Below are positions 1-64,000 of a stretch of DNA of 64,000 bases, one piece after another. The notes beneath the pieces are model-generated. The model was given only the letters and a program-made list of their open reading frames with translations, was not told the DNA's origin and made no database searches. Source of the DNA: Setoptus koraiensis (taxonomy: Eukaryota; Animalia; Arthropoda); contig CM106586.1 in the NCBI GenBank assembly GCA_048013815.1, positions 3,224,001-3,288,000 of the forward strand, given 5' to 3'. A program made the translations under genes and the position numbers. Position 1 is the stretch's first letter. The number at the start of each line of letters is the position of its first letter.

Positions 1-1113
1 TGGGTTGGATATATCACCTATGTTTACTTTGCCTGGATTGCTAGTTGAAATGTTTGTGATCAATACACGGCGCCTATTACCGTCAAACCTTAGGCCATTA
101 CCTATACTGAGAATATCGGAATTCGATTCTATGAGGGGCCTTATCATTTGAGAGTAAAAATTAGCCGAATTTGCATCGCTTGAGTTGGCAACGTGGGGCT
201 TTGTGGGAGGATTATTGTTGATGGACTTTTTAGTGTTTGCATAACTAATGTTTCCTTTAGTCCCTCTATTTTTTCTACGCTGCTGTGCGCCGATAGACTC
301 TATATAAGGGCGAGATTCTGATGAGTTCATCTGATTCAATCTTGCCGCTCTCTCTCTACCAAGATCATTTATATCAACATTGGACATGAAACGCTATTAG
401 AAGCGGAAGTTATATAAAGACATCCAAAGAAAGAGAGAAAAAAAATGTTAGTGTCGATGATTAGCTGATAGTGTGATCTTTCCGAGAGAATTATATAAAA
501 TGTAATGTTATCTCACCCTGAGCAAGTCCAGAATGTCATAATATTGTAGTTCCTCCGCTATTTCAACGGGTGTAATGAAGAACTTGCTCATAGCCTGAAC
601 GTCCGCACCGTTATTCAATAATCTATCAACAATAGTCATGTGTCCTCTCTCAACTGCCCAATGAAGAGGAGTCATCTTGAGCATATCTCTCGCGTTGGCA
701 TCCGCTCCATGGGATAACAGTAATTCAACCATTGCAAGATGACCCTCTTGAGCTGCAACATGTAGTGCTGTTCTGTCAAGTTTGGTTCTGGCATCCTTAC
801 TAACCCCTGCCCTTAGTAAGATCTCAGCAGAGTCTGTGTGGCCATTTTGAGCAGCGAAGTGCAACGGAGAAGTACCCAGATAGTCGGTAGTGAAAGGTGC
901 CCCAGATTGAGTTAGACTTCGAACATGCTCTGTAAGACCGTTACGGCTAGCGTCCAGAAGCTTCTTCCCTAAATCGACTAAATTGGCTGTCATGGAGCCA
1001 TTCGACGATGATTGTGCTGATGAGGAACTGCTGGACTTGTGTGATTTTGGTGGTGCTAATGTGGGCGTAGATGGTGTTGCTTCGAGAGTAATGGAATCAA
1101 ATAGATGCATCAT
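1..1113 (-). CDS. GABPB1: GA-binding protein beta-like ankyrin-repeat protein; exon 1 517..1113 (or from ATG 993), GT-AG intron 394..516, exon 2 <1..393 open to the window edge
   Basis: [63 protein letters not shown] matches the GABP-beta N-terminal ankyrin repeats. Donor CTCAGG|GTGAGA; acceptor ttctaatag|CGT; exon 2 has no stop for 131 codons. Confidence 0.88.
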
Positions 1114-3144
1114 CTGTGAGAGAGTATCGATATTGTATTCAATGCTATGGATTGTTTTGTCTATTCTTTATGGCAAATATAGACTATTATTATTGCTATG
1201 ATAAGATAATAGTCTGGTCGCAATCCGATTTTCTCCTGTAAATACAAATTGTACTAATTATAATAGTAAGATGTATAAATTTAACTATTCAATTTATAAT
1301 AGTTAGCAAATGTAACATGATCGGTAGAGCACACGGTCTTTATGAATATATCTAGATAATCTCATAATAATAGTTATAATAATAAACTAGTAATAATAAT
1401 GATTTTTATTTTTGTAGGTATCGACCACATGGCGACATTACATGCCATGCATCATTGATGATTTTCATGTGAAGTACGTGTCATCAATCGTGGAGTTAGA
1501 GCAACAGATTGGGCTTGTGAGAGCGATAGACACAGACAGAGTGAGCGAGCGAATGATGGTTGCAGTGAGAGTGAGCGAGCAGCAAGATGCACACACACAC
1601 ACACAATACTCAACGTGCCAACGCGAAACAAGAAAGAAATATTGATATCTCTGACAATCTACTGTGTGAGTCTAGCAATATTTACTATTACGAAGTCGAC
1701 CCTCAAATGTGTGTGGTTTAATTTTGATATTTATACCTGCAAAATAGGTGCAAGGTATTGTAACAAGACCAACATCCAGATGTGTTCTGTGTGCAATATG
1801 CCGTATGTTTGTCAGTGTGTTTGTTTGTCTATGTGCGAGTGTGTGTGCGTGTGCATTATCCAAAATGCTGTTTCTCTCTATGACGGCTTCAACTGTATCT
1901 GTTTGCTGCATTACATGATGATCACTTTGAAAGCTCCTGAAAGGTTCATGCTGAAACAAGGTGAGCTCGGTTTTTGTCCCTTTCATTGGGGGCTCATCTG
2001 GCCAAGCGCGGCATGGCCAGTCACTCGGTGAGCTAAGTCGAGACGCTGACGACTTACAGACTGATCTGGTCCTTTCTGTTTAGTAGCCAAGATCACTACT
2101 AATTGCAACTGCTACCGCTTTGTCGATTGCACTGCCATGACGGTGCAGTATGGGACCCACATTAAATGGTCAGCGCACTCACAACATTAGCGATCCGAAA
2201 ATGGCGCGAAAATGTTGCATGCACCAGGGCAATCGAAGTAGAGCTGCCGGTTTCATTTGCGTTGTTGTCACCTCGGCACTCTGATGAGCCTCGTAATCGT
2301 TGTGCCATTTCGTTCAGTCCGAAATGCAGGTGTGGCAATGGTGATTCTCTGCGAAGTTGATAAATATCTGATAGCTCTCGTGAAAGCAATCATCACTTTG
2401 AAATATTAGTTGAATCATTGTCAACTAGGTGATCGATCGCACCATATCGTCGCAGCGTTTTCGTAGCAATCACTCAGTGGAGCGCCCTCTAAGTTTAGTG
2501 TGTTGTGAACTAGAGCTGCGATGCTTGTCTGGTGCGCATGTGGCTCTTTTGTTAGCCACCGGTTCACATTGCAAATCGATCCGTGTGTATATTTTAGAAA
2601 AAAATCACAGTTTTGCTACTCTTTCGTGATGCTGCAACAACATTAATCTTGTTTGGATTGATCGGTCAATGATGAATATTCATGAATATGTGCATTTCGA
2701 GGCTTTTTTCATAGGTTTTTTCCTCTCTTCACAATTCAAAAATCGGCGCTCTCGCCACCGGCCAAAGTTTTCGCATTCGATTCATCAGTTGTGAGCTGCA
2801 AGATGCTGATGCAGTCCGTGTGTTTGTGTGTGTGTGTGTGAGTGACTGCTATGAAATGCGCTGCCACAATGCTCCACGAAACTCAACGGCGAATCAGCCG
2901 GGCGGGGGTAGGCATCGCATCAGGAGCACATTCCCTTTCCCCGCATTTTCTGTGTGCCGCTCATTTTTGCCGCGGCGTTATCCTCGACGCATTCGGCCTA
3001 CCTTTCTTGGCGTTAACTCTATCGCTAACAACCAATAGGTTACTTGCATTCACACTAGAAACTGGTTTGTATTCTATACGCTACACTTTGCTTTTGAGGA
3101 GACACGGGCCCTATTCGACCAATATCGTCCGGCGTTTTATATTT

Positions 3145-6100
3145 ATGAAATTAGCTTACAATCTTGTCCGTCTGAGTTGTAGACCATGTACACGACTCAT
3201 TCTTAATAGAAATAGAAACCATCATTATTTTTTATCAGTATCATCATCAAAATTTCTGTCATCTTCCCCATCACCATCACCATTATTATTGCCACCATCA
3301 TCCTCGTCAGCATCCACGACATCGCTTGACCGGAAAATCAACATGGCAGGCGACCTATCAGTTGAGAGGATTTATCAAAAAAAGTCTCTATTAGAGCAAA
3401 TTATTCTAAGACCCGACACATATATTGGTTCTGTCGAGGAAACAAAACAGCATATGTGGGTCTATGAAAAAAAGACGAAAGAAAATTCAAAGAATGCCCC
3501 CACAATATTCGATCGTTCCGACAGTGACATCGAGGACATTACCGATCAAGCCACAAGTAATGGAGACCAAGCAGCAGCAGCCAACGACAAGGCTATGGTT
3601 TACAGAGAAGTTGCCTATGTACCTGGTCTGTATAAGATCTTTGACGAGCTATTAGTTAATGCAGCTGACAATAAGCAGCGCGACGGTAACATGAGTATGA
3701 TTAAAATAGAAATTAAAAAACATGAGAACAAAATTTCTGTTTTCAACAATGGATGCGGTATCCCAGTACAAGAGCACAAAACAGAAAAAGTCTTCGTGCC
3801 AACACTCATTTTTGGTCATTTACTTACATCATCCAATTACGATGATGACCAGAAAAAGACCACCGGTGGTAGAAACGGTTATGGTGCCAAATTGTGTAAT
3901 ATATTCAGTACCAAATTCATTGTTGAAACGGCGAAAGGTGGTAAAAAATTCAAACAAGTTTGGGAGAACAACATGAGAAAAGCCAATGAACCAGTGATTC
4001 AGTCTGGTGTCAAAACTCCCGATTTCACCAAGATCACCTTCTATCCTGATCTACCCAAATTCGGAATGTCGGAACTCACCGACGACATTATAGCCATCAT
4101 GTCCAGAAGAGCTTACGATGTTTGTGGTACACTATCAGGTGTCAGCGTTTATTTAAATGATGAAAAATTGCCTTTCAAAGGATTCAAAGATTACGTGAAA
4201 CAATACATCCATGAAGCAGATTTTGCCTTTGAAGAGAGTCCCAATCAGCGCTGGCAAGTAGCTTTATCACCCAGTGATGGTGAATTTAGACAAGTGAGCT
4301 TTGTCAACAGCATAGCAACAACCAAGGGTGGAAAACATGTCGACTATATTGTGGATATGGTACTTGACAATCTTTTGGAAACTGTCAAAAAGAAAAACAA
4401 GGAAAAGACCACGGTTACCAAGGCACAAGCTAAAAGACAACTGTTTGTGTTTGTCAATTGCTTGATCGAAAATCCAGCTTTCGATTCCCAAAGCAAAGAA
4501 TTCATGACACTTGCAGCATCAAAATTTGGTTCAAAATGCGAATTAACTGACAAATTCTACAAGAAGGCACAGAAAATCGGTGTTGTCGATTCTATCGTGA
4601 ATTGGGCTGAAATGCAAGCCAAAAACAAACTAGCCTCTAAAGGTGCCTCTAGAAAAACAGGAAGTGTCAACGTCCCCAAACTTGTTGATGCCGCATATGC
4701 CGGTAAAGCACAATCAAGACAATGCACTCTCATATTAACTGAGGGAGATTCGGCCAAAGGTCTCGCCGTCTCTGGTACGTCAGTTATTGGTCAACATTAC
4801 TACGGCATATTTCCGCTTCGTGGTAAACTGCTTAATGTTCGAGAGGCAAAAATGAAACAAATCATGGATAACGCTGAAATCAACGCTATTATCAAAATAT
4901 TAGGATTGAATTATAAGAAAACGTATCAAAATCCAGAAGATCTCAAAGACTTGCGTTACGGAAGAATAATGATAATGACGGATCAGGATGCCGATGGATC
5001 TCACATCAAGGGACTTATTATAAATTTTATTCACTCTAAGTGGCCCGCACTATTGCGTCATCATTCTTTCTTCCAGCAATTTATCACGCCAATAGTCAAA
5101 GCAAAGAAAGGAAATCAAGTTGTAAACTTTTATAGTATACCCGAATTCAATGAGTGGAAAGAAAATACACCGAACTACAATTCATACCACATTAAATACT
5201 ACAAAGGTTTGGGTACTTCTACCGCATCAGAAGCCAAAGAATATTTTAGTGACCTCGACCGACATAGAATCGACTTCAGATATGGAGGCCATGAAGATGA
5301 CAACGCAATAGTGCTCGCTTTTAGTAAAGAAATGATTGAAGGCAGAAAACAATGGCTCATGAATAATATGGAACAGCGAAAGCGTCGTCGAGAGATGGGT
5401 CTTCCAGAAGTTTATTTATACGAAAAGGGTACTCGCCAAGTCACTTATCAAGATTTTGTCAACAAAGAATTGGTACTTTTCAGTAATCTCGATAATGAGC
5501 GATCTATTCCTTCGATGATGGATGGTCTCAAACCTGGCCAACGTAAAGTAATTTTCACCTGTTTCGCCAGAAATGACAAGCGCGAGGTCAAAGTTGCTCA
5601 ATTGGCTGGTTCAGTAGCTGAAAAATCTGCCTACCATCACGGAGAAGCATCTCTGCAGGCCACCATTGTTAACTTGGCTCAAGATTTTGTCGGTTCTAAC
5701 AACATCAACTTACTCCAACCTATAGGTCAGTTCGGTACCAGGCTAAGGGGAGGTAAAGATGCTGCTAGCGCTCGTTATATCAACACAATGCTCAATCCTT
5801 TGACAAGAAAAATATTTAGACCGGAAGATGACGCTGTTTTGAACTACCTAGAAGATGACAATCTGAGTGTTGAACCTGAGTACTATGTACCTATTATACC
5901 TATGGTTTTAGTGAATGGAGCAGAAGGTATTGGTACAGGTTGGTCGACTAAGGTACCCATGTACAATCCCCTAGAAGTTGTGGCCAACATTAAGCGCCTT
6001 ATCCGCGGTGACTTGCTTGAACCCATGGTTCCTTGGTATAGAGATTTCAGAGGAGAACGAGTTCAAATTGGATCTAGTGTTATAATCAGTGGTGTGATCA

Positions 6101-7512
6101 GAAAATCGTTGTATGAACCCAATCAGCTCGAAATAACTGAATTACCAATAGGAACTTGGACTGAAAATTATACTGAGAGTGTTTTGCGTCCACCGGCGGA
6201 CTCTACGACGAAACCCAATCCTGCAGCTGTTTATAACTTTATAGAAGATCTCGTCAACTATCCTGATGACACATACGTTAAGATGACTTTCTCTATGCCA
6301 GAGAACAAATTGAACGAACTTGGTAGTTCGATCGGTTTATACAAGGCATTCAAATTACAGACATCTTTCTCACTGAACTCTATGGTATTATTCGATTCGA
6401 AAGGCTGTCTCAAGCGTTATGAATCTCCGTTGGAAATTATCAAAGAATTTTACGAAGAAAGGCGAAGATTCTACGCAAAACGACGAGAATACGTCATCGG
6501 GATGCTAACAGCCGAGAGCGAGAAATTGGATAACGAAGCTAGATACATAGACGACAAGTCGATGCTGGAATTCATGCAAACAAGTCCACCGCTCAAAACT
6601 CTTATCCAGAGGCTCATAGATCGTGGCTACGCCCCCGATCCTGTTAGAAGGTGGAAAAAGCAATTTGCCAAAAGTATGCAACGTAATTCAGAGGCTGAAG
6701 AACCAGAGCCAGAGGCAGACGACAGCGAAGGTGTCACATCTCAAGATATAGCGGACTATGGCTATCTCATCAATACAACAATAAGGAAGTTCACCAAAGG
6801 CGATACTGCTAAGTTGAAAAAGCAAAGGGACGAAAAGAGAGAACAAATGGAGAGAATGATTAGATCAACAATCGAAGATCTGTGGCTCGCTGATCTTGAT
6901 GAGCTTGAGCAAGAATATGCTAAATGGTTGGAAGGTTTGAAAAAACAACGCAAGGAGGCAAGAGATGCTCGTAGTAAAGCTCAGAGAAGTGAAGCCAAGT
7001 CAAATGCCAGAAAAGGAAAGAAAATTGCTACAATTGCTGATGCAGACATGGAGCCCTCACCAGACTTTGAAGATGTGTCTCCTCCGCTAGATGAATACCG
7101 CAAAAAGACGGCTGACGCTGAGAGACGCAAGGCTGGCGTTGGAGCTGCCAAGGGTGGAAAATCTCGCGTTCCTACAAAATCAAGCAAGCTGAACAAATCA
7201 GGTGATGCTGACTTTGATGCATCCGATTCTGATGAAACCGACTTCAATGATGACCTCACTGATGAATGTAATGATGATACAATAATGGACATAGATGATA
7301 CAATTGTACTAGATGACGATGAACTTACTGATCCAATTCCGACGAAAAAACTTCCTTCTAAGACGAAAGAGCCGAAGGAACCCAAGGAACCCAAGGAACC
7401 TAAAGAACCCAAAGAACCCAAAGAACCTAAGGCGCCTAAAGCACCCAAAGCGCCCAAAGCACCGAAGGAATCGAAGGCGCCCAAGGCTAAAAAAGCTCGC
7501 TTAGACAAATGA
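3145..7512 (+). CDS. TOP2: DNA topoisomerase II, single exon; conserved protein starts at ATG 3343 (MAGDLSVERIYQKK), upstream in-frame ATG at 3145
   Basis: GHKL ATPase motifs (EL..NAADN, GGRNGYGAKL), TOPRIM (TEGDSA, PLRGKLLNV, IMTDQDADGSH), active-site RY (ASARYINT), acidic C-terminal tail and terminal basic NLS-like KAKKARLDK. Confidence 0.97.
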   Translation: MKLAYNLVRLSCRPCTRLILNRNRNHHYFLSVSSSKFLSSSPSPSPLLLPPSSSSASTTSLDRKINMAGDLSVERIYQKKSLLEQIILRPDTYIGSVEETKQHMWVYEKKTKENSKNAPTIFDRSDSDIEDITDQATSNGDQAAAANDKAMVYREVAYVPGLYKIFDELLVNAADNKQRDGNMSMIKIEIKKHENKISVFNNGCGIPVQEHKTEKVFVPTLIFGHLLTSSNYDDDQKKTTGGRNGYGAKLCNIFSTKFIVETAKGGKKFKQVWENNMRKANEPVIQSGVKTPDFTKITFYPDLPKFGMSELTDDIIAIMSRRAYDVCGTLSGVSVYLNDEKLPFKGFKDYVKQYIHEADFAFEESPNQRWQVALSPSDGEFRQVSFVNSIATTKGGKHVDYIVDMVLDNLLETVKKKNKEKTTVTKAQAKRQLFVFVNCLIENPAFDSQSKEFMTLAASKFGSKCELTDKFYKKAQKIGVVDSIVNWAEMQAKNKLASKGASRKTGSVNVPKLVDAAYAGKAQSRQCTLILTEGDSAKGLAVSGTSVIGQHYYGIFPLRGKLLNVREAKMKQIMDNAEINAIIKILGLNYKKTYQNPEDLKDLRYGRIMIMTDQDADGSHIKGLIINFIHSKWPALLRHHSFFQQFITPIVKAKKGNQVVNFYSIPEFNEWKENTPNYNSYHIKYYKGLGTSTASEAKEYFSDLDRHRIDFRYGGHEDDNAIVLAFSKEMIEGRKQWLMNNMEQRKRRREMGLPEVYLYEKGTRQVTYQDFVNKELVLFSNLDNERSIPSMMDGLKPGQRKVIFTCFARNDKREVKVAQLAGSVAEKSAYHHGEASLQATIVNLAQDFVGSNNINLLQPIGQFGTRLRGGKDAASARYINTMLNPLTRKIFRPEDDAVLNYLEDDNLSVEPEYYVPIIPMVLVNGAEGIGTGWSTKVPMYNPLEVVANIKRLIRGDLLEPMVPWYRDFRGERVQIGSSVIISGVIRKSLYEPNQLEITELPIGTWTENYTESVLRPPADSTTKPNPAAVYNFIEDLVNYPDDTYVKMTFSMPENKLNELGSSIGLYKAFKLQTSFSLNSMVLFDSKGCLKRYESPLEIIKEFYEERRRFYAKRREYVIGMLTAESEKLDNEARYIDDKSMLEFMQTSPPLKTLIQRLIDRGYAPDPVRRWKKQFAKSMQRNSEAEEPEPEADDSEGVTSQDIADYGYLINTTIRKFTKGDTAKLKKQRDEKREQMERMIRSTIEDLWLADLDELEQEYAKWLEGLKKQRKEARDARSKAQRSEAKSNARKGKKIATIADADMEPSPDFEDVSPPLDEYRKKTADAERRKAGVGAAKGGKSRVPTKSSKLNKSGDADFDASDSDETDFNDDLTDECNDDTIMDIDDTIVLDDDELTDPIPTKKLPSKTKEPKEPKEPKEPKEPKEPKEPKAPKAPKAPKAPKESKAPKAKKARLDK
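7366..7489 (+). repeat. 9-bp coding tandem repeat (KEP/KAP)n at the Top2 C-terminus
   Basis: aaggaaccc/aaggcgccc-type units encoding KEPKEPKEPKEPKEPKEPKEPKAPKAPKAPKAPKESKAPKA. Confidence 0.9.
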
Positions 7513-9486
7513 AGTTTGTGTCTTAAATTGTGACTAATAAAAAAGCAAAAGAGCTTGATCTTTTTTTCTCTGCTAGCATATCATGTATCACTTGTTTTTA
7601 CATCGGGGAAGAAAACATTCAAGGCCCAAACTCAAATGAGAGCTTGAATCAGGGCACTTGTATTTGACCAAAAAAAATCTATATTTAAACACCTATTCTA
7701 CTGGTGTCAGGTCTGAAGAAAGCCTTAGAATTTTACAATTTCCATTTGTGCCATTGTCATTTGGCTGGCATTTACAGAAGCTCCGCGGTGCATTTTCTCG
7801 TTGAAGTTGATTAATCATCTAGAATTGATATAGCATGGCACTATTGTTTCCATAGGTAATTAGTGCCTAAATGAACAATAAATGGTTACTATCAACAAAG
7901 CAGATGTGTGGCAATCAATGTTCAAGCATCACTTTAATACAAGCAAGTAAATGTGCAGGAGAGAGAGAGCGAGCATCAAACTTTTTTCTCATTTATTGTT
8001 GCGCACTAACTTCTAACGTAGTGTCAGAGCTCTTTTGAAAGCAAATGTTTAATCAAGTTCACTAGAGATACAAAGATAGGTACAAGTCTATATAAATAGA
8101 GTTATACACAGTAGCTAATGGATACCGCAACTCTTGAACAAAACATCTACCTATTCTGTCATGTTGTGGCTTTTTTATATTTAATTTTTAGATGTTTTCA
8201 TCGCTGTGACTAACTGAGTTAGTTCTGGCAACTACTTTGGAGAGAAATTGTATCAACTCGTTCAGATAGACATAGGATTGTTGTAGTTCTTCGCCGCTTG
8301 ACCGGTCAATTATATTTACCGCTGCTGCTGCTGCAAGAGTTATGCGAAATTCTACTTGTGAGTATGAGTATTCGGAGGCTATCGGCATCAGTGACGGAGG
8401 AACACAAATGTAAAGAGATACATACACTCACAAAAACAAAAACACTTGTTGCTGTTTCTGTTTATGTTTGTTCGACTAACCGTAGACTGTGCGTACAGTG
8501 TGAAGGTATCCCGCAAGTAGAGTATAAAATATCCATACGTAGCAGTTATAAGTTGGCGCTGGTTAGCTAACTAGTGAGTATTTTCATACATGTGATATGC
8601 TAATACAACCACAGACAAACAGGCTCACTAACAACAATCGGGCAGCAATCTCACAAGCTAACAAGTTTGGCGTCGTTGGATTGCTATTGGAAGATGACGG
8701 CGACGACGACGACGAAGAACTTTCAAGCGAACGAGACGGCGATTTTCAGTTATTTAGTTTTATTTCTCCTGTTGTTAGAGCCATTAGTCTTGAGAAGTAG
8801 CATTGTATTAATGCAAAGAGCAACGGCAGAAGCATTATCTAAATTCGAGATCCGTAGATCATGCAGCTACGTATATTTTGGTAGCAACAACAACAACAGC
8901 AACAAGTCTTTCTTCGTTTGCCTTTTTATTGCATGGCCGATTGAGTACGCCCTCTCACGCAAATTCTGACAACTGCAAGTAAGTTTGTCTATCTCGACTG
9001 TCTCTTACCTGTTAGTTCCAGCTACCTGATGCTGGCTGGCTCACTGGCAAGCTGGTAGCAGCGTATGTAATACCCAAGTATGGCCTTGTCAGCTTGGTTT
9101 AGCGTGGAGTTCTGACTGATTGGAAATACACAGTTTAATAGAAGAAGCGAGGGCTTACTGTGAGTGTGTGTGTGTGTGTGTGTTTGTGTTCAGTTACCCA
9201 CAGAGGTTGCTGTTGTTGGAATGGCACAATATTACAAAGTAGAACACAAAAATATAGCTTGCAACCTGTTAGTTAGCACAGGTATGGCATGGTCAGGTGT
9301 TTTGCAACGGCACAGTTGTGCATACGTTGCTAGGCAGCTAGAAGTATATTTGCGATGTGTATGCAATGTGAGCGCGCTGCGCCGCAATCTTATCAAGCTT
9401 ATTATTGTGGAGAGATAACGAGAGCCGCTGCGTTGTGAAAGCTTTTTACGAGCTTCCATCGAACTGGACTCAAGTCAGCGACTCAA

Positions 9487-9550
9487 CTCACCTGTGCCCT
9501 GCATGAGCACCAGCTCACCTGTGCCTTGCATGAGCATCAGCTCACCTGTG
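9487..9550. repeat. 27-bp tandem repeat, about 2.4 copies, each with a CACCTG E-box
   Basis: ctcacctgtgccctgcatgagcaccag / ctcacctgtgccttgcatgagcatcag / ctcacctgtg. Confidence 0.85.
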
Positions 9551-10715
9551 TGTGTGTGGACTCTGCACTGTAGAGTTGGTCGCCAGGATGTGTTCGTCCA
9601 CGATGTTCGCCGCGATGCTCTACTGCTCTCTAGTCGTGCCAACATCCAACCAAGACAGCGACTAGCTTGTTGTTGTTATTATTGTTGTTATTATTATCAT
9701 TGTCATTATTCTATATAACAGTCGCTATAATAGCCATCATTAGAATCATTTCAAACAATTCCAGCCGAGTCACAGTGAAAATCGTTTCCATTCGACTGTG
9801 TGTGAGAGTGAGCATTTAAATCGCCTAGAATTTTGGGCAAAATTATTCTCGCATTGATTTATGAATAGTGTAGTATACGGCACACACACACCAACTGTGT
9901 TGTTGCGCTTGCATTATTAGTTGGCGCTACTTGAACGAACGCACTTAATACCAATTGTTGTATCCGATACCCAGCGTCTTGTCACACTAACCAGACACAA
10001 TTGCCAGTGTCACTTTGACACAAAAGCAAAAGCAACAACTACCAGCTACACCAATCAAAACAGACTCAGCTCTCGCTGCTCGCTCCAGTGACACACGATA
10101 CACTAGTAGAAAATCCAAATATATTAAGCGCAACGAAATCAAAGTAGCAAAGAAGAATCTCATCAGAAAATCCCAATCTAATCAGTGAGTAACATCGGCA
10201 TTGTTGCCTAAGCGATAATCGAAATCACTAAGCGAGAAACGTTACGCGAATAGTCCGTTAAAAACTACGCACACACACACGCACGTTTCGTACGTGTTAA
10301 TACATGGCTATGATTATCATCACTCATTGGTGGCAGCCCACACTAATAATAAACAGAAACAACAACCACTAGACGAATCAAGTTATGATATTTTCCAGTT
10401 GGCACAACGAACCGTTCAAGTAAAACTTTCGAATTAGATATAATCTCACTTGATTGTCGTCGCCGCGTCATCGATGTAAATCAACAACACACACACTCAC
10501 ACATACACTCCATGTGACATGTGTGACAACCATACCAAAAAGAAAAAGAAGAAGAGAGAGCAAGCAATCAAACAAGTGAAACTCTTCAAGAATCTCAATG
10601 AAAAATGCTTTAGCCGATTGTTGTTGTGCTCCGTCAACACCAACAACTAAACACTAACTATTATTATTATATTTACGACGTTTGTATTTTATTTTATTGT
10701 TCTGCCAACAACCAA

Positions 10716-13381
10716 ATGATGCCAGCGCAATCCAAAGATCGCAAAACAACATCAAAAACCACGGCTCCCCATCGGCTTCATCATGGCCAGCGCCGTGCTG
10801 GTGCTGCCCGCAAAGGAGCCAATGGAATGGGCCAAATAATTACTATTGCATCGGCCATCTCATCACCTCTGATTTTTGTTTGTTTTATGTTATTCGACTA
10901 CTCACTAGCACAACAATATCCATATTATTACCAGCGACAACAGCAGCAACAACAGCCATACCAGCAACGCCAATCCAACAATAATCGCTTATATGACCAA
11001 CTTAACGAACCGAGAACAAGTGCCTTCAATCTGGGACCAGAGGCCAACTATGCTCAACAGCATCACAGGCAACAACTGGACAGGAACAGTCAGATTCTCA
11101 GCCAGCAGCGATCCATGCTGGCCCAACCACAAGCCAGCCAGCATGCAATGATGCTGCTCAATAGCAACAGCAACAACAATAATAATAATCGACAGCCACA
11201 ACAAACGACAGATAACAGTTACAGTAATAACAATAGTCCATCAGCTAGCTTCAACAACAACAACCTTCCGCCTAGCTCGGCCGCCATCACTGCCATTAAC
11301 TTTAATAATCAACAACAAAACGGCCAAAATATTGCTGATAGTTCGGCGTTGTCGTCTAGCCAACATTCACATTCCACTGCTAATGGCAATATAGACTGCT
11401 CAGACAGACTATGTTACGGTCTGCCGATGGGCTGCACTCCGCCTCAGTTATCCTCATTGAACAATCATAATGTGGGCCTTGTTACACAACCGTCAAACGA
11501 TGAATCGTGTTCGGCTTGGATTACTGCAAAACAAATTGTTGACAATAATCGCCCTGTTGCTAGAGATATCTTAATTGAGCTTAACGCTAAAGCGAGCTCA
11601 GCGAATAGTTGGGCTGCAGTTGGTTTCTCAGACAATGGACGCATGAAAGGTTTTGCTTTTGATTGTATACATAATCGCGACGCTGAAGATCAGGCCAATG
11701 TTGTCACTATTAGACATAGTTTTAATCTGCCTGGTATCTATCAAAATGTTCCTGCCACTGTTTTGAATGGCTTTAAGCCGCTTAGAAGTACCATAGAGAA
11801 CGGTTATTACGGGTGCCGTTGGATTGTTGAATCGGCCATTGAGTTCAGTTATGTTGCACCTAATGGCACCACACAAGTTCGTCGAGAGGATCTCGGCTAC
11901 AAAAACTATCACATACTAATGGCCACCGGAGAATTTGAGTCCGGATCAAACAGTAAGCACCTATATATATCGATGCTATCTGATCCTACTTATCAATCTT
12001 ATAATCAGCATACTAATTGACCGATTGCGTTAATTTATTCCATTACAAAACACCTTACAACAACAAAAAAGCCAAAGCTCCTCATTCCGATCGAGTTAGC
12101 TCTTTTGCGCCAGTTAGTTTGGCTCAGTTCGGTCAACTTAAGTCAACAGCTTCTCACATTTTAGTTAGAATTCACGGTGAGCATCTTCCCTAGCTCGTCG
12201 TTGAGTAAAATTATCTTATCCTTTAATCAATCTTATCAGCGACAAATGATAAGTCAACTCAGGAGCAAACTTTAAGCGTACAATGTTTGCACTGTGTCAT
12301 AACTGTATCGTTGATAAGCTCGAATAGAAAGGCTCACAACCATCTAACTACTTTCATTTACTATCTAATGTTATGTTGCTAATTAGGTTCATTGATGGTC
12401 ATAATATGGGCTGGTTTGGTTACCTCATCTATAATCATTGCTCGCTACTATAAAAATGAATGGGCAAATTCAAAATTGAACGATATAGCTTTATGGTTTG
12501 TTATACATCGAACCTTAATGTTGACCGCCTGGTTTGGCAGTATCATTGCGGTGATATTCGCCTATATGTACACTGAGACTTACCACCCTGTGCGTATCAC
12601 TTATCTCATAACCAATGAGCAGCTTATTATTATATAAGTTGTCCTGTTCTAGACACGCTTCGGGAAGTTTTCACTAACTTATCATTCCTACAATGTATAC
12701 TTTTTAGGGTGTTCATCAACTTTGCGGAACGACATGTCTGTTACTTTCCACTCTGCAAGTCGTTGGTGGCCTTTTAAGACCGTCACTTGAGTCCAGTAAG
12801 AGAGCTTTTTTTAATTGGGCGCATTTCATTTCCGGAAACTTGGCTCACACTTTTGGGAGTAAGTATAACAAATTTAACTCACATTAAGATTAGACTCTTA
12901 AACATATTGTGTTAGTAACAGAATATTCTACTTTTGGTTTTCCAGTGATCTGCCTTATATCAGCATCGTTTCTAGCACCTGCCCATCTACCAGCAGCTTA
13001 TCTGTGGGTAGTAGTTGCATTTATCGCAACTTATGCAATAGTTCATATTATCATGACTATACACCAATACGTTATGCATAAGTCCTCAAGTAAGTCCTCA
13101 ACTATTTACACCGATCTAACCTCATCTATGACGTACATACATTCAACAATTACCTAATAATCTTATCATATTCTATATCAAATTGAAAAGAAATCTCAAT
13201 AACACCAATGAATGACCTCAACTCTAATTCTTCAACTACATATACCTCTGGAGCTGTTGCTGATTCATACTCAAAGGGTGTTAGCAGCCCTTTCAGACAG
13301 TTTATGCTTGGAATATTTGTCACTCTGGCTATTATTTTTGTCTGCCTTCTCGTTATTCTCATATCGAATAAGCCAAATTGA
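10716..13381 (+). CDS. FRRS1: Ferric-chelate reductase 1 (FRRS1/SDR2)-like DOMON + cytochrome b561 protein; exons 10716..11952, ~12072..12176, 12387..12589, 12708..12858, 12946..13089, 13191..13381
   Basis: Signal-like segment (IASAISSPLIFVCFMLFDYSLA); DOMON (WAAVGFSDNGRM...KAPHS); spliced b561 motifs ILVRIHGSLMVIIW, WFVIHRTLM, GVHQLCG, FNWAHFISGN; final TM helix. All introns are GT-AG and phase-compatible. Confidence 0.85.
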
Positions 13382-13506
13382 GAAAAGGAATTCCTAGTAG
13401 TCAATAATTTTCAAAAAATATACTTAAACAATCTAGTCCACAAACGTATAAATAAAGTTTTAAAACGGAAGTATATTAATAACTTTCAGCTTCATTTATC
13501 AATCTA

Positions 13507-14550
13507 TTATTCTGGTAAAGTCGATATCAGTCTGTAAGTGAACAATCCAAGTGCAAATGAACAACCAAGCTTCATTTCTTGACTCACACTTAGTAATGTC
13601 GTTAGCTGTGTCATCAGTGTCATGGACTGCGAGTCAACGTTTTGAGGATCCAACGTTGGAACTCTTGATTTTTTACATGAATCATGGTCTGCTGTCGATG
13701 GCAAAAAAAGTATAATGACGCAAATTATTGCGCATATTGTGCAAACTATGATAACAAGAAATATTAGGGAGTGGAATGGAAAGAAAAACAATGTAATTAA
13801 TTTAGTAACAAAAATTTACGACAAAGGGAAATATTTCGCAAGGTGGTCGAAGGTGAAATGTTCTAAACGTAAATTATGTCTCAAGTCTTACCTAAATTTA
13901 CATTAGACTTGTCCTGAACTCTGTCAATATGGCTACGGGCAGTATTCTGACTGGTAGCTAATCTCGGATTTATAAAAGCTCTTTGGACTGGCCCTGTAAG
14001 TTGTGGAGGTTTAGGAGTTTTTGTTTTGGTTTTTGCTAGCTTCTCTTCAGATCCAGCGATGGAGCTATTTTGATTTTCTAGTAATTCAGCATCAGTGCAC
14101 CAGAGAACCCGTACCGCTTTACTCCCACGTAAACTTCCTATCTGGAGTGATACTCTGAAATGGTCGATTACTTGGGGTTCTTCGTAAGCATCCGGCAATT
14201 CGTCAATACTCTCTTGAAGCAACCTTATAGCTCTGTGAGGGATGAATGAAACATGTTAGTAGGCGCCAGTAAAGATGTCTATGTAGTAAAAATGGGGAAA
14301 AAAATTATAATAAATGAAGTACTCACACATCCATACATCTTCTAGGTTTAATTACACCTTTGGTTATATTCACATCAAATCTGTTTGGACTAGTGGTGAG
14401 TAGTTTGAATTGAGCTTCGCTTTCGTATGGATTATAAATGGTGACTAACGACCTTCGTTTGTTTAAGGCGAATACCAGATCTACTGGCGATACAAATACT
14501 GGCAGCTCGACTCGTGATGTATCATCGTAAGTCCGACTTGAGGTGCTCAT
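13507..14550 (-). CDS. MOSPD1: Motile sperm domain-containing protein 1-like (MSP domain + 2 TM); exons 14327..14550, 13892..14232, 13507..13745
   Basis: LPVFVSPVDLVF..VTIYNPY..FKLLTTSP..GVIKPRRCMDV/AIR MSP motif; C-terminal helices CVIILFLP..LSVSQEMKLGCSFALGL resemble MOSPD1; splice phases consistent. Confidence 0.85.
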
Positions 14551-15460
14551 CCTAGATCGTCAAAGAGATGTACCAATGATCAAGATTAATGAATAATAGT
14601 AGTCTAATAAGTGCGTTTATGTATTGGATCATCAAAAGCTCTTTTCCTTTAAATCCGTGTACTATATAGCATTGAATGGTTTGATTTCCTTTATGTTATG
14701 ATGCAAGAAATAGATGAAATGCATAGGATTCATGACCCTGAATAGCGGTCTAGGCGGCACGAAAGTACAATTGCATTTGTTGTTCTGGTGATTCGTGCCT
14801 TAATTCGCATAAGTTCAACTTTACATGTCGGTGGCTATCTATGCGGAATAGATAACAATAAATATATCAATCATATTATGATAATGTATAAGTTGTCGAA
14901 TCCTCTATGTTAATTTACTATCAATTAGTAAACATAAGGAGCCTATTTTAAGCCTAGTTATAATACAGGTTGTTTTATAGTGTTATATATATATATATAT
15001 ATATAATTCTACGCACTGGATAGTTTAAAATAATGCATGAGAACTGTATTTTATATAGTAAATATTGTACAATGTTGTCGTATATATTTTTACAAAGAAA
15101 GTGTCTCTCGGAGAAACATGTTTTTGCTCGTCGGGATATCGTCACTGTTATCAGTTCTTTGTGCCTTGTTTGTTTGTTTGTAAAACAACGCACAATGAAA
15201 AAACACGCAATTCTCTGATCACAACAACAACAACAACACAGCCAGAGGCATCAGCTGTTAGTTAGTCTACGCATGAGCAGGTCTTTGTTGTGTTTCGAAA
15301 CTTGAGAGACTGGCGCCGCATTCAAATTCGATTTGAACAGTTTTCAATGAACAGTATGATGATTCCACACCAGAAGTCACCCCTATTTCCCGTTCATCGC
15401 GGCACAAATGATGACATTTCCTCATGCGACGTCCACCTGTACAGTTAGAGATGGTCCAAA

Positions 15461-15740
15461 TATGCTGAATCGCGGTTTACGTCCCGGGGATTGGGCTGTT
15501 CCGCGACTTTTTCGCGACCCTACCGCGACCTCCGCGGTTCTTCGGCGCGGAACTCCGCGAAAGCAGGAAAGACACCCCAGATCACTTCCAATCAATCGAA
15601 TGACTTTGGTTTAATCATCAATTTTTAGTACATTCACTTAATTTTGCTCTCGTGGCTCTCCACGAGTTATGCGATAAGAGGACCGCGGATCGAAAACCCA
15701 CGAAGAATTTCTACCGCGGTATTTTCCGCGATCCAGCATG
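15461..15740. mobile_element. 280-bp non-autonomous hAT-type MITE
   Basis: 15-bp TIRs (tatgctgaatcgcgg vs reverse complement catgctggatcgcgg, 13/15); identical 8-bp flanking duplication GGTCCAAA (15453..15460, 15741..15748); about 10 subterminal CGCG motifs; no coding capacity. Confidence 0.8.
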
Positions 15741-15885
15741 GGTCCAAATGTGCAACTGGCTTTCATATGCGAAATTGCACGCACACACATTATTATTTCA
15801 CTAAAACCCATAGAAAAGCAAGACAGATTTATATTGATACACTCACATGTTGTTGAATACTGAAAACCTCATTTGTTTAACTTAG

Positions 15886-17280
15886 GATGTTTCACTCACG
15901 TAACACTAGCCGAAAATAAGCCGGCAAGCATACTCATAGCACCAAAGAATCAAATTGTCATCGAGAAGAGCGTGGCCAGGCTCTGGTGCAGTGCCGATGG
16001 AGACCCCAAGCCAAGTGTCACTTAGCTCAAAGACGGCAAACCCCTAAATAAGAAGAGAATAGCCACGGTTAAATATGAAAACAGCATCTTACTCAGGCTT
16101 GAGCCGGTCAGACGTTATCGCGACGAGGGCACCTATGAGTGTCTTGCCGAAAACAGTCATGGCGATCCGGTTAAAGCGGCCGCCGATGTTAAAGTTATCG
16201 CAGAGGGGAGGCGTGGATTTTCCAATATTGTTGCACAAAGCCCAGAATCTGTCACTGTTGAAATGGAACAAATGGCCACACTCATGTGCAAAGTAGAAGG
16301 TACACCCGAGCCAGAAATTACTTGGTTAAAAAACTCATTGCCAATAGAAATTTTAGACAAACTCAATCTAGAGACCTCGTTCTACAATGGTACTGCCTAT
16401 TTGAAAATAACAAATGCCACTGACAACGAAAAGGGTGTCTACGAGTGTATGGCTTACAATTCCGTTGGTGCCGCTGTCTCCAACATCACCACTGAGCATG
16501 TTAAAGTTAGAACTGTTTCAGCGTTCTTCATGAAGTGATCGCAGCTCGTGCCTGAACACCTTTGTGGGCGCTAATTTTGAGGCCCTGTATGGGTCATTTG
16601 CGCCAATCCTGTTGTTGAACAAAATTGGCGCAGATAACCTAACAAAATTGTTGTCTCGCCGATTTGTGACCATTTAACGAAAAATATAAAAGTTATGCAT
16701 TCGACTGAAATATCTGTTTATTTGCTCTTTGGAGATGTCAAGAAAGGTTAGTTTCGTGTGAGGTGAAGCTGGTTCAGAGCCGTGTTAGTGTATTAAATTT
16801 TTTCAATAATCCTTCTGAAATCAGGTATAGATGGCTATGTTGTGCATAGCTATCTCTCGCATTCAGTAGCTCCATCATAGATAAGCATCAGTCGATTAGT
16901 GACAAGCAGCAAAACTAACGAATCTGACATGTGATTAATCAGTGCCAGATTAGCTGGCTGATATTAGAGCTAAATGTTTATCAACAGCGAGTACATACTC
17001 CTGCGATGCCTAGCTATTTTATGACGATACCTTCAGACTCTGCCGAAGAGTCAGAGCTTTTTGAGTCAGATATAGAAATAGACTGCGTTAGTGTCAACGA
17101 GCAATACAGATGGCTGCCACTTGCATAATAAAATATCAACCCATCATACATCCACTGGAGTGAGTACAGGCAAAGTTTTTGCCGCAAAACAACTCGTGCT
17201 TACAATATCGACATGTTTCATATGACTCACAACTCGTCAGACTGGGAGAATAGCGCTAATCACATCGTGTCGATGACATA
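15886..17280 (+). pseudogene. Lar: Fragment of a Lar-type receptor tyrosine phosphatase: Ig1-Ig2 (15886..16538) with in-frame TAG at 16023..16025, followed by decayed Ig3-like pieces
   Basis: One frame reads PKNQIVIEKSVARLWCSADGDPKPSVT*LKDG..LLRLEPVRRYRDEGTYECLAENSHGDPV..CKVEGTPEPEITWLKN..GVYECMAYNSVG..VKVR, matching Lar Ig1-2. Stop at 16536..16538; PSYFMTIP..DIEIDC remnant near 17000-17120; no FN3, TM or PTP domains follow. Confidence 0.75.
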
Positions 17281-18209
17281 TCTAACAAATCTGCAGTGGC
17301 TGTACATTATGGCTAAATGACATTCAAAAGCAGCTCAAGTTGTTGCTCGTTAGGAAACACTGACTATTCAATCTCATCGACAATGCACATATCTGATGGC
17401 ATATAAATATAAATTTTGTTTACAGTTGCTAGGTTATATATTGTCTACTGCAACAATACTGCACCCTAGACACAATAAGGCACATTGTTGCAAGTAAGTC
17501 ATGATTATGTAATGTCATTGTCTCAGTTTCTTGTGGACATCTCATGAATGAGGCTATGAAAGTCACTAGTTCGCTTACAATTACTGAAAGTTGTCTAATA
17601 TATTACAGATCTCTTTGTGGGTTGAATCTATTGTGAGAGTTACTCTTGCAAGTGGTCCGTGTTACCTGAGATATTTTATGTTCCCATCAATAAAGATGGT
17701 ATTTGATCATAAAATAATAATAAAATCTCTGTAACGAAGAATGTTCGTAGGAGTTAAAAATAACCTGTTGCAGTTGTCGCTATGCTGTCAATGAATTAGT
17801 AGTGCTTGCGACACTTCCACATGATGGTCCAAAGGGGAGGGGGGAAGAGCATAGATACAACAGTGAGATTAGTCAATTGTCCTACTGTGAGCGGCACTCG
17901 TTTGCGCTAAAAAGAACGATTGCATTAGACATTACATGTTATGCAACATAACTGGTAGTGACAAAACAACAGGTGGAATAAGCAAAACGAGGTGGCGGAG
18001 TGGATAATCCGAGTCCAACGATAATCACCACACTGTTAACTGATTTTAAATTATAAGATAAATCTCCAAGTTTGAACTGGACTGTTTCCCCACACCTGGG
18101 GACTGAACTCTGATAATCCTCAGGCGTACCCAATGGTCAGTAGCAAAACTAGGATTAATTGTATGAAGCGACACAAATTTCATGACTATTGAAACACTTC
18201 GAGAAGGCA

Positions 18210-20288
18210 ATGGATCGCAGAAAACAGGCAGAACTAAAGAAAAGCTTATTGTTTTATGAGCCTTGGTGTCAATGGCACTTGGACGATTGTGTCCAAGATG
18301 AATCTTATGTGGACTGGGCCAGGTATCCAGGCAATGAATGTGAAAATGTTTCACATGCATGGTTTGCACTAAGCAAAAACATGTCCAGGAACATAGCGCA
18401 CGAAGACCTGCTCTTGCTTAATTTTATAGACAGACGAAATGGAAATAAAGTGGTGATAAGAGGCACAGTTCAAGCAATCAATGATAATCCTGTTGGTATT
18501 CCTGTCTCCCATGAAAGGTCGTCTGTGATACTGCTTAAATTTCTGGATAAATCTAATATATATTTACTAAGCGAATCAGATGATGTAACTATCATTAATA
18601 TAGGCTTGTATGCCAGCTACAGGAAGCAATTAGACAATCTTACGAAGGTAGTCATGAAATTGGCACAAGATCGTTTGTTGTGCAAAGTTTTTATGCAAAA
18701 CGGACGCAAGTTATATCACAATGAGCTGGTTTCAAAAAATAGAATAAAAAATGCCTCTGTTGTCCCGGAATTCCATCGTGATTGCAATGAAAGCCAAAGA
18801 GATGTAATTGGTCGAGCCATCAACAACAGAATAACATTGGTTAAGGGGCCGCCTGGCACAGGTAAAACGTTCACCTCGGCTGTGGTAGTACACAACTTGA
18901 ACAGAACTAAGAAAAAGGGCTCAAAAATACTTATCTGCACCTCAAGCAATGTGGCACTCGACAATATAGCTATCAAGATACTGGAACTCTATGGTGAGCT
19001 CAGAGTTGTCAGAGTTCGATCCCTCAAAGCACAGCAGAGTAATACAACGGAGTTGGTCGAGCAACTGTATTTGGACGATATATTGATGAGCGAGAAGGGC
19101 GAACCTTTTGAAAGCTATCGACTTTTACTAGCGGAAGAATACAAGAGACTCGGTGATTTGGTGCGATTGGAGAAAAGTCGTGAATTGAGGGAGCTGGAAA
19201 AGAGATGCGAGCGTACAATTCTGAATAGAGCTGACGTTATATGCACCACTTGTAGTGGTGCGTCACGACTATTCAGACTCTTTGAAGAATCGTTGGAGAT
19301 AGATTCGTTGGTTATTGACGAATGCAGTCAAGTCGCTCTACCAGAGGCTCTACTACCTGTTATTTTTTGTCCCAGGAGGGTTGTTGTTGTTGGTGATGAT
19401 CAGCAATTAGGTGTTGTGATCCAAGATGAAGTGAGGAACAGTTTCCCCCAATACTCAAATCAACGTCTATCATTATTTGAACTGTTGAAGAAAAGGGGCC
19501 TAAAGTCAATGCTTCTTGACACTCAATATAGAATGCACCCCATCTTGGTTGAGTTCCCCAATAAAATGTTCTATAACAAAGAAATCAAAAATGGCATTGG
19601 GCCCGAAGATAGAAAGTGGCCGCATGTTAATATTAAATCTCCCTTCCCCAAACAAGATGTGCCACTATATTTTCACTGCCATAATCACCAAGAGAGCCGA
19701 AAGTTTAATTCCAATTCAGTGTTTAATGAAAAAGAAGCAGATATTGTTGCTGAAACGGTGAGGGTGCTACTGTCTAGAGGAATTAAAGGTGGTATGATCG
19801 GAGTAATAACACCTTATAAGGACCAGTGCAAAGAAATCGTAGTTAAGCTAAACAAAATGCGCGAAGACTTCAACAAATTCATCAGCAACAAGAGTAAAAA
19901 TGCCAGGAAGTCAAAAGCATGTCGGGAAAAAAAGAAATTCATAACTGATTCTGAACACATCGAAGTCGCAACCATTGACGCGTACCAAGGCAGAGAAAAA
20001 GATTACATCATCCTATCAATGGTGCGATCTTTGAAAGGAGGTTATATCGGATTTGTTGCTGATAAAAAAAGACTCAATGTTTCACTGACTCGAGCTAGAT
20101 TTGGTATGGTAATCATAGGTAATCCTTTAGTTCTTAGAAGAGAGAGATTATGGGAATTGTTGATTATTCACCTATCCAGCAAGCGTTTGCTCTATGATAA
20201 AGTCCTGACGGAGACTGGAAAAGGAATGGATTTGAATACGTACGAAAGGCTTCACAGTGTTATCGCAACACGTCGTACGTTCAACTAA
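18210..20288 (+). CDS. UPF1-like: UPF1-derived superfamily 1B helicase, paralog A (no CH domain, no SQ tail), intronless
   Basis: NESQ, GPPGTGKT, LICTSSNVALD, ADVICTTC, IDECSQ, VGDDQQLG, QYRMHP, GVITPY, DAYQGREKDYIILSMVRS, RLNVSLTRARFG. First ATG in good context at 18210 (ORF track starts at TTG 18189). Confidence 0.9.
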   Translation: MDRRKQAELKKSLLFYEPWCQWHLDDCVQDESYVDWARYPGNECENVSHAWFALSKNMSRNIAHEDLLLLNFIDRRNGNKVVIRGTVQAINDNPVGIPVSHERSSVILLKFLDKSNIYLLSESDDVTIINIGLYASYRKQLDNLTKVVMKLAQDRLLCKVFMQNGRKLYHNELVSKNRIKNASVVPEFHRDCNESQRDVIGRAINNRITLVKGPPGTGKTFTSAVVVHNLNRTKKKGSKILICTSSNVALDNIAIKILELYGELRVVRVRSLKAQQSNTTELVEQLYLDDILMSEKGEPFESYRLLLAEEYKRLGDLVRLEKSRELRELEKRCERTILNRADVICTTCSGASRLFRLFEESLEIDSLVIDECSQVALPEALLPVIFCPRRVVVVGDDQQLGVVIQDEVRNSFPQYSNQRLSLFELLKKRGLKSMLLDTQYRMHPILVEFPNKMFYNKEIKNGIGPEDRKWPHVNIKSPFPKQDVPLYFHCHNHQESRKFNSNSVFNEKEADIVAETVRVLLSRGIKGGMIGVITPYKDQCKEIVVKLNKMREDFNKFISNKSKNARKSKACREKKKFITDSEHIEVATIDAYQGREKDYIILSMVRSLKGGYIGFVADKKRLNVSLTRARFGMVIIGNPLVLRRERLWELLIIHLSSKRLLYDKVLTETGKGMDLNTYERLHSVIATRRTFN

Positions 20289-22686
20289 CACTGTATGTGG
20301 GAAGGACGAATGACGAAGACAGCATTCGTGTCGATTTGCAGTTGACATGCTAAGATTTTCTCTAATTTATCGTTTCAATGTATCGATGACACTTTATAGC
20401 TGTCTCCACTCTCAATTGATTGGTCCATCAACATCAATCGACTGAAAGTAATTATCACCTAAGAATTGATGACAATAGCTGTTCAGTCTGTATCTCAAGT
20501 TCTGAATGGTCACTCGATGATGCAAATTTAACTAATGCAATATTTCTTGGTAAATTCTCACTCAGGCTAACATTCTACATCTAAGCGAAATACATGTTTA
20601 CGAACTTATCAAATCTTCTCTTTAAAAAGATTAACTTCCCAATTTGTGATACACCTTCCGCTATACCGATCTTTTGATTGTAGTTTAGCGTGGTCTGAGT
20701 CGATTGGCTAATTGAATATCTCGGGTGGCTACTGATGGAATGGGTGATTCGAGTACGAATCGGCATGTTGTTCACGCGTTATCGGCTGAAATCCATTGCG
20801 CATGGAGAGACGACAAGCGATTCAGCTAGTCTTAACATTGAACTCTTCTGACCAGAGTTTTGTATGAAGGCCTGCTTGTTAAACTTTCGTGGGAGCTCTT
20901 TTGCGTAACAAATCAAGCGTCCACACATCCTTGGTGCAAATGGCACAATCAAATCAATGATGAACCAATCACTTTCAGAGTTGCTACTTTATTACCAACT
21001 GTTTTGCTTGTGATGACCTATGATGGATATTCTTACGACTGAACAAATCTCTGCCGAAAGCTTGCGAAAGTGGCAGAAGGTCGAAAGTTTCGCCACTCTT
21101 TGCCGAACTATAAACCATTGTTAATTCTCTATGTCGTTCCTGCAAACATTATTCGACGGTGGTAAAAAGTTGCAATTGTCTAAACTTCTAGTGACCGTTC
21201 TAAACTGTCCCTACTGCAACCGGCAATAATGAACAGAAGGCTATAAAGATTGTCGCCGTTGGTGACATTACGGGCGCCTTGATGTTGATCGATGCTGATA
21301 TTGATTTCACGCGAAAAAACCTGTTATGATCGTTGATTATCCGAGGATTCCAAACGAATGAATCAAGTTTTTATCTAGATAATTCTAATGGGAACCCAGT
21401 TGAAATAAACGAGCCGATCTGCCACTGCCAACCACTTGTTAACTAAGGTCCACAAGTGTCTAGTCTGATCAATACAACTCGTCGGGACTTGTTAAACCAG
21501 CTAAATAGAAGTGAAGAGCTTCTACGTATAGTATTTAGTTCCACCACTCTCTGCCGGATTATGAACCAAAGCCTGCCGTTTATGCCGCACCTGTAAACAT
21601 TGGTAGCAACTAGTAGGAAGTCGCAATGTTTCGGCTGCGAGCATAAACAGGTCCTATCGGAACATCGCTTTAAAACTGTTTATAAGTTCTGTAACGAAGT
21701 TTGTGGCATTTCAAGGTGATGCATCACTCTCGCCCCATACTGGTCTCAACCCTCATTCTCGCGCCATCTATCGTGCGTGCGATTTCCCCCCGCAATAGTG
21801 TTTTTTAGAATTATGGCCATTTAGTCGAATGAGTTAGTTGGTCTCTGTTGATGAGTGATTAATATGAGAGGTCCATCTATACATGGCGAGAGTCGCCCAA
21901 ATCTTCTCACAAGTCACTTGTCAGTCCGCGCGATGCAGCCTAACATTTTCTGAACAACTCGAAATGACTACCAATGACTTTCTGGTGCATTGGTTTGTAA
22001 AAGGTCTGCGAGGGCGAGGATGCACGGTATTCCCCGGGAGAATTTCTCCGTTTAACAAAATGCGAGCAGCGCCTCTGGTGTCTCTCCCGTAAAGCATCGG
22101 TGCACATTGGAAAAATATCAAGCGGCACTCAAACAATTACGTAAAATGCACTACGGAGGTCAGCGTTGCATAATCTGCAGGAGCTTCGTCGTTTGCTCTA
22201 GACACCCTATACGCGGATACCCTGTACATAGATGCAGAACGTAGATTGTGAAAGTCCCAATGCTGTTCACACTGCTGTTAGTACACGTTGCAAAATGAAT
22301 CTCATGTTACATTGTTGCATCGGCGCCAGTGGTACGAAAGGGTAATGTGAACCGCACTTTCACTTGTGGAGCGGACGAGTGCGGGGAAAGAGAAGCAGTG
22401 ATTTAGTGTATGTTGACTCAACACTGTTGAGTGGTAAGCACAACTGTGAGATTAGCCTGTCTGTCTGCCTATCAAAATGGCGCCTGATAGCGCACAGCAA
22501 CAAGCGGCAGCCTAGTCTTCTTGTTTACATGATTGCCTGTTACGCGACATTGAAGAGTTGTAACAAGACCGATTGTTGCGAGCAGTCGAGTGTGGTCAAC
22601 AGAGTGCAATAACGATTGGGCTCATTTGCACAACGATAGCAACCGATCGCCAGTAATAACAATACCACAACCAGTTGATCTCTACT

Positions 22687-22845
22687 TAATTGGAGCCAAT
22701 TGACGACAGATAATTGGAGCCAATCGGCAGCAGACAAGCTCTGGGCGGACTGCATCATTTGCATCATCTGTATCTATCATCCAAACGCCGCATCCATAAT
22801 TATTGCATTACATTATATATAAATCAAATTAGCCGTTGGTCAGTG
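22687..22845 (+). promoter_or_regulatory. Putative core promoter of helicase paralog B
   Basis: taattggagccaat twice (22687, 22711; CCAAT boxes), TATATAAA at 22816, Inr-like TCAGT at 22840, about 80 bp before the ATG. Confidence 0.35.
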
Positions 22846-22924
22846 TTAGGACAATACTCAACCGAATGAGGTGATAGATACTTGAAAATTGCATGACTAT
22901 TGGACACAACAATTCGCACGAGCC

Positions 22925-25063
22925 ATGAATCGGAAGCAAATCGCAAAATTAAGGAAAAGCCTGGAGTTTTTTGAGCCTTGGTGCAAATGGCACATGGACG
23001 ATTGCGTTCAAGAGCAGTCTCTTGTGACATGGCATGAAATTGATGAACAATTTTCGTATGCCGTCTTCGAATTAAGCGAAACAATGTCAGGAAACATCGA
23101 GGACGGAGATCCGTTCGTGCTCAAGTTCCGGGATTTACGCGAAAAAAGACCACAGCCTATAGAAATCAGAGGCGCAATCGTGGAACCTCGCACTAACTCT
23201 GATAGAGATCTGATTTCGGGATCGACGAAAAATGTTTTGCTCATATTCATCGACAGAGCTAAGTTTTATCAACTAGGACAATCGAGCGATGTCACTATCA
23301 TCAACGCGGGCCTGTACGGATGCTACAGAAAGCAACTGCAGAATTTAAGTATTGGATTCAAGATGTTGGCACGAGATGCCTTTTTGAGCAAACTCTTCAT
23401 AAACTACCGATACAAGATGACAAGAGATGAGCTAAGCTTGGAAAATAGAATTACAGCAGCCACCCATACTCCGGTATTCCATCCTGATTGCAATGAAAGC
23501 CAACGAGATGTAATTGTTCGAGCCATCAACAATAGAATTACATTGGTTAAGGGGCCACCCGGCACGGGTAAAACATTCACCTCCGCTGTGCTGGTGCACA
23601 ACTTGAACAGAACTAAGAAAGAGGGCTCCAAAATATTAATCTGCACCTCAAGTAATGTGGCGCTTGACAATATAGCCATCAAAATACTGGAGCTATATGG
23701 TGATGAGCTTAAAATTGTCAGAGTTCGATCGCTCAAAGCAAAGCAAAACAATCCAACTAAAACTGTCGATTTCCCGTATTTAGACGAGACCTTGATGACA
23801 GAAAAGGGTGAACTTTTCACGAAGTATCAAAACTTACTAAAGAAAGAACAAAAGAAAGTTCGTCAACTTTTGGAGAAAAGTCGTGATTTGAGAGAACTGG
23901 AAGAGGAATCCGAGCGTACAATTATGAATAGATCGGTATTACTTTTGGAGAAAAGTCGTGAATTGAGGGATCTGGAAGAGGAATGCGAGCGTACAATTAT
24001 GAATAGAGCTGACGTTATATGCACCACTTGTTGTAGTGCATCACGAATATCCAAACTCTTTGAAGAATCGTTGGAGATAGATTCGTTGGTTATCGACGAA
24101 TGCAGTCAAGTTGCTCAACCAGAGGCTCTGCTACCTATTAGATATTGTCCCAAGAGAGTTGTTGTTGTTGGTGACGATAAACAATTGGGCGTCGTAATCA
24201 GTTGGGAAATAAGAGATTGTTTACCTGATTTCACAAATAGTCGCCTATCTTTGTTTGAAATGTTGAAAAGAAAAGGCCTCGCGCCGAATCTTCTAGATGT
24301 TCAATATAGAATGCATCCCATATTGGTTGAGTTCTCCAACAATACTTTCTATAACAACAAAATCAAAAATGGCCTGGAGCCCGAAGATAGACAGTGGTCA
24401 AATCCCAATTGTAAATCTCCTTTTCCTCTAGCAGATAAGCCATTATATTTTCACTGCCACAACTATCCAGAGAGCGAGGACACAAAATGCAAATCGCGGT
24501 ATAATACGGAAGAGGTAGATATTGTTGTTGAAACAATAAAAGTGTTATTGTCTAGAGGAGTTGACGGCGGTATGATCGGAGTGATAACGCCTTACAAATC
24601 TCAGTGCAAAAAAATCAAGAGCAAGTTGAGCCAAATGCGTCATGACTTAGCCACTGCGAGAGGCCGCAGAAGAAACGGCGCGAGAAGGAAAAATAAGAAG
24701 CTTATAACTGATTTACATCACATAGAAGTTGCAACCGTTGACGCGTACCAAGGCAGAGAAAAGGACTACATTATCCTATCAATGGTTCGATCATTGGAAC
24801 GAGGCAAAATCAGTTTTGTTTCCGACAGTAGACGACTCAACGTCTCACTGACTCGAGCTAGATTTGGTATGGTAATCATAGGTAATCCTTTAGTTCTCAA
24901 ACGGGAAAACTTACTACATAAGTTGATTCTTTATGCATCGTGTAACGGTTTACTCTATGATAGAGTTCTGTCAGAAAACTCTGAAAGCATCACGATGAGT
25001 ACGTTCGAAAGGCAGCACCCATGTATTAGAATACCTACTTCGTTCCCAACCACCAGACAGTAG
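22925..25063 (+). CDS. UPF1-like: UPF1-derived SF1B helicase, paralog B, intronless, with an internal 75-bp duplication
   Basis: Same helicase motif set as paralog A; ATG 22925 (MNRKQIAKLRKSL) aligns with paralog A MDRRKQAELKKSL; an in-frame TGA lies just upstream of the TTG at 22889. Confidence 0.9.
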   Translation: MNRKQIAKLRKSLEFFEPWCKWHMDDCVQEQSLVTWHEIDEQFSYAVFELSETMSGNIEDGDPFVLKFRDLREKRPQPIEIRGAIVEPRTNSDRDLISGSTKNVLLIFIDRAKFYQLGQSSDVTIINAGLYGCYRKQLQNLSIGFKMLARDAFLSKLFINYRYKMTRDELSLENRITAATHTPVFHPDCNESQRDVIVRAINNRITLVKGPPGTGKTFTSAVLVHNLNRTKKEGSKILICTSSNVALDNIAIKILELYGDELKIVRVRSLKAKQNNPTKTVDFPYLDETLMTEKGELFTKYQNLLKKEQKKVRQLLEKSRDLRELEEESERTIMNRSVLLLEKSRELRDLEEECERTIMNRADVICTTCCSASRISKLFEESLEIDSLVIDECSQVAQPEALLPIRYCPKRVVVVGDDKQLGVVISWEIRDCLPDFTNSRLSLFEMLKRKGLAPNLLDVQYRMHPILVEFSNNTFYNNKIKNGLEPEDRQWSNPNCKSPFPLADKPLYFHCHNYPESEDTKCKSRYNTEEVDIVVETIKVLLSRGVDGGMIGVITPYKSQCKKIKSKLSQMRHDLATARGRRRNGARRKNKKLITDLHHIEVATVDAYQGREKDYIILSMVRSLERGKISFVSDSRRLNVSLTRARFGMVIIGNPLVLKRENLLHKLILYASCNGLLYDRVLSENSESITMSTFERQHPCIRIPTSFPTTRQ
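23866..24007 (+). repeat. 75-bp (25-aa) in-frame tandem duplication in paralog B
   Basis: LLEKSRDLRELEEESERTIMNRSVL / LLEKSRELRDLEEECERTIMNR; nucleotide copies start at 23866 and 23941. Confidence 0.9.
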
Positions 25064-26577
25064 ACTGTCAACGGGATAAATGTATAAGATGACTCTTCAA
25101 GTCGTTCATGTTCGCTGCCAAACCAGAATTATTAAAAATCCCTTTTGCTCATGTAGAATTACATGTAATGTTATTTTCCGGTGATCCTTTCTCACGATGA
25201 GTTGTAACGCCAACAATATGTGATGATATTTGTAGTTGAAGAGAGCAGTAGTTCGGGTTGGCTGTGTTTTCTTGTGTAAATTGTCGCTTAATCAGTAACT
25301 ATCGTGTCCAGTCCTCTAAATCCTCTCGAAGGCCAATGGGCAATAATACAGTTTGAGAACTAAAGTTTGTTCAACCAAGAGCTTGTTGAGTGACTTCGGA
25401 CCTCAGTAGATTCGTTCAGCGGCCGACCAACCAGCGGATAATTGTATTCTCGGCTATGGTCAGTGAAAAGATACAAGATTTGTTAGTAAGTCCGTAGTCA
25501 GTGGTAAAATTGTGGTGAAATTTGATCAATGATTGACCGTGTAACTCACTCATTATTCATGTAGGAAAATATCATATGAAATAAGTTGGCTCTCTCCTTC
25601 AGTTGCCCAATCTGCTTCTATGGGTGGTCTGAAGCTAGTTCCGGAGCGTGCCTACAATTTTTATTGCGCCATAAATGAATATGTTTTTAATAGTCTCTTT
25701 GGCTGTTCAAGTGCATGTGATAAAAGTACCGAGAACAATCTCAATATATACAGGGTGTCACTAGTAAATGTCATAATGTTCGACCCTGAAAGTTTGAATT
25801 TTTTCAAGAGTGTACAAGGTGTACATTCGACAAAGATGATGGACCTAGTGGAATGGCTGCCAGTTGGGAGACACCCTATATCACGGAATGTCGCGGGTGC
25901 TCTGCACATTAGAAACTGTAACAATGACTGCATAGTTGATTGCATAATGTAAACAATGAAGGGCATTAGATGGCGAGCAAAAATATCAGATAGATCTTCT
26001 TGAATGTTCGACACACAATAATGATGATAATCTAGTTATTGTATCATCCGATTCGATTCAATTCAATACGATATTTCATAAGTGCGTGTTAACAACGCTA
26101 GCGACTGATTGCGATGCAAGGGTTATCCAAGTCCACCGCGAGAGTGCTTCGTTAGTGGAGTGTTTCGTGTTCAACGAGTTGGTTGTGCTGCCTGTGAGGG
26201 TGGCAATGTCGCTTGAAAGATGACTCATTAATATTAGATGGCTTGTAGTGAATCACATTTCAAGATAGCAGCACAATTCTATTGGTGGCGCCACTTTTCT
26301 TGTAGATAATTGTCCGTTTGTTTGCACGTTTCAGTGTCTCAATTACTTTATCATCAAACAGTTGTAACATCAATTATTTATAACATCAAATTATTGTAAC
26401 ATCGGATGACAACTGCGTTCTTACACGAAGCCGTGAATGTCAATAAGCCACAAGCATTGAACAATCATTTTTTTACACTAGATAATCTATAATTAGTTTT
26501 GAAAAATTGCCAGACGCACACTTGACAAACGCATACTTATATTATTCAGCCAATCAAAATAGTTATTAGTGAGAGCT

Positions 26578-28845
26578 ATGAAACAAAAAATCTCGAATTA
26601 CCAACAATACAATGCACTCGGTCAACTCAAGCGAAGTTTGGCATTCTACTCTGACTGGATCAATTGGAACATGGACGATAGCACCCAAAAGAATGTCAGT
26701 GTCGAATGGAGCCAGCTTGAGGATGCAGAAACCAACACCACCTGTTTTGTGGCTGAATTCTTTCCTGACAAAGGCTTTGCCAACGGGCTAGAGGACGGCG
26801 ATATGCTTAGGGTGGACTATAAAGAAGATGGCGCAAATATTAGCATTTGGGGCGTTGCTTCACCTGTCATGATATCGCAAGACACCAACAACAACATCAA
26901 TATCAATAATGGCAACACTAACGTTCCGGTCAGAGCTGTTGCTTGTGCTAGCGACAAAACAAAAACTCAAGAGATGAAAGTGCAAATAAAATTTCCGCCA
27001 CCAGAAGGCAAAAAGAGGTCCGCTGACGAGCGTAACATTCGATTTTGTATTGATAGTTTGGCAGATGTCACAATTGTCAACGTTGGCCTCTTTAACAATT
27101 ATCGCAAACAAAAAAAGGTCATCGGTTATAAAATCCGAGAGTTAGATTTGGACAAGTTTTTGTGTGAGGTTCTCTGCGTCAATAGCCACAAAGATGACGA
27201 TGATAAAGATGAAAATGATGATGGAGAGCGCAAAAGCAAACTAAACAGATGCCTGCCCAACATAGATGAAGACAACAAACTCCGTCAACAGGTTATATTA
27301 GATAATATGACAAATAGAAATTTTGAACTGAACGAAAGCCAGAAGACCATGATTCAGCACGCTCTTAACAACAGAATCACATTGGTTATGGGGCCACCGG
27401 GCACAGGCAAAACATTCACTTCGGCCGTGCTTGCATGCAATCTACATGAAACTAGGATGAAGGGGAAAGATTCCAAAATATTGGTCTGTGCCTCGAGCAA
27501 TGTGGCCGTTGACAATCTGGCCATGGCCATTCACAAATTGAACGCTGTCAATGTCATCAGGATACGATCACACAGAAACGAGAAGCACGATAACACTCAA
27601 TCGTTTCACTTGGACAGGATTATGAAGTTAAGCAAAGGGGAACCTTTTGATAGTTATCATTCATTGATGAAAAGAGAGAAAAAGTTGCATGGCAAATTTT
27701 TCTGCTTAGACAAATCGGAGGAACTGTGTAAACTCGAGTATCAATGTGAGCAAATAATACTTGGAGATGCTGACGTTATTTGCTGCACTTGTAGCGGATC
27801 AACAAGACTAGAGAACTTCCGAATAGAGGTTGATTCTCTGATCATCGATGAATGTAGTCAAGTTACAGTGCCTGAGGGGCTGTTGCCCATTCAGTTTAAC
27901 CCCAAACGTATCATATTGGTTGGCGACGACAATCAACTGGGTCCTGTCATTAAAGATAGATACGCCGAAAAATATTGTGATGATAATCTAGTACTTTACT
28001 CTAAGCTCAAGATGACAGGTTTTGTGCCAAAGATGCTTGACATGCAGTACAGGATGCATCCTGAGCTTGTCAAATTTGCCAATGAAGAATTCTACGAGGG
28101 CCGTATTAAAAGTGGCGTTGGCCATGATGAAAGACGCTGGACTGATTTGAAACATAAATGTCCATTTCCCATTAGTTGCACTCCAATATATTTTCAATGT
28201 CACATCTGCCATGAGACCAAAGATCACAATTCAACTTCGCGTCATAACATTGGCGAAATAAATATTGTTATAGACACGATTAAGGTATTATTATCTAGAG
28301 GAGTGCAAAGCAAAGCGATTGGAGTAATAACTCCCTACAGTGACCAATGTAAGCTCATTATTGACAAGCTGAAAAAAATCACGCGCCAATCCCGATTTAG
28401 AGACAAGGGTAGGAACAATAAAAAATGGGTAGACAATCAAACATTAGCGAAATGCACCGAAGTTGAGGTGGCAACAGTCGATGCTTATCAAGGTCGCGAA
28501 AAAGACTATATCATTGTTTCATTTGTGAGATCTTCGATGCGCGGGGGCCAAAACTTGGCCTTTATAGCAGACAAAAGAAGGCTCAATGTTACTCTTACTC
28601 GTGCCAAATACGGAATGATCATTATTGGCAACCCGATCGGCATGGAAAGCGAACCCCTGTTAGAAAGGTTTATCAAAGATCTGTCAGATAGGCATCTTCT
28701 CTATGCTGAAGTCTTATCGGAGATTTCCAAGCCCGTGACACTGGAGCAGTTTGAATCAAAATATTCTCATCTCAAGAAACAACCCCCTAAAATTGAAGTA
28801 ACACAAATACAACCTCGTGAAATAGAAATAATACAAATAGACTGA
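26578..28845 (+). CDS. UPF1-like: UPF1-derived SF1B helicase, paralog C (most divergent), intronless
   Basis: NESQ, GPPGTGKT, LVCASSNVAVD, ADVICCTC, IDECSQ, VGDDNQLGPV, QYRMHP, GVITPY, DAYQGREKDYII, RLNVTLTRAKYG. Confidence 0.9.
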   Translation: MKQKISNYQQYNALGQLKRSLAFYSDWINWNMDDSTQKNVSVEWSQLEDAETNTTCFVAEFFPDKGFANGLEDGDMLRVDYKEDGANISIWGVASPVMISQDTNNNININNGNTNVPVRAVACASDKTKTQEMKVQIKFPPPEGKKRSADERNIRFCIDSLADVTIVNVGLFNNYRKQKKVIGYKIRELDLDKFLCEVLCVNSHKDDDDKDENDDGERKSKLNRCLPNIDEDNKLRQQVILDNMTNRNFELNESQKTMIQHALNNRITLVMGPPGTGKTFTSAVLACNLHETRMKGKDSKILVCASSNVAVDNLAMAIHKLNAVNVIRIRSHRNEKHDNTQSFHLDRIMKLSKGEPFDSYHSLMKREKKLHGKFFCLDKSEELCKLEYQCEQIILGDADVICCTCSGSTRLENFRIEVDSLIIDECSQVTVPEGLLPIQFNPKRIILVGDDNQLGPVIKDRYAEKYCDDNLVLYSKLKMTGFVPKMLDMQYRMHPELVKFANEEFYEGRIKSGVGHDERRWTDLKHKCPFPISCTPIYFQCHICHETKDHNSTSRHNIGEINIVIDTIKVLLSRGVQSKAIGVITPYSDQCKLIIDKLKKITRQSRFRDKGRNNKKWVDNQTLAKCTEVEVATVDAYQGREKDYIIVSFVRSSMRGGQNLAFIADKRRLNVTLTRAKYGMIIIGNPIGMESEPLLERFIKDLSDRHLLYAEVLSEISKPVTLEQFESKYSHLKKQPPKIEVTQIQPREIEIIQID

Positions 28846-30164
28846 TGAAGTCTTTCACAGTCATGTAAGCACGATAAAACTCATGTACATATTCATCAAC
28901 GATGTGTTGCAAGTGTGTTGCAACACCCGAGATGTTTAGCTCAAAAGCAATTACTACTACCTACATCTAAAATAGACTACTCATAAAGTGCACTTGTTAT
29001 TACTATAAGAAAGATTTTAAAATAAAGATGAATGACTTATTCATTCCATTATTTGTATATTGATTGCTAACAACAATAATCTATTGTTATTTAGCTTCAG
29101 GGTGTTATGACTTTGTGCCACCTAAGGACAGTCTGGGAGAGAGAGCGACACTTACACGATCTCCATGAGTGTTCAGACGTGTGTCCTCATGAAGGAAACG
29201 GATAAAAATTGACTATCTGTATTTGATGAAGCTCATTGCACAGTGGATAGAGCCCGGTTAATGTTGTGGGTGGAGTTATTAAAAAAAAATGAGCAGTCCA
29301 TCTCTTGCCTATTAGACTATCGATGTTTGAATGTGATCATTAATGAGTTAGTGGCATCTGAGAAGTTTTTAATTTCAATCGATAAGATAATTATTATTAT
29401 ATTTTAACGATGAATGATTGAGTGAATTGGCAAAAACGTTTGAGCCTGAAGTAAAACTAGTGCAAAGGCGACAGCAACAACAACAACCATTACCATCAGA
29501 CATCACCTGGCCCTACGCTAGTTATTGAACCATGGCACCTGTCGCATGTTAATTTGTTTCGACTATCCGGCTTTGTTTAGTTGAATTGATTATGAGGTTG
29601 TTTTGTATTCTCATTCTTTCTCTCTGCCTTTCGCTCTACCGCCGTCGTTGTTGTGCGTGTCGTGCCATTGGTAGCTACTACTAGCCAAATATATGCTTAT
29701 TAACTTCTCTTGCCGTACTGTTGCTGTAGTCGTTGTAGTTGTCGTGATAAATCGTGAGCTAGCTATATCGACCCTCGAAATTCGCAGAACAACCGCTACA
29801 ATTACAAACAATCCAGTACGTTATGTTATATGCTTATGGAATAACTTTTGTATGTTTCTCTTTTATTTCATTCATTCCTGTTGTGTTCGTCGCCATCGTC
29901 GTCGTTGTTGTTTTGTTTAGCTAGCCATGTGCAAATATTATCACCTCTCTACTACTATTATTGCCATTGCAAACAAAGCGACTCCTCGCACCAACAACAT
30001 CCATCCAACAACTATTGCAACAACTATGATCGATAGAGGCTTGATTGTCTAGATAAGCCACACCTATTAGTTGGGTGTAAAAGCAAACAACAACAGAGAG
30101 TTATGGCTGAAGAGCCGAAGAGCCACCGGTTCAGTTAGGCGACATTAAGAGTTATCAATGCATA

Positions 30165-33100
30165 ATGGCTGACATAGCTGACACTACTCATGACCATTTA
30201 GATGAATTCATCATTCTTGATGATGAGGTGTCGTATTCTTTACTCTGCCTTAATCTTACGCAATGTATGTGTTTGTCACGCCAGTGTGTGTATATTTAGT
30301 TGAGCTCTCATTTTGATCCGTCTAGAGGGCTGTGAGATTTTTATAGGGTGACAGCATTAAGCAAGTGCCAAATAATAATAGTGATGCCCCATAATATGAT
30401 CGTTGAATCATCTCATCTTTCATTGCAAATTAGAATTAGTAACAGCAATAGCAGTATTAGTATGAGTTAGTGATAGATTGATCTAATGCTAGTTTAGCAA
30501 TACTCAATCAATAATGAGACATATAAAATGGCGAGAGTGGTGAATAGTGAACACTCAGACTTGATGACTAGACCATTTACACGAGGCGATCAAACTAGGC
30601 AAAGTGGCGCTCTAAGTGAACAACAAAAGTTTCATTTGTATTTGTGGTACAAACTTTTAGTTTATGGACGCCGTCAAGTTTATCTGAATATACAAATAGT
30701 AAGATATATACGGCGCTTATGGCGTCTTCATTTTAGCCAAACAAGACAGCAACAGCCGCCATCTTATTACGTAATAAAGTACATAATTACGAAGCGCTTT
30801 AAATGGGATCATTATCATCATTTTATGTCCACTCACCCTTACAAATCATTACATAAACAACTGAAGCAAAACGAGCAACAGCAACACGAACGACCAAAGC
30901 AACGCCACTGCTGGCGTCAAACTAGACACCAGCGCCAACAGAGTCGCCAACAGCAATTACGTCATAGTCGCATGCCCAACAGAGCAGCTGATAATCAAGA
31001 GAGCCAACGGTATCCCATTGCGAGAACGACCACGACTGCGCTGCGCACCAGCCAAATACCTCGACTGGTACTAGTAGTGGGGCGCGAGTTGCGTGACTAT
31101 GGCCAGCATGCCGCTGATGGTGACAATTCAGCGCTAGCGCCCATGAAGCAACAAAAGAAGCATAGCGTTCGCGATCTCACAGGGCCACAAGCGTCGCCTA
31201 GTGCCATTGTTGGGGTTCGCGAACCGTCGAGCATTGCGTTAAGTGGCACATATACGCCAGTGCCGATGGAGGCCATGTGTCAAACAACAATGCAGGGCGA
31301 GCAACGCAGCGGCAGCCGCGCAACTCCCAAAGATGGGCCAGCGGCGGATTTGCAGCGTGAGGCCGCAGGTTCGAGAGCTTCAAGAGACAATGCATCATTG
31401 TTAGAGCGTCGTCATCATATGTTTACCAGCGGCACTGTCGCCAGCGATAGTGATTTAAACATTGCAACTGCCAAGGATAAGCCAGGACTATCATGCAATG
31501 ATGGCGAAGATAATAATAACAAAAAGCAGCACAAGAGATCTATATTTACAGCAGCAGCAACAACAACAGCACACGATAATAAATCGCATGTACACTCTAC
31601 AAATATCAGTTTAAATTATATAGACACCAGCACAGAGAACAGCGAGCAGCAGCCCTCGTCGAGTCGACTGCTAACTAGACCAAGCTGTGACGATAGTATC
31701 ACAGGTGAGCATCGACAAAAACGGCAGCAACAGAAACAGACTGTCGAACAGAGGACAGAGCGTACGACAAAAGCACAAGTCGGCGGTATTATTGCATTGG
31801 ACGACGATCAGTCAGATAAGCTCGACAAAGGAGAACGGCGGACCGATTTGGATATTAAAGCCGGACACATCGGAGCACCACAACAGGATATTGGGGCTCG
31901 CAAGGCAGCGTTGGACATTAGTAGCAAGCGCGGCGATTATACCAAGTGTGACAATAGCAGAAACAAACAGAGGCCCAGGCAGTCGGTGGTGTTTGCACAA
32001 CTGGAACAGGAACAAGAGACAGGTTGTCATCGACATCCAGCCGACGACATTACTGACACATTGCAACCGGATTCGTTGCAATCAGATTCACTGCAACCCG
32101 ATTCTTTGCAGGCCGAACTAGAGCATCAAACCGAGCAACAGCAATCGCAGGCGCGCCGGCCACCTTCCAGAGGAGCAGCTAGTAAAATTGATGACACCAA
32201 TAGGGTTTCATTGTTTATTGCCAGCTCGTCAGCCAGTGAAAACTCATCGCCAGCCAATCATGTTGCCAGCCAGAGCTCTAGTTCGCTAAAAGCACCCACT
32301 GAACAGGCCCGACAAGCAGCGGCAACTAATCCGACTGTCGCCGATACTAGCGGTCGAGATAATTACAACAGAGACACTAGAGAGCAACGAGCCATCAGTG
32401 GCAATATTAATTCGTCTCCAATAGCTTGTATCAGACGCAGTGACAAAATCAGCGCTTCCGATTTGGATTTTGTAAGCTCGAGAGGCTCGCTAGAGGACGA
32501 CAACATCGATGAGGACAGCATAGACGGGCAAGAACAATTCATTGAGGGCGACAACACGTCAAGAGGTCAGGTGACCTTGCCTCCGTCCTTATCGTTGTCA
32601 AATTTGGAATCGTGCAAGCTATTCTATTCGGGCCGGCCGTATCCGCCAATATTAGACAGAACAAGAAGAACAAGACGGAAGTCTCTAGTTAACTCGCGCA
32701 GAGAGTCAGCAAACGAGGACACCAGTCGCAATCATCTCAGATCGGCCAGTTCTGACTATTTTTCTCACAAAAGCTCATCCCCGTCAATTGTTTCCACTGG
32801 CAATTATCGTGCAATACCAGCTCGCGGCGAATCAAATGTGATTAGCGTGCGCGGCACAACTTCAACTTCAACAAATCTAGATAACAAACAATCTAGCGAA
32901 TTATCTCTTGTACGAACACTATCAAGAGATACCTGGCAAAGCAGCGGTGAGTTGGCAAATAGTCGTAGGCCTGTAATACAAAGAGCCATATTATGCAAAG
33001 TGGTAGCTGCGGATGACCCGATCAGGAGCTCGATATCAGCCGCAAAGAGCAGCCCCTCAATAGTTGAAATCAAATCGGACGAACAACAGCCTGGTACCTT

Positions 33101-36100
33101 CAAAGCTAGTCAGCAACAACAACAACAACTAGGTGGTGTCTCCTCGACAAAATCCAATCCAAATGATATAATTGATTATATTGGCTCTAGACAGGCCAGA
33201 TCAGCGAAACTGAGTCCGCCCAAACTCATATCATCTGACAAGCCAGATAAATCCCGACATCATAAAGTTGATAGCAGTGTAATAAATGATTATTCTAGTA
33301 GCAAAAAAACTAGTAGTCATGCCAAAATCAATCCAATAGATCTCACGCTACAAAGGAGCAAATCGTTTGTGGCAAGAGCAATAGGTGGTGGACAACAAAG
33401 GACACTAATCAGATATTCAGAAGCCGATACCTTGCCAAGGCAACGGCCATCGGTCAGAGTGAGGGCACCAGTTTTGCGCAACGAACCCACTGTTCAATTG
33501 CTTAAGAGATCCTCATCGTTTGTAGGTCGCTCTATTTCAGATAAGCAATACAATAAATTTGGTACTCCATTTATTAGTCAAGCAGCTACAAATGCAGCAC
33601 TCGCCACTAATCAATCAGCACAAAAACATATCAAATCAATTGCTCCAGATAGTGCACATAATTCACTGAACAAGAATAAATCAAATGAAATCGAAACCAC
33701 TTCTAGTCAAAACAGATACACTAATAATTACATAAACAATCGTGCTAAAAGTCAACACTATCCAACGCAGAGCAATGAACGTCAAGACAACAATCAAACA
33801 ACAAAAGCTGCCCTGTCCCTCGTCAGACCTAATCAAGAGAATTCATCCTCGTCGTTATCTGACTCCTCCAACGCATCATATTCATATTCGTTAATAAAAA
33901 CAATTCACAGCCATATAAGACCTGCTGAAAGTTCTATTATTCCTTTATCGGTTTCAAGCGAATGCGAAACCAATGATTATTATAATTCCACTACAGAAAG
34001 TGACGGCATCAACGAGTTCAAGTTAAACAATTTACAATACAATAGGCAACAAAATATTCCTTCTGTCACCAAATGTGATTGCAAAAAGCGAAGTGATTGC
34101 AAGCATAAATATACAACATTATACAATAAAAGTTATACTCCGTTCAATCGTTGGAAATTAAGTCAAGATCCAAGTATAGTAGACTTGACAAGTCCATCAA
34201 AGAACTCAGCTGAGCCTGATAGTAACTCGGATAGTCTTGATGAACAAAATTATAGTCATCACGCACAATTATTTGCATATCACAACCATTCATTGAATTC
34301 ATTCCGGAAATGGTATTACCATTTACATCAAACATATCGTAAACGAATGGAGTATGATCAAAAATCATTCGAGGATTGGTATCGACGACGAGGCAATCCC
34401 GTCCAACTTTTACAATTGGATCATGCCGATAGGGTCGTGATTAGAATCGCCGGTAAGTAACATTGAGTTCACAGTGTTGAGAGTCGTGTAACTATTTCTA
34501 TTTATTCACCGTGAAGAGTTTAATCAATTGTGTGTGACTCGCGATAAGATTAGAGACTGTATTCCAAGTTACCTTGATCTCTGATGAAACAATTTTACCA
34601 ATCAGATACTTGCCGTGAGAACATTAGTGACATTGTGCCTTAAATGATCGAATCATTGGCTTTAGTTGGTGGGGGTGTCATTAATTCTGTAATCCCACTG
34701 TTTTTACTCCATTGTCTTTTGATAACATCTGCTTGTTCACAATTATCAATAGGCTTTTATTTATATTTGCCTCTTCACACACACATACAAACAGTCTAGT
34801 GATCCGATGAAAAGTAATGAAATTATCATAGTGTCTATGATGAAAAGTAATATAAATGTATATAGTATAATATTATATCCATCATATTTTTTTTTTTACA
34901 AACGAGACTCGTCAAAATGAAATCCAGCCCTAAAGTGAGCCACTGCAGAAAGAGTGACGTCACATTGTTATTGACGTGTACATGAAGTACACAAGTGGTT
35001 CTAACCTCATAGGCATAAAGTTATATGCACTGACTTACTCTGACAGATTAGCTCCATCTTTCCTGTCTATCTTAGAAGTACTAATACAGGCCATGGCCTT
35101 TGTCATGATAATCGAGTGCTTATTTTACAAGCTTACCATTCGATGACAATGTTATCGTTGTTTCTTTCAATCCGTTGCTCGCTAGCAACACATGATTCAT
35201 ATTACAAGAGAGAGTTGCCTCTATGTTGCAACGAGCTCATACAGTCCATCTACAATCATACATTGTACAATGTTGGAAAGTTTAGTTTTTGCACAAAGAT
35301 TAGAAGATTGTTGTTTTGTTTTAGAAAATTTCAATACAAACAAATACACCACATAATGATGATTGTTTGTTCTTTTTGTCAGATGGCAAACAAACCAAGT
35401 TAGCTCGTTCGCAAACCAGAGAGTATTGTTGGTCCTCTCTTTTTCCTGTAGAGATATGAAGTTAAGGTTAGTTGTTATGTTATCCATCTGCTAATGGCAA
35501 TTCTGTTGTCATGGATTTTTGTTGCTTTTATTTCACTTACTTGCTAATATTAATTAGTAGCTTGTAAGTTGCAACAAAATGACGATCTTTCAGCGAGTGC
35601 AAAACTTTGACAAGCAACATATTTTTAGTTACTTCATGGTTTTTGTTTTAGATTAACAGCCTGACAAATTGGACTAGTAAACATTCGGTCTGGTAGTAAA
35701 TAGATTAGGGCATCAATTATGATTACTATCATATTTTTGCTGTCAGAATGTCAATTCCTACACACCCATGTGTAGCGACATGTGCATCTTAATGTTTTCA
35801 ACTAACATTTTTTAACATGTTGTTTGAATTCTTCTTCATTCACTCTATCCATCGTGGAAACTAGTGACTCATCATTGGCAGGTGCCAAGTCCATCAAGTG
35901 AATTACTCATATCTCCCGAAAGTGTTGATTGTTTATTCGTTCAATGCATGTGCTGTTGTATAACAATTGTATATATAAATATAATAATATCATCTATCTT
36001 CTCTTGAACTAAAAAACACCTGTCGTATGTAATAATGGACATGGTGAATGAATGAGTTTTGTTTATTCAAACAACTACTACTTGACTTTTCTGTTTTCAA

Positions 36101-39100
36101 TGAACTTGGACTGGTTGTTGCAGGTCCGCTCGTCCTGGCCATACAAAAGCGGTCTAACGGTAATTTCGTTAGACTATTACCGAAACAGCAATGGAATTTC
36201 CATTATGGAAGGAAGGATTTGAATATTGGGACAATAGAAGGAGTAGAATTGAATGTTGATAGATTAAATGAGTTTACATCCGCCGTAGTCTATCATCAAT
36301 TAGACTGCTGCATGTTTGTCGGATGATGGTAGCGTTTGGGTGCATGCCGATGTATTTAGCTGTGTGGAGTCATGTTATAGACATTAGTGGCAGACTAGAC
36401 TCGAATTGTCGATTTGTTTTACTTGTTTTCTGTTAGTTGATTACTATCAGATTGCTGAGCCGAGCAACTAAATCAACAATAAATTAGTGATGGCAACTTG
36501 TTGCTATAACCGTATCTTAAAAAAAAGAGCTGCTGCTGCATGATACGGGTATAATACTGTGTGTGTATGTTATTCGGTATTCTATTACTGTTTTTGTTTC
36601 AACTATTTCAATATACATACAAAATTCGCCTAAATATTATCTTGGTAAATATAATATATTACAGTTATAATTGGTAGCCTGATCTTTAACATATAGAGCC
36701 TGTTTGCTCAGACGCATTGGCCTCTATACTGTGTAGAGTCTACACTGTAGACTACACAGGTCTGTCTGTGTATGTACATTGCGCACCATCAAACATTGGC
36801 ATTTGTTTTAGTTCAATCACTAGTGCAGATGGAACTGTGATTTTCAGTTCAATGTACACAGTACATCTATAGGCATTATAGACTGCAGCCAACTAGCAGT
36901 GCCACGGATTGCGATGCATGGTTGCTAGACGGCTTTGTTCGGCCGTGAGCACCATGAGTGATTTGGCGAGGGAGAGAGAGGCAAAGCTAAAGGTAATGGC
37001 TGTTGTTGGTTAGTGACCGTGGGGGTAGCAAAACGAAACGAAGGTTGCAGGCATCGCTCGTATCATACGAGTCGCGTATATCATGTATTATATGATGTTT
37101 CCCCTGATCAATTTTTGTTGGTTTTGGCTGCCATCTGAAGCTATGATGCATGCGTGTGTAACAACTGGCGCAGATCGTTCGCCACTAACATCATGTCTGC
37201 CTATTGCACTCTATTGAGTTTCGGCTGGTGGTGGCTCAAGTGGCTCATAAACTAATGCTGCCTCTCGGCGGATTATTTACAGCGCGTATATGTTACCGAA
37301 TCATCAGCATGAGACTCTCTAATCACTAGAGTGTAATGGCTCTCTCTCTCTCATTTAGGCACACTCTTGCAATGTTCACAAAGTGGAAGCGAAGTGCAGC
37401 TCTCAATCGTGTGTTGCCATTACCGACTAGTTGCTGTTGCAAATTGAGTCACACCATTTGAGTTTGAGTGTGTGCGAGTGCGCGTGAGTAATGGCAGCGT
37501 TGCACGAGTTGGCCATCTTGAATCTCGTGTCTAAGAATTGGTTCGGCGTGAAAAAGTTCTATCCGGTCCGCAAAGTGTTGTTGATTCGATGAGCATTTCA
37601 TCATTTGTGTATCGTTCAAGTGAGCAGTGAAAGTTTGTCGTGCCGTGTCGAACAATTAACCTAGAGCGCGCGCGCACAGGATTGATCAAGAAAAGTTCTA
37701 TTTTCGTGTGTGTGTGTGCTTGTGTGTCCCATCACAACGTGTGTGTGCAGGCACTCGGTCACAGCCATTCCATCAATTATGTGAGCGTTCCAATTAGCCC
37801 CTGTTATATATTATACAGTTCGCTCGAAATCAATTCAGCGCAGCACACCAAGCCGAAACAGTTCAATTTTGTTAATTTGCCTACCGGCATCATCGCAACA
37901 ACAGTAGACGTCCCAGTAACTCGCTCATTATCCGGATATTACCCAATATGCCGACAGTATTAGATAGAGAAAGCATTGCCAAACAGTCAGACAGTATTTA
38001 TTGAATTGTGGTGCAAGTATCAATGAGATGTAGTTAGATATACAAGTCACAACAAACAATGGCCACTTGATGAGAGCACCGCCGTCCTCTTTGATCGCTC
38101 TAACAGCAACTGATAGCATTAATAGTAATAGTAATAATAATAACAATAACACGACATTAGAATGACGCAACGAAAGCACAGAGATATTATCATTAAACCA
38201 GTTGCAGTGATACACAAACAAGCATTGAGCCAGCTCACACACACACATACATTGGCGCATATCAGATAACCGAAGGATCTTGTCTTGCGACCAAACAAAA
38301 TATTCCACTATTACCATTGCAGTTTCATTAACTATTCATTAGTCGCCGCTATCATCAATAGCCAAGCAAGGCTTGGCACACAACAAATATAACAGTTAGC
38401 TAACAGTTAGTTTTGACTCTCGCATGCCATCGATAGCTATCAGTCAGTTAGTTTAGCTTGCCTGCGTGCTATCCCAGTTACAACTGTAACAGCCAGCACC
38501 ACCTTGACCACACTTATAACACACGCACACACAATACTGAATGAAAAACAAATGATGTGGATAGATTAATTGAGACGACGGAAGCACCGAGCAGCTTCAC
38601 ACGACGATAACAATACCAACAACAACAACAATAGCAATGCCGCTAGTCGCTTTTATCAACGACCACCAGTGTTATAATGGTGATAATTAATTTAGCACAC
38701 GCACACACTTATTTCAGTCATTCACAATATATATGATTGCTATTGTTGTTCGTTAGCCTGCAATGCATGACACTATTCTACAGTTTCAGCAAACAGTTTC
38801 AGCTGATATATCAATTGACACCACTTGTTGATGAAACACACACACACACACGCACACATATACACATGCCATCATCAGTATAAACCCAGTCGACTATAGA
38901 CTCTACTATGGTATAGAGAATACGCACGACCAACCACCACACATCAATCAATGCTATATCAACCACTAAAATTGTCATCATTGTTTTTGTCGCTGCCACT
39001 AGTGTTAGACGAAATCCGGCGTTCATCTACGCCAATTGTTATCATATGTTTTAAGCCACCATTTATAAACAATACCATTGATATTTTATTATTTCAAAAT

Positions 39101-42100
39101 AGCCAGTTATTATTGTTATTTTAAATTCAAGCAGTATGAGTTCCATCGCCGTTGATAGTGTAGATTCCAGTTTGACTCAATATGAAATTTGCCTCAAAGA
39201 GTACAAAGGTTTGTTTTTATGTGTTTAAACTTATTCTAAGTCACATGATCGTGCATACAATTTCAAAATAACTTGCACTATCAATGCTATAACTAGCGTA
39301 CCATGTTGAATAAGTGCTCTTGTTACAGGAAATATAACAAATACTGAAGAGCAAGCAGGAAACCACGAGAGAGAAAGAGACCCTGATGAAAGAAAAAAAG
39401 TCGTTCTAAATATAATACCAAATTTATGAAACTCGTTAATCTAACCAATTCATTCTCTTCAATTCTTGACCCTTGCCGTTGTAAAACAACATAGATGAAC
39501 GAGATGCCATCCAAAAGAAAACTTTCACCAAATGGATCAACAAGTATTTAGTCAAGTCGGGACGTAAAGTCAACGATCTTTTCCAGGACCTACGCGATGG
39601 CCAACATCTCATTTCACTATTGGAGTTACTCTCTGGTAGTATGCTACCACGAGAACGAGGCCGGATGCGAGTTCACATGCTTCAAAACGTCCAAATAGCG
39701 CTGAATTATATCAAATTTAGAAAGGTAATTAGCGAAAGTTCATGAATGAATGATGATTCAGGATTGCCTTGACTGACTACTGTAATATTTACTGAACATG
39801 TATCATTTTTTGGAAAAGAGTTTTTCTACTTATTCAACAATGATATTCTGATGTTAGGTGCTACTGTTATTCGTCTAAGCTATCCAACTGTAACCGACAG
39901 TTGTTTCTGTCCAGTTATTCATGCATAGAAACAGGTTATCAGAATAGACCGTCTATCGGACGTCTCTATTTATCTAGTTGGCATAAAAGCTGACAGTATC
40001 AGGCAACTATGATGAATTAATAACTTACATTACAATAACCTTCATGAACGGCATGCACCAAGATAATACATGTGATGCTAGTTCATGCATGTTAGTCTAG
40101 TCAGCTGCTCCACAATGATTACAATCTTTCTGGCGCCATCTCGTGCAATCATCAGAAATCAAAAATTTGTTTGATAACTTTTCCTTGTCTTATCAATCGC
40201 TAGGTAGCGTCGTCTGTCAATAATTGCCGAATCCGCTACATGAGATAACGGTTATTGGTAAAATAAACGTATAGATGACAAGAGAAAATCATATAACATC
40301 ACGATCTTACTCCCACGCATTGTTGATAAGCAAGTGAAACTCATACATGTATTTGTGGTCAAAGCCAGTTAGTCGATTGATAGATTAACCTTGAATAGGC
40401 CAGACAGTACCCGAAAAAATCCACTAAATGCATCTACGTTTCACATCTCTTCTGATACTATGTTTCTAGCAGACGGGCGACAATGAAGCATGCACCACTT
40501 TTGTTATTAACACTTTAACAATTAAACATTTTCAAAACTTTCCCTTCTTTCTTCTTGCTGGCAACAGGTTAAATTAGTTAACATCAGACCAGAAGACATA
40601 GTTGACGGAAACCAAAAACTCACACTAGGCTTAATATGGACCATAATCTTGCATTTTCAGGTAAGTAACAACTATCTCTATTGCTTAGTTTTTGTTCAAT
40701 TTGTTGGCAACTTACCTACTATCTTGACGTTACCATGACGAGAGAAAGTTTTAGAGATATTCTATACAAATACTCAAGTTAGCTCCAATATTCACCTGTC
40801 CCAACTCGTGCGATCACAGTTTGGTGCTTATGGATAAATGTCTAAGCGTCTTTTGTTTTAACAACTTGAGCCGATATTTATGATTTGTTTGTGCTCGAAA
40901 TGTTTTCGCCACCATCTTAGGTGGTTGATCTAGGTCCATAATTGGTCACGTCAGATATAACATCAAGGTGTTTAAATTAACCTAGTCTTACTGCCGATAG
41001 CTCATGTTATGCCATAATAATAGTGTAGTGTTAGTTATCAGATGAGTCGATAGCTAGACTCACTTGTGAGCTTTGCCTTGCGTAATCAGAACGCCAACAC
41101 ATGTCCTGTCACTGACTTCAGCTGAAGTTCAAAAGACCATAGCTCAAAAGCTCGTTCAGATGTCTAACATATGCCTGTTTACAAAAGAAGTGGGCGTATG
41201 ATTGCATTGATAACCAAGTTCGAAACTGTGAATCCATTCAAACTTTGTCGCACTCAGTTTATAACTGTAAGCACACATATCTGTTAGTTGGTCGTCTCAT
41301 TTATCCACTACGAGCTTTGTGATGGAGTGGTGGCCGAATAGTAGGTACAGCCGTGAGATGAATACCTCGTTCAAAAATCGAACAATTAAACAAAAAATTT
41401 ATGTTTAGTGTTCAGAAACAGAGAAAGCTGAACCTATCGACAAGGAATTACCATGAATCTACCAAAGCGATGACTTAGTACTAATCAGATATGTGATATC
41501 AGACTCTAAAGTGCGCTGTCTATTACTTTCTCACAACGTTAGACCCATCCTCTACAAATTGAGACACAAATTTGTTGAGGCAAGAGCCATTCGCGTTATG
41601 TATGTACCTGTACTTGTTACGCGTTGCACAATTTCGACATGCATAGTAAATACATTCGGACGGAGTAATGCCACAAGTTGAACGGTATAAAGTACCATAC
41701 AAATCTAACACACTTTTTAATCATGACACCTTCTAGTTGGAGCAATATTTTCATTGTTATATATCGTTCAATATTATTGTGAGTCCTGTGTTATAAATCA
41801 TGATGTTTTCGCAGAAAGTAGGGCCTTTTCTAGTTTTAGATTGTGTTCACGATGGTTAAAACAAAGAAACACTTTAGGGCACTTGGTTATATTGCTTTCT
41901 GTTTATTTTTCAAAGCTCTGTTATTATTATTATATAACTAAAATTGCTTTTGTTGCCCTAAAATCTGGAATTGTCAAAAGCGTTAAGAGAGACTGTCTAG
42001 TAAGGGAAAAAGACTGTGAGCGAAAATAAGAGAGAATGAAAGGGGGTATCGCAATCAACTATAATAACTAACTAATTTACAACAATGAGATAGCGCTGGC

Positions 42101-42358
42101 CAATGGACCAGCTCATCGATTAAACGATTGCGTGGTTGAGATGGAGTCGTTTCGCATTCGTTGTTATTAGTGGCGTTAGTGGCTACATAGCAGCTGAAGA
42201 TACCATCACAGTTCTAATGGGTTGATATTACTACTACTCCAACTGTATTTGAACTATCCAAACCCGACTAGAAACGAACCAACAAGTTATTTCAGCTTAA
42301 CATACAGACATTCTAGTCAGGATGTTAACTTAAGCTTGTTTCGTTTGTTAGGCGTGCA

Positions 42359-42419
<61 letters not shown>

Positions 42420-45400
42420 TTACGAATCGGATTGGGACGCCTATTATGCATTTGCAAGTTTTGGCTCATGGTGTGCATTTTTTACCTGTGTTTTTGTATA
42501 ACCTGTATGAAAGAGAAGCTCACCTGTGCTGAAGTTGTATGTGCTATAGTGTGAATGTAGTGGCCAGTTGTGGCGATTGGTCGTGTCGGGCATATTTTGT
42601 ACACATGCACAATCTGCTCACACCACATCACGGCCATAGCAAGGAACGATTAAAGAAGAAGTTGCTAAATAGAACACGATACACGTATCAGTTATTTGTT
42701 GTTGTTGTTTCATGTCGGCTGTTATGTACATTCACTAATCACGAGAAAAAAAAAACAGTACAAAATGTGAAAATCACAAGCAAGATCTTTGCAAAATTTG
42801 TATTCCATTTCTAGTTCAGTGAATGTATAGTAAACATATACAGAATTCACCGCGAGGAGTGGATTCTATTTTCTATTTAAAATAAGCTGTTCTTCTGCAA
42901 GTGCCGTTTGTTAACATCAAGTGCCATCACCACCTATTTTAAATTATCATGTATTCATTTGAACGCGGATCGCGCCTCTACATGAGGGGCGTCCGAGAAG
43001 GAACAAATAGTCCGCGCAGTGCAATAGAGTCCATCGCTAGTCAAACTCCATCAAATAAAGCCACAAGTTCTGAACGTCTTAGTAGAAAAAACCGATCACA
43101 ATCTAACAACGTTGTAGAAAATAGTGGTCACAAGGCAGAATATCGTAATGTCAACAATTTGCAATCTCCGGACTCTATCGAAGATGACAGAGCCGGCAAA
43201 ACCAAAACGCAAATGGCTCAGGCCTTCCAAGAGTCTCAAGAGTTGTACAGAACTTCTCAAGAACGAGCGGGCTTGAAAATTGTCAAGACGCGACGTATAG
43301 TCAAAAAAACTACGACCATAACTCGAGGTGAAAATGAGAAGATGGTATGTTCTATTGTTCATTTTGTGGTATCTCCTTGTATCTTGTTTTCAGTTGTTTG
43401 CGTCCTATATTATGTTTGTGTCATCTATTTGTTGCATTTGTGTGTTTCCTTTAAAATTGTCTCTTTTGATTCGATAGTGCAATTCCAATGAACAAGATAC
43501 ATTAATTATAATTTTTTTTCTCCTCTGTACACGAAAACGCAAATATACAGCTTTCTGATCTAGTTCAAACAGATGATAATTCCAGCTTTCGTGAGGCCTT
43601 ATTGAGATGGGCCCAAAAAACTAGCGAGGGATATCCCGGCGTAAAAGTGACCGACTTGACTTCAAGCTGGCGTGATGGTCTTGCATTCAACTCGATAATA
43701 CATCGTAATCGACCCGACCTGATCGACTATAGAGCATGCCGGGATCACACAGCCAGAGAGAATTTGGAACGCGCATTTCACATTGCGGAACGGGATCTGG
43801 GTGTTACACGCCTTTTAGATCCCGAGGACGTCGATGTACCACAACCAGATGAGAAATCTATGATAACCTACTTAGCCCAACTTTATGAACTATATCCAGA
43901 CCCGCCAACTCATAATCCCCTATTAGATGAAGAAAAGATCAGACGCATTGATGAATACAAAGAGCTTGCTAGCCGGTTACTGACATGGATCAAGGAATCT
44001 ACGATCAAACTTGAAGACAATCGTTTCTCCCATACAATCCAGGAATTGAAAGTTATGAAACAAGATAATGAACGTTTCAGAACCGACGAACTGCCACCAA
44101 AATTGCATGACAAACAACGACTGGCCAATGCCTCCAGAGATATAAATAAAATGGCACAAGATTTGCACGTACGTATAGATAGTGAGTTACATGTCGATAA
44201 TATCGAATATCATTGGCAACGAATGATAACTGCCCATCAGGTAAGATCGCAAGCATTGAGCGATGAACTGATCAGGATGGAAAGACACAAAACGCTCCTC
44301 GACAAATGGATGCAAAACTATAGTGTTAAATTGGATAATATTCATAAAGAACTAGCGGATCATGAAGGTCAATCCGCAAGAATGCAGCCACCCGCTCGAG
44401 ATATTATCGGTGTTAAGAAACAGCAGGCTGATCTGAAGGAGTTAAAGAGTAAACTCATCAAAACAAGAAGAAACCTTGACGACTTGAAAACATTGTGCGA
44501 GGATGCATTCCAACAGAAATTAGTGGAACGTCCTGAAGACTTTCGTGATAATTTAGTAGATTGTCAAGCTGGATTGGAGAACATTGAAGAAGTTTTCAGC
44601 CGGAGAGAAAGCGAATTGCTATGTGCTATCAACGATCTCGAGGACTTAGCTGATAAAAGAAGAAGAGATATCATGGCATGTAATGACAACATTATAGAAC
44701 TTTCTAATTGGCTGAGCGAAGTAGACCAAGTTTTGACAACTTCAAAACCTGTTGGTGGATTACCCGAAACAGCAAGGGAACAGTTAGACAGATACTTGGA
44801 GTTCCATGATGAAATTGAGAATAACAAATCAAGAGTGGGAGCAACTCTGAAAAGGGCTGAGGATCTGGAAAAGAAATTTCCTGATGATTGTATGATTCTA
44901 AAATCTAATTCAGCGACATTAAAACAACGTCTGGACGAGCTTATCCAAAAGTCGCAGGATCGGAAGATGAAGTTGGAAATCGCATTGCGTGAAGCCACAG
45001 AATTTAATGATGCACTGCAAAACTCTGTGGACTGGTTAGCCACTGCTGAGAAATATTTTGCAAATATAGAGCCTGTTAGTCGTGTTGAAGAGCGGGTGCT
45101 GAAGCAGCTGAGTGACCATCAAGAGTTCCAAAAAGAAATCACTAACCATAGAGAAGATATGGTTGATCTTCATAAGAAGAGTGCTCACTTGAGATACTCT
45201 TCTCAGAAGCAAGATGTCAATTTGATTAAGAATCTGTCCATGAATGTACAAAATAGATGGGAGCGTATCTTAGCTAAAGCCGCTGAAAGAACCCGTGATC
45301 TCGAGTTGGGTAACAAAGAGGCCAAAGAGTTCGGTGAAGCCTGGCATAAGTTGATGCAATGGTTGGAAGATGCACAAAATGAGTTAGAGGATCTAACCAA

Positions 45401-48400
45401 TGGGATACCTGGTAATAATCCAGAGAGAATCAAACAGCTTCTCACGAGACACAAAGAATACCAGCGTGCACTCGGATCAAAACAGTCTAACTATGATACT
45501 GTCATTAGAATCGGAAGAATTCTGAAAGAAAAAGCACCTCGTCAAGACGGTCCAAATCTTCAGAATATGATCGATCAATTGAAAGAGAAATGGACCACTA
45601 TCTGTACTGAAACCGCGGAAAGGATACGCGCTCTCGAGTTGAGTAAGCAAGAGGCATGTAATGAAGATATAATTGAACTATCTAATTGGCTGAGCGAGGT
45701 AGATCAAGTGTTGACAACTTCACAACCTGTTGGTGGATTACCCGAAACAGCAAGGGAACAGTTAGACAGATACCTAGAGCTCTACGATGAAATTGAGAAT
45801 AACAAATCAAGAGTGGGAGCAACTCTGAAAAGGGCTGAGGATCTGGAAAAGAAATTTCCTGATGATTGTATGATTCTAAAATCTAATTCAGCGACATTAA
45901 AACAACGTCTGGACGAGCTTATCCAAAAGTCGCAGGATCGGAAGATGAAGTTGGAAATCGCATTGCGTGAAGCCACAGAATTTAATGATGCACTGCAAAA
46001 CTCCGTGGACTGGTTAGCCACTGCTGAGAAATATTTTGCAAATATAGAGCCTGTTAGTCGTGTTGAAGAGCGGGTGCTGAAGCAGATGAGTGACCATCAA
46101 GGGTTCCAAAAAGAAATCGCTAACCATAGAGAAGCTATAGCCGATCTTCATAAGAAGAGTACTCACTTGGAATACACCTCTCAAAAGCAAGACATAGTTT
46201 TGATCAAGAATTTGTCCATGAATGTACAGAATAGATGGGAGCGTATCTTAGCTAAAGCAACTGAGAGAACCCGAGCTCTCGAGCTGGGCAATAAAGAAGC
46301 CAAAGAGTTTGGTGAAGCCTGGCATAAGCTGATGCGATGGCTGGAAGATACACAAAACGAGTTTGAAGATCTAACCAATGGAATGGCCGGAAATAATCCA
46401 GAAAGAATCAAACAGCTCCTCACGAGACACAAAGAATACCAGCGTGCACTCGGATCAAAACAGTCTAACTACGATACTGTCATGAGGATGGGACGAATAC
46501 TGAAGGAAAAAGCTCCACGTCAAGATGGTCCATGTCTTCAAGACATGATGGATCAACTACAAGAAAAATGGACCAAGATCTGTACTGAGGCCGCCGAAAG
46601 AACTCATGCTCTCGAGATGGGTGAACAAGATGCATGCAATGAAGATATTCTCGAACTATCTAATTGGCTGAGCGAAGTAGATCAAGTGTTGACAACTTCA
46701 AAACCTGTTGGTGGATTACCCGAAACAGCAAGGGAACAGTTAGACAGATACCTAGAGCTCTACGATGAAATTGAAAACAACAAATCAAGAGTGGAAGCAA
46801 CTCTGAATAGGGCTGAGGATCTGGAAAAGAAATTTCCTGATGATTGCATGGTTCTAAAATCCAATTCAGCGACATTAAAACAACGTTGGGAAGAGCTTAT
46901 CCAAAAGTCGCAGGATCGGAAGATGAAGTTGGAAATCGCATTGCGTGAAGCCACAGAATTTAATGATGCACTGCAAAACTCCGTGGACTGGTTGGCCACT
47001 GCTGAGAAATATTTTGCCTCTCTGGAGCCCGTTAGTCGTGTTGAAGAACGGGTGTTGAAGCAGATAAGTGACTATCAAGAGTTCCAAAAAGATATTAACA
47101 ATCATAGTGAGGATATGGTCGACCTTCTCAAGAAGGGTAATCATTTGAGATATTTTTCCCAGAAGCAAGATGTCGTTCTTATTAAGAATTTGTCCATGAG
47201 TGTACAAAATAGATGGGAGCGTGTCTTAGCTAAAGCCGCTGAAAGAACCCGTGCTCTCGAATTGGGTAACAAAGAGGCCAAAGAGTTCGGTGAAGTCTGG
47301 CAGAAGTTGATGCAATGGTTGGAAGATGCACAAAATGAGTTAGAGGATCTAACCAATGGAATGCCTGGTAATAATCCAGAAAGAATCAAACAGCTTCTCA
47401 TGAGGCACAAAGAATACCAGCGTGCACTCGGATCAAAACAGTCTAACTATGATACTGTCATGAGGATGGGACGAATACTGAAGGAGAAGGCTCCACGTCA
47501 TGATGGCCCAAATCTCCAAGACATGATGGATCGATTGAAAGAGAAATGGAACATCATCTGTGCCAAATCCGTGGACAGGCAACGTTGTCTTGAAGAGGCC
47601 CTTTTGTATAGTGGACAGTTCAAGGATGCTATTCAAGCTTTGATAGATTGGCTTGACAAAGCTAGACAAATGCTTGATTCTAAAGAAAATGTTCACGGCG
47701 ATCTCGATACAGTTACAGCGTTAGTTGACCAAAATGGATCGTTCCAAGAAGATTTTCGGTCCAGAGAAAAAACATTACAGCAAGTCAAACGAACTGCCAA
47801 AGATCTTATGTCTTCAGCATCTGCTGCTGATTCACAGCAAATCGAATCTCAGATGTCCGACGTGGAGAAGAGTTGGGAAGTAATAGAGACTCTGACTATT
47901 GAAAAGACATCACAACTGGAGGAAGCCTTGAAACTCGCGGAACGATTACACAAGTCTGTTCACTCATCATTGGAATGGTTGGCTGATGCTGAAATGAAAC
48001 TAAGATTTGCGGGACCAATGCCAGAGGATGAAGCCTTGACTCAACAAGCAATTTCCGAGCACGAACGATTCATGCGTGAGATGGGAGCACAAGAAATTTT
48101 GAAGGACAACACTATCAAATTGGCCCGTGAGATATTAGCGAAATGTCATCCAGACGCTGAGCCAGTGATTAAACATTGGTTGACGATTATTCAGTCAAGA
48201 TGGGATGAAATCGAGGCTTGGTCCAAACAACGTGGTCAGAGGCTGAGCGATCATCTGAAATCTTTGCAAGATATAATGGAACTAGTCGAAGAATTGATAT
48301 CATGGCTAACAAAGCACGAAACCAGATTGATCAGTGAAGAATCTGAACAACTACCTGAAAGTATTCAAGTTTTGGAGACATTAATGGAGGAGCATCAATC

Positions 48401-50958
48401 ATTCATTGAAGAATTGCGACGGCGTGAGGCTGATGTTGATCGTGTTGTGAAAATATTTACTACAAAATCCACCCCATCTGCGTCGAAGACAACTCTCACA
48501 CAAACTACCACCAAAACACGTATAGAATATTCTCGTACCATCGCTGGTAGAGCAACTGGAACTTCCCGATCGACAACACCTTCCACTACAAGGAGTACGC
48601 ACACTTCTTATCGCGATGAATATCCTGAAATCAAACATATTCGTGCGCGAGTTATGTTGGAGAAATGGCGTTCTGTCTGGCAATTAGCATTGGACAAAAT
48701 TCAAAGATTGAAAGATCGTATCGAGCATCAGCGAGAAATGGAACGTTTGACACATTTCGATTTTGACGAATGGAGACGAAGATTTTTGGGATGGATGAAT
48801 AATAAAAAGGCCAGAATCATGGACTTCTTCCGTTCTCTTGATAAGGACAATGATGGTAGGGTTCCCAATGGTGAATTTGTCGAAGGTTTCCTCAAGTCAA
48901 AATTCCCTACTAGTCGGCTCGAAATGGAAAAAGTAGTTGAGATCTTCGATAAAAACAAGGATGGCTGTGTAGATCATAAGGAATACATGGATACTTTGCG
49001 ACCTGACAGGCCCATCACCGAGGAAGAGATAATTCAAGATGAAGTGCAGCGCCAGGTTGCCAAATGTACTTGTTTGCACCGTTACAAAGTTTATCATGTC
49101 GGCGAGGGTCGCTATAGATTTGGCGAGTCGCAGAAGCTGCGCCTAGTCCGTATCCTGCGTAGTGTCGTCATGGTTCGCGTTGGCGGAGGATGGGTATCGC
49201 TTGAAGAATTTCTACAGAAAAATGACCCTTGTAGAGGTAAGTTTGTCGTCAATGACATACATAATCCCTATCTTGATGATAAATACAAACTTGAGTTCTT
49301 ATAAGTTATTTATTTTTGCACGTCCTATTCTTTTATTGTTAATATTATTTTACTATTGCATGTCATTCTGCACCAAACAATCTTTCCACAATACATACAG
49401 CACGAGGTCGCACTAATGTTGAGCTCAGAGAACAGTTTATTTTGCCTGAGGGTGCCAGTCAAGCTATGGCATCATTTAAATCAAAGATGTCTAAAGATCC
49501 TGCATCGATTCCAACCATTGGCCCAATAACAAAGGTTCGTTTAAACACAAAGATTGTGCCTCACTTTACCTCATTCCTTTCATACCTTTTCCCTTTTTAT
49601 TATGCTTCTTTTGTGTTGTATCTTTCTGTTTTTTACTTGTTTCGTTTCAACCTGTCAGATATTACGCCAGGCCGTTCCCTATCTGAACTCACTATCACTA
49701 ACAGCTTGCTCTCTTGACTAACAATTATTCGCTATCTTTCTATCAGACAACTACCGTTGCTATCACTTTCCCTGTCCTCAATGCAACCCTCAGAAGACGT
49801 CCTATATATCTCACATGTCATCATCTCCATCTTCAGCAATAATTGAATATGCCTCAAGTGTTAATCTCACTATGGCTCGAGCCACAACGCCAGTTTTCAA
49901 CGATCGTGATTCTTCCACAAGCAAGCGTGTTTTGCCGCCCAAAAGTTTACTTAAATATATTCAACGTCGCAACTCAGCTCTACCTATAATGAGTTGCGAT
50001 GAATCCTCTTCAGATTCTGTGAGTTTTGCGGTCAGTACTAGTCAAAGGAGAGAAGTTTATCAAAAGTCGCCATGCGTCTACACTAAACCAATCTCAAGAT
50101 CATCATCCAATAAGTCATCATTAGCTTTAACTGAACCTCAAACACCTGAACAAGACAATTGCGCGATTACGCCGACTACACCAGTTACTTCAAGCAGTGG
50201 AGTTAGCAGTAGCGCAGAGGGTGTATGTGAAGATGATAGAAGTGCCTCCTCTCTATCGCATAGTTCGTCATCCCTCTATAGTCATAACAATCTTACTGCT
50301 AATCGGCGGACCTCTCTCGTAACCTTTAATAAACATGATCCTATCACTATTACTAATCGACTGCCGTCAGTTATAAAAAGCGACAATATACATCTAATAA
50401 AGCATCCTATCTCTCATCTGCCTAGACCGTGGCCAGTCTATTCGGTAATCTTTCTCTTTCAATCTGTATATTCTACCCTTTCGCTCAAAATGAAAGAATA
50501 ATTTTGTATTTGCTCTCTTCTAACTGAAACAAATTAATCTATTTTCCCTACTCTCCAATTAGATAAGAGAAAAAACCGATAGATCTGTCCCTATGAGCCA
50601 AACTCATGGACGTTATGGTTCGCCCAGCGACTATTATAGCGAAACAGATTCAAGTGGATTGAAATCGCGGCCTCGTAGCCGACTAACACCGACATCAGCG
50701 GGCAGCAGGCCATCAAGCCGACCATCGAGCCGACCATCGAGCCGACCATCGAGCAGGCCATCTAGTCGACCTGCCAGCAGGCAAGGTAGTGATTTATCAA
50801 TAGAAAGTGTCGATGTCTACAAGTCGGCTGGAATAGCTGGTTACCGAACGCCAACTGGGACAACACCTACGACAGGAACCACATCAATTCTGAAATCATC
50901 ACTAAAGACAACTACTTCCTATACTGCCGGTCAAACAAAAACTGTTTGGAAAAATTAA
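30165..50958 (+). CDS. shot: Spectraplakin (short stop/MACF1/dystonin) locus with several alternative first and last exons
   Basis: Spliced CH1 ([14 protein letters not shown]...), CH2 ([14 protein letters not shown]), spectrin repeats ([24 protein letters not shown]), two EF-hands, GAR domain ([23 protein letters not shown]) and an SRPS-repeat tail. Confidence 0.93.
30528..34452 (+). CDS. shot: shot giant alternative N-terminal exon (~1308 aa, low complexity); possible upstream coding exon 30165..30227 spliced to 30498
   Basis: Ends [13 protein letters not shown]|gtaag, phase 1, joining AT GAA CGA GAT to give the conserved RVVIRIADERD junction of plakin-family proteins. Confidence 0.8.
39136..39208 (+). 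CDS. shot: shot short alternative first exon ([25 protein letters not shown])
   Basis: Phase-1 donor AAAG|gtttgt joins the CH1 exon; [13 protein letters not shown] resembles the YEDALTQFKDERD junction of insect Shot. Confidence 0.65.
39495..40660 (+). CDS. shot: shot CH1 exons 39495..39724 and 40568..40660
   Basis: [46 protein letters not shown] / [31 protein letters not shown]; canonical GT-AG. Confidence 0.93.
42363..42416. repeat. (TC)27 microsatellite in a shot intron
   Basis: Direct read of an uninterrupted TC run. Confidence 0.95.
42949..43344 (+). CDS. shot: shot alternative first exon giving a CH1-less isoform
   Basis: 132-codon ORF ending [17 protein letters not shown]|gtatgt, phase 0, matching the CH2 exon acceptor at 43551. 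Confidence 0.75.
43551..49236 (+). CDS. shot: shot 5.7-kb main exon (CH2, truncated plakin start, spectrin rod, EF-hands, GAR)
   Basis: Acceptor tatacag|CTT TCT GAT; about 1895 open codons; donor TGTAGAG|gtaagt. Confidence 0.95.
44676..47609 (+). repeat. Three tandem copies of a 978-bp (326-aa, about 3 spectrin repeats) block
   Basis: [33 protein letters not shown] starts at 44676, 45654 and 46632 (period exactly 978); long stretches are nucleotide-identical. Confidence 0.95.
49401..50958 (+). CDS. shot: shot C-terminal exons 49401..49534 and 50563..50958; alternative terminal exon 49747..50501
   Basis: [23 protein letters not shown] / [22 protein letters not shown] tail; phases consistent. 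The alternative acceptor ctatcag|AC is phase 1 and in frame with ORF 49815..50501. Confidence 0.8.
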
Positions 50959-51466
50959 TTAAGTTACCAAAGGCGGCCAAAACAACTACTTAATCTATTC
51001 AGATTAACCACCTCAATTGTGAAACTGTGAGATTTTATTTTGACCAATTCCATCTAAGTTGACATTATTGGATTGAAGCCATTTGCTTGGATATTCTTAA
51101 GATAAAGAGTTTGAATGTGACTTTTATCTCAATACACTGTTGATTCACACAAACGAATGTTTTCATTGACATCACGTATCATCATATCATTAAACATTAA
51201 TCTTTAAATTACTATACTTTTCAAGTGTCGCTGATGCTTTATATATCACGAGAGGATGATGGAACACGATGCATGTTGCTCATTAGCTATTGAAATCCGT
51301 GTTACAGGATTCGTCACTTGTGTAGTCCAAAATTTTATAAAAGTTCTCATGCATTGCCTAGTTTTGTTTGTACTGTGACTTTTCGACTGATCGAACACGA
51401 ACTCAAGCTTATTCAAGCATTTATTAATGATGCATACGTATGTATCTGTGAATTCACATCGAACAT

Positions 51467-52278
51467 TTACAAAGTTGATGTAAGAACCTCATCTAACACG
51501 AAATCCAAGTCACCTACTGGTAAATCGGTGACGATCTGCTCTTTGAATGCTAATCCGATTGTATAAGGGGGCTCTTTACTTGTTGAATGTATTTTATCGA
51601 GCAGATTTTTCAAGAATCTATCGTAGTAACCTCTTCCATGCCCTAACCTAAGACCATCTCGTGTGAACGCTAGACCAGGTACTAAGATAAGATTCAGATC
51701 GACTTTGAGGCAAGTAAAATAAGAAATCAATCAAAAAATTCAATTCTCTATTTTGCCATTCATCTATTACTCCCAAATCTTACCTATATGAGGGTCAAAC
51801 TCTTCCCTTTTGCCTGTCTGACGAATCCCGTTAATCACTTGTTCGAAATACATGTCTTTGGGCTGTTTGATGTTCCATTTTGTTACAGGTAATGAATTAT
51901 AATCATCCATAGAATATAATCGAACCATCTTAAGAGTATCAATCTGCTTGGAATACATGGGAATGTAACAAATCTTGTTGTCGCTGAAGATCTGTTCTAG
52001 ACTGCTGATTGTGTCCACTTCATCTTGAGTGCTCAAGTAAAGACTGAGTGCTTTGGCTGATTTATAACGATCGTGATTTAGAAGCTGTAATTTGACACAG
52101 TTTAGTTATTATTTTCAGTATTATACATGTTGTTAACTTGTATAATGAATCATAAAATAGTTACCCTCTGAGCTATGATGGAAGATTGGTTTCTACGTTC
52201 ATTCTGGTCGATTGAAGCAATTCTTTCTTTAGCTTTGAGTCTCGCGAGGGCCTTCATTTGTTGCAAAGTGCTGATCAT
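51467..52278 (-). CDS. MTHFS: 5-formyltetrahydrofolate cyclo-ligase; exons 52165..52278, 51784..52084, 51467..51702
   Basis: SLYLSTQDEVDT, WNIKQP, DLILVPGLAFTRDGLRLGHGRGYYDRFL, IGLAFKEQI..D..LDEVL. Confidence 0.92.
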
Positions 52279-52506
52279 TTTGATATGTTAGATCGTATGG
52301 AGGTTACGAAACTAGACCTTTTCATAAAATTTTTGAGTGATGTTGCCAATTAGAAATACTGTCAACTTCTGTAATAACTATGTATAGTAGACAGCTGATA
52401 ACGAATGAAAAATAAAGATAGTATCGATAGCATTTGTGTAAAAAAAAACATTTTGATTTTACAATTGTACATTTTGTTAGCATTAGTCGTTTATTAATAG
52501 ATTTGT

Positions 52507-55500
52507 TCATTGACGAGCCAACTTCTCTATCAAAGTGTTGATCTCAGTGATCAGATTATCGTTAGGCTTGCAACCTTTCTTAAGCAGATCCGCTCTCTCT
52601 TTTCGCAGGCATGTAAGTTTCTCTTGAGTGTCTTTGGTCACCGTTGACTTGAAACTTCCAGGACGAACTAAAGAGGATCGTGAGTTCATAGTGTTAGGAA
52701 TCTTTGATGAACCACCAACCGAATTGGCGTTCTTTCCGTTTTTATTGAATCTGTTGGTGTATCAAAGAAAAAACGAAGACCCGGGGTTAAGTACTGAGTA
52801 TATTGTAACATAAGTAGGTGTTTCAATTTTATCTTACCTTAGGGGCAGTTTTGAAGATTGTACATCGATTGATCCTCTGACTAGACTTGTACTTCTAACT
52901 GGTAAAGGTATACCGGGAGATCTGGAGGATACAGTAGTCTGATCACGAAGACTCGAACGCCTAGCTACTCTTATCGGCTGACTAATACCATTAGCTAATT
53001 TATTGTTTTTAACTTCTTGAGATTCATTGTAAATGTTTCTATTGCTGGAGAAATCAACTTCTTTCTGTTGATAACACGATTTGACTTCTTCAATCGCTCT
53101 AGCTAACTCTGAATCTATAGTGGCCAATCTAGCGGTTAGTTCTTTGTCTTTATCTAATAGTTGCTGTTCTTTTTGGTCTAAATGTTTTTCTTTACTCTCT
53201 ACAGATAGTAAAGCGTGACGCAATTTCCTCTCTAACTTGTTCAAGTCGCTCATTTTCTTTTTGAGCTCCGCATCTCGTTTAGTTTCTTTGGCCTCTAGCT
53301 TATGGGTTATATTGGTTAAATACTCTTGCTCTTTCTGTTCCAATTCAATTTTGAAAGACAATAGTTGCTGGTCTTTCCAAGATTCAATCTCATTACTAGC
53401 ATCGACAAGAAGCTTGTCAATATCAGTAACGAAATTGACCCTTTCGTTCAGAGAGGAGCCCTTTGCCCTACCGTTGTGAGTTTCAAGGCTAACATCCCGA
53501 TTTACTCTGGTTGGGCCTAAATCTTTTAATGATAGATAGAGTTGAATTTTTCCTAACTCAGATTTATCACATCCCAGTATAGTTGACGAGGTCATAGTGC
53601 AATTTTCCTCACTAATTTTCAATCGGTCGATATCGAAGAGATCAGCGAATTTCAAGGTAGCGAAACCTACTGATTCAAAGTCGACTTCATCATGAACTGA
53701 ACTCTCAGTATCCAGGTGGGTATGTCTTCGATCCGTAACTAGCTCCAGTATCAATGGAACGTTGCTGAAAGCGTATTTCAAAGATTCTGATGTAGTAGCA
53801 AAGTTGAATTCGCAGAAGCCATGAGGTATCAAGGCCTCGTTCGGTCCTACAGGGATGCTCGAGTCAGTTGTTATTGTGTCAGTGTAACCAAAGAAGGAAT
53901 AGGAGTACCTAATCAATAAACTCGATAGGTCGACATCGATATCCTCCAGGGTAGTAAGAGTTTTGAGATCTATCGTAAAACAAAAGTGTCTCATTTGATT
54001 CTCGGCGGAGGGATTCGATTGTACTTCCGAAGATCGAATAATATTGAGACTCAGATCTTGGTTATTGGAGTCTTCTTGTGCAATTTGGCTGTTTCTTTGA
54101 GAGGCCTCGGGAAAATCCTCCTCATGAGCAATCTTCTTTGAATCGCCGCATAGACTAGAGAGTAATTCGAAATTTTTGGCCGTGGGTGACTTCAACATGG
54201 GTCTATCCTTGTTTTGGGATGTAGGGCCGAGTGACTTAAGCTGAGTTAGCTTCACCGCGATACCTACTGTGGGACTAGGACTCTCAGGTTGATGTAGTGT
54301 GCTGTCAGCACAAGACTGTAGGGAGAACAATCCTTCAATAGATCTTTCGTTTTGGAAATCATCTTCGTTGTCGGAGCAAAGCTGATCCATTTGAACTGTG
54401 GTAAAACCTAGAACTTTCTTGTGAAAATTGTATAATTTGATATCAAGAGTTGAATTTAGAGTAAAATAAGTGTTCAGCAATTTAACACTGGTTGTCGCCA
54501 CATTGAACCTGACTATTTTAGAATTGAGATTACACTCGGCTATTGTAAATTCATCTGACTTCAAGGAAGAGCCAAATAATGAAAAAGTGAAGTAGTAAGT
54601 CGTTGATTTCGATGTAGAATCTAGAAAATCTCGTGTACGGCCCAGTAATAATGCCTCCAGATCTGAGATGAATGCTAAAGAGATTTCGATAGAGAAAAAT
54701 ATTTTACAATCCTCAATTGTAGAGTTGTCTTCTTGGGCGTCGTAAATGTAATGATGACCATCTAGCACTTTGATTTTTATATCGTTTTCAATTATGGCAA
54801 TATGTGGATTGACTGAAGTTTTTCCATTGTCATACTCATTGTTGGTGAGTGTGTAATCTATGCAAGTCTTGTAGAGACTGCTGGTTGATTGATCATTTGC
54901 TTCATCATCATCAAATGATTCGTCAGAATATTCTCCAACTTTGTTACAGTTAGTGGCGACAAGACCTGAGCCCATATCTGCTTTTTGGAAGCGCAATGAG
55001 TATGGTGCTTCTTTGTAACCATTTGGTATTGCCTCCTGTTCATTTTCCTCGCATTTGATCAAAGATACTGCCAATTGAATTTCAGGCCTACTGTAAGATG
55101 GTTTTCTAAATTTTGGATTCAATAAAGGACGCCATTCAAATTTTTGTTGCTTATGTTCTTGTGCTGCCCTGATATCTATTATGGTATATCCGACTAGGTG
55201 CGTTTGATTAGCTTCCAGACATGTGGTATTGCTACCAGTAGGCGAAAGGGTTGCACCATCTTTAGATTTTTTTATCGGCGAGGTTTGCAAAAATACTTGG
55301 AGTTTTATGGCTCTTCGTTCAACTCTGAATTGATGTAGGCTCCTTCTATCTAGTTGCCATGCCAATTCTGTAACGAATTCCGGGTTCGTGTTAGTTAACT
55401 TCACTGGATCACTCCTCAATGGTTCATTATCGAATCGGGCCTCAGCAAATACGGTTGCGTGAGCAGTTTTATCGATGACACAATCGGGTACGGTGAAATT

Positions 55501-55548
55501 TTGGCCTTCAACCAAAGTTATCACAACCAGATATTTTGGACTGTCCAT
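52507..55548 (-). CDS. CEP120: Centrosomal protein CEP120-like (C2 domains + coiled coil); exons 52838..55548, 52507..52750
   Basis: LVVITLVEG.NF..EARFD.E.L..DPV...PEFVTELAWQLDRRSLHQFR; third C2 HFCFTIDL..YSYSFFG..FCEFNFA; coiled coil; terminal L..ERADLLKKG..DNLITEIN. Confidence 0.87.
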
Positions 55549-56864
55549 GCGAGATTAGATTCAACCAACATGGTATAATTGGATATATGAGATAGATTTC
55601 TTTTTTTGGCACACCTGAATCTTTTCAAAAATCTTCAGTGCAGTTAGTATCCTATTGGTGGATATTTCACGTCTATTCCGGAGGGAGACAGGGAGAGGAT
55701 AAAGAATCGCTCCTAGCAGTTATAATTGTTATAATATTTGAAATATCCTTTGGCATCTGATACAAATGAACATTTGGCAGGGAACTTCTCTACATCCAAG
55801 TGTTTCCAAATTTAAGGAACGGATGTACGTCAAAAATTTCCAGACATGTAGAGTCCATCTAGTCGTTGCGCGGAGTAAGGTCAGTAATATTTATCATCTA
55901 TAATACAGGTCATTCAACTATTTTATTTATTCATTTAGTGAGAGATCCAACGAAAGCATCATTACATGTAATGCTGTTGAAGATTACTTGTATAATAACA
56001 ATTGAGCAGATGGTTTCTCAAAAAGATAATCAATTCATCACATCGAATCAGCGCTGTGATACGCATAAAATCGGCGCCGAGTTCAAAAAGCGCTCAAATT
56101 TTTTATGGGAGACAATACAAACGTCTCCCATTCTTTCTATATTGGATATTCTTCCGCACTGGGTGAATCATCCATCCATATTCATATCTTTTATTCCGAA
56201 CACCCACTAAAACTATCATGATATAAAATAATTGAAGATAAACTCATGATAACTAGCGCTACTAACTCCCTTCATCCTATAATAATATTAATCTCGATCG
56301 TGAATATTCACATACACCTCATTGTCGGGCTGGGAAAGCGAGAATTCATCCCGTGCGGGGAATTTTTCCGTTCTCCCATAATCACTTCAACTGCAATAGA
56401 GGATCGCTATCCGTTCAGAGAAGCCGTCTAGCTAATATTGTTCTTTCATTAGTTTCCATCCTCATCAGTCATCTGTAGTGAAAAATATCAATAGAAAAAA
56501 TAATTCGCAGTCAACATTACGTAAGCGAAATATTCAAAATATTTTTTCAGTGAAGTACTGATCACCACTATTTTAATGCGTCTTTCTGAGCATTGGCCAA
56601 TGTAAGGAGAACAGCTGCAGAATAGAGCAGCCAGCCTCATCTGGCAAGTTCATGAGCTAATGACCAATTTATTCAAATTCAGGCCATGCATTCGCTCATT
56701 GGAACGCAGCAATCACCATAACATGGATTTAATTGATATAATGATTGACATGTGATGCACAATGGTACAATTAACCAATAAACAGTGAACAACTTTAACT
56801 AGTCTTCATCACTTGATAGGGTCGATCAATATATTTATTATTTGATTTACTACTATTCGATGCA

Positions 56865-59321
56865 GTGCGACACACTTTCGCACTTGAAAATAATCATGTC
56901 ATGTCTAGAGAGGATTTACAGCCGTTCAAAAATGTCTCGAAACTGGTGCCATTAACAGCAGCATCATCGGATGAAGGACAAAAAGCCAGAGAAAATAGAC
57001 CCTTAATAGCTTTTTCAGTGGAGCATAACGATAGCCACACAAAAACTCCATTGTATGACTCAAACAATAACAACCAAATAACCAACTCTAACGAACAACA
57101 AAATCTAGATGACAAAAGAAAAATCACGGATGAGTGGAAAAGGCGAGAAAAGGAAGAGGAGGATTTAAGCAATTTATGCAAGAAAATTTGTCAACCCTCT
57201 CAATCGATGTTTACATATCATGACAAATCTGATGTCGAGCATAGCATATCCAGGGAGATAGATTCTAATCTAGCTCATATTGATATAGATACGTTCAATT
57301 TTAGACAACTACCCGAACCACTAAGCAGACTTATTTCTCTAATAGATAAAACTGACGAGTGCTCTAATCATGCAAAAGAAGATGAGGCTAATCACTTCGT
57401 CTTTAGTACGAAACATTTCGTAACTCCTCCGAGTTTACAAGGTGATAGTCAGAGATTGGTCGTGGACGAGAAATTTTCTAAAGGGGGAACCAACATCAAA
57501 GCCCTAGCGAATGGTTCTAATCTATTACCCGAGAAGGTAAGGGACTCTAGGCACGATGCTGAGATCGTCGATACTTTTCATCCTGACCTCCACACTGCTG
57601 GGATTGAAATCGCTAACGATGGAAAAAAGTTCGAGTCCCTCAATAGTGAAGTGAAGTACACTATCGCTTTTCATGACAGTATTTCGTCCGGTGCTAGTTC
57701 AGACTTAAGTCAGACACTTAATGACACCCCAACAGTCTCTCAATGCGAATTGGTCAACACAAACAGTCTATCGAAAGATGAACCAATCACTGTAAGATCC
57801 CAGCACACTGACAGCGCAATAAATTCAAGTATAACACAGGAGGAAAAATCTGATATTCCTAAGAATTCCTTTCAACTATTAAGAAACAATGTTTCCTCTA
57901 AGGAACGTGGACAATTTAGTTCAGATGATATAGAAGGCAATAATACTAGTCAGAAGCCACAAAGTGGTTCCGGTAATCGATTGCATATATTGTGCCAAGA
58001 AATTAACGCTAATGGTAGTCTGAATCATGTGATAGATCACAAACTTCAAAGAGAATCTGGCCACTCAAATACTACGACTAATGATATTTATATTTTATAT
58101 CCAAATTACTCTCTACCCGACTTGAACTTCTTAAAGTCGCTTGAGGCAAATGGAACTTGCAAGTTGATCACTGAGAATCGAAAATCAAAAAGCAAAAATC
58201 TCGAAGTCAGCTCAAGTTCTGTAGATCCTACTCTTAATATCGTATCACAAAATAGATCTTGTACCAGTAAGCCCGCCTTAAATGAACAGACACCATCAAA
58301 AAAACTCAGCGCTATTCTAGATAAGTATGACAATTCGGAGCTTCTTGGTACATTGTTGCCTGCTCAGGTAAAATCGCTGTTGGAAAAGGTCAAATATCAA
58401 CTAAACATACGCCGAAAAGAAAGCTTCAATGACCACATCTCTCAGAGTTATTTAAATAAGTTAAATGAAGCTTTAGAGTCGATAAATGTAAAGAAGCAAG
58501 AGCGGTGCATCATTACTTCGGGAAGAAGAAATGAAAATCTCCACTTCGCACCTAAATCTAAAGGAAACAAAATCAACCATCACTCCGGTGTTCCTATCAC
58601 GAGAAAATATAATAGAGGCAGTGCAATCGAGTTGAAAGAGAATCTTAAACAAAAGCCACAACACAATTTCGACGCTCTGAATTATTTGAATTCTCCTGGC
58701 CTTCTTCAGGACAACATATACAAAATTCTTCTAATTTCATCTTCATCCGTGACACGTCCAAGAACTCAAAATAGGCACCATTCAACAGCAAAAGTTACAA
58801 ATATGATTGATGATGATAGTTCCATATCCGACTCAGTCATAAACGACCTAAGCAAGAGATTTTCCGTAGCAAAAACAGCGTTGCAAATATTAAAAATAGT
58901 ATGGAACCTTGAAGATAAAAGAATCATTCCGTCTGGCCCTAGGCCTTGCCATAAAGACGATATCAAAAACAAAACTAAATCATACGATTCTAGGTCAGAA
59001 AGAAAAGTTCATGCGAAATCCTTTCATCCCGATCCAAAGCCACCAGTCATCAGTATGAATCTGGCGAAAGACAAAAACACGTACATTGTACATCCCACAT
59101 TGACAAGAAAAAGCAAACATAATGCAGCTTCATCAAGTGACGCAGCTACTGTAGTGCCTCCAACAAGGTTGAGAGAGGCTACTAGCGCTCACAAACTTTA
59201 TTCGCATAGTGCGATCAATTCGAAAAATAGATCGACTATGATGAATTATTTTGGCAATACCTGTAAAAGATCCTATATACCAGTAAGAATTCATGAGTCT
59301 CGCAGAATTTCAAACGTCTAA
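56865..59321 (+). CDS. Uncharacterised ~818-aa largely low-complexity protein; 5' end unresolved
   Basis: Long open frame with S/N/K-rich composition and an ILYPNYSLPDLNFL island; ORF begins at a probable acceptor (gatgcag|TG at 56866). Confidence 0.75.
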   Translation: MRHTFALENNHVMSREDLQPFKNVSKLVPLTAASSDEGQKARENRPLIAFSVEHNDSHTKTPLYDSNNNNQITNSNEQQNLDDKRKITDEWKRREKEEEDLSNLCKKICQPSQSMFTYHDKSDVEHSISREIDSNLAHIDIDTFNFRQLPEPLSRLISLIDKTDECSNHAKEDEANHFVFSTKHFVTPPSLQGDSQRLVVDEKFSKGGTNIKALANGSNLLPEKVRDSRHDAEIVDTFHPDLHTAGIEIANDGKKFESLNSEVKYTIAFHDSISSGASSDLSQTLNDTPTVSQCELVNTNSLSKDEPITVRSQHTDSAINSSITQEEKSDIPKNSFQLLRNNVSSKERGQFSSDDIEGNNTSQKPQSGSGNRLHILCQEINANGSLNHVIDHKLQRESGHSNTTTNDIYILYPNYSLPDLNFLKSLEANGTCKLITENRKSKSKNLEVSSSSVDPTLNIVSQNRSCTSKPALNEQTPSKKLSAILDKYDNSELLGTLLPAQVKSLLEKVKYQLNIRRKESFNDHISQSYLNKLNEALESINVKKQERCIITSGRRNENLHFAPKSKGNKINHHSGVPITRKYNRGSAIELKENLKQKPQHNFDALNYLNSPGLLQDNIYKILLISSSSVTRPRTQNRHHSTAKVTNMIDDDSSISDSVINDLSKRFSVAKTALQILKIVWNLEDKRIIPSGPRPCHKDDIKNKTKSYDSRSERKVHAKSFHPDPKPPVISMNLAKDKNTYIVHPTLTRKSKHNAASSSDAATVVPPTRLREATSAHKLYSHSAINSKNRSTMMNYFGNTCKRSYIPVRIHESRRISNV

Positions 59322-59690
59322 TCATAGAGCAGCGCTAGATAATTTATCTAAGATGATAGTTTTATTTATAGAAACAAATATCCTCTATTGGAGAGTAAAC
59401 ATATATATTTATATCAATCTAAGAAAAACTAAATAAAAAATTCCCGGCGACAAAGAATAATCAGTGATCATTGATAAACTAGTCTAACTTCTAAATAATG
59501 CAATAAAAAGTATATTACATATAAACAGAGTAGCGGAACCCAAGGAATTCATTTAATGCATAGATTGATGAACTTTATTATTCTTTGATTTTACGATCCA
59601 TTGAGTTGAAATTTGCTTTAGTTTGTTATTTGGATAAGAATTAACAAATATTGATAGACCTGTTAAAAATGCTTCGGATCTGAGCTCTTT

Positions 59691-61046
59691 TTATATTAGA
59701 GTGACAACATATAGTTTGTTAACCTCATCGTATGACTCTACGAGAATGTTAAATAGCTCTTCGTCCTGCAATGCCTTATCTAACAAATCACTAGGACTCT
59801 TATGGCTGAATTTACATTTTATAGCGATAGCTGGTGTGTCTGTCAGCATGAGGCCTTTGGCAGAAATATCTCGCAAATTGTTCTTGGGCAAAATCTCCGT
59901 GCTGCCGAAGTCGATGTAATATACCTTACATTCTTCATCGTTGAGCACACTAACTACCATAGCTCTGTACCAGTTGCCATCGTCACAAGATAGGGCCATA
60001 TGTGTAGTACCAATGTCGATGTTGCGAGAGACTCCACTGGTCTCTATCTCGGTAACTATGTTGGTGACAATATCCAGTATATCTTTGAGCTTGTCGTTGT
60101 CATATGGTATGTAAACGACAAGTCTGTCGTTAGACTGCTCATCCGGTGACAACATACAAGTGGTGTAGCTTCTTCCTGGTACAACTAAACCTCTAGGTAA
60201 AGAGGCGAAAGGATCGATATTCTTAATGAGTTTTCTTATGGCTGTGTTAGGTTGTCTGATATTAGACAAGTTGACGTCCTGCCTAGTTTGCGGAATGTTA
60301 TCCTGCAACCCGTTAGATTCGACGATTTGCTTGGGTTGAGCAGACACATGTCTAACCACTATAGACGAATTCAATTGTTCAGCGGCTGCTCTTGGACTGC
60401 AATGGACATTATTAGCGTTAGTAGTTGTCAACTTTCTAGAGATATTTGGAGTTGACGATTTGTCCTGAATGGTCATGTTTTGGAGATCCAATTGGTTGAT
60501 TCCATTGTTGCTTGAATTGCCAGAATGGTTGCTTGAGACGCCCTTGGTACATTTAAGTTTGTGTTTTTCCCAATCAGCTTTTTGGCACCCGTCGCTGCAG
60601 TAGAGATCGCAAGCATCACTGTTGGTACAACTGGATCCCGAGCACACGTAGGCCAATTTTTTGTTACACGTGACACAGTGAATGGCCCTCAGAGGGGGTA
60701 TTTTATCCTCATAGTGTGGATTAACAATGGTGAGTTTACTTGTGATTACATGTATGTGCTTGGTTGAGCCAGGTTTGCCTCTGGGACAAAATTGGCAGTC
60801 TGATTCCTCTGATCTGAGAAATTGTGAGGCCAATTCGAGATTTTCTACCACTGAAGTAAGTTCTTCTAATGTCTTAAAATTAAACTTACGTGAAGAATCA
60901 ATCGTACGGTTGTCAACAATGATTGAGGATGATGAGTTGTTCATCATGGTCTTCGTTTTATCCTCTTCGCTTGAGTGCTTTTGTTCGTAAGTGTTGAACT
61001 CTCGGGTACCGTCCGGTCGTCTAGTTACTCTTATACCAGTTGGCAT
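59691..61046 (-). CDS. MYND zinc finger + single extended Tudor domain protein (TDRD1-like), intronless CDS; 5'UTR intron 61081..61198
   Basis: CVTC..CSGSSC..LYCSDGCQKADWEKHKLKC (MYND); DDGNWYRAMV..KVYYIDFGSTE..TPAIAIKCKF (Tudor). Confidence 0.85.
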   Translation of the reverse strand: MPTGIRVTRRPDGTREFNTYEQKHSSEEDKTKTMMNNSSSSIIVDNRTIDSSRKFNFKTLEELTSVVENLELASQFLRSEESDCQFCPRGKPGSTKHIHVITSKLTIVNPHYEDKIPPLRAIHCVTCNKKLAYVCSGSSCTNSDACDLYCSDGCQKADWEKHKLKCTKGVSSNHSGNSSNNGINQLDLQNMTIQDKSSTPNISRKLTTTNANNVHCSPRAAAEQLNSSIVVRHVSAQPKQIVESNGLQDNIPQTRQDVNLSNIRQPNTAIRKLIKNIDPFASLPRGLVVPGRSYTTCMLSPDEQSNDRLVVYIPYDNDKLKDILDIVTNIVTEIETSGVSRNIDIGTTHMALSCDDGNWYRAMVVSVLNDEECKVYYIDFGSTEILPKNNLRDISAKGLMLTDTPAIAIKCKFSHKSPSDLLDKALQDEELFNILVESYDEVNKLYVVTLI

Positions 61047-62345
61047 TATTTCGTTCAGGTATAGTGATCGCTACTATGGCCTGTTGTTGATTAGCAAGAA
61101 TATTTAACGTATATGGCAACGTATATGAAGATGTTAACAAATATAAATTATTATGTGACGTTATTATTTGAAGATATTGAGAGTTGAAAGGCGCTTACTG
61201 TGTAAAGACAAATGTATGAGTGAGAGAGAGGCAGTTCCCGGGATTATATTAAAATTGAGTCGGTTGAACGTGTGTGTGTGTGTGGCGCCCTCAATCTCAA
61301 GCTAGCGTTGTGAACATTTAAGAGTGAAATTCACAATAGAAATGCCTGTTGCACGTGTGGGCAAGAAGCAACCTGCGCAGAAATTGTTGAAAAATGTAAC
61401 TAATGAATTATCTAATTAGTTGGCCAGGCGCATGTTCATCGCGCATAGCAACAATTCAAAATGGTCTTGCTGCTTACAAGTGGTGGTGGGGGGAAAAATT
61501 CAGTCCCATGGCAGCATGGGTAGACGTGTCCCACGGCAGGCCGAAAATAGATAACTGACCTATTCTAACGATCAAACGTTCGTTTGAGCTTGACAATATT
61601 AATATGCCACCTCGAACTTTGGCTCTGCTGGTGTGATGATACAAACTTTCGTGACCATCAAGTATGGTCAACCTCACAGCAGTGTTATGTGCCCGCTGGG
61701 ATTGGTCAGTTTTTCATTTGCACCCTGTGCCTCTCACTCTGTCACGGCCGGCATGGAATTTGCGCCCCCTTCCATCAACAGCGAGCGGCAAGACCATTTT
61801 GAAATTGTTGCTATGCCTGATAAACACACGCTTGGCTCGTTGTGAATGTATTCATTGTTGCTGCGCAGGACATGTCTTGTCCACGTGTGCAACAGGCATT
61901 TCTATTGTGAATTTCACTCTTAAATGTTCACAACTCTAGCTTGAGATTGAGGGCGTCACACACACACACGTTCAACCTACTCAATTTTTATATTATATAA
62001 TCCCGGGAACTGCCTCTCTCTCACTCATACATTTGTCTTTACACAGTAAGCGCCTTTCAACTCTCAATATCTTCAAATGATAACGTCAATTAATAACGTC
62101 AAATAATGATTTATATATTTGACGTTATTAATTGACGTTATTATTTGATTTGTTAACATCTCCATATACGTTGCCGCTGTTAAATATTCTTGCTAATCAA
62201 CAACAGGCCATAGTAGCGACCACTATACCTGAACGAAATGCCTGCCGGTAAGAGGGTGACGATAGGATGCCTAAGACGATTGGATGCCCGTCGAGAGCTC
62301 AGCGATTACGAGCAAAAGATCCCAGGCGACGAAGAGAAAAGGATC
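60955..62345. repeat. ~1.4-kb degenerate inverted duplication (palindrome centred near 61630)
   Basis: 61047..61380 is the near-identical reverse complement of 61861..62237 (promoter, UTR, intron); weaker matches inside (61444..61475 vs ~61783..61815) and into both coding starts. Confidence 0.93.
62080..62141. repeat. Perfect 26-bp inverted repeat with 10-nt loop inside the 5'UTR intron 62046..62206
   Basis: ataacgtcaattaataacgtcaaata - atgatttata - tatttgacgttattaattgacgttat. Confidence 0.92.
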
Positions 62346-63068
62346 ATTGCCAAGACCGCCCTGTTGGGCATTTTCAAGCAACACGAACTGCTAACCTTAG
62401 AGATGTGCCTAAAAGAAGCTCTAGCGAGTGAACCTAGTCTCAAACAATTATACTGTACATTGGCCAACGAAGCCACTTTTGTCAAGCCTTCTCGGAAACA
62501 ACAATTTCTCACACGTACCAATGAAGACATACAAGAGGAAAAGAAGACACTCTTACAGATTGCCAACTTGAAATCTAAACTCACCACTTTGGATGCAAAA
62601 ATTGAGAAATTTTCTCTACTGAGAAACATAATTAGCGATCCACAACCTCGATTACTTGATCTCGAACTTTCACTAGATAATGAAATAATTCGTTCGAGGG
62701 GAATGAAGATGTTAATTAAATTGAATTGTGAAAGAATTAAGGACTCGTTCGATTATCTCGATGATGTACTCGAACCCAACCAACTTGTCGCACTTGTCAC
62801 CGTGGATTTGCAGAAATCGTCGGGCTATGACAGATTTATCAAAGATTTAGCTCTTTCAAAATCTACCCCTGATATTACAGTTATTAATGATGCCATTCAT
62901 CTTGAAGTAGAAAGACTGCTCCGCCCATTGAGTGTGCTGGTAAGAAAAATGGCCTGGATGTATAAATTTTACACTGAAATTCTACCAAAAGAGATGGAAT
63001 ACAGGCGCAAATTCCATTCAATTCTTGACGACGGAACGATATCAATAAAATTGACGACTACACGATAG
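62238..63068 (+). CDS. 276-aa orphan helical/coiled-coil protein sharing its N-terminus with the Tudor gene
   Basis: Open frame preceded by the duplicated promoter and UTR; MPAGKRVT....RRLDARRELSDYEQK aligns with MPTGIRVTRRPDGTREFNTYEQK. Confidence 0.75.
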   Translation: MPAGKRVTIGCLRRLDARRELSDYEQKIPGDEEKRIIAKTALLGIFKQHELLTLEMCLKEALASEPSLKQLYCTLANEATFVKPSRKQQFLTRTNEDIQEEKKTLLQIANLKSKLTTLDAKIEKFSLLRNIISDPQPRLLDLELSLDNEIIRSRGMKMLIKLNCERIKDSFDYLDDVLEPNQLVALVTVDLQKSSGYDRFIKDLALSKSTPDITVINDAIHLEVERLLRPLSVLVRKMAWMYKFYTEILPKEMEYRRKFHSILDDGTISIKLTTTR

Positions 63069-63257
63069 AGTGTCTTGATCGTCATATGTTCTTTGTTTAC
63101 AATTGCAAATCGATAAGCACATGCACTCACAACGCTGCAAGCACCGCCCCTCTAACGATTTTTTCACTCGCGTTCATGGATTTTCACTTGTATCTATCAT
63201 TGTTGCTACTTATTTTTGCCAAAAAACTGTCATTTTTCACCATCAAACGTCTGTTGT

Positions 63258-64000
63258 ATGTTCGAAATGCGATCATTCTTTTATGGGATCGTGATAACGT
63301 CCATTTTGTGGCTTCTGGCCCTATTTCTTATATTCCCAGTTGATTTTTGGACACGAACAAGCCACGAAGAATTTATTCACGATGGCACTAATCACAACAG
63401 AAGACTATCTAGGCGTCACCAGAAAGTGCAACATCATCGGAGTAACGCCGAATCTAGTCTAATTGAGTTCAGTTCAAAACATGAAATCTCGACCAGCATA
63501 GACAGCCTTCAGTCCGAGCTGATTCACATTGATTGGTTTTATCAATTCAATGTAAACGCGCCTAACACAACGGACAATCATCCTAAACTGGAACGTTTTA
63601 TATCTAAGGATGACCACGAAACCTCAACACAACGTTTGAGTATTATAAGGACCATATTAGACCAAAAGTTCAAATTGGCAGGATATAAGAGATTTGCATT
63701 TAATTTACTCATCTCAAATAGATTGGGTCTATTTCGTCCATTGCCTGATACTAGAAACGAACTATGTAAAAATGTTGAATATTTTGATGATCATTTATTA
63801 CCCACAGCATCTATTATCATATGCTATTACAATGAGGCACCTAGTGCCTTGATGCGAACCGTCTATACCATACTAGAACGGAGCCGTGGATTACCGTTGT
63901 TGGAGATAATTCTTGTCGATGACTTCAGTGATGACGAATTTACACGATACAACATGTCGGATTATGTCAAGTCTCCCCTTATAAGAATGTTGCGAACTCC
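63258..64000 (+). CDS. GALNT11: Polypeptide N-acetylgalactosaminyltransferase 11 (pgant35A)-like, truncated by the window end
   Basis: Type II TM MRSFFYGIVITSILWLLALFLIF; GYKRFAFNLLISNRLG..PDTR..C..LPTASIIICYYNE..LMRTV..EIILVDDFSD; frame open from ATG 63258 to the edge. Confidence 0.87.
   Translation, partial: MFEMRSFFYGIVITSILWLLALFLIFPVDFWTRTSHEEFIHDGTNHNRRLSRRHQKVQHHRSNAESSLIEFSSKHEISTSIDSLQSELIHIDWFYQFNVNAPNTTDNHPKLERFISKDDHETSTQRLSIIRTILDQKFKLAGYKRFAFNLLISNRLGLFRPLPDTRNELCKNVEYFDDHLLPTASIIICYYNEAPSALMRTVYTILERSRGLPLLEIILVDDFSDDEFTRYNMSDYVKSPLIRMLRT

What the first reader, a model, noticed from the sequence alone, without database searches (positions are those of the whole stretch)
60955..62345. 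Head-to-head gene pair on a giant palindrome: shared promoter, UTR intron and N-terminus, unrelated bodies
Seen: arms 61047..61380 and 61861..62237 are near-identical reverse complements containing a TATA-like element, a (CA)n tract, and a GT-AG 5'UTR intron at the same position; identity decays toward the centre (~61630). The proteins share about 35 N-terminal aa (MPTGIRVT----RRPDGTREFNTYEQKHSSEEDK vs MPAGKRVTIGCLRRLDARRELSDYEQKIPGDEEK), perhaps weakly to about 90 aa, then one becomes MYND-Tudor and the other an unknown helical protein. Non-coding arms are more conserved than the coding starts. Inference: inverted duplication created a chimeric or new gene, with arms kept alike by gene conversion or selection for co-expression; the pair may act as a two-component germline module via the shared N-terminal peptide.
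Basis: partly seen in the sequence, partly recalled or inferred. Interest (0 to 1): 0.8.

Follow-up and report, generated by a model that had tools for sequence, protein, structure and literature searches.

The report
Neighbour's promoter and start copied, flipped
In this tiny plant-mite genome an old helical-protein gene begins with a mirror-image copy of its neighbour's (a MYND-Tudor gene) promoter region, leader and first ~32 codons; the rearrangement is real and older than a species split, but it is a known kind that recurs in this genome.

Summary
Window 60950-62345 is one imperfect palindrome with its axis near 61640, and it is unique in the 48.7-Mb assembly. Arm identity is 91-97% over the non-coding stretch 61047-61383 / 61858-62237. 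It is 68% over the first ~92 coding bases and 61-66% in the centre. The two head-to-head ORFs share only residues 1-31/34 (BLASTP E 7e-6; profile E 4e-9). The suggested similarity out to ~90 aa is not supported.

Gene A (451 aa) has an N-module, a MYND finger and one germline-type Tudor domain. Gene B (276 aa) is not a new gene. From codon ~33 it is the genome's only member of an unnamed helical family with 26 distant relatives, none of which has this leader.

Orthologues of both genes in another species share the same N-terminus, with the same junction. So the capture is old, and the 93% non-coding arm identity needs later homogenisation. Gene conversion is the most likely cause.

The 5'UTR intron signals are present but untested. 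The "two-component germline module" idea has no support.

The scan had already found the same kind of neighbour front-end capture at several other loci of this genome.

The parts
59691..61046 (-). Gene A, 451-aa intronless ORF: N-module, MYND finger and one extended Tudor domain. Probable donor of the copied 5' end.
   Evidence: ORF. Pfam Tudor PF00567 E 9.5e-17; zf-MYND 17.7 bits, below the 22.7 cut-off. Nearest solved Tudor domains are Drosophila Tudor, TDRD1 and TDRKH. Orthologue P0002 is 68% identical.
60708..61046 (-). A's N-terminal module (residues 1-113), also present in a 189-aa paralogue elsewhere on the chromosome (L005:1501-2070).
   Evidence: the genome search own: 56% identity over residues 1-113. 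Alignment A3.
60549..60677 (-). MYND-type zinc finger of A (residues 124-166).
   Evidence: Pfam PF01753, E 0.0036, full-length match to the profile but under the curated cut-off.
59805..60113 (-). Tudor domain of A (residues 312-414).
   Evidence: Pfam PF00567 E 9.5e-17. PDB sequence matches.
60954..61046 (-). A codons 1-31: outer, diverged end of the left arm (the shared N-terminal peptide).
   Evidence: 68% DNA identity to the partner, z 14.9. BLASTP E 7e-6. hhalign E 4e-9.
61047..61383 (.). Left high-identity arm: A's leader, putative intron, core promoter and proximal upstream region.
   Evidence: 307 matches and 24 mismatches against the partner; JC distance 0.076.
61081..61198 (-). Putative 5'UTR intron of A (118 nt; GTAAGC ... 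CTAAT ... CAG).
   Evidence: Motif positions. Not tested with RNA.
61243..61249 (-). TATA-like element of A (ATATAAT).
61384..61857 (.). Diverged centre of the palindrome, axis about 61640-61645. It holds one strongly kept block (61443-61470 / 61788-61816).
   Evidence: 61-66% identity, z 31.6 against shuffles; direct-orientation control z -0.1. The kept block is visible in alignment A1.
61858..62237 (.). Right high-identity arm: B's proximal upstream region, core promoter, putative intron and leader.
61994..62000 (+). TATA box of B (TATATAA).
62046..62206 (+). Putative 5'UTR intron of B (161 nt). It contains both upstream ATGs (62077, 62106).
   Evidence: Not tested with RNA.
62073..62148 (+). 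Nested 33-bp perfect hairpin made by a 46-nt insertion present only in B's arm.
   Evidence: the repeat finder I6. RNA fold -42.3 kcal/mol, z -10.9. Only sub-threshold Rfam hits.
62238..62339 (+). B codons 1-34: the captured N-terminal peptide, outer end of the right arm.
   Evidence: It carries an in-frame 4-codon insertion relative to A.
62238..63068 (+). Gene B, 276-aa intronless ORF: captured leader peptide plus the helical family body.
   Evidence: ORF. Orthologue P0001 is 66% identical. AF2 model is all-helical, pLDDT 75.9.
62334..63029 (+). Part of B homologous to an unnamed helical family (26 distant relatives). B is the only member in this genome.
   Evidence: hmmsearch of 1.84 billion representatives. 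Alignment A6. The profile match in the own genome starts at window 62334 = codon 33, E 1.7e-52.

Best explanation
A fold-back (inverted) partial duplication copied the 5' end of the MYND-Tudor gene A and joined it in frame, at about codon 33, to the body of the neighbouring gene B. The copied piece comprised the upstream region, core promoter, leader with its probable intron, start codon and first ~32 codons. B is an older helical-family gene whose own variable leader and promoter were replaced. The result is two head-to-head genes, each with its own mirror-image core promoter and the same mRNA leader. The event happened before this species split from the species that carries P0001 and P0002. 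Since then the outer (coding) ends and the centre have drifted apart. The ~335-nt promoter/leader core has been repeatedly homogenised, most likely by arm-to-arm gene conversion. Conversion stops at the start codons, either because converted peptides are selected against or because the diverged coding sequence blocks heteroduplex extension. Shown here: the palindrome, the junction, B's family membership, and the age of the event relative to the second species. Inferred: the donor direction, gene conversion, co-expression and splicing of the leader intron.
For: The palindrome is real and single-copy in the genome. Homology between A and B is confined to residues 1-31/34. B's family homology starts at codon 33, exactly where arm homology ends. 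The 26 family relatives have unrelated leaders. The peptide is contiguous with an N-module shared by A and a second paralogue, L005, whose peptide is more distant from A (39-47%) than B's is (47-65%). This points to A as donor. Orthologues of both genes in another species share the peptide with the same end point (22/31, E 1e-10). So the duplication predates a split at which the proteins are only 66-68% identical. Synonymous divergence of the shared codons is about 1.05 and the centre has JC 0.52, but the promoter/leader core has JC only 0.076. The upstream DNA of paralogue L005 has lost all similarity to the arms. This shows how fast unconstrained, unconverted upstream DNA decays here. Other loci of the same genome hold inverted repeats at the places where the scan had noted the same kind of event.
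Against: So conversion cannot be separated from very strong purifying selection on the promoter and leader. The high-identity block ends within 3 nt of both start codons, which pure conversion would not predict and which needs an added selective argument. The donor direction rests on short peptides (about 30 aa) and on the absence of the peptide from distant B-family relatives. No RNA evidence was available for transcription starts, splicing or co-expression.
Confidence: 0.7

Rival explanations
1. There has been no gene conversion. The promoter/leader arms are alike only because nearly every base is under purifying selection for an identical regulatory function (co-expression of A and B).
For: The high-identity block coincides with a functional unit (proximal promoter to start codon) and ends within 3 nt of both ATGs. 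A kept block in the diverged centre (61443-61470 / 61788-61816) looks like a selected footprint.
Against: Identity of 96-97% extends through the putative intron, and overall (93%) exceeds that of the coding starts (68%). The duplication predates a species split with 32-34% protein divergence. The arms tolerate large indels (46 nt, 5 nt, 3 nt), which does not fit base-by-base constraint.
Confidence: 0.12
2. The direction is reversed. The peptide and promoter were B's, and were copied onto the front of an A-type ancestor, which later gave rise to the L005 paralogue.
For: B-family leaders are variable, so one of them could have been this peptide. The evidence for direction rests on about 30 residues.
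Against: None of the 26 B-family relatives has a similar leader. The peptide runs without a break into the N-module in both A and L005. L005's peptide is more diverged from A than B's is, which is the opposite of what a later A-to-L005 duplication predicts.
Confidence: 0.08
3. The palindrome is mainly a hairpin-RNA (endo-siRNA) source or a foldback transposable element, and the gene starts are incidental.
For: Two ~335-nt arms at 93% identity would form a long duplex if a single transcript crossed both. A nested perfect 33-bp hairpin lies in B's arm.
Against: The arm sequence occurs nowhere else in 48.7 Mb, so it is not a mobile family. The two core promoters point outward, so the normal transcripts carry the same-sense leader and not complementary arms. 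Rfam gives only sub-threshold hits to the small hairpin.
Confidence: 0.04
4. It is an assembly artefact: a chimeric fold-back read incorporated into the assembly.
For: Long-read assemblies can contain artificial palindromes. No reads were available to check this.
Against: Artefactual fold-backs are near-perfect. Here the arms differ by 7% plus indels, the centre is 61-66% identical, and each arm runs into a different intact gene. A second species has the same chimeric B protein.
Confidence: 0.02

Closest known systems
Partial/chimeric gene duplicates in inverted orientation next to the parent gene (surveys of young duplicates in C. elegans and human, as summarised in PMC4546093)
   Same: A short duplication covers only the 5' part of a gene, lies adjacent and inverted, and is fused to unrelated sequence, giving a structurally heterogeneous paralogue.
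   Different: Here the recipient is an intact pre-existing neighbour gene that keeps its whole conserved body. Only the promoter, leader and first ~32 codons are swapped, and the pair has survived a species split.
Palindromes whose arms are kept alike by arm-to-arm gene conversion (e.g. sex-chromosome ampliconic palindromes; own knowledge)
   Same: Inverted arms are far more alike than the age of the duplication allows, while the spacer/centre has diverged.
   Different: The scale is tiny (arms ~0.7 kb, homogenised core ~335 nt). The homogenised part is non-coding and stops at the start codons, and the two arms lead into unrelated genes.
Other neighbour front-end captures noted by this scan in the same genome (PAN3/Sirt1, eIF1/YTHDF, CKS1/cyclin B, URM1, DAD1/akirin, PNPT1/eIF3g, CAF-1 p60)
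   Same: Head-to-head neighbours have a mirror-copied upstream region, and often the start codon and first codons as well.
   Different: This case is shared with a second species. It has the sharpest contrast between a homogenised non-coding core and diverged coding ends. It includes a probable leader intron, and its donor is a Tudor gene.
Inverted duplications at inversion breakpoints made by staggered breaks (Drosophila; PMC3355041)
   Same: Inverted copies of gene 5' ends arise as by-products of a rearrangement.
   Different: Those copies flank the whole inverted segment. Here the arms meet at a common axis with homology running to the centre, as expected from a fold-back event.
TDRD1-type MYND + Tudor proteins of the piRNA pathway
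   Same: Gene A has a MYND-type finger followed by an extended Tudor domain. That domain is most similar to Tudor, TDRD1 and TDRKH.
   Different: A has a single Tudor domain and a lineage-specific N-module. No functional or expression data exist.

Membership tests
Chimeric partial gene duplicate (inverted, adjacent) | Two copies of one DNA segment, adjacent and in opposite orientation | tested here: met
   There are only two copies in the genome.
Chimeric partial gene duplicate (inverted, adjacent) | The copied segment covers only part of the donor ORF | tested here: met
   Homology ends at residue 31-34 of 451. Beyond that, DNA z = 1.7.
Chimeric partial gene duplicate (inverted, adjacent) | The remainder of the recipient comes from a different source | tested here: met
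   From codon 33, B matches a separate helical family.
Chimeric partial gene duplicate (inverted, adjacent) | The chimeric gene is maintained as a gene | tested here: met
   A full-length orthologue in another species is 66% identical and has the same junction. Transcription was not tested.
Palindrome maintained by arm-to-arm gene conversion | Arm identity higher than the age of the duplication allows | tested here: met
   The core has JC 0.076, against dS ~1.05 in the shared codons and JC 0.52 in the centre. The duplication predates a split with 32-34% protein divergence.
Palindrome maintained by arm-to-arm gene conversion | Arms group by species rather than by side when compared with a relative | not testable with these tools
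The metagenome scan found nothing.
Single shared bidirectional promoter | One compact control region drives both genes, with starts less than about 1 kb apart | tested here: inconclusive
   There are two mirrored TATA-like elements about 745 nt apart, at 61243-61249 and 61994-62000. The ATG-to-ATG spacer is 1191 nt. No transcription-start data were available.
Foldback or TIR transposable element | Multiple copies in the genome | tested here: not met
   The only matches are the arm itself and its partner.
TDRD1-like MYND-Tudor protein (gene A) | Extended Tudor domain | tested here: met
   PF00567 E 9.5e-17. PDB hits are Tudor, TDRD1 and TDRKH.
TDRD1-like MYND-Tudor protein (gene A) | MYND zinc finger | tested here: inconclusive
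   PF01753 matches the full profile length, but at 17.7 bits it is below the 22.7 cut-off.
TDRD1-like MYND-Tudor protein (gene A) | Several tandem Tudor domains | tested here: not met
   One Tudor stretch only.
Spliceosomal 5'UTR intron | GT...branch...AG signals plus a spliced transcript | tested here: inconclusive
   The signals are present and identical in both arms. B's two upstream ATGs lie inside the putative intron. The sizes (118 and 161 nt) fit the 170-nt median intron of a related mite (PMC7738191). No RNA data were available.

The most novel reading that the evidence does not exclude
Fold-back copying of a neighbour's promoter, leader and start may be a systematic mode of gene re-wiring in streamlined eriophyoid mite genomes. 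Under this reading, the palindrome here is actively kept by conversion or selection because it locks an old helical protein into the expression programme of a germline-type Tudor gene, with the shared N-terminal peptide serving as a common tag.
Probability: 0.12. Interest if true: 0.7.

Novelty: new member of a known kind. Interest (0 to 1): 0.42.

Why it matters
This is a cleanly delimited natural example of a gene acquiring a complete new front end (promoter, leader, probable leader intron, start codon and ~32 codons) from the gene next door. The junction is mapped to within about three codons. The recipient's ancestry is identified, and the event is shown to be older than a species split. 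Several similar loci occur in the same genome. Together they suggest that fold-back duplication at divergent promoters is a recurrent route of regulatory and N-terminal evolution in an extremely compact animal genome. The homogenised core next to decayed flanks also gives a built-in footprint of the sequences that matter for the promoter.

Tried and rejected
1. Extended A/B homology to ~90 aa: rejected. hhalign aligns residues 1-31 only, the weak BLASTP hit between L005 and B has E 0.24, and DNA beyond codon 34 gives z 1.7.
2. Transposon or foldback element: rejected, because the sequence is single-copy.
3. Naming B's family: all attempts failed.
   - Pfam on B and on all 29 family members gave only coiled-coil noise.
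   - The PDB profile search gave only coiled coils.
   - ESM Atlas gave nothing usable.
   - AF2 with two sequences failed (pLDDT 37).
   - AF2 with 29 sequences gave a usable helical model, but Foldseek and VIA wide (Z <= 7) gave only generic helical matches.
   - One weak row was an augmin subunit (E 3.9), which I do not take as evidence.
4. Cluster look-ups gave no names; all relatives come from Logan assemblies.
6. The word search with the 189-aa paralogue found nothing.
7. Upstream DNA of L005 compared with the arms: no similarity beyond a (CA)n run.
8. Rfam on the palindrome gave only sub-threshold plant-miRNA-like hits to the AT-rich nested hairpin.
The putative intron lies in the leader, so both proteins were searched as single ORFs by reference.
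Full report
**Setting.** Earlier notes of this scan call this genome an eriophyoid (gall/rust) mite. The assembly is 48.7 Mb in two contigs, and the window is G000:C2:3224001-3288000. Long intronless ORFs and short spacers fit what is published for a related mite. In Aculops lycopersici 84% of genes are intronless, the median intron is 170 bp, 5' introns are preferentially retained, and piRNA-pathway genes are present (PMC7738191).

**The observation.**
- The stretch 60950-62345 is one imperfect palindrome with its axis near 61640.
- The repeat finder reports arms of 61, 102 and 112 nt at 98, 97 and 90% complementarity.
- A global alignment of the left half against the reverse complement of the right half gives these identities:

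| Segment | Identity |
|---|---|
| First 92 coding bases | 68% |
| 61047-61110 | 97% |
| 61111-61147 | 83% (interrupted by a 46-nt indel) |
| 61148-61250 | 96% |
| 61251-61383 | 91% |
| Centre 61384-61645 | 61-66% |
| Beyond about codon 34 | 38-41% (background) |

- Against 500 shuffles, the local alignment score has z = 125 for the core, 31.6 for the centre and 14.9 for the first 34 codons.
- Codons 35-150 give z = 1.7, and a direct-orientation control of the centre gives z = -0.1.
- The arm sequence matches only itself and its partner in the whole assembly, so it is not a repeat family.
- It is the only inverted repeat of 50 nt or more, with arms within 5 kb, in the 64-kb window.
- A fold-back assembly artefact would be near-perfect. 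These arms differ by 7% plus several indels, and each runs into a different intact gene.

**The two genes.**
- Gene A (59691-61046, minus strand, 451 aa) has a Tudor domain (PF00567, E 9.5e-17).
- It also has a full-length but sub-threshold MYND match (17.7 bits against a 22.7 cut-off).
- Its Tudor domain is closest to Drosophila Tudor, TDRD1 and TDRKH among solved structures.
- The genome holds at least ten Piwi-domain genes. A role with PIWI proteins is a reasonable inference, but it is untested.
- A's first 113 residues form a lineage-specific module. That module also opens a 189-aa protein 3.8 Mb away (L005:1501-2070; 56% identity).
- Gene B (62238-63068, plus strand, 276 aa) has no Pfam family.

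**What is shared.**
- A and B align only over their first 31-34 residues: BLASTP 17/34, E 7e-6.
- A profile of A, its orthologue and L005, compared with a profile of B and its orthologue, gives E 4e-9 for residues 1-31 and nothing beyond.

**What B is.**
- A word search found one close relative, P0001 (265 aa, 66% identity).
- An exhaustive profile search of 1.84 billion representatives found 26 more distant relatives of 250-420 aa.
- These align with B from about residue 36 to 260. They share a conserved N-terminal helix-rich domain followed by coiled coil (alignment A6).
- Their own leaders are variable and unlike the A/B peptide.
- In the mite's own genome the family profile matches only B. 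The match starts at window 62334, which is codon 33 (E 1.7e-52). That is exactly where arm homology fades.
- So B is the genome's single member of an older family, with a replaced front end.
- I could not name the family. Pfam, the PDB sequence profile, ESM Atlas, Foldseek and VIA-align returned only generic helical or coiled-coil matches.
- The AF2 model built on the 29-sequence alignment is all-helical (mean pLDDT 75.9). The captured peptide is modelled at only about 42.

**Direction and age.**
- In both A and L005 the peptide runs straight into the N-module.
- L005's peptide is more distant from A's (39-47%) than B's is (47-65%).
- No B-family relative has the peptide.
- So A, or an A-type ancestor, is the likely donor, with probability of about 0.8.
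- The other species' proteins P0002 (A orthologue, 68%) and P0001 (B orthologue) also share the peptide: 22/31 identical, E 1e-10, ending at the same point.
- The capture therefore predates the split of the two species.

**Why the arms are still alike.**
- Between A and B, the 30 alignable shared codons have dS about 1.05 and dN 0.29. The palindrome centre has a JC distance of 0.52. The 335-nt promoter/leader core has only 0.076.
- The upstream DNA of the L005 paralogue retains no similarity to the arms (z below 2). This shows how quickly such DNA normally decays here.
- The core's identity runs through a putative intron, and the core tolerates 46-, 5- and 3-nt indels.
- An event older than a 32-34% protein divergence cannot have left 93% identical non-coding DNA by simple inheritance.
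- Arm-to-arm gene conversion is the economical explanation.
- Selection probably sets the sharp outer limit, because identity collapses within 3 nt of each ATG.
- Without the sister locus, selection alone cannot be excluded. I give it about 0.12.

**Anatomy of each arm, read in gene sense.**
1. A kept E-box (61352-61357 and 61882-61887).
2. A (CA)n run.
3. A TATA-like element (A: 61243-61249; B: 61994-62000).
4. About 45 nt that are identical between the arms.
5. GTAAGC (A: 61198; B: 62046).
6. A CTAAT branch-like site 12-13 nt before CAG (A: AG at 61081; B: AG at 62206).
7. A 33-36-nt leader and then the ATG.

The putative introns are 118 and 161 nt. B's only two upstream ATGs (62077, 62106) lie inside its putative intron, which favours splicing. 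A has no upstream ATG. None of this was tested with RNA. There are two mirrored core promoters about 745 nt apart, rather than one shared promoter.

In the diverged centre one block of about 28 nt is almost unchanged (61443-61470 and 61788-61816). It is a candidate common control site.

**Recurrence.**
- The scan's notebook lists the same kind of neighbour front-end capture at other loci of this genome.
- I fetched four of them and confirmed that inverted repeats lie where the notes say:
  - L011: 32-nt arms at 91% spanning both start codons of head-to-head ORFs.
  - L012: arms of about 700 nt at 95-99% identity.
  - L013: 33-nt arms.
  - L014: 65-nt arms (for L012-L014).
- I did not re-check the gene identities given in those notes.
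- The 46-nt insertion in B's arm is itself a small fold-back, giving a perfect 33-bp hairpin. This is in line with a genome prone to such events.

**Comparison with what is known.** Partial and chimeric duplicates, often adjacent and inverted, are well documented (summarised in PMC4546093). Palindrome arms homogenised by gene conversion are also known (own knowledge). This locus is a clear, old and well-delimited member of that kind.

**Points of interest.**
- The precise junction.
- The identified ancestry of the recipient gene.
- The non-coding-only homogenisation.
- The recurrence within one streamlined genome.

**Unsupported.** The idea that the shared peptide couples the two proteins has no support. 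In this species the peptide is somewhat less conserved in B (56%, against 66% for the whole protein), and it is modelled as disordered.

**Limits.** No reads or expression data were available. 

Noticed in passing
window 62073-62148: A perfect 33-bp hairpin (10-nt loop) made by a 46-nt insertion found only in B's arm, inside the putative leader intron. RNA fold -42.3 kcal/mol, z -10.9. Only sub-threshold Rfam miRNA-like hits. It looks like a miniature fold-back event nested in the larger one.
   Followed up: partly
L005:1501-2070 (G000:C2:7099914-7100480): A 189-aa ORF made of the same N-module as gene A (56% over 113 aa, with a kept C-x2-C ... H-x-H pattern) plus a short acidic helical tail. 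No relatives were found by the word search. The module is so far seen only in this mite and one relative.
   Followed up: partly
window 61443-61470 and 61788-61816: A block of about 28 nt kept almost unchanged inside the otherwise 61-66% identical palindrome centre. It is a candidate shared cis-regulatory site. A CACGTG E-box is also kept in both arms (61352-61357, 61882-61887), but it is shifted by 2 nt in the arm alignment.
   Followed up: no
P0003-P0029 (alignment A6): An unnamed family of helical proteins of roughly 320 aa with a strongly conserved N-terminal domain. There is no Pfam model, no solved structure and no source name. All members come from assemblies of sequencing runs (Logan), except one cluster from JGI/IMG and ENA. 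It may deserve a family description.
   Followed up: partly
window 63267-64000: An ORF starting only 200 nt downstream of B's stop, on the same strand and running off the window end, looked to me like a polypeptide GalNAc-transferase. This is my reading of the sequence and was not tested.
   Followed up: no
Only the repeat itself was re-checked here.
   Followed up: partly
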